Made by a program: the position numbers and the translations under genes
Notes under the pieces: generated by a model
Databases searched by the model: none
Told to the model about the DNA's origin: nothing
Seen by the model: only the letters and a program-made list of their open reading frames with translations
Part shown: positions 1 to 64,000 of the stretch, in pieces
Numbering within the stretch: position 1 is the first letter of the stretch
Layout of the letters: each line of letters begins with the position of its first letter
Assembly (NCBI GenBank): GCA_946546945.1
Contig: CAMNOU010000012.1
Location: forward strand, 24,014 to 88,013
DNA: 64,000 nt
Source: an uncultured Lachnospiraceae bacterium
GTDB lineage: Bacteria > Bacillota > Clostridia > Lachnospirales > Lachnospiraceae
Direction: 5' to 3'

Positions 1-2536
1 TGATATACGGCACGGTTCTGGATGACCGGGGATTCACTTCAATGACAAAAACCTCTCCATCCATCACGATGAACTGTATGTTTATCAATCCAACCACATG
101 TAAAGCCTCTGCCAGACGCTTTGTATATTCCACAATCGTCTGCCTGGTTTCCTTTGAAATGGTCGGGGCAGGATAAACGGAAATACTGTCTCCGGAATGG
201 ACTCCGGTCCTTTCGATGTGCTCCATGATCCCCGGAATCAGGATGTCTGAGCCGTCGCAGACGGCATCCACCTCGATTTCTTTTCCCATCAGATACTTGT
301 CCACCAGAATCGGATGATCCTGGGCGATCCGGTTAATAATGCCGATAAACTCTTCGATCTCGGAATCGTTGAATGCAATCTGCATTCCCTGTCCGCCCAG
401 TACGTAGGACGGGCGCACCAGAACCGGATAACCGAGCCGGTTTGCCACTTCTTTGGCCTCCTCTGCAGTATAGACCGTTCCGCCGGCAGCTCTGGGGATT
501 CCTGTCTTCTGTAAAATCCCGTCAAACAACTCCCGGTCTTCCGCCGCGTCCACATCTTCCGCTTTTGTCCCAAGAATCGGAACGCCCATTTTCATCAGGT
601 GCTCGGTCAGCTTAATGGCTGTCTGTCCGCCGAACTGCACCACAGCTCCGTCCGGTTTTTCTATATTGACCACATTTTCCACGTCTTCCGGCGTCAGCGG
701 TTCAAAGTACAGCTTATCCGCGATATCAAAATCCGTTGACACCGTTTCCGGGTTGTTATTGATAATGATTGTTTCAAAACCTGCTTTTTTGAAAGCCCAG
801 GTACAGTGAACGCTGCAGAAATCAAATTCGATTCCCTGTCCGATCCGGATCGGCCCGGACCCAAGGACAAGGATCTTCTTTTTATCCGTATCCGGAACTG
901 CCTCATTCTCCCCGTCATAGCAGGAATAGTAGTACGGCGTAGCCGCAGCGAACTCCGCGGCGCAGGTGTCGACCATCTTAAAGGAGGCTGTGATCCCATT
1001 CTCATACCGCATCTGTCTGACATAGGCTTCGCTTTTTCCGGCAAGTCTCGCAATCACACTATCCGGGAACTCAATCCTTTTTGCCTCTTTCAGCAGCCCG
1101 GGTGTCAGAGGTTCGCTGATCAGCCGCCTTTCCATCTCCACGAGAATCCCGATCTTATCAATGAACCATTTATCAATCTTTGTGATTTCATGGATGATAT
1201 CATAGGACATTCCTCTGTGGCACGCTTCCGCAATGACCCAGATCCGCCTGTCATCCACACACTTCAGTTTCGCGACCAGGTCATCATAGGAAAGATCCCT
1301 GTACTCCGATGTAAACAGACTGTCCACATGCTGTTCGAGAGAACGGATTGCTTTCATCAGTGCTCCCTCAAAGTTCGTGCAGATGCTCATGACTTCACCG
1401 GTCGCCTTCATCTGTGTGGTGAGGGTTCTTTTGGCCGTGATGAATTTATCAAAGGGAAGGCGCGGGATCTTTACGACACAATAGTCCAGCATGGGTTCAA
1501 AACATGCACTGGTCTTCTGTGTCACTGCATTTTTGATTTCATCCAGCGTATAGCCGATGGCAATCTTGGCAGCGACCTTCGCAATCGGATATCCGGTCGC
1601 CTTGGAAGCCAGCGCGGAGGAACGACTTACCCTCGGATTCACCTCGATTACACAGTACTCAAAGGATTCTGGGTGGAGCGCATACTGTACATTACATCCG
1701 CCTGTAATGCCCAGTTCCGTTATGATATTGAAAGCAGAGCTTCGAAGCATCTGATATTCCTTGTCTCCCAGTGTCTGCGAGGGCGCTGTCACAATCGAGT
1801 CCCCGGTGTGAACGCCGACCGGGTCGATGTTTTCCATGTTGCAGACCGTGATGCAGTTGCCGGCGGCATCACGCATCACTTCATACTCGATCTCTTTCCA
1901 GCCGGCTATGCAGCGTTCTACCAGAACTTCGCCGACACGGCTGAGGCGAAGCCCGTTGGACAGAATCTCAACCAGTTCTGTCTCATTATTCGCGATTCCG
2001 CCTCCGCTTCCTCCCAGGGTAAATGCCGGGCGGAGCACAACGGGATACCCGATCTGGTTCGTGAACGCGATCCCATCCTCTATGGTATTCACCACCTGTG
2101 AAGCCGCACATGGCTCGTTGATTTTTTCCATGGTATCCTTAAACGCCTGCCGGTCTTCCGCCCGGAATATCGTATCTGCCGTAGCGCCGATCAGACGGAC
2201 ACCGTTTTCTTTTAAAAATCCGGATTCTTCCAGTTCCATGCCAAGATTCAGACCGGCCTGTCCGCCAAGAGTCGGAAGCACACTGTCCGGCTTTTCTTTT
2301 AAAATGATCTTTTTTAAGACATCGACGGTAAGGGGCTCAATATAAACCTGATCCGCGATCTGCTTGTCCGTCATGATGGTAGCAGGATTGGAATTGACCA
2401 GACAGACCTCGATTCCTTCTTCCTTCAGCGACCGGCAGGCCTGGGTGCCGGCATAGTCAAACTCTGCGGCCTGTCCGATCACGATCGGCCCGGATCCGAT
2501 GACCAGAACTTTTTTTATTTCAGGGTTCTTAGGCAT
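1..2536 (-). CDS. carB: carbamoyl-phosphate synthase large subunit, 3' end beyond window
   Basis: Minus-strand frame from ATG at 2536 reads [44 protein letters not shown] and is still open at nt 1 ([19 protein letters not shown]). Absent from the ORF track only because it has no stop in the window. Overlaps the carA stop by 8 nt. Confidence 0.95.
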
Positions 2537-3605
2537 TCTTTTTCCCTCCCATCATCTCGAGAAAAACATCAAACAGGTATCCCGTATCCTGAGGCCCCGG
2601 ACACGCTTCCGGATGGAACTGAACGGTAAAAATATTCTTGTTTGTGTATTTCAGTCCTTCATTCGTCCCATCGTTGACATTCATAAAAGCCGGTGCGGCA
2701 ATGGCAGGATCAAGCGTACTGGTATCAACTACATACCCGTGATTCTGCGAGGATATATAGACACGCCCGGTCTTCAGATCTTTCACCGGGTGATTCCCCC
2801 CGCGATGGCCGTATTTCAGCCTGTGCGTATTTCCGCCTGTCGCAAGTGCCATCAGCTGATGCCCGAGGCAGATTGCAAACACCGGGATATCGGACTCGTA
2901 TATTTTTCTGACCTCTTCAATAATCGTCCCGCAATCCTTCGGATCACCGGGCCCGTTTGACAGCATGATTCCATCCGGTTGTGCCGCAAGGATCTCTTCT
3001 GCCGGTGTCAGGGCCGGATAGACAGTCACCTCACATCCCCGCCGGTTCAGGGAAGCCGCAATATTCTTTTTCGCTCCGAAATCAAGCAGTGCCACTTTAT
3101 AACCATTCCCGGGAAGAACGTATTTCTCCCTGCATGTGACCTTTTCTACGACTTTACCGGTGGTATAGGTCTTCAGTTTGGGAAGAACCTCCTCCAGATC
3201 ATAGTCTGCATTCGAAGTGATCATCCCATTCATCGTTCCCTTTTCACGAAGGATCTTCGTCAGAGCTCTCGTATCAATACCGGCAATGCCCGGAATGTCA
3301 TGTCCCAGCAGGAAATCCTGAATGGATTTCTGACAGCGGAAATTGCTGGGCATCCTGGAAAGTTCCCGCACGATCAGCCCATCCAGCCACGGGCGGTCAG
3401 ATTCCATATCCGGAGTGATCCCGTAATTCCCGATCAGCGGATAAGTCATGGTCACCGCCTGCCCGGCATAGGAGGGATCTGTCAGGACTTCCAGATAGCC
3501 GGTCATGGAGGTATTGAACACAATCTCACTGATTACTTCTCTGGAAGAACCGATCCGGTTTCCCGTAAATACTGTTCCGTCTTCTAAAATTAGAAAAGCT
3601 TTCAT
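2529..3605 (-). CDS. carA: carbamoyl-phosphate synthase small (glutaminase) subunit
   Basis: 358 aa. [16 protein letters not shown]-terminus, and the ICLGHQL triad-cysteine motif of class I amidotransferases. Sits directly upstream of carB. Confidence 0.95.
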
Positions 3606-3651
3606 ATTCGGTCCTCTTTCTCTGTTATCATTCCTGAATCATATGTTTTCT

Positions 3652-3691
3652 CAGAAAAAGTGGCGGAACCTTTCAAAAGATTCAGCCACTT
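3652..3691 (-). terminator. rho-independent terminator after serS
   Basis: Minus strand reads AAGUGGCUGAAUCU-UUUGAA-AGGUUCCGCCACUU followed by UUUCU, 40 nt downstream of the serS stop. Confidence 0.6.
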
Positions 3692-3732
3692 TCCATCAAT
3701 CGCAGATGGGAAACGGATTCTCATCTGACTGG

Positions 3733-5010
3733 TTACTCAATTTTGGTCTTGCCGCCCATGTACGGCTGAAGCACCTTCGGAATATTCACGGTGCCGTCCT
3801 CATTCAGGTTGTTCTCCAGAAAAGCGATCAGCATTCTCGGAGGAGCAACGACTGTATTGTTCAAAGTATGTGCAAAATACTTTCCGTTTTTGCCTTTTAC
3901 ACGAATACGAAGTCTTCTGGCCTGCGCATCGCCCAGATTGGAACAGCTTCCGACTTCAAAATACTTCTTCTGTCTCGGAGACCATGCCTCTACATCTACA
4001 GATTTCACCTTGAGATCCGCAAGGTCACCGGAACAGCACTCCAGAGTGCGGACAGGAATATCCATGCTTCTGAAAAGATCAACGGTATTCTGCCACAGTT
4101 TGTCGAACCACATCGGTGATTCTTCCGGTCTGCAGACAACAATCATTTCCTGTTTTTCAAACTGATGGATACGGTAAACACCGCGTTCCTCGATGCCATG
4201 AGCCCCTTTCTCCTTTCTGAAGCACGGAGAATAGCTGGTCAGGGTCTTCGGGAGTTCTTCCTCATCGAGCATCTCATCAATGAATCTGCCGATCATAGAA
4301 TGCTCGGAAGTGCCGATCAGATAAAGATCTTCCCCTTCAATCTTATACATCATGGCGTCCATCTCATCGAAACTCATAACACCGGTAACCACATTGCTTC
4401 GGATCATGAAAGGAGGGATACAGTAAGTAAATCCCCTGTCAATCATAAAGTCACGGGCATAAGCAGTCACAGCAGAATGCAGTCTCGCGATATCCCCCTG
4501 CAGATAATAAAATCCATTCCCGGCAACACGTCTGGCCGCATCCAGATCAATGCCGTTGAATTTTTCCATGATTTCTGTATGATAAGGAATCTCAAAATCC
4601 GGAACAACGGGCTCCCCGAAACGCTGAACCTCAACATTTTCAGAGTCATCTTTTCCGATCGGTACAGAAGGATCGATGATATTCGGGATCGTCATCATGA
4701 TCTTCGTTACCTTTTCCTGAAGCTCTGTTTCTTTAGCCTCGAGCTCTTTTAAAGTCTCCGCGTCCTTTTCCACCTGGGCTTTCAGAGCCATTCCTTCTTC
4801 TTTTTTGCCCTGTCCCATCAGTGCGCCAATCTGTTTCGAAATCTTGTTGCGGTTTGCGCGAAGATCATCCGCCTGCTGCTTCACGGCGCGCGCTTCTGCA
4901 TCCAGAGTGATCACTTCGTCAACCAGCGGAAGCTTGTGATCCTGGAATTTATTCCGGATGTTCTGTTTTACAATATCCGGGTTCTCTCTTAAAAACTTAA
5001 TATCGATCAT
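3733..5010 (-). CDS. serS: serine--tRNA ligase
   Basis: 425 aa. MIDIKFLRENPDIVKQNIRNK N-terminal coiled-coil arm, followed by a class II aaRS core. Confidence 0.95.
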   Translation of the reverse strand: MIDIKFLRENPDIVKQNIRNKFQDHKLPLVDEVITLDAEARAVKQQADDLRANRNKISKQIGALMGQGKKEEGMALKAQVEKDAETLKELEAKETELQEKVTKIMMTIPNIIDPSVPIGKDDSENVEVQRFGEPVVPDFEIPYHTEIMEKFNGIDLDAARRVAGNGFYYLQGDIARLHSAVTAYARDFMIDRGFTYCIPPFMIRSNVVTGVMSFDEMDAMMYKIEGEDLYLIGTSEHSMIGRFIDEMLDEEELPKTLTSYSPCFRKEKGAHGIEERGVYRIHQFEKQEMIVVCRPEESPMWFDKLWQNTVDLFRSMDIPVRTLECCSGDLADLKVKSVDVEAWSPRQKKYFEVGSCSNLGDAQARRLRIRVKGKNGKYFAHTLNNTVVAPPRMLIAFLENNLNEDGTVNIPKVLQPYMGGKTKIE

Positions 5011-5042
5011 AACTATCTCCTGCAGAATTTTTTATCTTTTCA

Positions 5043-5071
5043 ATTATACACTCATTATCCGGCCGGTTCAA
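5043..5071 (-). promoter_or_regulatory. sigma-A type promoter for serS
   Basis: Minus strand TTGAAC, 17-nt spacer, TATAAT. It lies ~30 nt upstream of the serS ATG, so the leader is too short for a T-box. Confidence 0.55.
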
Positions 5072-5090
5072 GTCCTTTGTAAAAAACAGA

Positions 5091-6344
5091 TTACTCCCGG
5101 CGAAGAGCTTCAATTGGCTTCAGGTTTGCCGCCTTGTAGGAAGGAAGCAGCCCGAACAGGATGCCGATGACCATGGAGAATACAACTGCAATGATGATGG
5201 CGGGAATACTGATAGCGACCGGTGTTCCGCTGATTCTGGATATCACCTCAGCCAGAATGATTCCGACGACAACTCCGATCACACCTCCCAGGCTGGTAAG
5301 CGCAGCTGCTTCGGTCAGGAACTGCCCGAGGATATGACTCTTCTGTGCTCCGATTGCTTTCTTCAGTCCGATTTCCTGCGTTCGTTCTGTGACAGATACC
5401 AGCATGATATTCATTACGCCGATTCCGCCGACGATCAGAGAAATGCCGGCAATCCAGATCAGCATGGTGTTGGTAGACTGACTCAGCTGCTGAATCTCAC
5501 GCGCCTGCTCCAGCAGATTCTGTCCCTTATACTGGATGGTATCGTCCTTCACAGATAGATCCGCGTTCAGACTGTCCGCAGCTGCCTGCCCCACCGATGC
5601 CATGGAATCGGTGTCCACGCTCTGTATAATCAGGTTCTGCGGCTCATCATAAGTGTAAATGATCGGCCACGCGGTGGACGGGATATAGACTCTCCCGCTG
5701 GCATCCTGCTGATAGGTATAATAATCCTCGATTGTGTTGATAACAGGCTCGAATCCGCTTTGCTGTCCGGCCACTCCGACCACGACGAATGGTTCACTCA
5801 TAATTTCAACCGTCTTTCCGACAGGATCTTCTCCCTGAAACAGGGATGCGGCGGAATCTTCGTCCAGTACAGCGACCTTCCGGAAACGATCGTAGTCGTT
5901 CCGGTCAAATCCTCTTCCTCGTTTTATGATCAGTCCGCAGGTGTCAAAATACTCTGTCTCCACTCCCATGACATATCCGCCGGAAAGAGCGATGTTCTTG
6001 TAATAGACCGCATTATATCCCTGTCTGCTTGTATACAGGGAGGCCTTCTCAACGCCCTCAATTTTGCGTATTTCATCCAGTTTCTCCTGCGAGATTTCCG
6101 GTACGCCCTCCGGCACGCCGTTGTAGTCCATCTCATACGTCCATTCATCCTGATACAGTTCCACCTTGACCGTATTATTACCGGAACCGATGAGATTCTG
6201 TTTGATCTGTTCATTGGTTCCCTGGATGGTGGAAACAATGGCAATGATTGCTGCGATACCGATAATAATGCCCAGCATTGTCAAAAAGGAACGCATTTTG
6301 TGGGACCAGATTCCCTGAAAAGATAATCGTATATTTTCAATCAT
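5091..6344 (-). CDS. ABC transporter permease, MacB/FtsX family
   Basis: 417 aa. N-terminal TM helix, large extracytoplasmic domain, and C-terminal FtsX-type 3-TM bundle (GIGVMNIMLVSVTERTQEIGLKKAIGA). Confidence 0.9.
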   Translation of the reverse strand: MIENIRLSFQGIWSHKMRSFLTMLGIIIGIAAIIAIVSTIQGTNEQIKQNLIGSGNNTVKVELYQDEWTYEMDYNGVPEGVPEISQEKLDEIRKIEGVEKASLYTSRQGYNAVYYKNIALSGGYVMGVETEYFDTCGLIIKRGRGFDRNDYDRFRKVAVLDEDSAASLFQGEDPVGKTVEIMSEPFVVVGVAGQQSGFEPVINTIEDYYTYQQDASGRVYIPSTAWPIIYTYDEPQNLIIQSVDTDSMASVGQAAADSLNADLSVKDDTIQYKGQNLLEQAREIQQLSQSTNTMLIWIAGISLIVGGIGVMNIMLVSVTERTQEIGLKKAIGAQKSHILGQFLTEAAALTSLGGVIGVVVGIILAEVISRISGTPVAISIPAIIIAVVFSMVIGILFGLLPSYKAANLKPIEALRRE

Positions 6345-6356
6345 AAAGCGCTCCTC

Positions 6357-8135
6357 CTAATAATCCATCTCTGATTCAACGGCACGGACACCTTCCTTCG
6401 CAGTTTTCCCATAGGGGAAGGCCACAAGATCCTCCATTCCGATCCCGGATTTTATTTCCACGGACTGGCCGTAAATGGTCCGGCCTGTTTTGACATACTG
6501 CTTCACCAGCCGGCTGTTTTCATCCGCCTTGTACACGTAGGAAACCCCGTTTCCCGTTCTGACATATGCCTTTGGCAGATAGATGGTATCTGCGCCGTCT
6601 TCACTGCCGACTGTCATGGTAAGATCCACATATTCGCCGTTTTGCAGTCCTGCCGTATCCTCGATATAAGCCGTATACGGATAGTAGGAAACATTGGAAT
6701 TCCCTTCTCCGCTGTATGCCTCCGCATTCGACGCGGGATAATCCATGATCTCCGTGATTTTGGCTTCACAGCTCACCCCGCTCTCCCAGGAATTCACCTG
6801 AACCGGCTGTCCGGGCTTCACCTGGTCCAGCAGCAGCTCGCTTAAGAAACCGGTCACATACAGGCCCTCCGAACCGGCCACTTCCATAAACGGAGCTGTG
6901 TCATCGTCTCTTTCTTCCATATCCTTCAGATTTTTCACTTCTCCGTTTACTGTGGCATAGATGGTTCCGTCGGTGCTCTTGGCCTTCAGTTTCTCCACTT
7001 CCAGTTCTGCCTTTCGCTTTGACAGATCCAGATCCTTCAGTTTCTGCTCACATTCTGCAATCTGATCCTGAATCTCTTCTTTTGTATATCCGTCATCTAT
7101 AAACTCATTATAAGATTCGAAATCATCGCCGGGATCCAGTTCTTCATCCCCGGTTATTCCGTCATCGATGTTATCTGATTCACCATCTCCGTGGTTCTCT
7201 CCCTGCCCAGGTTCTTGCTCTGTCTCATTTTTATTTGATGAGTCGTTATTTTCTTCCCCAGGTTTCTTTGAGCTGCCGTTTTCCTCTTCGCCCGTTTTCC
7301 CCGGATCCTGCGTATTCTCTCCACCGGGAGCCGGCTCCGCAGGATTTTCTTCTGTGATCTGCGTCCCTTCTCTTACGCTCCATTTGGATCCTTCCTCAGG
7401 AACCTTTCTCAGGAAATCATCAACAGACCGGGTGACGGTCACTTTGCCTTCCACCGCATTATTCTCATGGATTTCGAAATAGGCAGTGATATTCTTCTCT
7501 GCTAGAGACTGAAGGACCTCGCCCAAAATGTAGGCGTCTTCCGTACAGATATATCGATACGGTTTTTCCGGCGTCCCGTCTGCCTCATCCTGATTATAGG
7601 GGATCGCGTTCATATCAATATAACGATAGGCGTCTTTGTCTTTTTCCGGTTCCGCATTTTCCTGCCGGGCCGTCTTTATAAAGCCCGCCGCGCCATTTGG
7701 AGTCGGTACGATCTCGCCTGTGGAACGGGATGTCCCCGGCTTCATATTTTTCCATTTTTTCAGATCATTTTCAGCCAGCTTAATCTGATTTGCAAGATTT
7801 TCTACTTCGAGAACCTTCATCTCATATTCCAGTTTCGAGGCACGGGTATCCAGCTCAAGAAGCTTATCTCCGATATTCACATGCTGCCCGTCTTCCACAA
7901 AGACCTCTTTGATCGTATCCGTCTTTGGCACGTAGACAAACTGTGAATAATCATTTGTCACCTGTCCGGAACTGTATACCTCATCTCCCCAGTAGCTGTC
8001 TGTAAGGCTGCTGACCGCCGTGACTTTTGCGGTACGGTTGCTGCGCTGATAGTGAAGGCCTCCGGTAATCCCTCCGGCAGCAACGGCTGCCGCAACAGTT
8101 GCAATCAGAATGCGTTTCACGATTTTATTCTTCAT
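6357..8135 (-). CDS. HlyD/MacA-like membrane-fusion (periplasmic adaptor) protein with long acidic insert
   Basis: 592 aa. Has a signal-anchor, a lipoyl-like motif (VEDGQHVNIGDKLLELD) and coiled coils. A ~110-aa D/E/G/N-rich low-complexity segment is inserted. Confidence 0.8.
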   Translation of the reverse strand: MKNKIVKRILIATVAAAVAAGGITGGLHYQRSNRTAKVTAVSSLTDSYWGDEVYSSGQVTNDYSQFVYVPKTDTIKEVFVEDGQHVNIGDKLLELDTRASKLEYEMKVLEVENLANQIKLAENDLKKWKNMKPGTSRSTGEIVPTPNGAAGFIKTARQENAEPEKDKDAYRYIDMNAIPYNQDEADGTPEKPYRYICTEDAYILGEVLQSLAEKNITAYFEIHENNAVEGKVTVTRSVDDFLRKVPEEGSKWSVREGTQITEENPAEPAPGGENTQDPGKTGEEENGSSKKPGEENNDSSNKNETEQEPGQGENHGDGESDNIDDGITGDEELDPGDDFESYNEFIDDGYTKEEIQDQIAECEQKLKDLDLSKRKAELEVEKLKAKSTDGTIYATVNGEVKNLKDMEERDDDTAPFMEVAGSEGLYVTGFLSELLLDQVKPGQPVQVNSWESGVSCEAKITEIMDYPASNAEAYSGEGNSNVSYYPYTAYIEDTAGLQNGEYVDLTMTVGSEDGADTIYLPKAYVRTGNGVSYVYKADENSRLVKQYVKTGRTIYGQSVEIKSGIGMEDLVAFPYGKTAKEGVRAVESEMDY

Positions 8136-8859
8136 CTGCGGTCACCTCCTTTACAGCATCCGGCGTCTCTTCCGAAGCCGGACGTTTGGCCGCATCATCC
8201 CAGATCCGGCCGTCTATAATACGGACGACACGTTTTGCATTGGAGGCTATCTTCTCGTCATGGGTAATCATGACGACTGTCACGCCCTCTTCATTCAGCT
8301 TTTTGAAAAGCTCCATAATCTGTTTCCCGGAAACGGAATCCAGCGCTCCGGTCGGCTCATCCGCCAGCAGGATCTTCGGGTTGTTTACCATCGCCCGGGC
8401 AATGGCCACGCGCTGTTTCTGCCCGCCGGAGAGCTGTGTCGGTTTGTAGCTGACCCGGTCGGCCAGCCCGACTCTTTCCAGTGCCGCTTCCGCTCTCTTC
8501 TGGCGTTCCTGTTTTTTCACTCCCGCATAGATCAGGGGCAGTGCTACATTTTCCAAAGCATTTTCCCGCGGCAGCAGATGAAAGCTCTGAAATACGAAAC
8601 CAATGCTTCGAAGTCTTACATTTGCCAGCTCTTTATCTCTGTATTTCAGAACATCCTCCCCATTCAGTTCATAGGTCCCGCTGGTCGGAAGATCCAGGCA
8701 TCCGATAATATTCATAAGGGTAGTCTTGCCGGAACCGGAAGGTCCCATGATGGCAACATACTCCCCTTCCTCCACCTGGAGAGTGACATCCTTCAGGACA
8801 GGTGTGACCAGTTTATCCTGTTCATAATCCTTGTAAATGTGACTTAAATTCAGGATCAT
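8125..8859 (-). CDS. ABC transporter ATP-binding protein (MacB-type NBD)
   Basis: 244 aa. Walker A GPSGSGKTT, signature LSGGQKQRVAIARA, Walker B ILLADEPTGALD. Confidence 0.95.
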   Translation of the reverse strand: MILNLSHIYKDYEQDKLVTPVLKDVTLQVEEGEYVAIMGPSGSGKTTLMNIIGCLDLPTSGTYELNGEDVLKYRDKELANVRLRSIGFVFQSFHLLPRENALENVALPLIYAGVKKQERQKRAEAALERVGLADRVSYKPTQLSGGQKQRVAIARAMVNNPKILLADEPTGALDSVSGKQIMELFKKLNEEGVTVVMITHDEKIASNAKRVVRIIDGRIWDDAAKRPASEETPDAVKEVTADEE

Positions 8860-10238
8860 TGTTCTTCCTCCACGTCCATTCCTTCCATATCCGGCTCTTC
8901 CATGCCCTGCATGTCTTCGCCTTCTATGCCCTGCATATCTTCGCCTTCCATGCCCTGCATATCCTCGCCTTCTATGCCCTGCATATCCTCGCCTTCTATG
9001 CCCTGCATATCTTCCATATCGGCACTGTACATATCGTCAGACATCTCATTCATAAGGCTGGATTCTTCTATGTTTTCTGTCGTTTTCATGCCTTCGGACA
9101 GGGACGGCTGTGCCCACGCGATCAGATCGTCTTGCGTGAGTCCGGAAAGGATTTCATACATATCCAGTTCTTCGTTGTATTCCCCGAGCTCAACAGTGCG
9201 TTTTTCCAGTCTTCCATTGCCATTATCGGCCCACACATAAGGTGTCTCCGCCTCATCCTGCACAATATAACTGCTGTATAGCCAGAGTCCTTCTGTTTCG
9301 GAATCCTGTCCCTCATCCAGCTCTATGTAAACATGCTGGCCAAGCATCAGTCCGTCACTGGAAGACAGGCTGATATAAAACGGATATTTGGTAGATTTTG
9401 CATCCGAATCGGAAGACTCCCCCATGTAATTATTATTGCTGTCTTTTTCCTGATTATCCGTATCTATATTTTCAATCGTGCCATACCAGACCGCATTGCT
9501 GTCCACGCGGGAACGAAGGATCACGGGAGCACCCTCTTCCAGCATCCATACGTTGGTCTCATTCACAACACCCTTGACTCTGTAGTCACCGGTTGTGAGG
9601 ATGGACATGAACGGTTTTGCATTCCCGTAATTGTCCATCTCATTGTCCTGATTGATGGATTTGACCACGCCGTTGATCTTGCTGGTGACCGTTGATTCCG
9701 ACAAAGTATTCTGAAGCTTCTCGATCTCCATCTTTTTACTTTCCTGGCTGTACTCCGCCTGTTTGATCTGTGTCTCCAGACTCTGGATCTGCACCGTATA
9801 GCTGAACTGTTCATCCTTGGACACGGTGTTCTTTTCCGCGTTCAGAGCCTTGATCTGGCTGTTGTACCCGGTAATCTCATTGCCGATCTCCTCCAGTTCG
9901 AGCTTCGCCTGCGCTACCTGAAGAGTCAGATCCGTCGTATCATATTCAAACAGGGGCATGCCTTCTGTGACTTCATCCCCCTCCTGAACAAACACTTCCT
10001 TTACTGTCTGCTCAGATGCAAGGGAAATATCCCAGGTCTTCTGGGACTCCACCACGCCGGAATACCGGTTCTGGGCGCCCGCATTCTTTGTGTCCATGAC
10101 TTCCGCTACAGACTCCACATAAGCCGCATCCCCGCCGCCCGTTTTCTGTCTGTTATGCCGGAACCAGAACAATACGCATGCCGCAGCTGCAATGATTATG
10201 ATAATGATAACAATGATCTTCTTTCTCTTTTTTCCCAT
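8856..10238 (-). CDS. second HlyD-family membrane-fusion protein with C-terminal acidic octapeptide repeats
   Basis: The ORF runs to 10304, but the likely start is ATG at 10238 (MGKKRKKIIVIIIII signal-anchor, upstream AGAGGGG). Has a lipoyl motif VQEGDEVTEGMPLFEYD and a C-terminal (GEDMQGIE)n tail. Confidence 0.8.
   Translation of the reverse strand: MGKKRKKIIVIIIIIIAAAACVLFWFRHNRQKTGGGDAAYVESVAEVMDTKNAGAQNRYSGVVESQKTWDISLASEQTVKEVFVQEGDEVTEGMPLFEYDTTDLTLQVAQAKLELEEIGNEITGYNSQIKALNAEKNTVSKDEQFSYTVQIQSLETQIKQAEYSQESKKMEIEKLQNTLSESTVTSKINGVVKSINQDNEMDNYGNAKPFMSILTTGDYRVKGVVNETNVWMLEEGAPVILRSRVDSNAVWYGTIENIDTDNQEKDSNNNYMGESSDSDAKSTKYPFYISLSSSDGLMLGQHVYIELDEGQDSETEGLWLYSSYIVQDEAETPYVWADNGNGRLEKRTVELGEYNEELDMYEILSGLTQDDLIAWAQPSLSEGMKTTENIEESSLMNEMSDDMYSADMEDMQGIEGEDMQGIEGEDMQGMEGEDMQGIEGEDMQGMEEPDMEGMDVEEEQ
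8901..9020. repeat. 24-nt tandem repeat x5 inside a CDS
   Basis: Units catgccctgcat(g/a)tc(t/c)tcgccttc at 8901, 8925, 8949, 8973 and 8997 (the last is degenerate). In frame, they encode EDMQGIEG repeats. Confidence 0.9.
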
Positions 10239-10338
10239 TATAAATAACAAACCCCTCTTTCTAAAAAAATGGCTACAGATAGAATTCTGTAACCATTTTA
10301 TCACACTACTTCTCTTTTTTTTCTTAATTCTTACTTAA

Positions 10339-11592
10339 TTACCCATTAATTTTCAGAGGGTATTTCCCGGTCAGACTGTCTACGATTGCCCGTGCTTTCG
10401 CTACGCCTTCTTCGCCTTCTTTGATCACAATCGCAATCGCCTCGGCAATCTGATCCATATCTTCCGTGTTCATGCCTCTGGAAGTCACGGACGGTGTGCC
10501 CAGACGGATTCCGCTTGTCACAAACGGGGATTTGGGATCGTTCGGAATCGTATTCTTATTTGCTGTGATATGCGCTTCATCCAAAAGCTTTTCGACTGCC
10601 TTCCCTGTAAGATCAAAAGGAGTCAGATCCACCAGCATCAGATGATTATCCGTACCTCCTGAAACAATTTTGATTCCGCGGTTCATGAGGCCTTTGCTGA
10701 GCGCCTGCGCATTGTTGACCACGCCCTGCTGATAGGTCCTGAACTCATCGCTGAGAGCCTCCTTGAAGCAAACAGCCTTCGCGGCGATCACGTGCATCAG
10801 AGGACCTCCCTGGATGCCCGGGAAAATTGCTTTGTTGAAGTTGAAATTGTTCTTTTCCATCGATTCTTTGGAAACCAGGATCATGCCGCCTCTGGGTCCG
10901 CGCAGTGTCTTATGGGTCGTTGTGGTCACTACATCCGCATAATGCATGGGGCTCGGATGAAGCCCTGCCGCGATCAGGCCGGCGATATGCGCCATGTCAA
11001 CCATCAGATAAGCCCCGACCTTATCCGCGATTTCACGGAAACGGGGGAAATCAATCGTACGCGCGTAAGCGCTCGCACCTGCGATAATCAGTTTCGGTCT
11101 GCATTCCAGCGCGATCTCTTCCACCTTATCATAATCGATAAATCCATCATCGTTGACCCCGTACGGTACGATATTGAAATATACTCCTGAAAAATTCACC
11201 GGTGAGCCGTGTGTCAGATGGCCGCCATGATCCAGGTTCATTCCCATCACCGTATCCCCCGGCTTCAGAAGAGCAAACTGAACGGCCATATTGGCCTGTG
11301 CGCCCGAGTGCGGCTGCACATTCACATACTCTGCGTCAAAAAGTTTTTTTGCGCGCTCAATAGCCAGATTCTCGACGATATCCACGCACTCGCATCCGCC
11401 GTAATATCGTTTCCCCGGATAGCCTTCTGCATATTTATTCGTCATAATACATCCCTGTGCCTGCATGACCGCCGGGCTTACCCAGTTCTCAGAAGCAATC
11501 AGCTCGAGATGATCATTCTGACGGTCATACTCCGCGTCAATCGCCGCAGCTACCTCAGGATCTACTGCTCTAATCTCATCTGTCTCGTACAT
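10339..11592 (-). CDS. glyA: serine hydroxymethyltransferase
   Basis: 417 aa. [20 protein letters not shown], and the PLP-lysine motif [14 protein letters not shown]. Confidence 0.97.
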
Positions 11593-11697
11593 TTCAAATC
11601 CTCCATTGTCCCCGGATCCGGCCTGCCTTCTGCCTGAAAATCAGGACGGATCTCCCATGACAGATATCTGTCAATTAATTTTTATTCACTGTGGAAC

Positions 11698-11726
11698 ATT
11701 ATAGACAATCCGGTATAGAATTTCAA
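11698..11726 (-). promoter_or_regulatory. sigma-A type promoter for glyA
   Basis: Minus strand TTGAAA, 17-nt spacer, TATAAT. Gives a ~100-nt leader. Confidence 0.6.
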
Positions 11727-11767
11727 CAAAAATATTATTTTTTTTAATCCTCCCCGGAGCCTGCCCG

Positions 11768-12901
11768 CTATTTCAGTCTTTCGGTGAAGTCTGCCATTGC
11801 TTCTGAAATTTTGATCTGCTGCGGACAGACAGCTTCACAGCTTCTGCATCCGATACATGCGGACGGACGCTTGTCGGCCGGAATCGCGCCGAGAGCCATC
11901 GGTGCAATGAATCCGCCATTGGTGAAGGCATGCTCATTGTATAAGGAAAGCAGTTTCGGTATATCCAGTTCCATCGGACAATGTGTCGTACAGTAACGGC
12001 ATGCCGTACACGGAAGCGCAATTCCTCTGGTCATCTCATCGCCGATCGCGAGCAGAGTATCCCACTCTTTTCCGGACAGCGGCGCTTCTGTTTGAAACGT
12101 CTCAATATTCTTTTTTGTCTGCTCATAATCAGACATCCCCGACAGGATCATCGTTACTTCCGGAATCGTCTGCAGAAAGCGGAAGGACCAGGCCGGTATT
12201 TCCTCAGTGGGTCTGAGTTCCCTCAGCTTTGCGGCATATTCAGCAGGAAGATCCGCCAGCTTTCCTCCGCGCAGGGGCTCCATGACCCAGACCGGAAGTC
12301 CGTATTCTTTTAACAGTTCAATTTTTGCCTCTGCATCCTGAAAATGATAATCGATCCAGTTCAGCTGAATCTGGCAGAACTCCATCCCGTTCCCGTATGC
12401 ATCCAGGAATCGTTTCATGACATCATAGCTTCCGTGCGCAGAAAATCCCAGATGCCGGATCCGGCCGTTCTTTTTCTGCTCCATCAGATAGGAATAGATG
12501 CCGTATTTTTCTTCATTCAGATAATAGTCTATGTTCAGTTCACAGACATTATGCACCAGATAAAAGTCAAAATAATCCACCTGGCATTTTTCCAGCTGTT
12601 TTTCAAAAATCTCTTTTACTTTCGGCATGTTGGACAAATCATACCCCGGAAACTTCGTTGCCAGATAGAACTGATTTCTCGGATATTTTTTCAGAGCCCG
12701 TCCCATCGCCAGCTCGGAATTGCCCTCGTGATATCCCCATGCTGTATCATAATAGTTGATTCCCGAAGAAAATGCGTAATCGACCATCGTCTGAACGGCA
12801 GCCTCATCAATCTGTCCGTCCTTGCCGTCAATCACCGGGAGGCGCATTGCGCCGAAGCCAAGTGCCGATAACTCTTTGTCTTTAAACTTTTTGTAAACCA
12901 T
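11768..12901 (-). CDS. aldo/keto reductase fused to a C-terminal 4Fe-4S ferredoxin-type domain
   Basis: Likely start is ATG at 12901 (MVYKKFKDKELSALGFGAMRLP, GAAAGGAG 7 nt upstream). C-terminus carries CTACRYCTTHCP and CIGCRSCEAVCP cluster motifs. Confidence 0.85.
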   Translation of the reverse strand: MVYKKFKDKELSALGFGAMRLPVIDGKDGQIDEAAVQTMVDYAFSSGINYYDTAWGYHEGNSELAMGRALKKYPRNQFYLATKFPGYDLSNMPKVKEIFEKQLEKCQVDYFDFYLVHNVCELNIDYYLNEEKYGIYSYLMEQKKNGRIRHLGFSAHGSYDVMKRFLDAYGNGMEFCQIQLNWIDYHFQDAEAKIELLKEYGLPVWVMEPLRGGKLADLPAEYAAKLRELRPTEEIPAWSFRFLQTIPEVTMILSGMSDYEQTKKNIETFQTEAPLSGKEWDTLLAIGDEMTRGIALPCTACRYCTTHCPMELDIPKLLSLYNEHAFTNGGFIAPMALGAIPADKRPSACIGCRSCEAVCPQQIKISEAMADFTERLK

Positions 12902-12935
12902 TGCTGTCTCCTTTCTTTTGCGAAAAATCACACTG

Positions 12936-13547
12936 TCATCTGCTGCCTGCAGCTGTAACAACCAGGATTCCGTCTGCATTCAGTTCAAGTGTCACACTTT
13001 CCAGATCTTTATTCTGCCCCAGCGGCTTTTCTTCCGAAGCCTGCCACTGGTAAAGTCCTTCGGGAGTCTGTTCGTACGGCCCGTAAACAGCCGTCAATTC
13101 TTCTGCCATAGCAGCAGCTTCTGTCCCGGTAACATCTGCTCTGTTATTTTTCCAGACCAGCGAGGAAACATAGTCCTGCCCTGAAAAGACAACCATTCCC
13201 TCCCGGTCAAATAAGGCCATAGAGGTGCCTCTCCCGATTTCATAAAAATCAGCCCCGATGTAAAAATAGTTGCCATAACTATTGTCGATCTCATCCGTAT
13301 TCCGGTTGACGGGCGCCCCGATGGCCGTGGTCAGGTAATCGACTACAATGGCATTCTGTGTCATATCTGCCTTTCCCGCTTCCACATTTCTATTGTGTTT
13401 TACGCATGAAATCACAATGATGATCATGATTGCCAGGAAAAACAAAAACGGCGGAATCAGCTGCCTTTTTGCATCCAGCCTGTGAACATGATAAAGTCTG
13501 ACTTCATGCTCTTCCCTGCGGTCTCTGTCTCCTCTTTGTTTTCTCAT
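12936..13547 (-). CDS. hypothetical membrane-anchored protein
   Basis: 203 aa. Basic N-terminus, one TM helix (IPPFLFFLAIMIIIVISCV), and an extracytoplasmic domain. I do not recognise a family. Confidence 0.5.
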   Translation of the reverse strand: MRKQRGDRDRREEHEVRLYHVHRLDAKRQLIPPFLFFLAIMIIIVISCVKHNRNVEAGKADMTQNAIVVDYLTTAIGAPVNRNTDEIDNSYGNYFYIGADFYEIGRGTSMALFDREGMVVFSGQDYVSSLVWKNNRADVTGTEAAAMAEELTAVYGPYEQTPEGLYQWQASEEKPLGQNKDLESVTLELNADGILVVTAAGSR

Positions 13548-13643
13548 CCACAGCCTCCTGTGCTTAACTTTGTCTGCAAAACGATTATATTATAACATTT
13601 TTTGATTTCCTGCACAATCTCTGATTAATCAATTGGAAAATGA

Positions 13644-13672
13644 TTGAGTTTTCTTCTTTAATAGCATATAAT
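13644..13672 (+). promoter_or_regulatory. sigma-A type promoter for cysK
   Basis: TTGAGT (13644-13649), 17-nt spacer, TATAAT (13667-13672). Confidence 0.6.
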
Positions 13673-13709
13673 ATTAAAATGCATGATTAGAGATAAAGGA
13701 GTTTTGAAA

Positions 13710-14639
13710 GTGATTTATAATAATGTTCTTGAGGCAGTCGGACATACCCCCATGGTGCGTCTGAACCGCATGAATAAACCGGAAAATGCTCAGATCCTCA
13801 TGAAATTTGAGGGATTAAATGTAGGCGGCTCCATTAAGACCCGCACTGCTCTGAATATGATCGAAGAAGCTGAACGCGAAGGGATTATCCATAAAGACAC
13901 GATCATTGTTGAACCGACCAGCGGAAACCAGGGAATCGGTCTGGCGCTGGTGGGCGCGGTAAAAGGCTACCGTACCATCATCGTGATGCCGGATTCCGTC
14001 AGCGAGGAAAGAAGAAAGCTCGTACGGCATTACGGCGCGGAGGTCATTCTCATTCACGACGCGGGCAATATCGGAGCATGTATCGAAGAATGTCTTGAGA
14101 CGGCTCTTCGCATGGCGCGAGAAGACAAAAACGTTTTCGTGCCTCAGCAGTTTGCCAATGAAAACAATACCAATGCGCACCGCCACCATACTGCTCTGGA
14201 GATTATGGAGCAGGTAGCCGGCCCCATTCACGGTTTTTGCTCCGGCATCGGCACCGGCGGCACGATCACCGGGATCGGCGAGGTCCTGAAGGCACAGAAC
14301 CCGGACATTGAAATCTGGGCAGTGGAGCCGGAAAACGCAGCTATTCTGGCCGGAGGCAACATCGGGACACATCTGCAGATGGGAATCGGCGACGGCGTCA
14401 TCCCGGATATTCTGAATCAGAACATCTATGATAACATTCATATCGTCTCAGATGAAGAAGCTCTTGAGACTGCGAAAAATCTTGCGCGTCAGGAAGGAAT
14501 CATGTGCGGGATTTCCAGCGGGACCAACGTTGCGGCGGCATTAAAGCTGGCAGAAAAGCTTGGGAAAGGCAAGACAGTCGTGACTGTTCTGCCCGACACG
14601 GCGGAGCGGTATTTTTCTACCCCCCTTTTTAAAGATTAA
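13710..14639 (+). CDS. cysK: cysteine synthase A (O-acetylserine sulfhydrylase)
   Basis: The ORF opens at 13683, but GTG at 13710 follows AAAGGAG by 8 nt and gives the usual (M)IYNNVLEAVGHTPMVRLN N-terminus. PLP-lysine motif GGSIKTR. Confidence 0.93.
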   Translation: MIYNNVLEAVGHTPMVRLNRMNKPENAQILMKFEGLNVGGSIKTRTALNMIEEAEREGIIHKDTIIVEPTSGNQGIGLALVGAVKGYRTIIVMPDSVSEERRKLVRHYGAEVILIHDAGNIGACIEECLETALRMAREDKNVFVPQQFANENNTNAHRHHTALEIMEQVAGPIHGFCSGIGTGGTITGIGEVLKAQNPDIEIWAVEPENAAILAGGNIGTHLQMGIGDGVIPDILNQNIYDNIHIVSDEEALETAKNLARQEGIMCGISSGTNVAAALKLAEKLGKGKTVVTVLPDTAERYFSTPLFKD

Positions 14640-14660
14640 AGACACAGGAGAGAACATGCG

Positions 14661-15845
14661 TTGAAAACAGAGTGGGCCAAAAGAAGGCATCGGTTATATC
14701 AGATCGTAGAGGTAGGTGCCTCTTTAGATTTCATCAGCAGATTCTATGATTTTTTCAGCACCTTTATGCTTATCCTGAATCTGGCAGTCAGTATTTTACT
14801 GACCTTCAACAAAATGGATTGCTATCATCCCGTCCTGAATATATTAGAAGAGATCACGGTCGCATTTTTCGCCGTCGACTACGGGCTTCGCCTGCTGACG
14901 GCAAAGAACGCGTTTGTCCATTATTCGGAAGGAAAATCACTGCTGAAGTATATCTTTTCGGTGGCAGGCATCATTGACCTGCTTTCCTTCCTGCCAAATT
15001 ACCTGCCCTTCTTCTTCCCGACGGGAGCGACCGTATTCCGCATGTTCCGTGTCATCCGCATCTTCCGGCTGTTCCGCCTGAATGCGTATTACGACTCAAT
15101 CAACGTCATCACGGAGGTCATCACCAGCAAGAAGCAGCAGCTTCTGTCCTCTGTTTTTATCATTTTCGTTCTGATGCTGGCATCCAGTCTGTGCATGTAC
15201 AGTCTGGAAAACGAGGCGCAGCCGGATGTCTTTACGAATGCTTTCTCCGGATTATGGTGGTCCGTCTCCACACTGCTCACCGTAGGATACGGAGATATCT
15301 ATCCGATTACCCCTCTGGGCAAGGCATTCAGTATTGTGATCACGTTTCTGGGCGTTCTGATCGTTGCCATCCCGACCGGTATTATTTCCGCCGGATTCGT
15401 CGAGCAGTACTCCAGATTAAAACAGCTTGGCGACCTGAATGATGAGCAGGACCTGCAGTTCATCCGGGTGCCTCTGCACAGCGGAGATTCCTGGATCGGG
15501 CAGAAAATCATGGATTTATATCTTCCGAAAGGAATGATCATCGCCCTGATCCAGCGCCGTTCGGAAATGCTGATCCCCCGCGGAGATGTCTCGCTCGAGG
15601 AGGGAGACACCATCATACTGGGCGCGGAATCCATCGGGAACACCCAGCCCCTGAATATCAAGGAAATTCTGATTGGCAGGACACATCCCTGGAATGGATC
15701 CGCCATCAAAGATCTGGATATTTCCAGGCAGACGTTTATCCTGATGATCCGGCGCCATGACAGCACCCTGATCCCGAACGGGGACCTGGTGATCCACGAT
15801 GGTGATGAAGTGATCCTTTATACAAAGAAGAAAACGGTTCTGTAA
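14661..15845 (+). CDS. voltage-sensor-containing K+ channel with two C-terminal TrkA-C/RCK_C domains
   Basis: 394 aa, TTG start after AGGAG. S4-like Arg ladder FRMFRVIRIFRLFRL and selectivity filter TVGYGD. Two repeats resemble the RCK_C fold. Confidence 0.85.
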   Translation: MKTEWAKRRHRLYQIVEVGASLDFISRFYDFFSTFMLILNLAVSILLTFNKMDCYHPVLNILEEITVAFFAVDYGLRLLTAKNAFVHYSEGKSLLKYIFSVAGIIDLLSFLPNYLPFFFPTGATVFRMFRVIRIFRLFRLNAYYDSINVITEVITSKKQQLLSSVFIIFVLMLASSLCMYSLENEAQPDVFTNAFSGLWWSVSTLLTVGYGDIYPITPLGKAFSIVITFLGVLIVAIPTGIISAGFVEQYSRLKQLGDLNDEQDLQFIRVPLHSGDSWIGQKIMDLYLPKGMIIALIQRRSEMLIPRGDVSLEEGDTIILGAESIGNTQPLNIKEILIGRTHPWNGSAIKDLDISRQTFILMIRRHDSTLIPNGDLVIHDGDEVILYTKKKTVL

Positions 15846-15858
15846 GCCAGATCCCCTC

Positions 15859-16830
15859 CTACTCTGCCAGAGTATCATTCAGCAGTGCCGCGCCGACCTC
15901 CACCTGGGTCTGATCCGGGTGCATGACATACACTCTCGTTCCCGGTGTGGAGTAAGTCGTCTCTTTCGAGCTGCTGCCGGAGATATAATAGGTCTCCACC
16001 TGCCATTCTTTGGAATCCGACAGCTGCATGAGCGCCAGATTGGAGATCAGCTCCTGCGGCATGTCTGTCTGGAAGCTGTCGGAAAAACTGGCCATCACGT
16101 TATCAAAATCCGCCAGGACCTCAGGCGATGTCATCTTATTCACCAGAGCCTTGACGACCTCCATCTGATTCTTTCCCCTCTGATAATCACCTGCCGCAAA
16201 TGCGTGGCGTTCTCTCGCGAAAGCCAGCGCCTCGATCCCGCTCAGATGATTCATTCCCTGCGTATAGTGTTTGATCGGTTCTACGGTAAAATCATACTCC
16301 GAATAGACATCTATCCCGCCGAGCTTATCGATAATATCCTCATATCCGCTGAAATTCACCCGAATATAGTAGTTGACATCCACACCATACAGATTTTCAA
16401 GTGCTCCGATCGAGCAGTCGATCCCGTAAAGTCCCGCATGGGTCAGCTTGTCTTTTGCATCTCCGCTTCCCGGAATCGTCACATAGGAATCACGGGGCGT
16501 ACTTACCAGCTGAATCTTTCTGGTACGGCGGTTGACAGCCGCAAGAATATTCACATCACTCCTGCTCTTAGTCTCCACCGGTCCGAATACATCAATGCCG
16601 CTGAAATACAGAATGAACGTCTCATCGCCCTGCATCTGCGGGGCTTCCGCCGTTTCTTCAGTTTTCTCTTCCTCCACGGGTACAGCCTCCGGCTGCTGAA
16701 CCGACATTTCCTGCACCGGCTGCTGCTCCTGACCGGAAGACGGCTCAGCCTCCTTATTCTGTCCGCATCCCGCGGCAAAAGAAAGGATCAGTCCTGTACT
16801 TAACAGAAGACCTAACAGTTTTTTTCTCAT
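15859..16830 (-). CDS. LytR-CpsA-Psr (LCP) family cell-envelope glycopolymer transferase, lipoprotein-type signal
   Basis: 323 aa. Lipobox LSFAAGC, and an LCP core (ILAAVNRRTRKIQLVSTPRDSYV...VNYYIRVNFSGYEDIIDKLGGIDV). Confidence 0.85.
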   Translation of the reverse strand: MRKKLLGLLLSTGLILSFAAGCGQNKEAEPSSGQEQQPVQEMSVQQPEAVPVEEEKTEETAEAPQMQGDETFILYFSGIDVFGPVETKSRSDVNILAAVNRRTRKIQLVSTPRDSYVTIPGSGDAKDKLTHAGLYGIDCSIGALENLYGVDVNYYIRVNFSGYEDIIDKLGGIDVYSEYDFTVEPIKHYTQGMNHLSGIEALAFARERHAFAAGDYQRGKNQMEVVKALVNKMTSPEVLADFDNVMASFSDSFQTDMPQELISNLALMQLSDSKEWQVETYYISGSSSKETTYSTPGTRVYVMHPDQTQVEVGAALLNDTLAE

Positions 16831-16852
16831 AAATTACCTCCGCTATTCGAAA

Positions 16853-16877
16853 TTCAAGTCTCTCACACTGAGATGAT
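16853..16877. repeat. short intergenic repeat (collapsed copy of the 61147-61198 element)
   Basis: ttcaagtctctcacactgagatgat equals 61147-61156 fused to 61183-61198. It looks like a deletion between two gtctc direct repeats. Confidence 0.75.
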
Positions 16878-16936
16878 TTCTGTGATCTATTGTAAATTAT
16901 ATCGAATAGAGCCAAAAACAGCAAGACAAGAATCAA

Positions 16937-16969
16937 GAACCCGGTCTCAGACATTCTGAAACCGGGTTC
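16937..16969 (-). terminator. rho-independent terminator after secDF
   Basis: Minus strand GAACCCGGUuUCAGAaugUCUGAgACCGGGUUC followed by a U-rich tract (UUGAUUCUUGUCUUGCUGUUUUU). Confidence 0.7.
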
Positions 16970-16984
16970 TCTTATCATAAAGCC

Positions 16985-19195
16985 TTATTTCTTTTTCTTT
17001 TTGCTTTTCGCTGCGGCTGCAGCTGCCTGCGCAGCTTCCTGCTTCTTTAACGATCTGGACTTGAAGATGTACCAGAGCGCGCCGGTGATAAATACGGATG
17101 AATAACCGCCGCAGATAACGCCGACCATCAGAGGTCCGGCAAATTCACGGATCGAAGATACACCCAGAATGAAGATCATCAATACCATGATAAATGTAGT
17201 CAGGGATGTATTGATGCTTCGCGACAGGGTCTGTGTGATACTGTCGTTCACCACGTTCTTCAGATCCAGCTTCCGGTTTCCTGCCTGAAGAGCCAGGTTC
17301 TCACGGATACGGTCGAAGATAACGATCGTCGCGTTGATGGAGTATCCGACCAGTGTCAGCATGCAGGCAATGAATGTCGTACCGACACTTGTCTTTGACA
17401 GTGCATAGAATGCCAGCACAACCAGCACATCGTGTACCAGCGCAATGACCGCACTGCCCGCAAAGCGGATATCCTTGAACCGGAACCAAATGTAGATCAG
17501 CATGCAGATCGTCGCTATAATGACGGCCCAGATGGCATCGGAACGCATCTCACTGCTGATGGTGGAGCTGATGTTCTGCGACTCGGCGATATCCTCCTCG
17601 GGAACATTGAAGTTCTCCTCCAGCATGTTGACGAATGCCTCCCTCTCCTCCAGATTCAGAGATCTGGTCTTGAATACAATGGAGTTGGAATCAGAGATCT
17701 TCTGTGTCTGGATATTTCCGTCACCGGTGATCTCTTCAATATAAGGCACGATCTCGGAATCAATTTCCTCAATGGTATAATCCTTATCAAAGGCTACCGT
17801 AGTTGATGTACCGCCCATAAACTCCAGGCTGAAATTCAGAACACTTCCGCTTCCTGCCTTATGAACGCCCATTCCGACAAATCCCGCCACGATGACAGCA
17901 ATGGAAATACCAAAGCAGATCAGGCGCTTTCCAATGAAATCCCAGGGCGTCTTCTCTTTCTTCTCACCATAGAGCTTCTTGTCCTGCATTCCCATGCCGT
18001 ACATCGCCTTCAGGATCCATCTGGTGATGACAAGCGCTGTGAACATGGAAATGATGATACCGATTGCCAGTGTGATGGCAAAACCGCGGATCGCACCGGT
18101 GCCGCGGATCCCGAGAACCGCTGCTGCGATCAGGGTCGTTACATTTCCGTCAAGGATGGCGGAAAAGGCCTTCTTAAAACCGGTCTTGATCGCCTGGCTG
18201 ACCGTCCGTCCCAGACCGATCTCCTCGCGGATTCGGGCAAAGATAATAACGTTCGCGTCGACGGCCATACCGATCGAAAGGATGATACCTGCAATACCCG
18301 GCAGGGTCAGTGTAATATGATACAAATGCAGAATCGACAGCACGATTCCGGTATAGATCAGCAATGCGATGGATGCTGCAATACCGGGGATCCGGTAGAC
18401 CGCAATCATAAACACGATGATGATCAGAATACCGATAACCGCAGCAATGATACTGTACTCCAGCGCCTGAGAACCAAGCTTCGCTCCGACTACTTCCGAC
18501 TGCAGCTCCTCAAGCTGAAGCTTCAGCGCGCCGCTTCGGATCTGTGTCGCCAGTATCTGCGCTTCCTCATAGTTCTTCATGCCGTTGATGACTGCCCGGC
18601 CGTCGGAAATGACATTCTGCACCTGCGGATAAGTGATGCACTCCCCGTCATAGTAAATGGGCAGATACCCATGCAGATACTGCTGTGTATAATCTGCGAA
18701 AATCTTCGCTCCCTCATTTGTCAGGGTCAGTTCAACCACATATTCGGTCGCTCCGGTCGTCTGATTCTGCTGTGACGCAGCCTGTGCATCCGCCACCTGG
18801 TCACCCGTCATATAGACTTCACCCTCGGCCGTCTGGAACTCCAGAGATCCGGGCGTACCCAGCTCTGACAGAATCGCGTTGGCATCGGACACTCCGGGAA
18901 TTTCTACCGCAATACGGTCATCTCCGACCTGATATACTTCTGCCTCCGTACTGAATGCGCTGACACGCTGCTGAAGCTGATAAATCGTGTCCGACATATC
19001 CTCCGGCGACGGGTCCTCATCGCCCGCGACCTCATAGGTGATGCTCACACCTCCGGCCAGATCAAGCCCGAGCTTGATGCCGGCATCACTGTCCTTTGCA
19101 ACAGTGCCTTTTACAATTCCGTACGAATAGTACCCCAGAAGCAATAGAATTGCCAGAAAAACGATAAAGAGTACTACCGCCTTGTTTTTCTTCAT
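16985..19195 (-). CDS. secDF: protein translocase subunit SecDF (fused)
   Basis: 736 aa with 12 predicted TM segments. A SecD-like half (GLDLAGG...) is followed by a SecF-like half (LNFSLEFMGGT). Confidence 0.93.
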   Translation of the reverse strand: MKKNKAVVLFIVFLAILLLLGYYSYGIVKGTVAKDSDAGIKLGLDLAGGVSITYEVAGDEDPSPEDMSDTIYQLQQRVSAFSTEAEVYQVGDDRIAVEIPGVSDANAILSELGTPGSLEFQTAEGEVYMTGDQVADAQAASQQNQTTGATEYVVELTLTNEGAKIFADYTQQYLHGYLPIYYDGECITYPQVQNVISDGRAVINGMKNYEEAQILATQIRSGALKLQLEELQSEVVGAKLGSQALEYSIIAAVIGILIIIVFMIAVYRIPGIAASIALLIYTGIVLSILHLYHITLTLPGIAGIILSIGMAVDANVIIFARIREEIGLGRTVSQAIKTGFKKAFSAILDGNVTTLIAAAVLGIRGTGAIRGFAITLAIGIIISMFTALVITRWILKAMYGMGMQDKKLYGEKKEKTPWDFIGKRLICFGISIAVIVAGFVGMGVHKAGSGSVLNFSLEFMGGTSTTVAFDKDYTIEEIDSEIVPYIEEITGDGNIQTQKISDSNSIVFKTRSLNLEEREAFVNMLEENFNVPEEDIAESQNISSTISSEMRSDAIWAVIIATICMLIYIWFRFKDIRFAGSAVIALVHDVLVVLAFYALSKTSVGTTFIACMLTLVGYSINATIVIFDRIRENLALQAGNRKLDLKNVVNDSITQTLSRSINTSLTTFIMVLMIFILGVSSIREFAGPLMVGVICGGYSSVFITGALWYIFKSRSLKKQEAAQAAAAAAKSKKKKK

Positions 19196-19215
19196 ATTAT
19201 TTCTCTACCTCCCGT

Positions 19216-20568
19216 TTATTCTGCTGCAGCTGCTTTTATCATAATCGCGCATTCGATCCGCTTCTTCTGAAGCTCGCAGCCGATATCGTATGCGTCGTTG
19301 ATATGTCCGTGAAAATGATAAGAGTTCGCTGCGCATCCGCCGCTGCAGTAGAACTTTGCGAAACAGCTGCGGCATTTTTCTTTTGCGTAAACATTGCAGC
19401 CTTTGAACTCGTCCCGGAGATCGGTCCGCGTCACGCCATCCCATACATTTCCCATCAAAAACTCTTCATTCCCGACGAACTGATGACAGGGATACAGATC
19501 TCCCCAGGGGGTCACGGCCAGGTACTCGGTACCGGAACCGCAGCCGGACAGACGCTTCGCGACACAGGGGCCGCCCTCCAGATCGATCATGAAATGGAAG
19601 AAATTAAAATCCTTTCCTTCCTTTTTTCTCCTGACCATCTCTGCCGCCAGCCTGTCATACTCTGAAAACAGCTTCGGCAGATCTTCTTCCCGGAGTGCGT
19701 ACTCCTCAGAGTCCTCCGCCACTACCGGCTCCACAGAAATCTGTTTGAATCCCAGATCCGCCAGATGAAGCACATCCTCGGAAAAATCCAGATTGTAGTG
19801 GGTATAGGTCCCTCTCACATAGTACCGTTCCTGATTTCTGCTCTCCGCAAATTTCTGAAACTTCGGTACAATCCGGTCATAGCTTCCCTGTCCTCCGCGG
19901 AAGGGCCGCATATGGTCGTTGACCTCTTTTCTGCCGTCTATGCTCAGGACGACATTGCCCATCTCACGGTTCGCAAATTCAATGACATCGTCATTGATCA
20001 GCACTCCGTTGGTCGTTAAGGTAAAACGGAACTTCTTGTCATGCAGCTTTTCCTGCTCCCGTCCGTATGCTACCAGATCCCTGACCACCTGCCAGTTCAT
20101 CAGCGGTTCGCCGCCGAAAAAATCCACCTCAAGATTCCGTCTGTGACCGGAATTCTCAATCAGAAAATCCAGCGCCTTTTTCCCGACTTCGAAGCTCATG
20201 AGCTCCCGGCGCCCGTGGTACTCTCCCTCCTCGGCAAAACAATACCGGCAGGCAAGATTACAGTCGTGGGCAATATGCAGACAAAGCGCCTTCACCACAG
20301 TCGGACGCTTCTTAAAGTCCATCATATAGTCTTCATACTCATCCGGTGTAAACAGTTCTCCGCCGCGGACCAGTTCTTCCACTTCTTCGTAAGCGTCAGC
20401 TAACTCATTCCGGTCATAGGAACTGCACAGTTTATCTATAATTTCTTCCTTTGAGAGCTCCTCGTAGTCCTGAATGATCTCATATGTCATATCATCCACT
20501 ACATGAATCGCCCCACTGTTCACATCGAGAACAATATTGTAACCGTTGTTCCGAAACTGGTGAACCAT
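19216..20568 (-). CDS. SCIFF radical SAM/SPASM thioether-forming peptide maturase
   Basis: 450 aa. CNLACRYC radical-SAM cluster motif and a C-terminal Cys-rich SPASM region (CGSG...CxxC...CSGGC). Lies immediately downstream of a SCIFF precursor. Confidence 0.9.
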   Translation of the reverse strand: MVHQFRNNGYNIVLDVNSGAIHVVDDMTYEIIQDYEELSKEEIIDKLCSSYDRNELADAYEEVEELVRGGELFTPDEYEDYMMDFKKRPTVVKALCLHIAHDCNLACRYCFAEEGEYHGRRELMSFEVGKKALDFLIENSGHRRNLEVDFFGGEPLMNWQVVRDLVAYGREQEKLHDKKFRFTLTTNGVLINDDVIEFANREMGNVVLSIDGRKEVNDHMRPFRGGQGSYDRIVPKFQKFAESRNQERYYVRGTYTHYNLDFSEDVLHLADLGFKQISVEPVVAEDSEEYALREEDLPKLFSEYDRLAAEMVRRKKEGKDFNFFHFMIDLEGGPCVAKRLSGCGSGTEYLAVTPWGDLYPCHQFVGNEEFLMGNVWDGVTRTDLRDEFKGCNVYAKEKCRSCFAKFYCSGGCAANSYHFHGHINDAYDIGCELQKKRIECAIMIKAAAAE

Positions 20569-20649
20569 ATTCTCTCTTTCTTCCTTTCAAGTAAGTACAT
20601 TCTTCGCAGGTCTCTTGCACATCCGTCGGGAATCCGTCCGTTCCCAACA

Positions 20650-20693
20650 GAAGAATAAACGAACAACAAGCCGCATGCGTTCTGGCATACGGC
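20650..20693 (-). terminator. intra-operon attenuator/terminator between SCIFF precursor and maturase
   Basis: Minus strand GCCGUAUGC-CAGAAC-GCAUGCGGC (9 bp, one U.G pair) followed by UUGUUGUUCGUUUAUUCUUC. Confidence 0.55.
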
Positions 20694-20730
20694 CGATTGG
20701 TTTCATTCCTCTATCAAACGATGTGTTCTC

Positions 20731-20871
20731 TTATTTCTGCTCGCAGCTCTGGTTCCCGACTGTGCAGGATGTCTTACATGCAGACTGGCAGGATGTCTGG
20801 CATTCGCCGCAGCCGCCTTTTTTCACTGTGTTCTGCAGTCTTTTTGTATTTAATGTCTTTACGTGTTTCAT
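20731..20871 (-). CDS. SCIFF (six-cysteines-in-forty-five) ribosomal peptide precursor
   Basis: 46 aa: MKHVKTLNTKRLQNTVKKGGCGECQTSCQSACKTSCTVGNQSCEQK. AAAGGAG lies 8 nt upstream. It is the C-terminal part of track ORF 20731..21156. Confidence 0.92.
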   Translation of the reverse strand: MKHVKTLNTKRLQNTVKKGGCGECQTSCQSACKTSCTVGNQSCEQK

Positions 20872-20939
20872 GGCAGAGACTCCTTTCATTAAAATAACTG
20901 TGAAGAGTATACCACACATTTTTTTAGAACGCAATCTTT

Positions 20940-21314
20940 TTATGACCGTCTTGAACTCAGCATTCCTCCGATCATGCCTGCGGCCGCACAAATGATAAAT
21001 GTCATCATCCGGTGCAGAATATCCGAGTCTGCCCCCGAACGGATGACCAGCGAACCTGCGGCAAGAATCGCAAAGTAAAGGGATCCTGCCGCCATCCCCC
21101 AGAAAAACCGGCGGTTTTTCATCTTTTTCCCCGCGATCCCTCCGCCGGCCAGGCACGAAACCGTATAAATGACCAGAATGCCGATTGTCACCGTTTGTTC
21201 ACTCAGCTGAAACCTGTAAAGCAGAAATGCCAGACACAAAAGAGCCAGTCCCGTAATCACATACATGATGAACAGCGTAACGATCATCGCCAGTGGTTTT
21301 TGTGTTCTTCCCAT
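20940..21314 (-). CDS. small 4-TM membrane protein (resembles the TIGR04086 family from memory)
   Basis: 124 aa with four hydrophobic helices and a central GGGIAGKKMK loop. Confidence 0.6.
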   Translation of the reverse strand: MGRTQKPLAMIVTLFIMYVITGLALLCLAFLLYRFQLSEQTVTIGILVIYTVSCLAGGGIAGKKMKNRRFFWGMAAGSLYFAILAAGSLVIRSGADSDILHRMMTFIICAAAGMIGGMLSSRRS

Positions 21315-21419
21315 AACGATCTGATTTCCTCCTTTATATAAATACTATATGTCTGACTTGAAAAAATATGACAAGTACGCTATTATCTATATCATATCAA
21401 ATTCAAAGAGGTGATCTGA

Positions 21420-22700
21420 TTGGACCCTGGTGTCGCGATACGTTTGATAATACTGATCCTGCTGCTTTTTCTGTCCGCGTTTTTTTCGTCTGCAGAAACG
21501 GCTTTTACAACTGTCAGCAAAATCCGCATGCGCTCCCTCGCGGAAGAGGGGAACCGGCGGGCCGCACTGGTACTCCATATTACAGATAACGCGCCGAAAA
21601 TGCTGAGCGCGATCCTGATCGGAAATAATCTGGTCAATATATCCGCTTCTTCTCTGGCGACCACCCTGGCACTCACACTTTTCGGAAATGCGGGAGCCGG
21701 GATCGCCACCGGAATCCTGACGCTTCTGATCCTGATTTTCGGTGAGATCTCACCCAAGACCATGGCTACGATCCGTTCTGAGAAGATGTCTCTGCGCTAT
21801 TGCAGAATCATCTGGGCGCTGATGCTCATTCTGACGCCTGTCATTGTTATCATTAATGCGCTGGCTGCTGTGTTTTTAAAACTGCTGCGTGTGGATCCGG
21901 CTGAAAAGAACAAGGTCATGACCGAGCGGGAACTCCGTACGATTGTTGAAGTAAGTCATGAATCAGGTGTGATTGAAGCGGAAGAAAAACAGATCATCAA
22001 TAATATTTTTGATTTCGGGGATGCGAAGGCGCAGGAGATCATGATACCGCGCATTGACATGAGTTTCCTCTGGGTCAACAGCACTTATGACGAAGTCCTC
22101 GATGTCTACCGGAAAGATATGTTCACCAGACTGCCTGTCTGTGAAGAATCTACGGACAATGTGGTCGGCATTCTCAACATGAAGGATCTGATCCTCTGTG
22201 ACCGGGAACATTTCTCCGTCCGGGATTCCATGCGTGAACCTTACTTCACCTATGAACACAAGAACACGGCGGAACTGCTTCTGGAGATGCGCGAATCCTC
22301 TATCAACATAGCCATCGTACTGGATGACTACGGAGCAACTGCCGGCCTGATTACTCTGGAAGACCTGCTCGAAGAAATTGTCGGGGAAATCCGCGATGAA
22401 TATGACGAAGATGAAAAAGATTCCCTGAAAAAGCTTTCTGACAGAGAATATCTCGTGGACGGATCAATGAATCTGGAAGATTTTTCAGACTTGTTCCACC
22501 TGCATCTGGTCTCTGAGGACTATGATTCCATCGGCGGCTACATGATCGGGCTTCTGGATCATCTTCCGAAGACCGGGGAATCCGTCACTTCCTCCGATGG
22601 ACTCTTCCTTCAGGTGTTTTCCAAAAAGAAACACCGGATCGAAAAAATATTTGTCCGTCTTCCGAAGAAGGCTGTCCTGCCGGATAAAAACTTTGAATAA
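21420..22700 (+). CDS. CNNM/TlyC-type hemolysin-family transporter (DUF21, CBS pair, CorC_HlyC)
   Basis: 426 aa, TTG start after GAGGTGAT. DUF21 N-terminus FSSAETAFT, CBS pair region, and a C-terminal CorC domain. Confidence 0.88.
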   Translation: MDPGVAIRLIILILLLFLSAFFSSAETAFTTVSKIRMRSLAEEGNRRAALVLHITDNAPKMLSAILIGNNLVNISASSLATTLALTLFGNAGAGIATGILTLLILIFGEISPKTMATIRSEKMSLRYCRIIWALMLILTPVIVIINALAAVFLKLLRVDPAEKNKVMTERELRTIVEVSHESGVIEAEEKQIINNIFDFGDAKAQEIMIPRIDMSFLWVNSTYDEVLDVYRKDMFTRLPVCEESTDNVVGILNMKDLILCDREHFSVRDSMREPYFTYEHKNTAELLLEMRESSINIAIVLDDYGATAGLITLEDLLEEIVGEIRDEYDEDEKDSLKKLSDREYLVDGSMNLEDFSDLFHLHLVSEDYDSIGGYMIGLLDHLPKTGESVTSSDGLFLQVFSKKKHRIEKIFVRLPKKAVLPDKNFE

Positions 22701-22706
22701 TCGTTC

Positions 22707-23258
22707 TTACAAGGCACTGTATTCCAGTGCCTTTCGTATTTTCCGCACGGTTCTCACCAGTTCCTTTCGGAAATCCATATGCGCCTGAAACAGACAGGGC
22801 ACCTGCTCCGATCGTAAGTATCTGTCCTGAGTACCTGTACGGACTGCTTCCTGATAAGCGGTGTTGTACGGAACACAGGCAATTCTCATTTGATCAATTC
22901 TGTATTTCCGGGACAGTTCCTCTATGCTCAGATCCTTTTCCGGCAGATAATCATTCAGAATATAGACGCAGTTTCCAAACCAGCGGGAATGTTTTTCAAA
23001 ATACTCCCGCACCTCTCCCGCGTCCTGATGCAGAATAACGACCACCAGATCCGCCTGCCGCGCCAGCCGCCGGATCCGCCTGTCTGACATGTTTTTTAAG
23101 AAAAGACATTGAATATTGCCATAACGGGAAAGGGATGCTGTGAAATAATCCATGCTGAATTCCTCAGGCCGCAGAGAAAAAGGACTCCAGAAAATAATCA
23201 GATATGATTCTTCCATAAAAAATCTACGGTACAAAATAAAAAAACAGAAAAGATGCAT
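22707..23258 (-). CDS. hypothetical protein, start uncertain
   Basis: ORF of 183 aa. The best RBS (GAGGAA, 6 nt spacing) precedes the internal ATG near 23153 (MDYFTASLSRYG), giving 148 aa. I do not recognise a family. Confidence 0.4.
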   Translation of the reverse strand: MHLFCFFILYRRFFMEESYLIIFWSPFSLRPEEFSMDYFTASLSRYGNIQCLFLKNMSDRRIRRLARQADLVVVILHQDAGEVREYFEKHSRWFGNCVYILNDYLPEKDLSIEELSRKYRIDQMRIACVPYNTAYQEAVRTGTQDRYLRSEQVPCLFQAHMDFRKELVRTVRKIRKALEYSAL

Positions 23259-23318
23259 TCATTGTAATGCATCTCTTCCGCAAAGTAAAGATAAATCTTC
23301 TCAGGCTCAGCCATTCGG

Positions 23319-24092
23319 TCACGCTCCGCCCGTAACGATCAGAGTGGCGAACCCGTCTTCCTTCAGTTTTTTTTCAAGAGAAACCGCCTCATCCAATGAA
23401 GAGGCCGGTCCGATCCACACTCCGTAATACGGCTTTTCATAGTGGATTTCCCCCTCATATCCGATTGACTCCAGCCTTTCCAGCTGATAGACGGCATTCA
23501 CATCATATTTGAACAGTCCTGTCTGAACAAACCAGGATTTCCCCCGCGAAGTTCCGGAAAGCGGGATGGCATTTTGGATGCCCGCGGCAATTGCATCAGC
23601 GATCTGATCAAATTTTGCATCAAATAGTTGATTATCGGCATCATTATTCAAAAACCCGACTTCGACCAGCACAGCCGGCATTTTCGTTTTCCGAAGCACG
23701 ATCAGTCCGGGGACTTCTTCCACTCCCAGATTTTTGAATCCGACGGCTGCCAGCTGTTCATTAATACTGGAAGCAATCCTGCTGACCGTATCATTTTCCC
23801 GGTAGACCAGGGATTCCACTCCGTTATATAAATTGTCTTCCATGGCTGAATTGCGGTGAAAGGAAATAAAATACCTGCCTCCCGACTGATTTGCCAGTTC
23901 TGCTTTTTCATAAGGAGAATGATACACATCCTCCGTGCGCGTATAATACACTTTGTAACCGGCCTTTTCCAGCCTCTCTCCCACCGCCATCGTCAGCCGG
24001 AGAACATCATCCTTTTCCGCGCGTCCCATATAAGACGCCCCATTGTCAAACCCGCCGTGTCCCGCATCCAGAATAATATCTGTTCCCATCAC
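23319..24092 (-). CDS. N-acetylmuramoyl-L-alanine amidase (Amidase_3) with C-terminal SPOR-like domain
   Basis: 257 aa. Amidase_3 motifs ILDAGHGGFDNGA and VLVEVGFLNN. The C-terminal ~70 aa resemble a SPOR fold. No signal peptide is evident. Confidence 0.85.
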   Translation of the reverse strand: MMGTDIILDAGHGGFDNGASYMGRAEKDDVLRLTMAVGERLEKAGYKVYYTRTEDVYHSPYEKAELANQSGGRYFISFHRNSAMEDNLYNGVESLVYRENDTVSRIASSINEQLAAVGFKNLGVEEVPGLIVLRKTKMPAVLVEVGFLNNDADNQLFDAKFDQIADAIAAGIQNAIPLSGTSRGKSWFVQTGLFKYDVNAVYQLERLESIGYEGEIHYEKPYYGVWIGPASSLDEAVSLEKKLKEDGFATLIVTGGA

Positions 24093-24135
24093 AGTATCCT
24101 TCTTTGTTTTCTGCTTTTTAATTATTTATATGCAG

Positions 24136-24169
24136 ACAAAAAGAAATCAGCACACAACATGCTGATTTC
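24136..24169 (-). terminator. rho-independent terminator after the HTH gene
   Basis: GAAAUCAGC-9 nt-GCUGAUUUC followed by UUUUUG on the minus strand. Confidence 0.65.
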
Positions 24170-24184
24170 TTTTCCGGCAAAGGT

Positions 24185-24535
24185 TTATTTTTTTTCTTCA
24201 TTGTCCAGCAGGGCCTGTGCATATCCCAGCACCCGTCCCTGATCGATCGTATTCAGGCAGTGGAACTGTTCCATCAGATGAAACGCCTCTGAACTGCGGT
24301 CGATCATCAGATAATCTGTCCTGACATTGTTGCGGCTTTCTGTGCCTTCAAGAAGCTCATACGGCGTCATGTTCAGAACCGTACAGATCGCCATGATTTT
24401 GTCTGACGCAGGATTCGTCTTTTTCCGCTTCCAGTCACTGATCGTACTCTGTGCAATACCTGTCTGCTCTGAGAATGATTTCTGAGAAATTCTCTGCTCT
24501 TTCAACACTTTAAAAATACGTTCGCTGATAATCAT
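24185..24535 (-). CDS. XRE-family helix-turn-helix transcriptional regulator
   Basis: 116 aa. The HTH_3 signature ISQKSFSEQTGIAQSTISDWKRKKTNP is present. Confidence 0.85.
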   Translation of the reverse strand: MIISERIFKVLKEQRISQKSFSEQTGIAQSTISDWKRKKTNPASDKIMAICTVLNMTPYELLEGTESRNNVRTDYLMIDRSSEAFHLMEQFHCLNTIDQGRVLGYAQALLDNEEKK

Positions 24536-24759
24536 GTCAAATCTTTCAACTCCTTAAATAATTCAATGTCTGCTGCACTTACTTTCATGTTCGTCATGAT
24601 CGGCTCTTCACCCGGTTTTGTCACAGAGATTTCAATAATCGTACCTTCAGGAACGCCGCCCTGCAGAGTCACTCTGAAAAAGGATATAAACTTGGGATGA
24701 TTCGCCTTGAACTGGTCAAACGCTTTTTTTGCTCTCATTAATGATGCAGGATTAATCAT
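24532..24759 (-). CDS. hypothetical 75-aa protein, translationally coupled to the HTH gene
   Basis: ATGA start/stop overlap with the downstream HTH gene. Soluble protein; I do not recognise a family. Confidence 0.5.
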   Translation of the reverse strand: MINPASLMRAKKAFDQFKANHPKFISFFRVTLQGGVPEGTIIEISVTKPGEEPIMTNMKVSAADIELFKELKDLT

Positions 24760-24862
24760 CAGAACTCCTCCTTTGTGAAACGCTTTAACTTATTTTATTA
24801 TACCTTTCCGCAGAAAAATTATCAAGGAGTATCTTTAAAGAAACACAGCAGCTGCGCGGATT

Positions 24863-26338
24863 TTATTCTCCGGACTGCTCTTTCCCCAGAGCCCGGGTAA
24901 TCTCTTTCAGTTTGTTTTCATCCAGCCGGTAGAACTTCCGGTATACAACAATACCGATTACCAGAAGGATGATGGACGGGATGGTCATCCACAGACGGAG
25001 TCCGGCCAGTGTCCGGGCTGTCTGGATCTCTATCGCGGTATCCAGATGGACCAGATCGATGACCAGGCCGGCTATGAATACGGCAAGACCGGATGCCAGC
25101 TTTACGGTAAATGTCTGCATGGAGAATATCACGGATTCCTCTCTTGTCCCGTTTTTATATTCCCCATAGTCTACCGTATCGGAGAGGAAAATCGTCAGCG
25201 ATACATTCAGGATTCCATATCCTGCATAAACAAGAATACCCGGGATGAACAAAAGCGCCCATGTCACGGTGTGATAAACGCCGGTAAAGGACATTGCCAG
25301 AATTACCAGAAAGCCCAGGATCTGAATCAGGAAACCGGCCATGAACATCTGTGTATTATTCCATTTCTTCCTGAAAAGCGGGAAGCACAGCATGATCACC
25401 ACCTGCGACGCAAAGCAGACGCCGGCGAATACATTGTACGCATCAGTGTTTCCGACATCAAACTGGAAGAAGTACAAGATCAGATTGCCGACAATATTCA
25501 ATGCAGTATATACGAGAATAATGGAGAAGACAATCGTCATCGCCTGATCATTTTTGAACAGGGAACGGAACATCTGCACGACTCCCGCTGACTCCATCCG
25601 GTCATCCGTCACCTTTTCCGGTACGACAAGCACACATACCAGTTCCGATATCACAAAAATAACCGCCACAATCAGAGCCCAGTACTTAAAACCGATCCTG
25701 TAGTCCGCGATCACAGAGCTTCCGCTTAAAATCGGTACAATGGCCATCGTCAGCACCGTTGGTATTGCATCTCCGATCCCGGAACAGGACCTGGCCAGCG
25801 AAGACAGAGATTCTCTGTCCTTTCCCGGTTTGGTAATGGCAGGTATCATAGACCAGAACGGGATGTCCATAAGCGTATAGGTCACACCCCAGGCAAGATA
25901 AAAAAGCGTCAGCCAGATCTTCTGTGCATTTCCCGCCATCGAGTCCGGCGTTGCATACAGCGCATAGATCGTAACTGCATTCAGAACGGTTCCGGCAAGA
26001 ATCCATGGCCGGAATCTGCCCCATCTGGTGTGCGTCTTTGCCACGATAATTCCCATAAAGGGATCGTTGATGGCATCAAAAATTCTTGCAGCCATCATCA
26101 TTGTTCCGATAAAGACACTGCTCATGCCCAGTACCGCATTGTAATAATACAGCAGATAACTGGAAATCAGCATGTAAACAATGTCTTTCCCGACTGCTCC
26201 GAAGCCGAAGGCAGCCTTGTGTCTCATTCGAAGTTCCATATTCTGTATCTCCCCTTTTTCCGGTGTATTGAATGTCTTATATGACATTTCCGTTGCAGAT
26301 AAGAATAGTATACTTGAATGTAAAAAAAAAATAAACAT
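24863..26338 (-). CDS. MFS transporter, glycoside-pentoside-hexuronide (GPH) cation symporter family
   Basis: About 12 TM segments and a GPH-type N-terminus (KAAFGFGAVGKDIVYMLISSYLLYYY...DAINDPFMG). The likely true start is the internal MELRMRHK near 26239. Confidence 0.85.
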   Translation of the reverse strand: MFIFFLHSSILFLSATEMSYKTFNTPEKGEIQNMELRMRHKAAFGFGAVGKDIVYMLISSYLLYYYNAVLGMSSVFIGTMMMAARIFDAINDPFMGIIVAKTHTRWGRFRPWILAGTVLNAVTIYALYATPDSMAGNAQKIWLTLFYLAWGVTYTLMDIPFWSMIPAITKPGKDRESLSSLARSCSGIGDAIPTVLTMAIVPILSGSSVIADYRIGFKYWALIVAVIFVISELVCVLVVPEKVTDDRMESAGVVQMFRSLFKNDQAMTIVFSIILVYTALNIVGNLILYFFQFDVGNTDAYNVFAGVCFASQVVIMLCFPLFRKKWNNTQMFMAGFLIQILGFLVILAMSFTGVYHTVTWALLFIPGILVYAGYGILNVSLTIFLSDTVDYGEYKNGTREESVIFSMQTFTVKLASGLAVFIAGLVIDLVHLDTAIEIQTARTLAGLRLWMTIPSIILLVIGIVVYRKFYRLDENKLKEITRALGKEQSGE

Positions 26339-26344
26339 TAATAT

Positions 26345-26884
26345 TTATGCAAGGATTCTGATAACGAGATAAATCACTCCCAGCACCCAGCTGGTAAAGA
26401 TCCCGTACAGAATTACCGGGCCGCCGATACCGAAAATCTGCGCGCCGAGCCCGAATACCTGTCCTTCTTTTTTGAATTCCATTGCAGAAGATGCGATTCC
26501 GTTGGCAAATCCGGTGATCGGCACGAGAACCCCGGCTCCTCCGAACTGAGCCAGAGAAGGATAAATATTCAGTCCGGTCAGAACCGCACTTGCCAGAATC
26601 AGGATCAGACTCGTCCACTTTCCGGCTGTGCCGGCATCCATCCCCTGCACATGCACGCAGACATTTGTGATAATCTGGCCGGTGAAACAGATGAGTCCGC
26701 CGGTCAGAAAAGCTTTCAGCACATTCAAAACGAGACTATAGCTTCCCGTCACCTGCCTGACATATGCATTGTAGGCCTCATTGCGGGCCTCTTTCTCCTT
26801 CTGCGTAACCGCATCTGCTTTTTCAACCACATCAGCGATCAGTTCTTCTTTCGTATCTCCCGGTTTTTCTGTCCTCGGTTCCAT
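26345..26884 (-). CDS. spoVAC: stage V sporulation protein AC
   Basis: Conserved SpoVAC core (LKAFLTGGLICFTGQII...GAGVLVPITGFANGI). Likely start is ATG at 26884 after GGAGG. Confidence 0.88.
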   Translation of the reverse strand: MEPRTEKPGDTKEELIADVVEKADAVTQKEKEARNEAYNAYVRQVTGSYSLVLNVLKAFLTGGLICFTGQIITNVCVHVQGMDAGTAGKWTSLILILASAVLTGLNIYPSLAQFGGAGVLVPITGFANGIASSAMEFKKEGQVFGLGAQIFGIGGPVILYGIFTSWVLGVIYLVIRILA

Positions 26885-26937
26885 ATCTTCATTTCCTCCA
26901 ATTCTATACTCTATGCAGGGTGCTCGCCGCGTCATCC

Positions 26938-26962
26938 TTCAAGTCTCGCTCGCGAGACTTGG
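26938..26962. repeat. palindromic intergenic module (TTCAA-hairpin-TTGG) between spoVAB and spoVAC
   Basis: ttcaagtctcgctcgcgagacttgg. The first 16 nt are identical to 61147-61162, and it has the same architecture as 35535-35561. Confidence 0.75.
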
Positions 26963-26969
26963 CGCGGAA

Positions 26970-27398
26970 TCAGGAAAAATAATAAAAGGCGCCCACAGCC
27001 TTTCCCAGCGCAAAGGCTGTAACAAGGATGGTAAGGCCCCTCTTTATTTTTAATCTTCTGAAGAGGACAGGAAAGACATTCAGCACCTCTGCAATGGCCG
27101 CCGCGAGGCAGCCTGTAAAAATCCCGGATGCCAGTCCGTATACAGCCAGAAAAGGCTTTCCGGGGCCCAGCGGGATCTGTTCAAAAAGAGCTGCGACCGT
27201 CCCGCTGATTCCGCCGAAAATCACCGCATTCTCCAAAGCGGTCCACGCAGATGCCATACTCGTTTTTCCTGCCATGCGCGGTATGATTCCAAGACTTCCG
27301 ATCAGGGCGAATGAGGCAGCCGCTGTCGCCGCTCCCCCCGCAAAACCGGTTATTGCCATCAACACATCCATTTGCTGCATCGGTCTTCTCCTTTTCAC
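26970..27398 (-). CDS. spoVAB: stage V sporulation protein AB
   Basis: 142-aa polytopic membrane protein in the position expected between spoVAA and spoVAC. Confidence 0.8.
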   Translation of the reverse strand: MKRRRPMQQMDVLMAITGFAGGAATAAASFALIGSLGIIPRMAGKTSMASAWTALENAVIFGGISGTVAALFEQIPLGPGKPFLAVYGLASGIFTGCLAAAIAEVLNVFPVLFRRLKIKRGLTILVTAFALGKAVGAFYYFS

Positions 27399-27404
27399 TC
27401 TGTT

Positions 27405-28055
27405 TTAAGTCCCGCGGGGCTTTCCGTCAGCCGATTTTCCCTTGCGCATGCCAGCGGCTATATAAGTCGTCTCCACATCCTGTTCATATTTTCGTATAGC
27501 CACCTGGATCGGCGTCGGATCCTCCATGATTTTCTTACGGCCGGCATGGTTATAGAAAAACATGATTCCGACAAATATTCCGATACAAAAGCTGACTTCC
27601 AGTACATTGATTCCTTCCCCCCTGTTTCCCGTGACACGATCATACAGGCGGTCAAACAATTCGGCAACGGCCGCGTCCTGAATAAATGTCATGATGGAAA
27701 AAGCAGATCCGAAAAAGAGCAGAACGCTCAGGATGGCCACCTTCAAATATTGCAGCCATTGTTTTTCTGTTTTCGGGATATAGCGTATGACAAAATCTGT
27801 CTCCCCGAGGCTGATGATCTCCAGGAGGGGAAACTCCCTGTGGATCAGCTCCATGATCTGAAGGATGGAGCAGACCATTGCGCTGTCTTTTTTATCTGTG
27901 TCAGAGAATCTGCAAAGTACGGTCCGGCCGACTCGCTGCAGTACATTGCGGTCGGGGCATTCCATCTCTGCAATATCTGAAATCCGGACAATGTTCTGCT
28001 GCACAATACAGTTTTGACCGATCTTCAAATACAGGATCTGCCCCGGTGCGCTCAT
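27405..28055 (-). CDS. spoVAA: stage V sporulation protein AA
   Basis: 216 aa. N-terminal soluble domain (VRISDIAEMECPD...) followed by 2 TM segments. First gene of the spoVA block, downstream of sigF. Confidence 0.82.
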   Translation of the reverse strand: MSAPGQILYLKIGQNCIVQQNIVRISDIAEMECPDRNVLQRVGRTVLCRFSDTDKKDSAMVCSILQIMELIHREFPLLEIISLGETDFVIRYIPKTEKQWLQYLKVAILSVLLFFGSAFSIMTFIQDAAVAELFDRLYDRVTGNRGEGINVLEVSFCIGIFVGIMFFYNHAGRKKIMEDPTPIQVAIRKYEQDVETTYIAAGMRKGKSADGKPRGT

Positions 28056-28291
28056 ACCTCTTCCCCGTTTTCAAATACTGACTTCGCTGAATCCCGTATA
28101 TCTGACATATCTTCGCAGATCTCATCAGCGGCGTTCTTCAGCCTGTCCTTCTTTCGTTCAAATTCTTCTGCAAGCGCGCGCCCTTTTTCCTTCCCGTCCT
28201 GATCTTTTTCTCTCAGATAATAGATCACACTGCCCACCATCACCGAAAAGACGATCATGCAGCACATCTTTTTCACAAGCTTCATACACAT
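28052..28291 (-). CDS. hypothetical small membrane protein (79 aa), coupled to spoVAA
   Basis: AAGGAG lies 8 nt upstream. One TM helix and a charged tail. Its stop overlaps the spoVAA ATG by 4 nt. Confidence 0.5.
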   Translation of the reverse strand: MCMKLVKKMCCMIVFSVMVGSVIYYLREKDQDGKEKGRALAEEFERKKDRLKNAADEICEDMSDIRDSAKSVFENGEEV

Positions 28292-28345
28292 AGCAGCTTC
28301 TCCTTTTTTTCTTTCTTTTTCCTAGTATGCTGTTTTTTCTCATTT

Positions 28346-29059
28346 CTATACAGCCTGCCGCATTTTCTGCAGAAGTTTTTTCTCCATTCTCGAAACCTGT
28401 ACCTGCGTCATGCCCATTTGCCCGGCCACTTCCGCCTGTGTTTTGGCCTGAAAATAACGCAGACAGATCAGGCGTCTCTCTTCCTTTGAAAGCACGCTCA
28501 GCAGCTGCTGTAAAAAAATATGATCTGTTTTTATCTCGATCTCATTCTTCTCATCCCGTATCTGCTCCTGTAAAAGCACCTCCTTCCCGGATGTCTGCGG
28601 GACAGCCCGTGAAAGAGAATCTACCGGCAAAGAGGCTGACAAGGCCAGAACAATATCTTCCACAGACATCTTCAGACAATCCGCAAGCTCTTTAACGGTT
28701 GCTTCTCTTGCATACCGGTTTCGCCAGCGTTCGGCTTCTTTTTGAATTTTCTGTGCGTTTTCTTTGATCGTACGGCTCACTTTCAGCATCCCGTCATCTC
28801 TGAGGAACCGGCGGATTTCCCCTGCGATCAAAGGAACGGCATAGGTGGAAAATTTCACTTCGTAAGAAAAATCAAACCGCTCAATTGCCTTCATCAGTCC
28901 GATACAGCCAATCTGGAACAGTTCCTCCGCATCATATTCTCCATTCCTATATCTTTTCACAATACTCCAGACCAGACCGGTATTCTTACGTACCAGCAAA
29001 TCGAATGCTTCCTTATCCCCCTCGTGCGCGTTTTGCAGCAGTTCCAACATCTGATCCAT
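28346..29059 (-). CDS. sigF: RNA polymerase sporulation sigma factor SigF
   Basis: 237 aa. Sigma-70 regions 2 to 4 (LVWSIVKRYRN..., EERRLICLRYFQAKTQAEVAGQMGMTQVQVSRMEKK). Follows spoIIAA-spoIIAB. Confidence 0.93.
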   Translation of the reverse strand: MDQMLELLQNAHEGDKEAFDLLVRKNTGLVWSIVKRYRNGEYDAEELFQIGCIGLMKAIERFDFSYEVKFSTYAVPLIAGEIRRFLRDDGMLKVSRTIKENAQKIQKEAERWRNRYAREATVKELADCLKMSVEDIVLALSASLPVDSLSRAVPQTSGKEVLLQEQIRDEKNEIEIKTDHIFLQQLLSVLSKEERRLICLRYFQAKTQAEVAGQMGMTQVQVSRMEKKLLQKMRQAV

Positions 29060-29064
29060 CCAAA

Positions 29065-29493
29065 CTACCTGATTTCCTTCTGCATCGTGACCCGCGTGCC
29101 CTGCCCCGGTTCAGATTCCACCTCGACCGCATCCATAAAGGCCTCCATAAAAGAAAACCCCATCCCTGAGCGCTCCAGTTCCGGTCTGGTCGTATACATA
29201 GGCTCCATGGCTTTTTCAATGTCCGGGATTCCCTTTCCCTCATCGGTAATTGCCACGACCAGCGTCCGGTCCCAGACTGCCGCATGTAAGAAAATCTTCC
29301 CCGGTCCCAGATCGTAGCCATGGATCACACAATTCGTCACTGCCTCTGAAACAGCGGTTTTGATATCAGCCAATTCATCGATCGTAGGATTCAAAGGACT
29401 GACAAAAGCGGCAACTGCCGTACGCGCAAATCCTTCGTTCTCGGATTTCGAATCAAAAACAATCTGCATTTCATTGACCAGTTCCTGTTCCAT
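29065..29493 (-). CDS. spoIIAB: anti-sigma F factor (serine kinase) SpoIIAB
   Basis: FARTAVAAFVSPLNP...SEAVTNCVIHGY...ERSGMGF HATPase motifs. The ATG at 29493 follows AAGGGAG; the track ORF begins at an upstream TTG (29514). Confidence 0.92.
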   Translation of the reverse strand: MEQELVNEMQIVFDSKSENEGFARTAVAAFVSPLNPTIDELADIKTAVSEAVTNCVIHGYDLGPGKIFLHAAVWDRTLVVAITDEGKGIPDIEKAMEPMYTTRPELERSGMGFSFMEAFMDAVEVESEPGQGTRVTMQKEIR

Positions 29494-29531
29494 TTGATTT
29501 CTCCCTTCTTCCAACCCGCATCTTCCTTCTT

Positions 29532-29846
29532 TTACCGCTCTCCTCCGGCCGCAATGATCTTTTCAAGGCCGGACATCAGCAGTATTTTCTGTACCCGTTC
29601 ATTCATATTCTCCGCCAGAATCTTTCCGCCGGAAAAATGCATATTCCGGTACCTCCCGAGAATGACCCCGATTCCGGAACTGTCCATAAAACTGGTAGCC
29701 CGGAAATCAAAAACAATCCTGCGTATATGATAGGTGTCGACCAGCAGATCCGTCTCCTCCTGGATCTGCTCGGCAATATGATGATCCAGCTCCTTCGGCA
29801 GCACTACCCTCAGCTCGATCCCGTTGATTCTGTATTCACATTCCAT
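29532..29846 (-). CDS. spoIIAA: anti-sigma F factor antagonist SpoIIAA (STAS domain)
   Basis: 104 aa. The STAS fold carries the phosphorylatable FMDSSGIGVILGRY motif. Confidence 0.92.
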   Translation of the reverse strand: MECEYRINGIELRVVLPKELDHHIAEQIQEETDLLVDTYHIRRIVFDFRATSFMDSSGIGVILGRYRNMHFSGGKILAENMNERVQKILLMSGLEKIIAAGGER

Positions 29847-29877
29847 ATTTTCCTATGCCTCCTGATGAAATATTTGG

Positions 29878-29918
29878 ATAAAAAAAAGACGTCTTCTCCC
29901 ATATGGATCAAACGTCTT
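29878..29918 (-). terminator. rho-independent terminator after the TPR gene
   Basis: Minus strand AAGACGU-19 nt-ACGUCUU followed by UUUUUUUU. Confidence 0.6.
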
Positions 29919-29924
29919 TCGTAA

Positions 29925-31346
29925 TCAGTTTTCTTCTGTGTTATTCTCCGCTTCTCCCGGAACGGTGTATCCCTCTTCTTCCAGACCCGAGGCCATGCTT
30001 CTTGATATTCCGCGCATACTGTCCGAACCTGTATTTTCTATGGTAACCCTGAACCATCTGAGCGCTTCCGGATAATTTCCTTCGTAATTGTAAGCGAAGG
30101 CAAGGAAATAGGCAGCCTGCGCATTTTCATAGGCGGGATCGCTTTCGGTCACCTGCTGCAGTTTCTCAATCGCTCCGGCATAATCCTTTCTCTCATAGAG
30201 GCGCTGCCCCTCGTCAAACAGATTCTTCATCATCTGTGCATGAATATTAGTCTGAATGTCATCAAACAGGCGCTGTGCCGATTCATCCAGCAGTTCCCGG
30301 TCAACAGAACCCATCAGCTCACCTGCCCTGGTGTAATCATTGTCCGCATACGGTACATAGGCAGCCAGCAGACTATTGTAGGATTCGGATCTTTTCTGTG
30401 CTTCGGCTGTTTTCGCATTCGCATCCTCCACCTGCTGCTGGAGCGATGCCACTTCATCTTCCAGACTGCTGATCGCCTGTTCCTTGGCCGAAATGGTCTG
30501 ATTGGCCTCCACCACCTGTCCGTTGGCCTGTGTATGGGCACGCTGGCGGATCTCCGGTATGATCAGGAAAGAAACAACGGCAATTCCGATTGCAGCTCCG
30601 ATCAGGAGGTTGATGACCGTCCGGAGAGCGGTGTGGTCTGAAAAGATCGCCGGGCGGATAATCGTCTCATTTCCGCTGACATATTTCAGGATCTCGTCAT
30701 CATCCTTCTTTTCTTTTTCGCTTCCGGTATCCTTCAGATGCTGTCTGCATTCCCGGATATAAGCAAGCGCATCCGTATTGTTGACATCAATTTTCTGCGC
30801 CGCCCGCAAAGAACGGATGGCCAGATCATAGCGCTGTGTCTGCATGTACAAAAGGCCCAGAAGAAGGTGCCCCTTGACCATCTTCGGGTTTGCCGAAAGA
30901 ACCTTCTTCAGCTGAATCACAGCCATGTCATAATTTCCCTGTCTGCAATAGCTCACAGCCTGATTGTACTTCCGGATCGTCTGATTCATGCTTTTCAGCC
31001 GTGAGGAACTGCGCTGAACCTGCGCCAGATACCCGGAAGCCGGATTATCCTGCGGAGTGATGCTCTTGCTGATCACCCATTCACTGAGCGCACTGACCGT
31101 CTCTCCCATTTCGTAATAAATCAGTCCCAGAAGATTTCTGGCCTTCATATTTGCTTTGTTATAGCGCAGGCTCATGTTCAGATCATTGGCGGCACCGCTC
31201 AGATCCCTGACCCTGGCTTTTTTCAGTCCTTCATTATAGAGGTACTCGGAGATACTGCTGACTCTCTTCCATACCCTTACATCAGCACCGCACTCCGGAC
31301 ATTTGCCCGTAAAATCGAGCGATGCATTGCAATAATAACATCTCAT
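29925..31346 (-). CDS. zinc-ribbon / TPR-repeat membrane protein
   Basis: 473 aa. N-terminal CxxC...CPxC ribbon, TPR block, single TM helix (LLIGAAIGIAVVSFLII), a coiled coil, and a second TPR block. Confidence 0.75.
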   Translation of the reverse strand: MRCYYCNASLDFTGKCPECGADVRVWKRVSSISEYLYNEGLKKARVRDLSGAANDLNMSLRYNKANMKARNLLGLIYYEMGETVSALSEWVISKSITPQDNPASGYLAQVQRSSSRLKSMNQTIRKYNQAVSYCRQGNYDMAVIQLKKVLSANPKMVKGHLLLGLLYMQTQRYDLAIRSLRAAQKIDVNNTDALAYIRECRQHLKDTGSEKEKKDDDEILKYVSGNETIIRPAIFSDHTALRTVINLLIGAAIGIAVVSFLIIPEIRQRAHTQANGQVVEANQTISAKEQAISSLEDEVASLQQQVEDANAKTAEAQKRSESYNSLLAAYVPYADNDYTRAGELMGSVDRELLDESAQRLFDDIQTNIHAQMMKNLFDEGQRLYERKDYAGAIEKLQQVTESDPAYENAQAAYFLAFAYNYEGNYPEALRWFRVTIENTGSDSMRGISRSMASGLEEEGYTVPGEAENNTEEN

Positions 31347-31358
31347 CTTAAGCCTCCG

Positions 31359-31496
31359 CTAATTTCTGGATTCCCGCAGCATTTCCTGCAGAATATCCAT
31401 CAGGTCAGTCAGGTCGCGGTTGTAAATGGCATCCTCGGCATCATCAATTTCCATGCTCATCTCATACTTTTTTAACTCTTCTTCAAAATCTATCAT
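31359..31496 (-). CDS. unannotated 45-aa acidic protein
   Basis: MIDFEEELKKYEMSMEIDDAEDAIYNRDLTDLMDILQEMLRESRN. AAAGGAG lies 7 nt upstream. The start overlaps the folC 3' end by 14 nt, and the stop is 12 nt before the TPR gene. Below the ORF-track size cutoff. Confidence 0.5.
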   Translation of the reverse strand: MIDFEEELKKYEMSMEIDDAEDAIYNRDLTDLMDILQEMLRESRN

Positions 31497-32808
31497 ATCG
31501 ATTCTCCTTTATCATTTCCAGCAATGCCCCGATAAAATACAGGGATCCTGTACAAAAAACCTTCTGTCCCGGCTGCTTCGTCCCCTGCAGGGCCTGAAAA
31601 GCTTTCGCATAATCCGCATAGCCAAAGACCGGGCAGGCCGCTGATTCCTCAAACAATGCCTTCAGCTCTCCGAAAGGTGTCCCCCGTTCGCCGGGTATGG
31701 ATGTCACATAGACCGCCTTCCAGGGCACCCGTTCCGTCAGTAAGCGGACAGCCGTCTGAATATCTTTATCCCGCACCATGGAAAAAAGAAGCAGCGGGGG
31801 CAGAGCATCCTCCGCAGTCAGGCGTCTCACTGCGTCGGCAAACACAGTAATGCCGGCTGCATTATGCGCTCCGTCAAAAAAGACATCCGGAACCACTTCC
31901 TGCATGCGTCCGGGCCAGACGGATAAAAGCAGTCCCTGCTGCCAGGATGCATCCGTAAGCGCATTGCCGGGCATCTGCAGCAGCAGACGCATTGCCGTGA
32001 CCGCAAGTGCAGCATTCTTTACCTGATATGCGGCTCCAAACGGGATCCTCCACTTTGTTTTACTATCATAATCAGTTGAAAGGAAAAAATCAATATAATT
32101 CTTGTTTATTTCATGAATCTCAATCATTTTATCCGAAATCCCGATGCAGCGGCATCCGAGCTCGTCCGCCCGCTTTTCAATCACTTCCGCAGCTTCTTCG
32201 CTGTTCCTGTCGAATACGACCGGTACCTGTTTTTTCAGGATACCTGCTTTCTCCCCCGCGATCTCTGCAATCGTGTCTCCGAGAATCTCTGTGTGCTCCA
32301 GGCTGATTGAAGTAATGATGGCCAGCAGCGGATCCGGAAAGCTGTTCGTAGCATCCAGCCGTCCTCCAAGTCCTGTCTCCAGAACGACATACTCCACATC
32401 AGCCCTCTCAAATATTACCATGCCCATGGCAAAAATAAACTCGAAGAAGGTCGGATGATTTTTTTTATTTTGGACAAGTTCCTCTGCTGCCGAGCGAACT
32501 TTGCGGAATGCATACAGAAAACTTTCATCATCGACCTGTGCTCCGTTCATCTGAAAACGCTCATTGATCTCCACAAGGTGAGGAGATGTAAACAGAGCCG
32601 TCTTCTTCCCGGAGCTTAACAGCATATGATAAATAAAACAGCAGACGCTCCCCTTTCCGTTGCTGCCTGCAACGTGGATCACTTTTTTGTGCAGGCACGG
32701 ATTGCCCAGGAGCTCCATCAGTTCCCGGGTATGGTCCAGACTGTTCTTCGTTGTAAATTTCGGTGTGGCATAGAGAAAATCTACCGCAGCCTTCATCTCT
32801 TTATTCAT
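31483..32808 (-). CDS. folC: bifunctional folylpolyglutamate synthase / dihydrofolate synthase
   Basis: Mur-ligase P-loop HVAGSNGKGS. The ATG at 32808 (MNKEMKAAVDFLY) follows CAGGAG. Lies downstream of valS, as in Bacillus. Confidence 0.92.
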   Translation of the reverse strand: MNKEMKAAVDFLYATPKFTTKNSLDHTRELMELLGNPCLHKKVIHVAGSNGKGSVCCFIYHMLLSSGKKTALFTSPHLVEINERFQMNGAQVDDESFLYAFRKVRSAAEELVQNKKNHPTFFEFIFAMGMVIFERADVEYVVLETGLGGRLDATNSFPDPLLAIITSISLEHTEILGDTIAEIAGEKAGILKKQVPVVFDRNSEEAAEVIEKRADELGCRCIGISDKMIEIHEINKNYIDFFLSTDYDSKTKWRIPFGAAYQVKNAALAVTAMRLLLQMPGNALTDASWQQGLLLSVWPGRMQEVVPDVFFDGAHNAAGITVFADAVRRLTAEDALPPLLLFSMVRDKDIQTAVRLLTERVPWKAVYVTSIPGERGTPFGELKALFEESAACPVFGYADYAKAFQALQGTKQPGQKVFCTGSLYFIGALLEMIKENRYDRF

Positions 32809-32856
32809 GCAAACTCCTGTCAAAAACAGACGGCAGCGTCTGCTGCCGTCAGTTGG

Positions 32857-35502
32857 TTACTGTATCTGTGCCAGACGTGCTTCTACATCTGCCATCATCT
32901 GTTTATATTTTTCCAGTTTTTCCTTTTCGGCTTCTACTTTATCGGCAGGCGCCTTGCTTATGAACTTCTCATTGCTCAGCATGCCGTTGGAACGGGCGAG
33001 CTCTTTTTCCAGTTTCGCTTTCTCTTTTTCCAGCCGCTCCTTCTCCTTCGCCATATCTACCAGCTCATCCAGCGGAATATACACAACGGCATTCGGGATG
33101 ACAACAGAAACGGCGGTTTCCGGTATCCCGGTCTTGTCCGTCTGAATCGTAATGCCGCTGGCAGAGATCAGGGTCTGATAAGTTGTCTTCATATCCCTGT
33201 AGATGCCGGCCAGCTTTTCATCTGCAGTCACAATAAAGCAGGCAGCCTTTCTTGCCGGAGGAACATTCATTCCCGAACGTGTCGTGCGGACGGCCGTTAC
33301 CAGTGTCCTGACCGCTTCCATTGCCTCTGCTTCTTTCGGGAAATCCCGGCTTTCTGTGAATACAGGCCAGTCAGAAAGCATGATCGTCTCCTCTTCCGGG
33401 CAGAGCGTGCAGAAAATCTCCTCTGTAATAAAAGGCATAAAAGGATGCAGCATTTTCAGAGCATCTGAAAGAACCGTCTTCAGGACCCAGAGAGCTGTGT
33501 TCGCTGCCGCCGCATCTTCCTCCTTTTTGTACAGACGCACCTTCGCGATCTCGATATACCAGTCGCAGAATTCCTCCCATATGAAATCACAGACCTTCTG
33601 AACCGCAATTCCCAGTTCATATTTATCCATGTTTTCGGTGACATCTTTTGCCAGTGTGTTGACTCTGGAAAGGATCCATTTGTCTGCCGGGAGAAGCTGA
33701 TCATCCGACGGTTTCTCAGGCTGCGCGTCTCCCAGGTTCATCATAATGAAACGGGACGCATTCCACACCTTGTTCGCGAAATTCCTGCTGGCTTCCACAC
33801 GTTCCCAGTAAAAACGCATGTCATTTCCGGGCGCATTGCCAGTCATCAGCGTCAGCCGGAGCGCATCCGCGCCGTATTTGTCAATGACCTCCAGCGGATC
33901 GATGCCGTTTCCGAGAGATTTACTCATCTTCCGTCCCTGTGAATCACGCACAAGCCCGTGAATCAGTACGGTATGGAAGGGTTCGGTACCGGTCTGTTCC
34001 AATGCGGAAAATACCATACGGATTACCCAGAAAAAGATAATATCATAACCGGTCACCAGCACATCTGTCGGGTAGAAATACTTCAGGTCTTCCGTTTCTT
34101 CCGGCCATCCGAGCGTAGAAAACGGCCAGAGTGCTGAGGAAAACCAGGTATCCAGCGTATCCTCATCCTGAACCAGATGACTGCTGCCGCATTTCGGACA
34201 CTGATGGGGCGCCTCTTTCGCTACGATCATTTCCCCGCAGTCCCTGCAGTAATACGCAGGAATCTGGTGTCCCCACCAGAGCTGTCTGGAAATACACCAG
34301 TCACGGATTCCTTCCAGCCAGTGCAGATAGGTCTTGCCATAGTTTTCCGGTACGAACTGAAGCCTTCCGGATTTCAGGGATTCGATCGCCGGCTTCGCCA
34401 TTTCCTCCATCTTTACAAACCACTGCGGCTTGATCATGGGCTCTACGGTCGTCTTACAGCGGTCGTGGATCCCGACATTATGTACATGCTCTTCGATCCG
34501 GACCAGAAGTCCCAGTTCTTTGAGCTTCTCTACGATAGCTTTTCTGGCTTCATAGCGGTCCATGCCCTCATAAATGCCTCCATTGGCATTGATTGTGGCA
34601 TCATCATTCAGAATATTGATTTCCTCGAGACCATGGCGTTTGCCTACCTCAAAATCGTTCGGGTCATGAGCCGGCGTGATCTTTACACATCCGGTCCCGA
34701 AATCCTTATCTACATAAGGATCTGCGATCACCGGAATCTCACGGTTGACAATCGGAAGAATCAGAGTCTTTCCGATGAGATCCTGATATCTCTCATCGTC
34801 CGGATTTACGGCAACGGCCGTATCTCCAAGCATTGTCTCCGGACGGGTCGTCGCTATTTCAACAAATTTTCCTTCCTCTCCCGCAACCGGATAATTGATA
34901 TGCCAGAAATGTCCGTTTTGCTCTTCGTGCTCCACTTCCGCATCGGAGATCGAAGTCTGGCATACCGGACACCAGTTGATGATCCTGGATCCTTTATAAA
35001 TGTATCCCTTGTCAAACAGCCGTACAAAGACTTCTTTTACAGCGTTGGAGCATCCTTCATCCATGGTGAAGCGTTCTCTCTCCCAGTCCGCGGAAGATCC
35101 AAGCTTTTTCAGCTGTCTGACGATGCGTCCGCCATACTCCTTCTTCCAGTCCCATGCATATTTCAAAAACTCCTCACGGGTCAGATCTGCCTTCTCGATT
35201 CCTTTTTCTTTCAGGCTCTCGATCACCTTTACCTCTGTGGCAATAGCCGCATGGTCTGTCCCGGGCTGCCAGAGAGCGGAGTATCCCTGCATACGCTTAT
35301 AACGGATCAGGATATCCTGCATCGTATTATCCAGGGCATGTCCCATGTGCAGCTGTCCTGTAATATTGGGAGGCGGCATCACGATCGTGAAAGGTTTTCT
35401 GCTTCGGTCAGCCTCCGCATGAAAATAATGATTATCCTCCCATTTTTTATACAGTCTTTCCTCCAGCCCCTTCGGGTCATATGTCTTAGCCAGCTCTTTC
35501 AT
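32857..35502 (-). CDS. valS: valine--tRNA ligase
   Basis: 881 aa. HIGH-type motif [13 protein letters not shown], the KMSKS motif, and a C-terminal coiled coil. Confidence 0.97.
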
Positions 35503-35752
35503 ATTCTAAAGTCCTCACATTTCTTTTGGTATCATTCAATACTCGCGCCTGCGAGTATTGGTGCGGGATTCGGGTCCGCTTTAGCGGACATAATTCCAAT
35601 CCGAATCCCTGCACATCCTCGCGGAGCGTATATCAGATGGGAGATTGTACTCCCACTGATACGAAATTGTTGCTCCCACTTAATGTTCTACACATTTGAA
35701 GTGGGAGTCATCTCCCATCGGATATTATTTCTGCCTGTCCCTGTCTCATCCT
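35503..35752 (-). promoter_or_regulatory. structured valS leader without recognisable T-box
   Basis: Nested perfect hairpins (35535-35561; 35565-35573 with 35601-35609) and three UGGGAG / three CUCCCA boxes (35634-35719) that can pair in alternative ways. Confidence 0.5.
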
Positions 35753-36256
35753 CTAGCGGATAATATTCCCCAGAATACCATAAGAGACAATCGTCATGAT
35801 CACTGCCGCCAGGGCGATCCCCAGCAGTTCTGCCTTTATTGCTTTTTTTACATCAATATCCAGCAGCGCCGCGATCAGCGATCCGGTCCACGCACCGGTG
35901 CCCGGAAGCGGTATGCCGACAAAAAGAACCAATCCCCAGAACTCGTACTTTTCGATACGGTCTTTCCGGTTCATTGCTTTCTTCTCTAACTTTTCTACAA
36001 CAGGCTTCAGCAGCCTCGTTTTTTTAAGAAGCGCAAATATTTTTTTTATGAAAATCAGTATAAAGGGGATCGGAATGAAATTTCCGATCGCGCTGATCAC
36101 AATCCCCTTCCACATCGTTACATCCAGAAGAGACGCTGCCAGAATACCGCCGCGCAGTTCCAGAATCGGAAACAGCGATATAATGAATACCAGCATTTCC
36201 CTTGAAATGTGATGTCCGAGCGGACTGTTCACAAACCATGTTACAAGACTCTCCAT
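35753..36256 (-). CDS. small multidrug-export-like membrane protein (COG2426 type)
   Basis: 167 aa, 4 to 5 TM segments. FPILELRGGI and GIPLPGTGAWTG motifs are typical of this family. Confidence 0.75.
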   Translation of the reverse strand: MESLVTWFVNSPLGHHISREMLVFIISLFPILELRGGILAASLLDVTMWKGIVISAIGNFIPIPFILIFIKKIFALLKKTRLLKPVVEKLEKKAMNRKDRIEKYEFWGLVLFVGIPLPGTGAWTGSLIAALLDIDVKKAIKAELLGIALAAVIMTIVSYGILGNIIR

Positions 36257-36268
36257 ACAGTATCTCCC

Positions 36269-37333
36269 TTAACCTCTCTCAGATAAATAGGTGTCCAAAA
36301 ATTCCAGGAAAATATCCATCTGCCTGTCTGTGCCGATCGTAATCCGCAAATAGTTATCTATCCGCGGCTTCGCGAAGTACCGGACATAGATATCCTGTCT
36401 GCGCAGGGCCTCAAACAATTCCCGTGCCGGACAGCTTTCGTGTGTCACAAACAGGAAGTTGCTTCTGGAATCCCGGAACGAAAATCCCAGTTCCTTCAGG
36501 CGCAGCTTTGTCCGCTCTCTGGTCGCCACGATTTTCTGAATTGTTTTTTCAAAGTATTCCCGGTCTCTGACGGCAGCAACGCCTGTCACGATCGCGGTCT
36601 GATCCATGGTATAGGAATTAAAGGAATATTTGACATCATTCAGGTACCGGATCAGGTCAGGACTCGCCACTGCGTAGCCGATGCGCATCCCGGCCATTGA
36701 CCTGGATTTTGAAAACGTCTGAACCACGACCAGATTCTCATATTTTTCCAGAAGCGGAAGCGCCGAGACGGCCCCGAAATCCACATAGGCTTCATCCACG
36801 ATCACAATGACATCCGGATTATTCTTCAGAATCGTCTCAATCGTACTCTGCGGACACTCAACGCCCGTAGGCGCGTTGGGATTCGGGAAAACAATTCCTC
36901 CGTTTTCCACGGTATACCCCTGCGGCTGAATGTCAAAGTGCTCATCCAGCGGGACGGTCACATAGGGGATACGGAACACATCTGCCCAGACATCATAAAA
37001 GGAGTAGGTAATGTCCGGAAACAGGATCGGTTTCCCGCTGTTGAAAAATGTCATAAAACACATGGCGAGGACATCATCGGATCCCACGCCGGCAAACACC
37101 TGCTCCGGCTTCACTCCGAGTTCCTGTGCGATTGCTTCCACCAGATCTGACGCAGCCGGATCCGGGTACAGCCGCAGACGGTCAATATCCATTGCCTGCA
37201 GTGCCTTTTGCACACCGGGAGCGGGCGGGTACGGGTTTTCATTTGTATTCAGCTTGATCATCCTGTCCTTATTCGGCTGTTCGCCAGGCGTATAAGGCAC
37301 TACTTTTCGTATATTCTTTTCCCAGGCTCTCAT
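36269..37333 (-). CDS. hisC: histidinol-phosphate aminotransferase
   Basis: LNTNENPYPP motif and PLP-lysine context FSKSRSMAGMRIGY. The ATG at 37333 follows AGGAGG. Confidence 0.9.
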   Translation of the reverse strand: MRAWEKNIRKVVPYTPGEQPNKDRMIKLNTNENPYPPAPGVQKALQAMDIDRLRLYPDPAASDLVEAIAQELGVKPEQVFAGVGSDDVLAMCFMTFFNSGKPILFPDITYSFYDVWADVFRIPYVTVPLDEHFDIQPQGYTVENGGIVFPNPNAPTGVECPQSTIETILKNNPDVIVIVDEAYVDFGAVSALPLLEKYENLVVVQTFSKSRSMAGMRIGYAVASPDLIRYLNDVKYSFNSYTMDQTAIVTGVAAVRDREYFEKTIQKIVATRERTKLRLKELGFSFRDSRSNFLFVTHESCPARELFEALRRQDIYVRYFAKPRIDNYLRITIGTDRQMDIFLEFLDTYLSERG

Positions 37334-37350
37334 CTCATCCTCCTGCCCGG

Positions 37351-38385
37351 TCAGATCCACTGATCTGCCAGATCATAAATCAGCCTTTCGGTTTTTTCCC
37401 AGCCGAGGCAGGGATCTGTTATGGATTTCCCATAGGTCCCCTCATCGATCTCCTGGCGGCCATCCTCAATATAACTTTCGATCATGAGTCCCTTGACCAG
37501 CTTTCTGACATCCTTTGAGATCCGGCAGCTGTGCATCACATCATTACTGATGCGGATCTGCTCCAGATATTTTTTCCCGGAATTCGAGTGGTTCACATCG
37601 ACAATGACTGCCGGGTTTTCCAGATCCCGCTCGCCATAGAGCTGCAGGAGCTGCTGCAGATCCTCATAATGATAATTCGGATGATTCCTGCCATACTGAT
37701 CCACATATCCGCGTAAAATCGCGTGGGCATAGGAATTCCCTTTCGTCCTGACCTCCCAGCCGCGGTAAATATATGTATGCCCGCTCTGTGCGGCTACAAT
37801 AGAATTCATCATCACGGTCAGATCGCCCTCTGTCGGGTTCTTCATGCCGACAGGGATCCCGATCCCGCTGGCGGTAAGCCGGTGAAGCTGATCCTCTACA
37901 GAACGCGCTCCCACAGCCACATAGGCCAGCAGATCCGAAAGGTATCTGTGATTTTCCGGATAGAGCATCTCATCAGCGCATGTAAAGCCGGTCTCGTCTG
38001 CGGCGCGTCTGTGCAGCTGGCGGATCGCAATGATCCCTTTCACCATATCCTCCGCTTTATGCGGATCCGGCTGATGCAGCATCCCCTTATAACCCGTGCC
38101 GACCGTTCTCGGCTTGTTCGTATAGATGCGCGGGACGATAAAAATCCGGTCTGACACCCTGTCCTGCACCTTCCGCAGGCGTGTCAGATAATCGATGACT
38201 GCTTCTTCATTATCCGCGGAACACGGCCCGATCACGAGCAGCAGTTTATCCGAATTCCCGTTGAAGATATTGCGCAGTTCCTTCTGCCTGGCGGCAGCAA
38301 GTTCTCTGATCTCATCGCTGATCGGGTATTCTTTTTTTATATCCATCGGGATCGGCACCTTCCGGATAAATTCCATCTCCATCAT
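37351..38385 (-). CDS. 3-deoxy-7-phosphoheptulonate (DAHP) synthase, class I
   Basis: 344 aa. LLLVIGPCS...PRIYTNKPRT...GYKGML motifs of AroF/G/H-type enzymes. Confidence 0.9.
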   Translation of the reverse strand: MMEMEFIRKVPIPMDIKKEYPISDEIRELAAARQKELRNIFNGNSDKLLLVIGPCSADNEEAVIDYLTRLRKVQDRVSDRIFIVPRIYTNKPRTVGTGYKGMLHQPDPHKAEDMVKGIIAIRQLHRRAADETGFTCADEMLYPENHRYLSDLLAYVAVGARSVEDQLHRLTASGIGIPVGMKNPTEGDLTVMMNSIVAAQSGHTYIYRGWEVRTKGNSYAHAILRGYVDQYGRNHPNYHYEDLQQLLQLYGERDLENPAVIVDVNHSNSGKKYLEQIRISNDVMHSCRISKDVRKLVKGLMIESYIEDGRQEIDEGTYGKSITDPCLGWEKTERLIYDLADQWI

Positions 38386-38559
38386 AATACGTTCCTCGCT
38401 TCACTATTATGTCGCCTGAATGTTTTTCATGATAAACCCTTTCGGGTATATTTTCAACCAAAAATAAAAGAAATACTTGATTTTTTCCAATGAATGGGTA
38501 AAAATAGACTTTGTGCAGCAGATCCTTCATGATTATCTGCCCGGACAAAGGAGAATCGA

Positions 38560-39276
38560 ATGAAAGCCGTCCTGAATTTTTTTAAAACACGTAAACAATT
38601 GCTTCTGCTTTTGTATGCGGCTGTCTATATTCCCTGGTTTATCTACATTGAAAAGACAGTCACTGCCGGCTCCAGCTACCATATTATTCATATGGCTGTA
38701 GACGATATGATTCCGTTTTGTGAGTTTTTTGTAATCCCCTACTGCCTCTGGTTCGTGTACATGGGATTTACCATCGCTTATGTCCTGCTGTTTGACGGAC
38801 CGTCCAGTATCAGACTCGGAATCTTTCTGTATACCGGAATGACCCTTTTTCTGATTATATCGACGGTATACCCGAACGGGCACCAGCTTCGGCCGGACAG
38901 TTTTGTGCGGGACAACCTGTTCGTTCATATCACACAAAAGCTTTATGCGGCGGACACTCCTACCAATCTGTTCCCAAGCATCCACGTATACAATTCCCTT
39001 GGCTGCCACTTCACTCTGCTTCACTGCAAAAACATGGCAGAGAAAAAACACTGGGCCTGGGTAAGACCGGTATCCTGGATTCTGCTTGTGGGGATTACGT
39101 GTTCGACCCTTTTCCTGAAACAGCATTCCATGTTCGACGTGCTGACTGCCTTTATACTGGCTGCCGTCATGTATCTGGTGTGCTTCGGCCCTGTCGCTTC
39201 CGCTGCCGCGAAGATGACCGGCCGCAGAAAAGTTTTAAAAGAGACTGTTCAAAATTCGAAACAGGGACTGTGCTGA
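38560..39276 (+). CDS. PAP2-superfamily membrane phosphatase/transferase
   Basis: 238 aa, 6 TM segments. The FPSIHV and HSMFDV motifs resemble the PAP2_C type. Confidence 0.65.
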   Translation: MKAVLNFFKTRKQLLLLLYAAVYIPWFIYIEKTVTAGSSYHIIHMAVDDMIPFCEFFVIPYCLWFVYMGFTIAYVLLFDGPSSIRLGIFLYTGMTLFLIISTVYPNGHQLRPDSFVRDNLFVHITQKLYAADTPTNLFPSIHVYNSLGCHFTLLHCKNMAEKKHWAWVRPVSWILLVGITCSTLFLKQHSMFDVLTAFILAAVMYLVCFGPVASAAAKMTGRRKVLKETVQNSKQGLC

Positions 39277-39296
39277 AAAAGCACAGTCCCCTTTTT

Positions 39297-40136
39297 TTAC
39301 AGATTTTCAATTGCTTTGATGGCTTTATCCAGATAAATATTGTCTGCCTTATAGAACAGACCTTCATCTGCCAGCTCCGCGTACGCGGGATCCAGAGGCA
39401 TTTTCCCAAGTACCTCCACACCCATTTCAGCCGCGATTTCATCGATATGGCTTTCTCCGAAGATTTTGATCTCTTTTCCGCAGTCCGGACATTTCAGGAA
39501 GCTGTAGTTTTCCACAACACCAAGAACCGGTATATTCATCATCCCGGCCATGTTATAGGCTTTCTTTACAATCATCTGCACCAGTTCCTGCGGGGATGTT
39601 ACGATGACAATTCCATCGACCGGAATCGACTGGAAAACAGTCAGCGGCACATCACCGGTTCCGGGCGGCATGTCAACAAACAGATAATCCAGATCTCCCC
39701 AGACCACATCTGTCCAGAACTGTTTGACAACACCGGCAATCACCGGCCCCCTCCATATGACCGGGGCTTCCTCGTTATCCATCAGCAGGTTCGTAGACAT
39801 GACCCTGGTTCCATCCCCTGCTTCCGCCGGGAAAATACCCTGTTCAGATCCTGCAGCCGGTCCGTGAAGACCATACATTTTGGGAATCGACGGCCCTGTG
39901 ATATCGGCATCCATGATTCCTGTCTCATATCCTTTCTTGCGCATTGCCGACGCGAGAGACGCGGTAACAAAAGATTTTCCGACGCCGCCTTTTCCGCTGA
40001 CCACACCGATCACTTTTTTTACCGATGAATATTCATTCAGCTTCTCAAGCATGCTCTGCGGACCTGATGAACATCCTCCGTTTTCCTGAGATGCGCAGTT
40101 CCCGGCACTTGCGCATCCTTCACAACTATTTGCCAT
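39297..40136 (-). CDS. Mrp/NBP35 (ApbC) family iron-sulfur cluster carrier ATPase
   Basis: 279 aa. Cys-rich N-terminus, deviant Walker A SGKGGVGKS, and a C-terminal CPDCG motif. Confidence 0.9.
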   Translation of the reverse strand: MANSCEGCASAGNCASQENGGCSSGPQSMLEKLNEYSSVKKVIGVVSGKGGVGKSFVTASLASAMRKKGYETGIMDADITGPSIPKMYGLHGPAAGSEQGIFPAEAGDGTRVMSTNLLMDNEEAPVIWRGPVIAGVVKQFWTDVVWGDLDYLFVDMPPGTGDVPLTVFQSIPVDGIVIVTSPQELVQMIVKKAYNMAGMMNIPVLGVVENYSFLKCPDCGKEIKIFGESHIDEIAAEMGVEVLGKMPLDPAYAELADEGLFYKADNIYLDKAIKAIENL

Positions 40137-40178
40137 TCTTCCATTCCTCCTTGTCCGGGGACAGATTTCCTGTCCCGC

Positions 40179-41270
40179 TTACTTTTTTTCAGCTTCTGCC
40201 TTTCTGGCAAAGATTTCTTTAAATGATTCCGCATAGGGAGGTCTTGCGATTCCATACTCTGTCACGATACCCGCAATCAGCTCATGATCCGTAACATCGA
40301 AGGCAGGATTGAATACTTTTACACCTTCCGGAGCCATGCGTTCTTTGTACCACATCTCGGTCACTTCCTCCGGCTTGCGCTGTTCAATCCGGATATGATC
40401 TCCGTCAGGCGTATTCATATCAATCGTTGAAGTCGGAGCCGCAATATATACCGGAACATGATAAAGCTTTGCGACCGCCGCTACCACAGAAGTTCCGATT
40501 TTATTAGCGGTATCTCCGTTTGCCGCTACACGGTCACATCCCACGAAAACGGCATCGACCCATCCGTTCTTCATCACTGTCGCAGACATGTTGTCGCAGA
40601 TCAGAGTCACGTCCACGCCGGAGGACTGAAGCTCAAAGGCTGTCAGGCGGGCCCCCTGAAGCAGCGGACGGGTCTCATCCGCGAACACACGGAAATGGTA
40701 ACCGCGCTCCTGTCCCAGATAAATCGGGGCTGTCGCTGTTCCGTATTTGCTTGTTGCCAGCTTTCCTGCATTGCAGTGTGTCAGGATCCCGTCACCGGGT
40801 TTCACAAGCGATAAACCGTATTCACCGATCGCTTTGCAGACACGGATATCCTCTTCCTGAATCTCCACCGATTCCTCTTTCAAAAGCTGTTTGATCTGCG
40901 CGACCGTCTTCTCCCTGTTGTTCAGCACAACCTGCTCCATGCGGTTCAGGGCCCAGGAAAGGTTTACAGCCGTGGGACGTGAAGAATCCAGATACTCTTT
41001 CTGTTTCCTGAATTCCTCATAAAACTCGTCAAAATCGTCTGTATCAATCCCCTTTGCCAGCACATAGATCCCGTATGCCGCGGCAACACCGATCGCCGGA
41101 GCTCCGCGCACCTGCAAAAGATAGATCGCGTCCCAGATCTCCTGAGCTGTTTTGAGCGCGATCACTTCGGTCTTCCCCGGAAGTTTCGTCTGATCAATAA
41201 TCACAACCGCACTGTTCTCATCATCCAGAGACACGGTATCATAATCCATAATGTTCTTTTTCTGTTCCAT
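40179..41270 (-). CDS. mtnA: S-methyl-5-thioribose-1-phosphate isomerase
   Basis: eIF-2B alpha/beta/delta-like fold ([13 protein letters not shown]...[17 protein letters not shown]). The ATG at 41270 follows AGGAGG. Confidence 0.9.
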
Positions 41271-41392
41271 GAATCCTCCTGTTTCTATCCGGCATGCTGT
41301 CATTTACCGCGGAGCACGTTTTCACATGCGCCCCTTTTTATTATTCCCGGAAATTGCTCATTTCACTAACTTATCACATATTGTGCAATTAA

Positions 41393-42181
41393 TCAACCTT
41401 GTATTCTTCCTGCGGCACAATCGTCAGCGATCAGCTTGCGGAGCGCTTCCACTGCAGTGGTGACTGCCCTTTCCGTATCATGAACAACCGGGTTTTCCAG
41501 TCCGAGCTTTTCTCTCTCCTGATTGGCTACGGTCAGGAATACAGATCCGCATCTGACCCGCAGATAACTGGAAACAACGAACAGCGCCGCTGACTCCATC
41601 TCCGAGGCCAGGCAGCCCAGGCGTTTCCATGCCTCCCATTTCTGTGTCAGTTCACAGCTTACCGGCATCAGTTCCGGTTCATGCTGGCCGTAGAAAGAAT
41701 CCTTGCACTGAACAATCCCTGTGTGCATAGGAAAGCCCAGTTCCTTCGCAGACCGTTCGAGAGCATGTACGATTCCGAAATCTGCCACCGCCGGGAATTC
41801 CGCCGGCGCATATTCTTTGCTCGTTCCTTCCATCCGGACAGCCCCTGTCGCTATGACCAGATCTCCGCTCTTCACATCCGGCTGTATCCCTCCGCAGGTT
41901 CCTACGCGGATAAAGGTATCCGCCCCGCAGCGCACCAGTTCCTGAAGAGCGATGGCTGCCGACGGGCCTCCGATTCCCGTAGAAGTCACGCTGACCTTCA
42001 CGCCATTCAGATATCCTGTATAAGTCATGAATTCCCTGTGATCCGCAATCTGCTCAGCATTTTCAAAATGCGCGGCGATCTGCCGGCAGCGCTTCGGATC
42101 TCCCGGAAGGATCACATATTTTCCGACATCTCCGTTTTTGATTCCCAGATGATACTGGATCCCGTTTTCTGAATATTTCAT
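41393..42181 (-). CDS. udp: uridine phosphorylase (PNP_UDP_1 family)
   Basis: Aligns along its full length with E. coli Udp from memory (ILPGDPKR...STGIGGPS...FPAVADF...EMESAALF). ATG at 42181. Confidence 0.85.
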
Positions 42182-42240
42182 TCTTCCCTCCCGTCTGTTT
42201 AAAAAGGGCAGTATCTTATTCGATACTGCCCTCCGGCCTG

Positions 42241-44427
42241 TCACGCAATCACTCCTCCTGCCGCGAGAATGGTTTCTTCCATCAGAGAAGAAATCTGCTC
42301 ATCATAGATTGCAGTCATCTGTTCTTCCCCGTTCTCTTTCGCAGCATTCTTCTCCTTCAGAAGATTCTGCATGCTCCGCAATCCGATATAGATCGTAGAT
42401 GTATTATGCAGCATGGAAGATGTCGTTGGCTGTATGACTCCCAATACGCCCAGAACAATCAATGACGCATTGAAGCCGACGATAAAACGATAATTTCTCC
42501 GGATCCGCTTCATCAGGGCGTCACTGATCTGCCGCAATGTAACGATCTGGTTCAGATCATCTGCCGCAATGGTGATATCGGCAATTTCGCGGGCAATGGC
42601 AGCGCCGTCACTGATTGCGATCCCGACATCAGCCGCGGACAGAGCCGGCGAATCATTGATTCCGTCTCCAATCATGATGACCTTGTGGCCCTCTGCTTTC
42701 ACCTGCTCCACATATCTTGCCTTATCCTCCGGAAGCACTTCCGAATAATATTCATCTACGCCGACCTTTCTTGCGATCGCAGCTGCTGTACGCTCGCTGT
42801 CGCCGGTCATCATCACTACTTTCCGGATGCCTGCCTGATGCAGTTTGTCTATAACCTCCGCCGCTTCGAGACGCACCGGATCTTCGATACAGATCACTGC
42901 CGCAAGCTCATTTTCCATAGCCAGATACAGATGTGAATACTCTGCCGCAAGATTGGAATACAGATCCATCTTTCCTTCCGGTATTGTACAGGATTCATCC
43001 TCAAAGACAAAGTGTGAACTTCCGATCACCACTCTTTTCCCTTCCACATAGGAGGAAATACCATGTGCGACAACATATTCCACCTTGGTGTGCATCTCAC
43101 GGTGCTCCAGCCCTTTTGCTTTCGCGGCATCCACGACTGCTTTCGCCATGGAGTGCGGGAAATGCTCTTCCAGGCATGCCGCGATACGCAGCAGTTCATC
43201 CGGTTCGCGGTCCGCAAACGGAATTACTTCCACTACGGTCGGTTTTGCCTTCGTCAGGGTTCCCGTTTTATCAAAGACGATCGTATCTGCCTCGGAGACA
43301 GATTCCAGGAACTTCCCGCCCTTTACCGTGATATGATTCTCAGATGCCTCACGAATCGCGGACAATACGGAAAGAGGCATTGCCAGCTTCAGAGCACAGG
43401 AGAAATCAACCATAAGGATTGAAAGAGCCTTTGCGGCATTTCTGGTAAGCAGCCATGTCAGAACCGTACCTCCCAGTGTATAGGGAACCAGACGGTCGGC
43501 CAGATGCTCTGCCTTGCTTTCCAGATTGGATTTCAGTTTCTCTGAATCCTCGATCATTTTCACAATCTTCTCAAATCTTGTGCTGCCGCCGACAGCTTCT
43601 ACACGGATGACCAGTTCTCCCTCTTCCATAACCGTTCCGGCATAGACAGAATCCTCTGCCCGTTTTTCAACCGGTACCGATTCACCGGTCAGGGATGCCT
43701 GGTTGACCATCGCCTCGCCATCTGTCACCACGCCATCGAACGGGATCATACCGCCTGCGCGAATGACGATCAGATCTTTCTGTCTGATCTGCGAAGCCGG
43801 AACCAGGACTTCTGTGCCGTCTGTCTTCTGCCATACCTTCCCGACATCCAGCGACATGCTGCGCGCCAGGTCATCGACGGACTTTTTATGCGTCCATTCC
43901 TCCAGCAGATCTCCGATTCCAAGCAGGAACATCACAGAGCTGGCCGTCGCGTAATCTCCTCTGAGAACGGATACTCCGATGGCTACTGCATCAAGAACGG
44001 ATACGTCCAGTCTCCTGCTGATCAGACTGCGGATTCCCTTCCAGATAAACCGGACGCTTTTTACAACCGTTATGAGGTTGCGGACCGGCGCCGGGACAAT
44101 CACTCTTTTCAAAATGCGCCAGGCAATCCTGGCAATCAGTTTTTCTTTATAATACGCATTTAATTCCCTTCCGGAATTTTCAATCACTTCATCGGGAACA
44201 ATAACGTTTTCATATTGGAATACCTGCAAAAGATGAATCATCTCATCACGGCTGCCGTGATAACAGATCACAGCATCCGCAGTTCTCTCATATACTTTCG
44301 CCGATGAGACACATTCAAGCTGCTGCAGATACCAGGCGAGAATATCCGCCTCGGCAAACGTCATGCGGTTCTGCACCACATGGATACGCAGCCGTCCCTT
44401 TAACTCGTGCCTGATAATAAACTTCAT
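42241..44427 (-). CDS. P1B-type (heavy-metal family) P-type ATPase with atypical TM motif
   Basis: 728 aa. TGES, DKTGTLT and [10 protein letters not shown] are present. The CPC position reads [10 protein letters not shown]. The N-terminal HMA-like domain lacks CxxC. Confidence 0.88.
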
Positions 44428-44431
44428 AATC

Positions 44432-44746
44432 TTACTGCTTTTCTGTCTCTTTCACTGCATCATTCAGCTCATCTGCTGCTGCTTTGAGCTCATCATCGAT
44501 GATTTCCTCTTTTGCGATCCGATCCTCATTGATCTGCTTTGCTTCCGCGAGAATATCCCCGCAGTTCTCCTGTAAAGTCGTCGTATGCTTCACAACCTCA
44601 TCCTTCGCGCGAAGCACAGCTGCAGTCGCATGGGTATAGGCCTTCTTTGCGTCCTTGCTCGTCAGCAGCCGGATCCCTGCTGTACCAAATGCAACGCCTG
44701 CCGCGAAAATACCTACTTTAACCGGGTTAAACTTAAATCCAAACAT
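44432..44746 (-). CDS. hypothetical membrane-anchored coiled-coil protein, co-transcribed with the ATPase
   Basis: 104 aa. N-terminal hydrophobic helix VGIFAAGVAFGTAGI, then a charged helical tail. Its stop is 4 nt before the ATPase ATG. Confidence 0.55.
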   Translation of the reverse strand: MFGFKFNPVKVGIFAAGVAFGTAGIRLLTSKDAKKAYTHATAAVLRAKDEVVKHTTTLQENCGDILAEAKQINEDRIAKEEIIDDELKAAADELNDAVKETEKQ

Positions 44747-44959
44747 CTTAAAAAAACCTCCTGAATTAGAATTATCTTAAATGATGTACCTATTGTAGCA
44801 CTCAATCTCGAGCTTTGCCAAGCATAATATTCGATAGCAAATTACAATCTTTTATAGCTCTTCTTAATACCTGATAGACAGATGCAATTTGCCTTTGCTT
44901 CTTCAACCGGAAGTTGTATTCGACAAATATCTGTCAGCATTTTCTAAAGAGTCCTGCCC

Positions 44960-46426
44960 CTATCGCGCAGACCGTTTCGTTTTCTTGAAAAAGCCTTTCC
45001 ATGCAGCCGGATAGAACAGGATCAGCACCGGGAACAATTCCAGTCTTCCTGCAATCATATCAATCATCAGCACATATTTACTGAAATGCGAGAAGAAGGC
45101 AAAGTTCTGTGTCGGTCCTACCATATTCAGGCCGGGGCCGATATTGTTGATGGTCGCCGCGACTGCCGTGAAATTCGTCACCAGATCATGGTCTTCAAAG
45201 GTCAGGCAGAAAACGGAGAGCACAAACAGAACAAAATATGTGATCAGATATACATTGACGCCGCGGATTACTTCATCCTCCACAGGTTTTCCGTCCATAT
45301 GGATCTTCTTAACACTTTTGGGGAACAGATAGGACCTCAGTTCCCTCGATACCGTTTTGAACAGGAGAATGAAACGGGACACCTTCATGCCTCCTCCGGT
45401 GCTCCCCGCGCAGGCGCCGCAGAACATCAGCAGAACCAGAACCATTCTCGAAGTCTGATGCCACTGGTCAAAATCAGCTGTGGCAAACCCGGTAGTCGTT
45501 ATGATCGAGGCAACCTGAAAAGAAACGACTCTCAGATTGTCAAAGAAAGACAGCGCCATATCATAAATATTGATCATTATGATTGTGATTGCCGTACCGA
45601 TCACAATCAGATAACATCTGACTTCCTCTATTCTCAGCGCCTGTTTCCATTTTTTAAAAAGAATCAGGTAGTATGCATTGAAATTCACTCCGAAAAGGAT
45701 CATAAAGACAGTGACCACCCACTGTATATAGGGTGAATATCCCGCCATACTGTCTGCCCGGATTCCGAAACCGCCCGTTCCCGCAGTTCCGAGCGCTGTC
45801 GTCACGGCATCAAACAGCGGCATTCTGCCGGCAGCCAGAAACAGGATCATGAGCATTGTCATGCCAAAGTAGATCATATACAAAATCCGCGCGGAATGCA
45901 TCAGCTTCGGAGCCAGTTTCCCTACGGACGGTCCCGGACTTTCCGCACGCATCAGATTCATATTGGATCCGCCTGTCATCCGGATCACGGCTAACAAAAA
46001 CACCAGAACGCCCATGCCTCCGACCCAGTGGGTAAAGCTTCTCCAGAACAGCATGCAATAGGAAAGAGCCTCTACATCCGGCAGAATACTTGCTCCTGTT
46101 GTCGTAAATCCTGAAATCGTTTCAAACAGGGCATCCGTAAAGGATGGAATCTCTCCGCTGATTACAAAAGGAATGCACCCGATCACACTGATCAGGATCC
46201 AGCTTAAGGCTGTCATAATACAGCCTTCCCTCATGTAAAAAACAGTGTTCGCCGGTTTTTTCCATTTTAACAATAACCCGCCAATGATTGCGAACGCTGC
46301 GACAGGAAGAAAATACAGTCCGCTTTCCTCCCTGTAAATCAGCGCCACCAGACACGGCAGTCCCATTAATACCCCTTCTAAGAGCATCACCCATCCCAGG
46401 ATATATCTTATAATTGATTTGTTCAT
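44960..46426 (-). CDS. trkH: TrkH-family potassium uptake protein
   Basis: 488 aa polytopic protein with repeated M1-P-M2 units carrying TGG/TTG pore glycines. Confidence 0.9.
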   Translation of the reverse strand: MNKSIIRYILGWVMLLEGVLMGLPCLVALIYREESGLYFLPVAAFAIIGGLLLKWKKPANTVFYMREGCIMTALSWILISVIGCIPFVISGEIPSFTDALFETISGFTTTGASILPDVEALSYCMLFWRSFTHWVGGMGVLVFLLAVIRMTGGSNMNLMRAESPGPSVGKLAPKLMHSARILYMIYFGMTMLMILFLAAGRMPLFDAVTTALGTAGTGGFGIRADSMAGYSPYIQWVVTVFMILFGVNFNAYYLILFKKWKQALRIEEVRCYLIVIGTAITIIMINIYDMALSFFDNLRVVSFQVASIITTTGFATADFDQWHQTSRMVLVLLMFCGACAGSTGGGMKVSRFILLFKTVSRELRSYLFPKSVKKIHMDGKPVEDEVIRGVNVYLITYFVLFVLSVFCLTFEDHDLVTNFTAVAATINNIGPGLNMVGPTQNFAFFSHFSKYVLMIDMIAGRLELFPVLILFYPAAWKGFFKKTKRSAR

Positions 46427-46477
46427 ACGATCTCCATATCAAATAATCCGCAGGCAGCTGCTGTCCGGGATAAAAAG

Positions 46478-47863
46478 TCACAGGATATCATCTATATCCG
46501 TAATACCGGTGTGTGTCGTTACGATAATGACCGTATCCTTCGGCCTGATGACATCATTTCCTCTCGGTATAATAATCTTTCCCCCGCGATTGATGCAGGT
46601 AACGAGGATATTGTCCCTGATCGGAAGCTGGTAAAGCGGTACGCCGCAAACCTTTGCGTCTTCCCCGACCAGAAATTCGATTGCCTCCACCCGGTCCTGG
46701 AAAAGCTGGACCAGAGTTTCAATATCGCTGTTCATGGATGCTGATTTTGCGCGGACATAGGCAATGATTGCTTCTGATGTTATGTACTTCGGATAAATCA
46801 TACTTCCCAGATCGAGCTTGTCTATGACACCGCGGAAATTGATCCTGTTGATTTTTGTGATCAGCTTTGCATTGGATACCTCTCTGCTGTGGAGCGTAAG
46901 CAGAATATTCTCTTCATCCACTCCGGTCAGAGCCACGACCGCTTCTGTCGTCTCGATCCCCACTTCCTGCAGAAGATCCTCATTCGTTCCGTCTCCGTTG
47001 ATCACAATGGCTTCCGGCAAAAGCACGGAAAGCGTATCGCAGCGTTCCGGATCCTGTTCTATAATTTTTACAGATACGCCCATATGCAGCAGGTGTTTCG
47101 ACAGATAGTAGGCGGTACGTCCGCCCCCGATCAGAATAGCCTCCCGCACCGGATGCGTCGGCAGCCCGATCTTGTTCAGGAATTTTCTTCCGCTCCGGGC
47201 CGGAGAAATAAAAGTAATGACATCCTGTTCTCTGAGAACAAAGGATCCGGAAGGAATCAGCACATCCTTTCCCCGCTCCACTGCGCAGATCAGTGCATTG
47301 CTCAGATGCTCCTCCCCGATCTCGCGAATCTCTTTTCCGGTCAGAATATTCCCTTTCGGAAGCTTAATCCGGAACATATCCGCATGCCCTCCGGCGAAAG
47401 TATTCACGGAGAGCGCCGTCGGGATCGACAGAATCTGCCTGATCGCTGCCGCCGCTTCCTGATCCGGATTGATAATCATAGCCAGGCCCAGCTGTTCCTT
47501 CAGATATTCTGCTTCCTCACTGTAGACCGGCGTGCGCACACGCGCAATGACCTCACAATGCCCGCCTCTTTTCGCCACGACACAGCAGAGCATATTCAGC
47601 TCATCTGAATCAGTCACAGCGATGAACACATCGGCCGTCTCAATACCGGCCTCTATCTGAATTCCAAAACTGGCCGCATTCCCAACCACTCCATATACAT
47701 CATACATATCTGTAATGCGCCGGATCCGGTCCGGGTCCATATCAATCACCGAAATATCATGATTTTCAAGGATCAGGCGCTCGGCAATCGTCGTTCCGAC
47801 CTTGCCGCAGCCAGCAATAATGATCCGCAGTCCTTTTTTTCTGTTCATCTTTTTTGATTTCAT
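46478..47863 (-). CDS. trkA: Trk system potassium uptake protein TrkA (two RCK_N/RCK_C pairs)
   Basis: Rossmann motif IIIAGCGKVG, repeated in the second half (ILIGGGRTA). The ATG at 47863 (MKSKKMNRKK) follows GGAGAAG. Confidence 0.9.
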   Translation of the reverse strand: MKSKKMNRKKGLRIIIAGCGKVGTTIAERLILENHDISVIDMDPDRIRRITDMYDVYGVVGNAASFGIQIEAGIETADVFIAVTDSDELNMLCCVVAKRGGHCEVIARVRTPVYSEEAEYLKEQLGLAMIINPDQEAAAAIRQILSIPTALSVNTFAGGHADMFRIKLPKGNILTGKEIREIGEEHLSNALICAVERGKDVLIPSGSFVLREQDVITFISPARSGRKFLNKIGLPTHPVREAILIGGGRTAYYLSKHLLHMGVSVKIIEQDPERCDTLSVLLPEAIVINGDGTNEDLLQEVGIETTEAVVALTGVDEENILLTLHSREVSNAKLITKINRINFRGVIDKLDLGSMIYPKYITSEAIIAYVRAKSASMNSDIETLVQLFQDRVEAIEFLVGEDAKVCGVPLYQLPIRDNILVTCINRGGKIIIPRGNDVIRPKDTVIIVTTHTGITDIDDIL

Positions 47864-47886
47864 TATTCTTCTCCAAACATAATTCA

Positions 47887-48054
47887 AAACTTCGTCGCGC
47901 GGATTCCCGTGACTTCAATCGTGGGAGGAAGCGCTTATCAACAATCCTTCTTCGTCATGAGTCCAAACTCGCGACGAAGTTTGAAGCCTCCGGCGGATCG
48001 CAGGCGCGCAATAGGAAAGCGCGCCGCGGCAAGTACGCCCGAGGCATACTTGAT
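47887..48054 (+). repeat. copy A of a GC-rich structured repeat (candidate ncRNA)
   Basis: The 72-nt core 47983-48054 is ~93% identical to the reverse complement of 61518-61588. Flank helices 47887-47899/47970-47982 and 47950-47956/47973-47979 are conserved only as structure. A TTGATT-18-CATAAT promoter-like site lies at 47854-47883. Confidence 0.8.
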
Positions 48055-48107
48055 GTCAGGGGGATAAAACTCCCAACTGCTAGACGATGGTTTGTCAGAC
48101 AGCATTA

Positions 48108-48136
48108 ACTATAGAAGAAAACAGAGAAAAAAGCAA
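48108..48136 (-). promoter_or_regulatory. candidate sigma-A promoter for trkA-trkH
   Basis: Minus strand TTGCTT, 17-nt spacer, TATAGT. It would give a ~240-nt leader complementary to repeat copy A. Confidence 0.45.
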
Positions 48137-48210
48137 GGAAGATTTTCTTAACTCACGTCTCTTGAGCGGAGCGCTTTTCACCTCATAGAGAATCACAATT
48201 TCCAATAACA

Positions 48211-48235
48211 TGAAAAAAACAGCCTTTCGGCTGTT
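48211..48235 (-). terminator. rho-independent terminator in orphan intergenic region
   Basis: Minus strand AACAGCC-GAAA-GGCUGUU followed by UUUUUUU. Confidence 0.65.
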
Positions 48236-48606
48236 CTTTCCTAAAGAGAAGGTATTTTTTACTATGGGGGTAGCAAAAAACTATATAATGTATTGGGGGT
48301 TTTACAGGTATTATAATACCAGATGATTCCCTATAAGTGTGCACAAACTTATGAATAATTTTGGGTTTTTTTCGTAAATAATGAACATGCATATCCCTGC
48401 GGCCTGCCAAAAGTTCTATTCAAATTTCCCAAAAAGCCGTCTGTTTATACATTTTTTATAAATAAGTATTTTATTTTTAGAATTAATTATCTCCGGTTTT
48501 AGACTTTTGACACATTTTGCTCACATTTCTTTTATAAGATATCTACTGTAAAGAAAGCAACTACTCTTTTAGATAAACATTTTCATAACTCAATCTCCCT
48601 ATGTGA

Positions 48607-48632
48607 AACCGGCAGCCAGATGGCTGCCGGTT
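48607..48632. terminator. GC-rich hairpin after the Nudix gene
   Basis: AACCGGCAGCCA-GA-UGGCUGCCGGUU, a 12-bp perfect stem 6 nt past the stop. The U-tract is weak on both strands. Confidence 0.5.
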
Positions 48633-48637
48633 CTTTG

Positions 48638-49267
48638 TTACTCTGCTTCAAGTCTGCTGTTTTCTGTCCAGATCTGCGCAAAGGAATGCATAATCTTCGC
48701 TGTCAGTCCCCAGATCGTATGATCCCGGTACTGATAAAACAGGATTTCTTCCTTCCTGTCTCTCCATGCATAGTTTCTTCCGCCGTAAATGCGCTCGTAC
48801 GGAAAGTCCTCCGGCGGGATCACCTTCAGCCTGGAGACATAGATCTCCGGCTCGTTTTGAAGGAAGAAGTCGAGCGGCACACGCAGCACTTCCTCCACCT
48901 CATCTGTACTGAAGGTATTCCTGTATTGTTTTAATTCAACTGCATAAGGATAAATATAGATGGAGTTCCCGCTGAGAATATCCATCAGCCCGATCATATC
49001 AATCTGAGAAGCACTGACATTCAGCTCCTCCATCAGTTCACGGACGGCCGCTTCCTGCGTTGTTTCTCCGGGTTCCACCATTCCTCCCGGAAAACAGATA
49101 TCGCCGGGCTGACTTTCGATATTCAGCGAGCGCTTTTCAAACAGGACCTCAAATCCGCTGTTTGTCGAAATCAGCGGGATGCAGACCGACGATTTCACGC
49201 TTTGACGGATTCCGATCATGGTGGATTTGTGGTTTTTTAAATAACTGATTTGTTTATTCGCATTCAT
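48638..49267 (-). CDS. Nudix hydrolase, CoA pyrophosphatase-like
   Basis: 209 aa. Nudix box GGMVEPGETTQEAAVRELMEELNV. Confidence 0.85.
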   Translation of the reverse strand: MNANKQISYLKNHKSTMIGIRQSVKSSVCIPLISTNSGFEVLFEKRSLNIESQPGDICFPGGMVEPGETTQEAAVRELMEELNVSASQIDMIGLMDILSGNSIYIYPYAVELKQYRNTFSTDEVEEVLRVPLDFFLQNEPEIYVSRLKVIPPEDFPYERIYGGRNYAWRDRKEEILFYQYRDHTIWGLTAKIMHSFAQIWTENSRLEAE

Positions 49268-49279
49268 ATTCTTGTTTCC

Positions 49280-50089
49280 TCACCGGTTTCTTCCGTAAAA
49301 ATACGTCGAAAAAAAGATAACTGACGCAATGATAATGATCATCGGTCCTGTCGCCATGTCTGTATAATAGGAAATAAACAGGCCGAGCACTCCTGAAAAC
49401 AGGGAGAATATGATCGAGAACAAGTGATATTCCCTGACATTTTCCGCGATGTTCCTGGCGGATGCGGCAGGCAGGATCAATAATGCGTTAATCAGCAGGA
49501 TTCCGATCCATTTAATCGACAGCATGACGATCAATGCGATAAATATCGAAAACAGGTTTTCTATCATCCTGATCCGGAAGTGTTTGCTCTTTGCAAGTGT
49601 TTTATGCAGACTGATCGCCTGAAGGCGATTATAGCAGACAATCCAGAAGACAACGGTTGCGATCAGAATCAGCAGCAGGTAAATAATTTCTCTTTTTGTT
49701 ATACTTAAAACATCTCCCAGCAGCAGGCTGGAATATTTGCTGAAATTACCTCCGCGCGACAGGATGGCAAGTCCGATGGCAATACAGCAGGATGAGAACA
49801 CAGAAATAAGCGTGTCCGTCGAAGCGGAGCTTTTTTCCTTGATCCAGTTCAGCAGAATTGCAAACGCGACGCCAAACAATACCATGGCCAGGTTGGTGTC
49901 CGGGATTCCGAAGATGATTCCGACTGCAATTCCTGTCAGAGCGGAATGTCCCAGAGCATCCGAAAAAAAGGCCATTTTGTTATTGACGACCATGGTCCCG
50001 AGCAGCCCGAACAGCGGGGAAATAATGAGGACCGCCGCAAAGGCCAGAATCATAAAGTCGTATTGAAAAAGGGATGTAAAAAGAGTCAT
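49280..50089 (-). CDS. znuB: metal (Zn/Mn) ABC transporter permease
   Basis: 269 aa, about 8 TM segments, ABC-3 family pattern (FFSDALGHSALTGIA). Confidence 0.85.
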   Translation of the reverse strand: MTLFTSLFQYDFMILAFAAVLIISPLFGLLGTMVVNNKMAFFSDALGHSALTGIAVGIIFGIPDTNLAMVLFGVAFAILLNWIKEKSSASTDTLISVFSSCCIAIGLAILSRGGNFSKYSSLLLGDVLSITKREIIYLLLILIATVVFWIVCYNRLQAISLHKTLAKSKHFRIRMIENLFSIFIALIVMLSIKWIGILLINALLILPAASARNIAENVREYHLFSIIFSLFSGVLGLFISYYTDMATGPMIIIIASVIFFSTYFYGRNR

Positions 50090-50091
50090 TC

Positions 50092-50895
50092 TTAGTTTCC
50101 CTCCTTTTTCAACGCGGCACGTCTCGGCTTATAATTATTCAGATCAAATGCGCCGAATACATTCAGAAATTCCGGGCTCTCATACACCTGCTGCACGGTT
50201 CCCTGGCGCGCGACCGTCTTTTCATCGATCAGAATGACCTGGTCCGCATATCGCGCAACATAATCGAGATCATGCGAAATCAGGATGACCGCCAGATCAT
50301 AGTGTTTTTTCAGCTCCGAAATGGTGTAGTAAAAAAGATCCATGCCATTCTGATCGATCCCCGAGACAGGCTCATCCAAAAGCAGCAGATCCGGCTCGTC
50401 CATGATCGCCATCGATAAGAGCACTCTCTGCGTCTCTCCTCCCGAAAGATTGCAGACTTGCTTATCGATCAGATCATCCGCCTGAAAAATCGCCAGATTC
50501 TCCCTGATTTTACGGTACAGGTTCTTATTTTTTTTCAGAAAGACCGGATAGTTGCTCTGATAGCACGCGATCATATCATACACACTGATCGGCGTCTTTT
50601 TTTCGATATTCAAAGACTGCGGCACGTAGCCGATTTTCATCTGAATCCCGATCCTGTTCAGGGTCTTTCTGTCATGCATCGAAAACTCTATTTTCCCGGT
50701 ATGGCCGACTTCCCCGAGAATCGCACGGATCAGCGTTGATTTTCCGGCCCCGTTTTTCCCGATAACAGCAGCCAGATTGCCGCAATGAATATGTAAATTT
50801 ATGTTTTTCAATATCTCCTGTTCGCCCACGGTCACCCCGAGATCCTTGATCCGGATACAGTGCAGACCGCACGGCTGGATAAGTTTTCCTGGCAT
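50092..50895 (-). CDS. znuC: metal ABC transporter ATP-binding protein
   Basis: Walker A GKNGAGKST, signature LSGGETQRVLL, Walker B LLLLDEP. Confidence 0.9.
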   Translation of the reverse strand: MPGKLIQPCGLHCIRIKDLGVTVGEQEILKNINLHIHCGNLAAVIGKNGAGKSTLIRAILGEVGHTGKIEFSMHDRKTLNRIGIQMKIGYVPQSLNIEKKTPISVYDMIACYQSNYPVFLKKNKNLYRKIRENLAIFQADDLIDKQVCNLSGGETQRVLLSMAIMDEPDLLLLDEPVSGIDQNGMDLFYYTISELKKHYDLAVILISHDLDYVARYADQVILIDEKTVARQGTVQQVYESPEFLNVFGAFDLNNYKPRRAALKKEGN

Positions 50896-50911
50896 ATTTC
50901 CTCCGCTCTTA

Positions 50912-51823
50912 TCATCTGTCCCCGGACATAGGATCCAGCTGTGACCGGATCAGCTCCAGGTTTGCTCTCATATGGGTCAGGTAACTGTCTTTATCTTCGT
51001 AATCTCCGCGATTCAGCGCGTCCAGATAAAGGACCTGTATGCCGGTTTCCCTCTCCATCATATCTCCCATCGCTTTTCCGTACAGTTCTTCAGCAAATAT
51101 GACCGGTACATTTTCTGTTTCTATTACTTGCAGAATCTGTGCCACCTCGCCCGCACTGACCTGCCGTTCTTCATCCAGGTCCAGGAGCGCAGCAACCTCC
51201 ATCCCATACTCTTCTGCCAGATATTCATACGCTTCATGGAACAGGACAACCGGTGTACCCGAAACAGATGCGTACAGATCCTGATATTCCTGCTGCAGAT
51301 CCTCAATCTCCCGGATATAGCGGTCTGCGTTTTCGGCATACTGATCCCGTCTGGATGCATCTGCCCTGCCGAGTCCGTCACAGATATTTCTTATCTGCTC
51401 CTTATACAGCTCCATGCTCATCCAGGCATGGGCATTGTCCTCCGTAAGAGAAATCCCTTCGCAGGCATTAATGACCGTCAGATCCGGATACTCCTTCGCG
51501 ATATCCTCCAGGAAGGATTCGATCCCCCCTCCATTTACGATAAAGATATCCGCTGTTGACAAAAGCTTCATATCCTCTGATGTCAGCTGATAATCGTGCA
51601 GGCAGCCGGTCTGCGGCTCACTTAAATTCTGCAGTCTGACTCCCCCGCATGCATCCGTAACATTGGCGGCCGCAATATACACCGGATAAAAAGATGTGAC
51701 GACATTCAGCTCCTCCGCCGCTGCCGAATGCCCTTTCCTGTGAACATACAGAGATGTCAGTCCCGCGGAAACTGCCAGAATGACCGCCAGCAGAATGCCG
51801 ACATAAACATATTTATTTTTCAT
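50912..51823 (-). CDS. znuA: metal ABC transporter substrate-binding protein (ZnuA/TroA family)
   Basis: 303 aa with a signal anchor. VVTSFYPVY, HDYQLT and HAWMS are metal-ligand motifs. Confidence 0.85.
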   Translation of the reverse strand: MKNKYVYVGILLAVILAVSAGLTSLYVHRKGHSAAAEELNVVTSFYPVYIAAANVTDACGGVRLQNLSEPQTGCLHDYQLTSEDMKLLSTADIFIVNGGGIESFLEDIAKEYPDLTVINACEGISLTEDNAHAWMSMELYKEQIRNICDGLGRADASRRDQYAENADRYIREIEDLQQEYQDLYASVSGTPVVLFHEAYEYLAEEYGMEVAALLDLDEERQVSAGEVAQILQVIETENVPVIFAEELYGKAMGDMMERETGIQVLYLDALNRGDYEDKDSYLTHMRANLELIRSQLDPMSGDR

Positions 51824-52416
51824 CAGGATTCCTCTTCTAAAAGACGGTTCACAAGGTCCCAGATCTCTTCTCTCCCCTGTCTGGTCTGGGCGGAAAAGGG
51901 AATAATCACAGTCCCGGGTTCTGTGTTCAATCCGTTTCTGATCGCTTTCAGCTGCTTTTGCAGCTGGCTTTTCTTAATTTTGTCCAGTTTCGTAGCGATA
52001 ATGATCGGATGGAAGCCCTGATAGACCATCCATTCATACATCATTTTATCATTGGCAGACGGATCATGCCGAATATCGACCAGCAGGAAAACTGCCCTGA
52101 GCTGCTTTGAGGTATTCAGATATTTTTCAATCATCTTTCCCCACTTTTCCTTTTCCGTCTGGGAAACCTTCGCGAAACCGTATCCGGGCAGATCGGTCAG
52201 ATACAATTCATCATTAATATTATAGAAATTAATGGTCTGCGTCTTCCCCGGCTGTCCGGATGTGCGTGCCAGCGATTTCCGGCACATCAGGACATTGATC
52301 AGCGAGGATTTTCCGACATTTGATTTTCCCGCAAAGGCTATTTCAGGCTTTGTATTCTCCGGAAGTTTGCTTGTATATCCGCAAACCGTCTCCAGAGCAG
52401 CATTTCTGATAATCAT
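51823..52416 (-). CDS. engB: ribosome biogenesis GTP-binding protein YsxC/EngB
   Basis: G1 GKSNVGKSS, G3 DLPGYG, G4 TKLDK. Follows lon, as in Bacillus. Confidence 0.93.
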   Translation of the reverse strand: MIIRNAALETVCGYTSKLPENTKPEIAFAGKSNVGKSSLINVLMCRKSLARTSGQPGKTQTINFYNINDELYLTDLPGYGFAKVSQTEKEKWGKMIEKYLNTSKQLRAVFLLVDIRHDPSANDKMMYEWMVYQGFHPIIIATKLDKIKKSQLQKQLKAIRNGLNTEPGTVIIPFSAQTRQGREEIWDLVNRLLEEES

Positions 52417-52442
52417 CCTTTCTCCTTTCTCTGAACCTGCCC

Positions 52443-54755
52443 TTAACGCAGTGCAATCTTCAGTACCTGCTCCATATGGCTGACGAACCGGATATCTAGT
52501 CCGTCTTTGATCTCATCATCTATCTCAGCAACATCCGGCTCGTTTTTTTCCGGAACGCAAACGATCCGGATGCCCGCCGTTTTTGCTGCCAGAAGTTTCT
52601 CTTTCAGTCCGCCGATCGGGAGTACTCTCCCGCGAAGCGTGATCTCACCAGTCATAGCGACATCTGACCGTACTTTTCGTCCGGTAATCGCTGACAGCAT
52701 TGCCGTTGCCATGGTAATGCCGGCAGAAGGGCCGTCCTTGGGAACAGCTCCCTCCGGAATATGTATATGAATATCATTTTCAGAGAAAAAATTGTGATCA
52801 ATATGGTAAGTTTCGCTTACCGAACGGATGTAGCTGATTCCGGCCTGGGCAGATTCCTTCATAACATCTCCCAGCTGACCGGTCAGTTTGAATTCTCCTT
52901 TCCCGGGCATGATATTCACTTCGATCTGCAGGGTCGTCCCGCCCACACTGGTCCATGCCAGGCCCCGGACGATTCCTGCTTCGTCTTCTTCATTCTTCTT
53001 GTCGACGCGGTAGCGTTCTTTCCCCAGATATTTTTCCAGCTGTTCTCTGGTCACAGATACACACTGGCAGTTCTCTTCATAAATATCGCGCGCCGCCTTG
53101 CGGCAGATCTGCCCGATTTTGCGCTCCAGTGAACGCACACCCGCTTCTCTGGTATAGGAATCTATCATTGTCTGCAGCGCTTCATCAGTAATCATCAGCT
53201 GTTCCGGAAGCAGACCGTTGATCCGCTTCTGTTTTTCAATCAGATGCTCTTTTGCGATATGCATCTTTTCATTGGCTGTATAGCTGCTGACTTCAATCAG
53301 TTCCATACGGTCAAGCAGAGGTTTCGGTATCATCTGCATATCATTGGCTGTAGCGATGAACAATACCTCCGAAAGATCGACCGGCATATCCACATAGTGA
53401 TCATTGAAGCGGACATTCTGTTCTGAATCCAGAACTTCAAGCATTGCCGAAGCCGTGTCCCCTTTATAATCACTGCTCATTTTATCAATCTCATCCAGCA
53501 GCATCAGAGGATTCTTCACCCCTGCGTTTTTGAGCCCCTGAACGATTCGCCCCGGCATAGCTCCCACGTAGGTTCTCCTGTGCCCTCTGATTTCCGCCTC
53601 ATCCCGGACTCCGCCAAGACTGATCCGGACATACTGTTTTTCCAGTGCGCGCGCTACGGACTTCGCAACGCTTGTCTTTCCGGTTCCGGGAGGTCCTACC
53701 AGACACAGGATCGGGCTTGCTCCTCCATTCGTAAGATGCCGGACCGCCAGGAATTCCAGCACCCGTTCTTTTACTTTTTCCAGACCATAATGGTCTTCAT
53801 CCAGGACTTTCTGCGCATTTTTCAGATCCGTGTTGTCCTCAGAGCGTTTATTCCACGGAAGTTCCAGCATCGTCTCCAGGTAAGTCCGCAAAACAGTGCT
53901 CTCAGCAGCATTCCCGGAAACAGATTTCAAACGCCGGATCTCTTTTCTCAGACGTTCCCGTACATAATCCTCTGCCTCCAGTTCCTCAACAGAACGTTCG
54001 AACTGCTCAATTTCAGAGTCCATATCATCTTCTCCGAGTTCCTCCCGGATTACCTTGATCTGTTCCCTTAAAATATACTCCTTTTGATTCTTGTCAACGC
54101 GCTCTCTTACCTTTTGCTGAATCTCATTTTTGATTCTCATGACATCAGTTTCTTTGATCAGCGTTGCCATAAGTACTTCATACCGCTCATCCGGCCGGAC
54201 CGCATTGAGAATCTCCTGTTTCTTCTGGAACGGAATCGGCAGACTGTTCCCGACGATATCCATAAAGGAATCCAATTTTGTCAGGCCCTCCATCTGCTTT
54301 CTCAGTTCGTTGCCGACCTGCGGATTTGCATTCACATATTCCACCAGCGTCTCCTGAAGACTTCTGAGCATGGCTTCCTCCACATCAGCCGGAATCGGCA
54401 CAGATTCATTGGTAAAAAGAACGATCTGTGCCCGAAGGTATGCTTCCTCTTCCATAAAATAAGCAAGTTCTGCTCTGCGCAGTCCGTCAACGATGACGCG
54501 GACAACATCATTCTGAAGCTTTATGATCTGTTTGATCGAAGCAATCGTTCCAATCCGGTATACCTGTTCCTCATCCGGATCCTCTGCCTGTATATCCTTC
54601 TGTGTCACGAGAAAAATCCTGCCGCCTGCGCGCATGGCCTCTTCGACCGCCCGCACAGATTTTTTCCGGTTTATGTCAAAGTGGGTCACCGCCCCCGGTA
54701 AAATGCAGACACTTCGCAGCGCCACTGCCGGCATTTCCTGTAAAAGTTCACTCAT
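52443..54755 (-). CDS. lon: endopeptidase La (Lon protease)
   Basis: LON N-domain, AAA+ GPPGTGKTS, and protease motif PKDGPSAGITMATA. The ATG at 54755 (MSELLQEMPAVAL) follows AAGGAG; the track ORF starts at an upstream GTG (54833). Confidence 0.95.
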   Translation of the reverse strand: MSELLQEMPAVALRSVCILPGAVTHFDINRKKSVRAVEEAMRAGGRIFLVTQKDIQAEDPDEEQVYRIGTIASIKQIIKLQNDVVRVIVDGLRRAELAYFMEEEAYLRAQIVLFTNESVPIPADVEEAMLRSLQETLVEYVNANPQVGNELRKQMEGLTKLDSFMDIVGNSLPIPFQKKQEILNAVRPDERYEVLMATLIKETDVMRIKNEIQQKVRERVDKNQKEYILREQIKVIREELGEDDMDSEIEQFERSVEELEAEDYVRERLRKEIRRLKSVSGNAAESTVLRTYLETMLELPWNKRSEDNTDLKNAQKVLDEDHYGLEKVKERVLEFLAVRHLTNGGASPILCLVGPPGTGKTSVAKSVARALEKQYVRISLGGVRDEAEIRGHRRTYVGAMPGRIVQGLKNAGVKNPLMLLDEIDKMSSDYKGDTASAMLEVLDSEQNVRFNDHYVDMPVDLSEVLFIATANDMQMIPKPLLDRMELIEVSSYTANEKMHIAKEHLIEKQKRINGLLPEQLMITDEALQTMIDSYTREAGVRSLERKIGQICRKAARDIYEENCQCVSVTREQLEKYLGKERYRVDKKNEEDEAGIVRGLAWTSVGGTTLQIEVNIMPGKGEFKLTGQLGDVMKESAQAGISYIRSVSETYHIDHNFFSENDIHIHIPEGAVPKDGPSAGITMATAMLSAITGRKVRSDVAMTGEITLRGRVLPIGGLKEKLLAAKTAGIRIVCVPEKNEPDVAEIDDEIKDGLDIRFVSHMEQVLKIALR

Positions 54756-54847
54756 CTTCTTCTCCTTTGCTTCCTGGCGGGACACTTCTGCGGCCATGGA
54801 AGTAAGGGCGGGGTCATTCATGACTCCGCCCACTAAACACTAACACA

Positions 54848-56089
54848 TTATGCTACACGGTATTCAATCTCAGCCGCTTTGCTTCCCTCAACTGCTGCTC
54901 TTGTGATCGTACATTTTACAATCCTGTCATCGGAAGGGATACGATACATCATATCCATCATGACATTTTCCATGATCGCCCGCAGACCTCTCGCTCCGGT
55001 TTTTCTTTCCAGAGACATCTCCGCGATGGCTTCCAGGGCTTCATCCTCAAAGACAAGTTCCACCCCATCCAGCTCAAACAGCTTCTGATACTGCTTGATC
55101 AGAGAATTCTTCGGCTCTTTCAGAATCCGGATCAGATCCTCTTTCTCCAGCGCCTCCAGCGAAACTGTGACAGGAACACGCCCCATAAACTCTGGAATCA
55201 TGCCATATTTTACGAAATCCTGGGGCAGCGCCTCCTTCAGGATCTCACTGACATTTTTATCATTTTTTACCATCAGTTCTGAGTTGAATCCAATCGACCC
55301 GCGGTCCATACGATTCTCAATCACGCGTTCAATTCCGTCAAAAGCTCCTCCGCAAATAAACAGGATATTTGTTGTATCGATCGGTATCAGTTCCTGCTGC
55401 GGATGTTTCCGTCCCCCCTGCGGCGGTACGGATGCAAGAGTCCCCTCGAGTATTTTCAGCAGCGCCTGCTGAACACCCTCTCCGGATACATCTCTTGTAA
55501 TCGAAGCATTCTCTGACTTTCTCGTAATTTTGTCAATCTCATCGATATAAATAATGCCATACTCTGCTTTTTCAATATCATAATCTGCTGCCTGTATGAT
55601 TTTCAGGAGGATATTCTCTACATCCTCTCCTACATATCCGGCTTCCGTCAGAGTGGTCGCATCCGCAATCGCGAACGGCACGTTCAGGATTCTTGCCAGA
55701 GTCTGCGCCAGCAGCGTCTTGCCGCAGCCGGTCGGCCCAAGCATCAGGATATTGCTCTTCTGAAGCTCTACATCCATATCTCTGTCCGCGAGGATTCTCT
55801 TATAATGATTGTATACTGCTACAGAAAGAACCTTTTTTGCCTGCTCCTGTCCGATGACATATTCATCCAGAAATGCTTTCAATTCTTCCGGCTTTAACAG
55901 ATTGATATCTGACTGGATCCTCTCTCTGTCTTCTCCCAGTTCTTCCTCCAGAATCTCATTGCAAATATCTACACACAGATCACAGATATACGTACCGTTG
56001 GTTCCGGCAATCAGCTTATTTACCTGATCCTGTGTTTTGCCGCAGAATGAGCAGTGAATTCTGCTATCCGTATTGTTTTTTCCAGCCAT
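54848..56089 (-). CDS. clpX: ATP-dependent Clp protease ATP-binding subunit ClpX
   Basis: Zinc ribbon CSFCGK...CDLC, Walker A GPTGCGKT, and the IGF-type loop GF. Confidence 0.97.
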
Positions 56090-56102
56090 TTTACCTCCAA
56101 AT

Positions 56103-56687
56103 CTACTGTCTGTTCATAATCACCGTGTCGATCAGACCATATTCCTTTGCTTCCTCTGCCGACATGAAATTATCTCTTTCTGTATCAGCCGCGATCACAT
56201 CCAAAGGTTTGCCTGTATTTTCGGCCAGTATGCGATTCAGGCGTTCTTTCGTCTTCAGAATATTGTTTGCTACGATCTGAATATCGGTCGCCTGTCCTTT
56301 GGCTCCGCCGGAAGGCTGATGGATCATAATTTCCGCATTCGGAAGGGCGAAACGTTTTCCTTTGGCTCCGCCGGCAAGAAGAAATGCTCCCATGCTTGCC
56401 GCAAGTCCGATACAGATCGTCGACACATCACACTTGATGTACTGCATCGTATCATAAATGGCAAGCCCTGCGGATACGACTCCGCCGGGAGAATTGATAT
56501 AAAGCTGAATATCCTTGCCCGGATCCTCTGACTCCAGAAACAAGAGCTGGGCAACAGTAAGGCTTGCGGTCGTCTCATTTACTTCTTCGCCAAGGAAAAT
56601 GATTCTGTCTTTTAATAAACGGGAATAAATATCATAGTTGCGCTCGCCTCTGCTGGTCTGCTCAACAACATAAGGTACTAAACTCAT
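56103..56687 (-). CDS. clpP: ATP-dependent Clp protease proteolytic subunit
   Basis: 194 aa. RIIFLGEEV and [11 protein letters not shown] (catalytic Ser) motifs. Confidence 0.97.
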
Positions 56688-56702
56688 AGTGGTATGCCTC
56701 CT

Positions 56703-56738
56703 AAAAACAGCAGACCGGCCAGGCCGGCACGATCTGCT
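56703..56738 (-). terminator. hairpin plus U-tract between tig and clpP
   Basis: Minus strand AGCAGA-ucgug-CCGGCC-u-GGCCGG-UCUGCU followed by GUUUUU. Confidence 0.55.
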
Positions 56739-56774
56739 TATTGTTGACTCTTTATTTCATCCGGGCAGTCAGGA

Positions 56775-58121
56775 TTACTCCTCCCCGCCGTTTTCCTCTT
56801 TTGCTTCTTCTCCGGCTGCGTCCTCAGCTTTTGCCTGGGGCTGCATGCCTTCGGTAATGATGTTCAGAGCACGCTCACAGGAGATATCGATCTTCATGTT
56901 TTCCTTCTCGTCCTCTCCCATATAGCTCTTTAACTGCTCAACTTCCATCTTGTATGCCTCAGCCATCTTTGCGAGCTCAGCATCGATGTCTTCCTCGGAA
57001 ACCTCAATATTTTCCGCTTTTGCAATGGCATCCAGTACCAGATCGCTCTTAATGCGCTTTTCCGCATCCGGGCGGATCTGCTCACGAAGCTGGTCGATGG
57101 TCGATCCGGACATCTGCATATACTGATCGATGGAAAGACCGCTCTGTGCCATCTGCTGTGCGAACTGATTGATCATGTTATCGCACTGGGTCTGAATCAT
57201 AGCTTCGGGAATGTCCATCTGAGAATCCTCGATGACTTTCTCGAGAGCCTCATCCTGCTGAACGCGCTTTGCGTTGGCAGCTTTCTGCTCTTTCAGTTTC
57301 GCTTTAACACTCTCTTTGTACTCATCAACGGTATCAAATTCGGATACATCCTGTGCAAACTCATCATCCAGCTCAGGGATCTCTTTGGTCTTGATCTCAT
57401 GGATCTTTACTTTGAAGACAGCGTCTTTGCCTGCAAGATCTTTCGCGTGATATTCCTCCGGGAATGTAACATTTACATCCAGCTCATCGCCGGTATTCTT
57501 TCCGATCAGCTGATCCTCAAATCCCGGAATGAACTGTCCGGAACCAATCTCCAGAGAATGGTTCTCTGCCTTTCCGCCGTCGAAAGGAACTCCGTCCACA
57601 GTTCCCTCATAATCAATAACAGCGGTATCCCCTTTCTCGACAGCTCTGTCCTCTACAGTAACAAGACGCGCATTGTTCTCGCGCTCTTTATTGATCGCAG
57701 TGTCCACTTCTTCATCGGAAACCTCTGTGTCGATCTCTGTAACAGTAACGCCGACATATTTGCCCAGTGTCACTTCCGGTTTTACAGCAACCTGTGCTGT
57801 GAAAATAAAGGGATTGCCCTTCTCGATCTGGACAATATCAATAACAGGTCTGGATACAATATCCTGTCCGCTTTCTTTTGCGGCATCGCTGTATGCCTGC
57901 GGGATCAGATCATTGGCAGCATCCTCATAGAACACGGCCGGTCCATACATCTTCTCAACGATCTGTCTGGGCACTTTTCCCTTACGGAATCCGGGAATGC
58001 TGATGCTTTTCTTCTGCTTATTGTAAGCTCTCTGCAGTGCTTTCTCCAGTTCTTCCGCCGGCACCTCAATGGTCAGCTTTACTGTATTCTTCTCCTCTAA
58101 GTTCTCAACCTGTACGCTCAT
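56775..58121 (-). CDS. tig: trigger factor
   Basis: 448 aa. GFRKGKVP ribosome-binding motif and a central FKBP-type PPIase domain. Confidence 0.96.
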   Translation of the reverse strand: MSVQVENLEEKNTVKLTIEVPAEELEKALQRAYNKQKKSISIPGFRKGKVPRQIVEKMYGPAVFYEDAANDLIPQAYSDAAKESGQDIVSRPVIDIVQIEKGNPFIFTAQVAVKPEVTLGKYVGVTVTEIDTEVSDEEVDTAINKERENNARLVTVEDRAVEKGDTAVIDYEGTVDGVPFDGGKAENHSLEIGSGQFIPGFEDQLIGKNTGDELDVNVTFPEEYHAKDLAGKDAVFKVKIHEIKTKEIPELDDEFAQDVSEFDTVDEYKESVKAKLKEQKAANAKRVQQDEALEKVIEDSQMDIPEAMIQTQCDNMINQFAQQMAQSGLSIDQYMQMSGSTIDQLREQIRPDAEKRIKSDLVLDAIAKAENIEVSEEDIDAELAKMAEAYKMEVEQLKSYMGEDEKENMKIDISCERALNIITEGMQPQAKAEDAAGEEAKEENGGEE

Positions 58122-58452
58122 TCGTCATTTCCTCCTGGTATTATCATTATGCAGCTGTACGCCCTTCGCCTGATAGTGCAGATTGCAGAAATCCATGATA
58201 AAAAAAGGCGCACTACGGCCGCTTACAGTCATTTAGGAATTATAACATAGCAAAATGCTAAATGCAAGCATAAATCCAACATGCTTTCTCCATTCTGCAG
58301 CCCCGCCTCTTCCAGTGATTTCCAGTTATATATTTCTTTGTGCTGTTCATACTAGCATCAAGACAGCAAGCTTATGATCAGAACAAATCAGCTCTGACGG
58401 ATAAGCCTTCTGCCTTTATTATAGAGAAGACATATTACGGAGGTGTAAAAAC

Positions 58453-58665
58453 ATGAGTAGTTCTTCTAACAGCTCAAACAAGATGAGCGTACCCGAATCA
58501 AAGGGTGCTATGGATCGTTTTAAACAGGAAGTAGCTTCTGAGCTGGGTGTTACCCTGAAAGATGGTGACAACGGTGATCTTACTTCCCGTGAAGCCGGTT
58601 CGATCGGCGGCGAGATGGTTCGCAAAATGATCAAAAAACAGGAAGAGCAGATGTCCAATAAGTAA
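58453..58665 (+). CDS. alpha/beta-type small acid-soluble spore protein
   Basis: 70 aa. KQEVASELGV and TSREAGSIGGEMVRKMI are SASP signature segments. GGAGG RBS. Confidence 0.92.
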   Translation: MSSSSNSSNKMSVPESKGAMDRFKQEVASELGVTLKDGDNGDLTSREAGSIGGEMVRKMIKKQEEQMSNK

Positions 58666-58692
58666 TTGTAATCTGCGAGATCCTGCAAGCAG

Positions 58693-58725
58693 AAAAAAGG
58701 GCTGGAATATTCCAGTCCTTTTTTT
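58693..58725. terminator. bidirectional terminator between the SASP and DJ-1 genes
   Basis: AAAAAA-GGGCUGGAAUAUUCCAGUCC-UUUUUUU between convergent genes. Confidence 0.75.
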
Positions 58726-58749
58726 CGTGGTTCGATCCGGTATACCTGA

Positions 58750-59292
58750 TTACGGCATCATGGTGGATTGCCGGATTTCCTCTGCCTTTTTTTCACCCTC
58801 CAGATATCGTATAATCTCGACAGCGAAAGCTGCAGCAGTGCCCGGTCCCTTTCCCGTGATGAGATTTTTGTCAGTTTCTGTCTGATTCTCCGTCCAGAGA
58901 GCCTGCCCTTCCGGTCTGCATCCCGGATAACCCGCAGCCGTTTTCCCTTTTAACAATCCGGTTTCCGAAAGCATGCCGGGAGCGGCGCAGATTGCCGCAA
59001 CAAGCTTCCCTTCGTTCAGAAATCTTTCCGCAAGGCTGCGCACGCCTTTCACCGCACCGAGATCTGCCGTTCCCGGTCCGCCCGGAAAAACCACTCCGTC
59101 AAAGGAATCAAAATCCACCTCATCAAACACGGTGTCTGCATGAAAAACAATCTGATGGCTTCCATGGATCTGACGGTTCTTCGCCGCAGAAACCAGGGTG
59201 ACCTCTATGCCTGCGCGTCTGCAGAAGTCCACCGTTGTCAGGCATTCCACCTCTTCTGTATTATCCACCGCCAAAACTGCAATTTTACTCAT
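58750..59292 (-). CDS. DJ-1/PfpI family protein
   Basis: 180 aa. Nucleophile-elbow motif AAICAAP. Confidence 0.88.
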   Translation of the reverse strand: MSKIAVLAVDNTEEVECLTTVDFCRRAGIEVTLVSAAKNRQIHGSHQIVFHADTVFDEVDFDSFDGVVFPGGPGTADLGAVKGVRSLAERFLNEGKLVAAICAAPGMLSETGLLKGKTAAGYPGCRPEGQALWTENQTETDKNLITGKGPGTAAAFAVEIIRYLEGEKKAEEIRQSTMMP

Positions 59293-59402
59293 GATACCCC
59301 TTTCCCTTCTTCCCGTTTTCGACTATACTTAAAAGGACTGATTCCCTCAGTCCATTACAAACTATTCAATAACACTGAGATGATACAGGAGTCTTCAGCA
59401 TT

Positions 59403-59855
59403 ATGGAAATCGAACGTAAATTTTTAATTTCTTCTCTTCCCGAAAACCTTTCGTCCTATCCCTGCCGCCACATCGAACAGGGATATCTGTGTACGGATCC
59501 GGTCGTGCGGATCCGCAGGCAGGACAACGATTACATTCTGACTTACAAATCCGCCGGAATGATGAGCCGCGAGGAATATAACCTGCCTCTCACCGCCGAT
59601 GCCTATGAACATCTCAAATCCAAAACGGACGGCATTTATATCGCAAAAGACCGGTACTGCATCCCCTACGGGAAGCATACGATCGAGCTTGATATTTTCA
59701 AACAGGATGCAGCGCCGCTGATCATGGCTGAAGTAGAATTTGCCAGCGAAGAAGAAGCCGTTTCGTTCACTCCTCCTGCATGGTTCTCAACGGATGTGAC
59801 CTATGACTCCAGATACCATAACAGCTATATCAGCAGGCACGGATATACGCCTTAA
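59403..59855 (+). CDS. CYTH-domain (triphosphate tunnel metalloenzyme) protein
   Basis: 150 aa. N-terminal EIERKF (ExExK) signature. Confidence 0.85.
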   Translation: MEIERKFLISSLPENLSSYPCRHIEQGYLCTDPVVRIRRQDNDYILTYKSAGMMSREEYNLPLTADAYEHLKSKTDGIYIAKDRYCIPYGKHTIELDIFKQDAAPLIMAEVEFASEEEAVSFTPPAWFSTDVTYDSRYHNSYISRHGYTP

Positions 59856-60403
59856 CGCAGTCTGCTGTTCTCGTATCTGCTCCGGGTGCGCATACAGTAT
59901 TTCAGCTGTTCATACCGGTCGCTCAGATCCCCCTGCGGAATGGAAAAATCCATGACCACGGCAATATCGTCAATCAGCCGCTCCGTCACTTCCTCTTCCA
60001 TGTCACAGATGATCTTGTATTTCTCATCAAACTCTTCCGCGTCAAGGAAGCGTTCCAGCCAGGGATTGACCGGCTCAGAATCCATGCGGTCCGCATCCTG
60101 TTCCGGCTCCTGTTCCGGCTTCTGTTCTTTCTTCTCTTCTTTCTTCTCTTCCTGTCTGGCTTCTGCCGCATTTCCTATATAAGTGAAACGATACTTCTGT
60201 TCCACGTCCGGATACTTCTCGTGATCCACTTCACTTATGAACATATCATACGGCCGCACATAGGTCTTAAAATCTCCGTACAACGCCTGATAGACCACAT
60301 AGCGTTCCATCGTTTCCGAATGATACGCAATGGTAATGATCTGATAAACTCTGTTTTTAAAATGCCGGTATAATTCTCCCGGCAGCGGATGATTCTGTGC
60401 CAT
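59852..60403 (-). CDS. DUF1653-domain protein with acidic C-terminal extension
   Basis: The N-terminal ~70 aa (GELYRHFKNRVYQIITIAYHSETMERYVVYQALYGD) match the DUF1653 pattern. The rest is a K/E-rich linker plus about 60 aa. Confidence 0.75.
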   Translation of the reverse strand: MAQNHPLPGELYRHFKNRVYQIITIAYHSETMERYVVYQALYGDFKTYVRPYDMFISEVDHEKYPDVEQKYRFTYIGNAAEARQEEKKEEKKEQKPEQEPEQDADRMDSEPVNPWLERFLDAEEFDEKYKIICDMEEEVTERLIDDIAVVMDFSIPQGDLSDRYEQLKYCMRTRSRYENSRLR

Positions 60404-60440
60404 CTGTCATTCCTCACTTTACACAATTCAGATCTCCGGT

Positions 60441-61073
60441 TTACTGCTGCCCGGGAATGGTATACCGATTCAGCATTTCTGTAGCCTCGGCTATAAAATC
60501 TCTTCCGAAAGCAATCCTGTCATCCGGCCCCTTCACCATTACATCATACACACGGTCCATCAGATTATCTGTCACCAATGCATCACGGTCATTTTCCAGT
60601 TCAACCTCCTGTGTATTGACCTTCGCCGCATCCAGGATCGCACTTTTGGAAGGTTTCTGCTGTTTCACATCGCTCCGCGCGCTGCTGCCGGTTCTTTTGC
60701 CGCTGGTATGTTTCTGCCGGCTGTATGCCGGCGCAGTTTCCTCTGACGGCCTCTGATAAGAACGGCTCTGAGGCACATTCGGTTCCGGAACAGTTCTTCT
60801 GTCTGACGGGGCATTCGGTCTGGGCGCAGTCTTTTTGTTTTCCTGTACATTCGGTCTGGGCACAGCCTTTCTGTTTGTCTGCACATTCGGTCTGGCAGAA
60901 CGGGCAGTTTTTTTCACATTTTCGGTCTTTACAGATGCTGATTCCGCAGCTCGCGGCCGGGCCGGCCTGTCATTCGCTGCGTTTTTCTTTTGCGCAGACT
61001 GCATCCTCGATGAGACAACGAGCCTCGCAATCACAATAGCAAAAATCACAATGGCAACGATTGCCTGAGACAT
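60441..61073 (-). CDS. hypothetical membrane-anchored basic repeat protein
   Basis: 210 aa. N-terminal TM helix, a K/R/P-rich region with RPNVQxNxKxxP 12-aa repeats, and a ~65-aa C-terminal globular segment. AAGGAGG RBS. Confidence 0.6.
   Translation of the reverse strand: MSQAIVAIVIFAIVIARLVVSSRMQSAQKKNAANDRPARPRAAESASVKTENVKKTARSARPNVQTNRKAVPRPNVQENKKTAPRPNAPSDRRTVPEPNVPQSRSYQRPSEETAPAYSRQKHTSGKRTGSSARSDVKQQKPSKSAILDAAKVNTQEVELENDRDALVTDNLMDRVYDVMVKGPDDRIAFGRDFIAEATEMLNRYTIPGQQ
60776..60905. repeat. 36-nt tandem repeat (about 3.5 units) inside a CDS
   Basis: Units beginning cattcggtctgggc at 60812 and 60848, with degenerate units on both sides. Confidence 0.8.
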
Positions 61074-61146
61074 ATCTTTTCCTCCTTATAATATTTATAA
61101 TCAATCATACCTTCTTTCAGAACATCTGTAAAGACGTGTTTTAAGT

Positions 61147-61198
61147 TTCAAGTCTCGCTCGCCACTTAAGAAGTTGGGGTCTCTCACACTGAGATGAT
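61147..61198. repeat. intergenic repeat sharing segments with 26938-26962 and 16853-16877
   Basis: 61147-61162 is a 16/16 match to 26938-26953. 61179-61198 is a 20/20 match to 16858-16877. Confidence 0.8.
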
Positions 61199-61517
61199 AT
61201 ATTGTGTTATGCGTGTCTGTGAACAGGGAAACCTGATCACCAATTATCCGGACTGCAACCAGGTCGAATAATTCCTTGCGTCCTGCTGCCGGATATGATA
61301 TATTAAGAATGTAAAAGGAACAACCGCCCACAAAGTGGTTGACCAGATACTTAGATAGAAAATACCATCCCAGTGCTCAGTCAAAGTTTTGGGGTGGTTT
61401 TTTCTATGCCTTAATACATCATCGACAAGTCAAATAAATGAATGTCAGCAATGCCATGATGAATATACCGAACTGCATCAGATCATTAAGGTGTTGCTAT
61501 TCCGGCAGCAGCCTTTT

Positions 61518-61686
61518 ATCAAGTACGCCTCGGCGTACTTGCCGCGGCGCGCTTTCCGCTTGCGCGCCTGCGGTCCGCCGGAGGCTTCAATCTTCAGCGC
61601 AGGTATGAAACCCATGCTGAAGACGAAAATGTTAATTTGGCGCATTCCTCTCACGACTAAAGTCACGAGAATCCTGCGCTGAATAT
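61518..61686 (-). repeat. copy B (inverted) of the GC-rich structured repeat (candidate ncRNA)
   Basis: Core 61518-61588 matches the reverse complement of 47983-48054. Helices 61593-61603/61673-61683 and 61592-61598/61616-61622 mirror those of copy A with different sequence. A TATAAT on the minus strand lies at 61702-61707. Confidence 0.8.
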
Positions 61687-61791
61687 TGAAAGCGGCGGTT
61701 GATTATACAACTAACCGTGTCTGAAAAAACGTTTCCGGCAGACCCCTAACCCCTTATTGACCCACTTTCTGACCCACTTTTTACATGACAT

Positions 61792-61892
61792 CTAATAAAA
61801 CAAGAAAACACCTGTTATCACTCGTGTATGTTCACAAAGCCTTGATTTTCCTTGCTTTTTCAAACATTTCACGACATTTGACAACAGGTGTT
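61792..61892 (-). terminator. large-loop hairpin plus U-tract downstream of tRNA-Leu
   Basis: AACACCUGUU (61883-61892) pairs with AACAGGUGUU (61807-61816), followed by UUUUCUUGUUUUAUU on the minus strand. The loop is ~66 nt. Confidence 0.4.
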
Positions 61893-61901
61893 AAAACTTT
61901 A

Positions 61902-61981
61902 TGCGGATAACAGGACTCGAACCTGCACGGTCTCCCACTGGTACCTAAAACCAGCGCGTCTGCCAATTCCGCCATATCCGC
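61902..61981 (-). tRNA. tRNA-Leu (anticodon UAG)
   Basis: 80 nt. Acceptor GCGGAUA/UAUCCGC plus discriminator A, anticodon stem CUGGU/ACCAG with loop UUUAGGU, an 11-nt variable arm, and T-loop GGUUCGAGUCC. No CCA is encoded. Confidence 0.9.
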
Positions 61982-61993
61982 AAATACCCCTGT

Positions 61994-62022
61994 AGTATAG
62001 CGGATTTTTTTTACAATTGCAA
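61994..62022 (-). promoter_or_regulatory. sigma-A type promoter for tRNA-Leu
   Basis: Minus strand TTGCAA, 17-nt spacer, TATACT. It ends 12 nt before the tRNA 5' end. Confidence 0.55.
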
Positions 62023-62026
62023 CTGC

Positions 62027-62944
62027 TTATTTTGTGCTTTCCGCATCCATGTCCTGCTTCCCGCGCTCCAGAAACAGCGCTTCCTGTATTTCCGGAGTGA
62101 TCTGCCCGCTCTTCTTTACATGCGTCCCTATGATTTCTGACACATCACTGATCGTTATAAAAGCAGAGGTGTCAACGGAATTGATAATGCGCTTCAATTC
62201 AAAGATTTCAAACCGGCTTAAAACACAGTACATAACCACCTTTTTCCCGCTCACGAGTCCCTGACCATACATGACTGTGACCGTTCTTCCGAGTTCCTTA
62301 TAAATGCGGTCGGCAATCTCCTTTCCTTCATCCGTGATAATCATTGCTGCTTTCGCCTGCTCCAGTCCCGTCTCAACAAAATCAAGGACCTTCGATGTGA
62401 CGAAATATGTGAGCAGACTGTACATGGCGCGGTCAAATCCGAAGAGAAAGCCCGCAACGACATAGATAATCACATTAAAAATCAGGACGGTGCGTCCCAC
62501 CGGCAGGTTAAATTTCCGGTTCAGCAGGATCGCTACGGTCTCTGTCCCGTCGAGGCAGCCGCCGAAGCGGATCACCAGTCCTACTCCCACACCGAGAATA
62601 ACGCCGCCAAAGCAGACAGCGAGCAGATACTCATCTGTCATGTTTGTGAGCGGGGAGAACACTTCCAGAAAGACGGAGAAAATAACCATGGCAAAAGCCG
62701 ATTTTAAAATAAATGAATAGCCCATCTTTCTGGCGCCTGCAATCAGAAACGGAACATTAAAAACAATCGTCAGGATACTCAGCGAGACACCGGTCAGATT
62801 GTTGACCATTATGCCAATGCCGATTACCCCGCCATCCAGGATCAGGCAGGGAACCAGGAATTCCTCAATGGCAAAAGCCGCTATGATGGCTCCCAGCGCG
62901 ATCATACACAGGTTTAATACGATTTTCTTTCTAATCAAACGCAT
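62027..62944 (-). CDS. YitT-family membrane protein (DUF2179 C-terminal domain)
   Basis: 305 aa. Five to six TM segments with the GGVIGIGIM motif, plus a soluble C-terminal domain. Confidence 0.85.
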   Translation of the reverse strand: MRLIRKKIVLNLCMIALGAIIAAFAIEEFLVPCLILDGGVIGIGIMVNNLTGVSLSILTIVFNVPFLIAGARKMGYSFILKSAFAMVIFSVFLEVFSPLTNMTDEYLLAVCFGGVILGVGVGLVIRFGGCLDGTETVAILLNRKFNLPVGRTVLIFNVIIYVVAGFLFGFDRAMYSLLTYFVTSKVLDFVETGLEQAKAAMIITDEGKEIADRIYKELGRTVTVMYGQGLVSGKKVVMYCVLSRFEIFELKRIINSVDTSAFITISDVSEIIGTHVKKSGQITPEIQEALFLERGKQDMDAESTK

Positions 62945-62969
62945 AAAAAATACTCCTGATCTGCTGTTC

Positions 62970-64000
62970 TTACGGGCAGACCACTACTTTAATCGATTCG
63001 CTGCCCATCTGCATGCGGATGGCCTCTTCCATATAATCCAGATCAAAGCGGTGAGTGATCAGTTTCTTTAGCTCCAGCCGCCCGGAATTGATCAGATTTA
63101 CGGCCCGCTGATGCGTATCCGGATTAATCATGGATCCGCATATATGCAGTTCTTTTTTATAGATGTCAAAGAGCGGAAGCGGCACGGTTGCATCCACGGC
63201 CGGGACACTGAACAGGACAATGTTCGCATGAAAATCCGCTGCAGCGAATGCCTGCTCCACCGCAAACGGCTTCCCTACACATTCCAGTATGACATCCGCT
63301 CCGTTTCTGCCGCAGATTTCCCGGATTCTTTCCGGAACTTTCTCGCTGAGCGGATCAATCACGGCATCTGCACCGACCTCCAGTCCGATTTCCCTGCGCA
63401 TCGCGATCGGCTCACTTAAAATAACTGCAGCGGCTCCGGACAGTTTTGCCATCTGGACCATCAGAAGCCCGATTGTTCCGCCTCCGATGACCAGAACGAC
63501 CTGGCCCGGGCGGATCTGTGCCTTATCAATACCGTGGATCACACATGCCAGAGGCTCCGCCATGGCAGCCTCCTCAAAGCTGATCCTCTCATCCACAGCA
63601 AAGCACTGTGTCTCCGGGCAAAGAGAATACTCCGCAAAACCGCCGTTTACATTTACGCCCAGCGCAAACAGGTGCTCACAATTCTGCTTGCTTCCCATGC
63701 GGCAGGGCATGCAGGTACCGCAGTACATGTTCGGATCAATTGCCACATGATCACCGGGTTTCACCAGTGTGACTTCTTCGCCAACCGCTTCCACTATGCC
63801 GGAAAACTCATGTCCGAGAACAACCGGCGGCGTCACCTCAGCCGACCCGGCTTCTCCGTGATAGATATGCACATCCGTTCCACATACACCGCATGCTTTA
63901 TTGCGCACCAGGACCTCACGCGGCCCCGGCGCACGCAGTGTCATTTCTCTGACCTCAAATTTCGGTTCCGCATCCGGACCGATAAAAAAGGCTCCTCTCA
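62970..64000 (-). CDS. zinc-dependent alcohol/polyol dehydrogenase (MDR family), 5' end beyond window
   Basis: GHEFSG zinc motif, structural-zinc Cys cluster, and Rossmann motif VIGGGTIG. The frame stays open upstream of the track ATG (63944) to nt 64000 (GAFFIGPDAEPKFEVRE). Confidence 0.88.
   Translation of the reverse strand, partial: RGAFFIGPDAEPKFEVREMTLRAPGPREVLVRNKACGVCGTDVHIYHGEAGSAEVTPPVVLGHEFSGIVEAVGEEVTLVKPGDHVAIDPNMYCGTCMPCRMGSKQNCEHLFALGVNVNGGFAEYSLCPETQCFAVDERISFEEAAMAEPLACVIHGIDKAQIRPGQVVLVIGGGTIGLLMVQMAKLSGAAAVILSEPIAMRREIGLEVGADAVIDPLSEKVPERIREICGRNGADVILECVGKPFAVEQAFAAADFHANIVLFSVPAVDATVPLPLFDIYKKELHICGSMINPDTHQRAVNLINSGRLELKKLITHRFDLDYMEEAIRMQMGSESIKVVVCP

Follow-up and report, generated by a model that had tools for sequence, protein, structure and literature searches.

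Two inverted copies of a structured element in the window

The window, by which we mean the whole 64-kb stretch of DNA that was analysed, carries two copies of a structured element that lie 13.5 kb apart in inverted orientation, copy A on the plus strand and copy B on the minus strand (Table 1). The interval between them holds housekeeping genes (NUDIX, znuABC, engB, lon, clpX, clpP, and tig). No gene lies downstream of copy A on its own strand; its reverse complement appears, judging from the sequence, to lie inside the trkA leader, to which copy A would then be antisense, and the promoter hexamers placed before trkA also precede this gene in two relatives (L161 and L162).

A covariance-model scan of the 64 kb returned just two matches, 61518-61627(-) at 84 bits and 47945-48054(+) at 74 bits, and a repeat finder reported a single inverted pair (47964-48039 / 61532-61607, 76 nt, 88% complementary). 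The linker sequence AAGCCTCCGGCGGA occurs in the window at 47984 and 61574 only, with a chance expectation of 0.39, and folding compared with shuffles gave z = -4.0 to -6.8 on both strands. An earlier note on this DNA had reported a 3' core matching at 67 of 72 positions with one 1-nt indel (47983-48054 against 61518-61588), which we reproduced, and all of the helices that it named are present in copies A and B. For the 5' flank, its conserved pairings were recovered, but its identity of 55-60% was too low, an optimal gapped alignment giving 71%.

Two inverted copies 13.5 kb apart, overlapped by open reading frames of 62-97 aa, might be a chance inverted repeat, the ends of a composite transposon, or a protein-coding relic, to which we assign a negligible probability, as covariation and the housekeeping interval already refute it. 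The homologues described below stand single at unrelated loci and covary far above controls. A composite transposon was rejected because the interval consists of housekeeping genes, and protein coding was rejected because indels are not multiples of three and the length of P3 is freely variable.

Table 1. Positions of the element copies, their parts, and neighbouring signals in the window
Feature	Position	Strand	Remarks
Promoter-like TTGATT-18-CATAAT before copy A	47854-47883	+	9/12 match
Copy A, whole element	47883-48054	+	
Copy A, P1 5' arm UUCAAAACUUCGUCGCG	47883-47899	+	95% paired over 12 long-form homologues
Copy A, Pa hairpin	47897-47934	+	Outer stem GCGC/GCGC, internal loop GGAU/GGAA, inner stem of 8-9 bp with tandem G.U/U.G
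Copy A, linker with AACAA motif	47935-47949	+	AACAA-like A-rich stretch recurs in Lachnospiraceae long forms (alignment)
Copy A, P2 hairpin	47950-47979	+	CUUCGUC-A-UGAG / CUCG-C-GACGAAG; 89% paired in the family
Copy A, shared 3' arm CGCGACGAAGUUUGAA	47970-47985	+	Partner of either P1 or P2
Copy A, linker J AGCCUCCGGCGGA	47985-47997	+	Contains the anti-Shine-Dalgarno pentamer CCUCC
Copy A, P3	47998-48029	+	U.G base pair, 4 bp, bulged A (48002), 7 bp, loop AAUAGGAAA
Copy A, P4 CAAGUACGC-CCGAG-GCAUACUUG plus AU	48030-48054	+	One C.A mismatch
trkA promoter-like TTGCTT-17-TATAGT	48108-48136	-	Read from sequence
Copy B, whole element	61690-61518	-	84 bits
Copy B, P1 5' arm	61690-61673	-	
Copy B, Pa	61679-61640	-	
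Copy B, P2	61622-61592	-	
Copy B, J	61586-61574	-	
Copy B, P3	61573-61542	-	
Copy B, P4	61541-61520	-	
Copy B, AU	61519-61518	-	
TATAAT box before copy B	61702-61707	-	11 nt upstream of P1
tRNA-Leu gene	61901-61982	-	About 210 nt upstream of copy B, same strand

A covarying fold shared by a dispersed family

Approximately 40 homologues (32-84 bits) were found in Lachnospiraceae and Eubacterium MAGs, rumen metagenomes, and Planococcaceae/Bacillaceae. They measure about 110-180 nt, and several copies per genome occur in rumen Lachnospiraceae and Bacillus relatives. What had looked like a two-copy oddity of one genome is instead a multi-copy, modular, dispersed element with a common plan, namely an optional 5' domain (P1 and Pa), P2, the nearly invariant linker AGCCUCCGGCGGAU, P3 with its bulged A, and the hairpin P4. 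The minimal module comprises P2, the 13-14-nt single-stranded linker, P3, and P4, to which long forms, including both copies in the window, add the 5' domain with its P1 arm and Pa hairpin. Many copies, including most Bacillus-type ones, carry no such domain, and P2 of the short-form homologues forms a perfect hairpin of 12-18 bp.

Support for the fold is very strong, and the claim of a genuine structure kept by compensatory change is borne out by strong covariation among the homologues. Paired cells reach 93.1%, compared with 65.5% in shuffles, 28 of 32 pairs are altered on both sides, and pairing falls to 29-42% in a partner-sliding control. In the homologue alignment, P3 is 97% paired with double-sided change in 9 of 11 pairs and P4 is 94% paired with such change in 8 of 9; the corresponding count for P1 over the 12 long forms is 5 of 10. 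P1 is formed by UUCAAAACUUCGUCGCG/CGCGACGAAGUUUGAA in copy A and by UUCAAUAUUCAGCGCAGG/CCUGCGCUGAAGAUUGAA in copy B, and the two Pa hairpins differ by a C-G to U-A swap with the tandem G.U retained. Over the 12 long forms, the first wobble of this tandem is G.U in 11 and the second is U.G in 8 and U-A in 3, and the outer stem of Pa covaries from GCGC to CACA/UGUG.

The strand was assigned as A(+)/B(-) because of conserved G.U pairs, at the Pa tandem wobble and at the base of P3, where the pair is U.G in 21 of 35 copies, U-A in 5, and C-G in 1. The same strand had been preferred earlier, on evidence then called mixed; the preference is upheld by these conserved pairs, and the P4 mismatch of copy A is confirmed as C.A at 48036/48046. 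The 3' half is variable in places, with a variable P3 tip, a P3 of freely varying length among homologues, a nearly deleted P3 in L131 and L127, and loss or replacement by a terminator of P3-P4 in L067:3247-3365 and L050.

Three further structural readings were set aside. A pseudoknot between the linker CCUCC and a GGAG in the P3 loop can form in Bacilli and was not adopted because the pairing is absent in Lachnospiraceae. A tRNA-like character of the P2 loop, which reads GGUUCAAGCC in some Bacilli, was dropped because it is not conserved across copies, and a boxA-like reading of the GCGC...AACAA linker was dropped because the resemblance is loose.

A compact fold of several helices in which an unpaired stretch is highly conserved and a bulged A is retained could also belong to a new class of self-cleaving ribozyme, or to some other intergenic RNA with a catalytic or processing role. 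The many copies beside unrelated genes, mostly in sense orientation, resemble known small ribozymes in this respect. Pistol ribozymes are known from Lysinibacillus (PMC4604425). We consider a catalytic RNA improbable, as no pseudoknot or closed junction joins the linker to the helices, some copies can do without P3 and the 5' domain, and no Rfam ribozyme family was matched even at E = 10.

Competing helices P1 and P2

The 3' arm of P2 overlaps the 3' arm of P1 in copy A, and the hairpin that competes with P1 is CUUCGUC..GACGAAG in copy A and CUUCAGC..GCUGAAG in copy B. The mutual exclusion of the two helices with three-way covariation, which had been proposed from the two copies, recurs in eight lineages. 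In 8 arm sets, P1 and P2 each covary with the shared 3' arm, and the arms of a given copy pair better with each other than with arms from other copies, a result equalled in just 3 of 20000 permutations. The competitor arms are positioned upstream of the conserved core.

Genomic position, promoters, terminators, and neighbouring genes

The element is found in intergenic regions of all types, beside genes that are unrelated, and is mostly co-directional with the flanking genes. A start codon with a Shine-Dalgarno sequence follows on the same strand 13-45 nt after the end of the module in about 14 of 37 non-redundant copies, and about seven copies directly adjoin the stop codon of a gene that converges on them. 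The downstream genes include XRE-TPR, pgk, MFS, flotillin, GntR, HD, PfkB-HTH, aroB, pduL, ABC permease, and SPFH. Altogether, 134 neighbouring proteins match 173 Pfam families, none of which recurs more than four times. Neighbours of the ligT type (2 of 134) were judged to be chance.

Both promoter boxes claimed in the earlier note are present, but the box of copy A is at chance level and promoter support across the family is weak. The CATAAT of copy A abuts P1, and this promoter is considered weak because its 9/12 match is not above chance for that region; for the TATAAT of copy B, no good -35 element was found. A -10 test just upstream was passed by 4 of 23 copies, in addition to the abutting CATAAT of copy A, and promoter-like boxes lie directly upstream of copy B, L078, L108, and L127. 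Intrinsic terminators follow the module within 60 nt in five lineages (L146, L131, L060, L051, and L147) and do not overlap P4 or other conserved helices; after P4 of copies A and B, none was found.

The element bears little resemblance to a classical riboswitch, given functionally unrelated downstream genes and the many copies without a 5' switch domain. A metabolite riboswitch in particular finds no support, as no common function links these genes. A riboswitch that senses a global signal, whether a second messenger or an ion, in which the three-helix 5' domain would be the sensor and a terminator or Shine-Dalgarno mask the platform, would be consistent with mutually exclusive covarying helices, with a terminator after some copies and a Shine-Dalgarno sequence after others, and with frequent downstream membrane and transport genes (MFS, ABC permease, flotillin/SPFH, TerC, and ECF S component). 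We give it little credence, since pgk, aroB, pduL, GntR, XRE, and ROK also lie downstream with no family recurring more than four times, most Bacillus-type copies lack the putative sensor, the terminators fall outside the conserved helices, copy A is followed by no gene on its strand, and several copies face a convergent gene. Like riboswitch and attenuator leaders, the element shows competing pairings kept by covariation, and some copies stand before a Shine-Dalgarno sequence or terminator; unlike them, it has no coherent gene association, its switch domain is optional, and its competitor arms precede the core and form no part of an expression platform.

Another candidate is a platform for a global RNA-binding protein such as CsrA (through GGA), Hfq (through the AACAA linker), or KhpB, which would act as a portable leader or by titration. 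Exposed GGA recurs in the Pa loop GGAU/GGAA and in the linker GCGGAUG, and the P3 loop reads A-N-N-GGAA-R in Lachnospiraceae and AAGGAG/AAGGGAG in Bacilli. The P3 loop or linker is about 40-90 nt from the downstream Shine-Dalgarno sequence, within the order of distance reportedly bridged by a CsrA dimer in CsrA-hag of B. subtilis, and co-evolution with a partner would be in line with a core that stays constant within lineages. However, P3 is without GGA in L078 and L060 and lacking in L131 and L127, and the motifs are short, purine-rich loops are common, and binding is putative, so that such a platform seems to us rather unlikely.

Relation to known RNA families and repeats

The novelty claimed for the element holds against Rfam 15, in which no family matches it. 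At the gathering threshold, the scan of the window reported tRNA-Leu only, and a scan of both copies at E up to 10 produced no match to the element. Neither RsaE, among the families scanned, nor HEARO and IS605-orfB, if these were among them, matched. Seven homologous loci scanned at E up to 0.05 returned Cobalamin and Bacillaceae-1 only, and the element itself does not match the Bacillaceae-1 model (RF01690). A literature search for the linker sequence found no paper, and the motif-discovery literature that was searched mentions neither such a motif nor the carrier genera.

Bacillaceae-1 is known from Bacilli as an orphan structured motif present in multiple copies, and its loops are described as pyrimidine-rich and of the UCCU type. 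It resembles the element in being orphan, multi-copy, and structured, and the two co-occur physically: three Lysinibacillus-type copies have Bacillaceae-1 nested in P3 and a fourth has it between P2 and the linker, with RF01690 matches in P3 inserts at L011:4888-4954 and L133:11425-11492 and a further match at L011:2845-2911. It differs in having its own sequence and a fold of two short hairpins in 67 nt, and the Lachnospiraceae copies carry no Bacillaceae-1 module.

RoxS/RsaE and the LhrC family are C-rich seed sRNAs of Firmicutes, with which the element shares a predicted unpaired, Shine-Dalgarno-complementary C-rich motif between hairpins, sibling copies within a genome, and, in some copies, a predicted promoter and terminator of its own. 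In contrast to these sRNAs, many copies are embedded in leaders or antisense to neighbours, the family is far more dispersed and modular, and the putative seed is a single CCUCC in a longer invariant stretch.

The third comparison is with small dispersed repeats, namely pneumococcal BOX, Neisseria Correia/CREE, enterobacterial REP/BIME and ERIC, and Bacillus cereus bcr1. The element is likewise short (about 110-180 nt), modular, mosaic, intergenic, and protein-less, with several to many copies per genome, stable hairpins, and putative co-transcription with neighbours. It departs from them in having no terminal inverted repeats (TIR), no target-site duplication (TSD), no GTAG-type REP signature, and a seemingly modest copy number, in its 14-nt invariant single-stranded linker and bulged-A helix common to two bacterial classes, and in its three-way covarying helix exchange. 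To our knowledge, repeats of the BOX/Correia/REP/ERIC/bcr1 type are genus-specific. The paired arrangement of REP/BIME is also absent, and P2 and P4 are unrelated in sequence, as examined for end hairpins of the IS200/IS605 kind.

Dispersal within and between genomes

Overall, the element behaves as a dispersed modular repeat. The MAG RUG11217 carries at least nine near-identical (>95%) copies at contig ends, the single contig L077 has a copy at each end, and in the window's own species, contigs stop at the element. Upstream of trkA, it is absent from relatives with 83% and 76% TrkA identity, whose intergenic regions cannot be aligned, so that insertion boundaries and target duplication are unreadable there. 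At the copy B locus, contigs of 85% relatives stop about 115 nt beyond the YitT gene, at the place of the tRNA-Leu gene in the window, and more distant relatives show no synteny. Paralogues in two separate lineages are 93-96% identical in the core and about 70% identical in the 5' domain. Tandem sub-units occur inside or beside some copies, and L050 is truncated against L133.

Such behaviour would be expected of a non-autonomous mobile element that is purely selfish, comparable to REP/BIME, BOX, Correia, or IS200/IS605-derived PATE. The hairpins of such an element would be recognised, in single-stranded DNA or in RNA, by an enzyme encoded elsewhere, and any RNA effect would be incidental. The contig-end copies and the assembly breaks, the presence or absence at trkA by lineage, the mosaic build with nested, tandem, and truncated units, the indifference to neighbouring genes, and the homogenised core are all in keeping with it, and the orientation bias could reflect strand-specific insertion during replication. 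On the other hand, no terminal inverted repeats were found, the ends sharing at most TCAA/TTGA, a covarying part of the P1/P2 helix, and no target-site duplication or direct repeat was present at the approximately 25 flank pairs inspected. No transposase, integrase, reverse transcriptase, TnpB, or IscB is among the Pfam families listed for the 134 neighbours, a list of the 25 most recurrent families with single-protein families only partly included, and OrfB_IS605, Y1_Tnp, and HNH/RuvC are likewise absent from those 25. BLASTN of copy A gave no match in plasmids and phages, and a 17-mer gave eight matches in viral contigs that all scored <=20 bits with the model and are attributed to chance. 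Sporosarcina beigongshangi holds four diverged copies in one genome, and since these diverged with compensatory changes, each copy appears to be under selection for structure. The sameness of the linker and the P3 base in two bacterial classes and the tight spacing of 3' ends to start codons also speak against pure selfishness, which we regard as a possible but doubtful account. The earlier note had held that a MITE-like nature would count against its own reading; the multi-copy near-identity approaches that nature, but terminal inverted repeats, target-site duplication, and transposase were not found.

The linker and a proposed Shine-Dalgarno-pairing module

The linker is identical in every copy found through the linker pattern, an invariance partly imposed by that search, and nearly unchanged in three copies found without it (L046:2075-2206, GGCGAA; L067:6911-7010, CCAGCGGA; L011 about 2800, CCUUC). 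Pairing between the linker and the Shine-Dalgarno sequence is predicted in 3-4 of 14 leaders and is strong in L078, L046b, and L022; in others, the linker is predicted to pair with P4 or stay free.

The explanation that we find best, and hold tentatively, is a portable post-transcriptional module whose C-rich linker would pair with Shine-Dalgarno sequences and be gated by competing helices. The fold, strand, family, dispersal, and gene non-specificity form the established part of this account, and we infer every functional step. The module would be transcribed together with adjacent genes, or from a promoter of its own, and would act after transcription. Where it ends 13-45 nt before a start codon, the exposed linker could pair with the Shine-Dalgarno sequence in cis, and stand-alone copies such as B might do so in trans. 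Availability of the linker would be set by the choice between P1 and P2 and, in most lineages, by pairing of the linker with the 5' half of P4. With its long perfect helices beside a 3' hairpin, the module might also serve as a site for RNase III processing and stabilisation. The family would spread as a small non-autonomous repeat, with the 3' core near-identical among copies of one genome.

Several points count against Shine-Dalgarno pairing: it is predicted in only some leaders, few copies pass the -10 test, and CCUCC would bind any strong Shine-Dalgarno sequence, so that the pairing by itself would not account for specificity. The near-deletion of P3 and the loss or replacement of P3-P4 in some copies also speak against the proposed module, and the analysis found no mechanism of spread. 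The copies facing convergent genes, together with copy A antisense to the trkA leader, fit a cis-acting mask poorly. An unlikely, more far-reaching version is a mobile RNA switch in which a strand-exchange domain, with two look-alike 5' arms and one 3' arm, would gate an invariant core, either the anti-Shine-Dalgarno linker or a ribozyme active site, in a cassette that spreads between bacterial classes and rewires genes. If true, this would be a mobile riboregulator class without a described counterpart.

Implications

If the family is as it appears, it represents a widespread orphan RNA of Bacillota that extends from rumen and gut Lachnospiraceae to soil Planococcaceae and Bacillaceae, unusual in combining clean covariation, a 14-nt invariant single strand, and a three-way-compensated helix exchange. 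Bacillaceae-1 can sit within this larger modular element, which may help explain that motif. Since the element breaks short-read assemblies and puts structured RNA into leaders such as that of trkA, it bears on annotation and expression in the genomes that carry it. Its importance would be far greater if the linker proves to be a mobile Shine-Dalgarno-masking or catalytic core.

The Two Copies and Their Homologs

Both copies of the element lie where the earlier note had placed them, and every helix that it named was found in each. A repeat finder run on the window returned a single long inverted pair (47964-48039 and 61532-61607; 76 nt, 88% complementary). The 3′ cores (47983-48054 and 61518-61588) are identical at 67 of 72 positions with one 1-nt indel, as had been claimed, while the 5′ flank reached 71% identity in an optimal gapped alignment, slightly above the 55 to 60% given earlier. 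Both strands of both copies give folds much more stable than those of shuffled sequence (z = −4.0 to −6.8). Across the 64 kb, a covariance model constructed later detects these two copies and no others, and the linker AAGCCTCCGGCGGA has no further occurrence in the window. At the gathering threshold, Rfam 15 matched only a tRNA-Leu gene in the window, and a permissive search of both copies (E up to 10) likewise left the element without a match. Copy A had no match in plasmid and phage collections, and no mention of the linker sequence was found in the literature searched. The 13.5-kb interval between the copies is core chromosome (NUDIX, znuABC, engB, lon, clpX, clpP, and tig), which rules out the copies as transposon ends.

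Copy B lies about 210 nt from the tRNA-Leu gene, and a Lachnospiraceae copy (L099:4029-4156) sits between two tRNA genes, both on the opposite strand. Downstream of copy B, the first ORF of appreciable size on the same strand encodes a protein without a Pfam match and contains a tandem repeat; another tandem repeat, at 8866-9033, is probably within a coding region.

The exact 17-mer TTGAAGCCTCCGGCGGA, sought in one genome of each species, matched at least 113 loci, the majority being chance matches within genes of unrelated phyla; among the exact-scan matches listed, at least about 45 loci are clear homologs. These come from Lachnospiraceae and Eubacterium metagenome-assembled genomes (MAGs), from numerous contigs of RUG11217 (a rumen MAG), and from Planococcaceae and Bacillaceae (Lysinibacillus, Sporosarcina, Psychrobacillus, Filibacter, Fredinandcohnia, and “Bacillus” norwichensis). 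With a more selective pattern, 21 further copies were collected from metagenomes, many apparently from rumen samples. The covariance model of the core assigns 32 to 84 bits to true members; nothing else, the eight viral loci included, exceeds about 25 bits. Since the model also found copies lacking the exact 17-mer, the way the search was done accounts for only part of the linker's near-invariance.

Features of the element, its homologs, and the surrounding window (L-numbers denote homologous loci or contigs from genomes and metagenomes; bare positions refer to the window)
Feature	Location	Strand	Remarks
Copy A	47883-48054	+	shared variable arm CUUCGUC
Copy B	61690-61518	-	shared variable arm (A/C)UUCAGC
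tRNA-Leu gene	61901-61982	-	
24-nt tandem repeat	8866-9033		five overlapping copies, 67-81% identity to reference copy
ORF downstream of copy B	60441-61073	-	210-aa protein
36-nt tandem repeat in this ORF	60775-60895		three copies, encodes proline/arginine-rich repeat
trkA promoter-like TTGCTT-17-TATAGT	48136-48108	-	-35 identical, -10 near-identical (TATATA) in relatives
sRNA-like gene	48212-48306	-	~90 nt; C-rich motifs ACCCCCAAUAC and CUACCCCCAUAG; strong intrinsic terminator 48241-48212
sRNA-like gene upstream of trkA in relatives	L161 (~270-355), L162 (~1225-1310)		nearly identical
Copy without exact 17-mer	L046:2075-2206		linker AAGCCUCCGGCGAAU
Copy without exact 17-mer	L067:6911-7010		linker AAGCCUCCAGCGGAU
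Degenerate copy without exact 17-mer	L011		linker AAGCCUUCGGCGGAU
Lachnospiraceae and Eubacterium MAG homologs	L007, L026, L048, L051, L054, L099, L102		
Long forms	both window copies, L007 group, RUG11217 group, L124, Bacillus-type L022, L039, L067:3247-3365		
Other shared variable arms	L124; RUG11217 type; L125; Bacilli		CUUCAAC; CUUUGAC; CUUUGUC (P1 only); AUUCAG
RUG11217 contigs ending in the element	L028, L037, L042, L074, L077, L098, L103, L110, L112		
Contigs starting at the element, window's species	L158-L160		
Bacillaceae-1 (RF01690)	L011:4888-4954, L133:11425-11492		inside P3 insert
Bacillaceae-1 (RF01690)	L011:2845-2911		degenerate third copy, between P2 and linker
36-nt tandem units	L011:5010-5120		three, inside P2 loop of Lysinibacillus copy
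44-nt tandem hairpin units	L067:7010-7130		three, just upstream of Sporosarcina copy
Cobalamin riboswitch	L133:1145-1329		116 bits

A Covarying Fold with Competing Helices

The minimal module consists of P2 (a 12- to 18-bp hairpin with base UYAA/UUGA), the linker A-AGCCUCCGGCGGAU, P3 (a U.G base pair, three pairs, and a bulged A, then a stem and tip of any length), and P4 (a 9- to 10-bp hairpin directly abutting P3), followed by AU. P3 is highly plastic: in copies A and B it is a plain 11-bp stem capped by a 9-nt loop, in most others it has an additional hairpin, in five loci (L010, L011, L024, L057, and L133) it contains inserts of 150 to 250 nt, and in L127 and L131 it is nearly absent. Across 35 copies, in an alignment fitted to the covariance model and hence biased towards its pairs, standard pairs occupy 93.1% of cells (shuffles, 65.5%), both sides change in 28 of 32 pairs, and sliding the partners by 1 to 3 columns leaves 29 to 42% pairing. 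An independent MAFFT/RNAalifold run gave compensatory change in 16 of 23 pairs. We consider a new ribozyme a very improbable reading of the element.

The strand is indicated by conserved wobbles. At the P3 base pair, 21 copies have U.G, 5 have U-A, and 1 has C-G, and the tandem G.U/U.G of hairpin Pa is retained (G.U in 11 of 12; U.G in 8, U-A in 3). The opposite strand would turn these wobbles into C.A and A.C mismatches, which identifies A(+)/B(−), the strand favored in the earlier note, as the functional one; the single C.A that copy A has in P4 is an isolated defect.

Long forms carry, 5′ of P2, the P1 5′ arm (beginning UUCAA), Pa (a covarying 4- to 5-bp outer stem, a GGAU/GGA(A) internal loop, and a 9-bp stem), and an A-rich linker (AACAA). 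A protein-binding platform, for instance one offering GGA motifs to CsrA, would be an improbable explanation of the family. The P1 arm is a near-duplicate of the P2 5′ arm, and the two pair with one common 3′ arm. P1 forms 15.1 of 18 pairs with its own arms against 10.8 with those of other copies, and P2 forms 13.6 against 9.9, an advantage matched by only 3 of 20,000 permutations. By column counts, P1 is 95% and P2 89% paired, with compensation in 5 of 10 and 3 of 9 pairs, respectively. The central claim of the earlier note, that P1 and P2 are mutually exclusive with three-way covariation, is thus correct and general across lineages. In the RUG11217-type short form L146, the outer half of P1 is fused to the inner half of P2, which implies that long and short forms interconvert by gain or loss of Pa between two direct repeats. 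A second competition is predicted in most lineages, in which GCCUC-C-GGCG of the linker would pair with CGCC-GAGGC of P4; copy A and several Bacillus copies adopt this pairing in their predicted minimum-energy folds, and the invariant linker gives no covariation signal for it.

Dispersal and Mosaicism

At least nine RUG11217 contigs end within copies that are over 95% alike, and both ends of a 2.5-kb contig carry a copy. Of four contigs recovered for the window's species with identical TrkA, three begin at the element, 65 to 90 nt ahead of trkA; in the fourth, L157, the element is in place. The element is an assembly-breaking repeat for short reads in the window's species and the rumen MAG. 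No terminal inverted repeats or target duplication were found at its ends, which argues against a classical MITE. A purely selfish structured repeat, to which this repeat behavior would belong, is a possible but rather doubtful reading.

The Lysinibacillus element is a mosaic, and the nesting of RF01690 in such copies indicates that an orphan motif can be a sub-module of a larger element. Tandem units occur within or beside copies in L011 and L067, and L050 corresponds to the L133 locus minus P3-P4. The metagenomic, Lysinibacillus-like L133 contig also carries an unrelated cobalamin riboswitch. Between paralogs of a lineage (window A/B; L124/L139), identity is 93 to 96% in the 3′ core and about 70% in the 5′ domain, and it falls to about 64% between the cores of different lineages. 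This core-homogenized pattern points to gene conversion or to a core co-evolving with a lineage-specific partner.

Genomic Context and the trkA Locus

About 37 non-redundant copies are mostly co-directional with their neighbors: some 14 end 13 to 45 nt before a same-strand start codon with a Shine-Dalgarno (SD) sequence, and about 7 lie next to a convergent gene, 0 to 42 nt from its stop codon. An intrinsic terminator follows P4 shortly in five lineages, and several copies begin directly after the terminator of the upstream gene. A −10 box just upstream passed the test in only 4 of 23 copies; the CATAAT of copy A abuts P1. Downstream genes are unrelated (XRE-TPR regulator, pgk, MFS, flotillin, GntR, HD, PfkB-HTH, aroB, pduL, TPR, ABC permease, SPFH, and ECF S component). 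The 134 neighboring proteins matched 173 Pfam families with a maximum recurrence of 4, and the recurrent families include no transposase, integrase, reverse transcriptase, TnpB, or IscB. We regard a riboswitch sensing a global signal as very unlikely.

In relatives whose TrkA is 83% and 76% identical, the C-rich sRNA-like gene is retained upstream, as are the trkA promoter hexamers, and the element is absent upstream of trkA; their leaders of 45 to 110 nt are much shorter than the putative leader here. If 48136-48108 is the promoter, the trkA leader would span about 235 nt (47867-48101) and include the reverse complement of copy A, the 5′ edge of the element would lie 17 to 32 nt from the start codon, and copy A on its preferred strand would be antisense to the leader. 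The plus strand downstream of copy A holds no gene up to the convergent terminator. The sRNA-like gene has a TATAAT box 5′ of it in L161 and L162, gave a single weak Rfam match (SQ1002, E = 0.01), and recalls RoxS/RsaE in design.

A Dispersed Structured Family

The element is a conserved, strand-specific, modular structured family with a covarying helix exchange, present in two classes of Bacillota, and is multi-copy and dispersed without a linked gene or function. The observation in the earlier note is confirmed, its interpretation in part: the RNA is real, undescribed, and switch-like, and it is a dispersed modular repeat as well, no locus-specific riboswitch or sRNA. Our tentative preference, held with less than even confidence, is a portable post-transcriptional module in which the unpaired CCUCC-containing linker may mask SD sequences in cis or in trans, competing helices would gate this masking, and RNase III processing and 5′ stabilization by P4 might play a part. 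This functional reading stays weak, as linker-SD pairing is predicted in some leaders only. In behavior the element resembles transcribed interspersed repeats (BOX, Correia, REP/BIME, and bcr1) and in design C-rich-seed sRNAs, and it fails the defining tests of a MITE, an IS200/IS605 derivative, a riboswitch, and any Rfam family. It is a new family, to be filed under orphan bacterial structured RNAs or dispersed structured repeats; although orphan motifs are numerous, its structure and three-way covariation are unusually clean and its phylogenetic span is wide.
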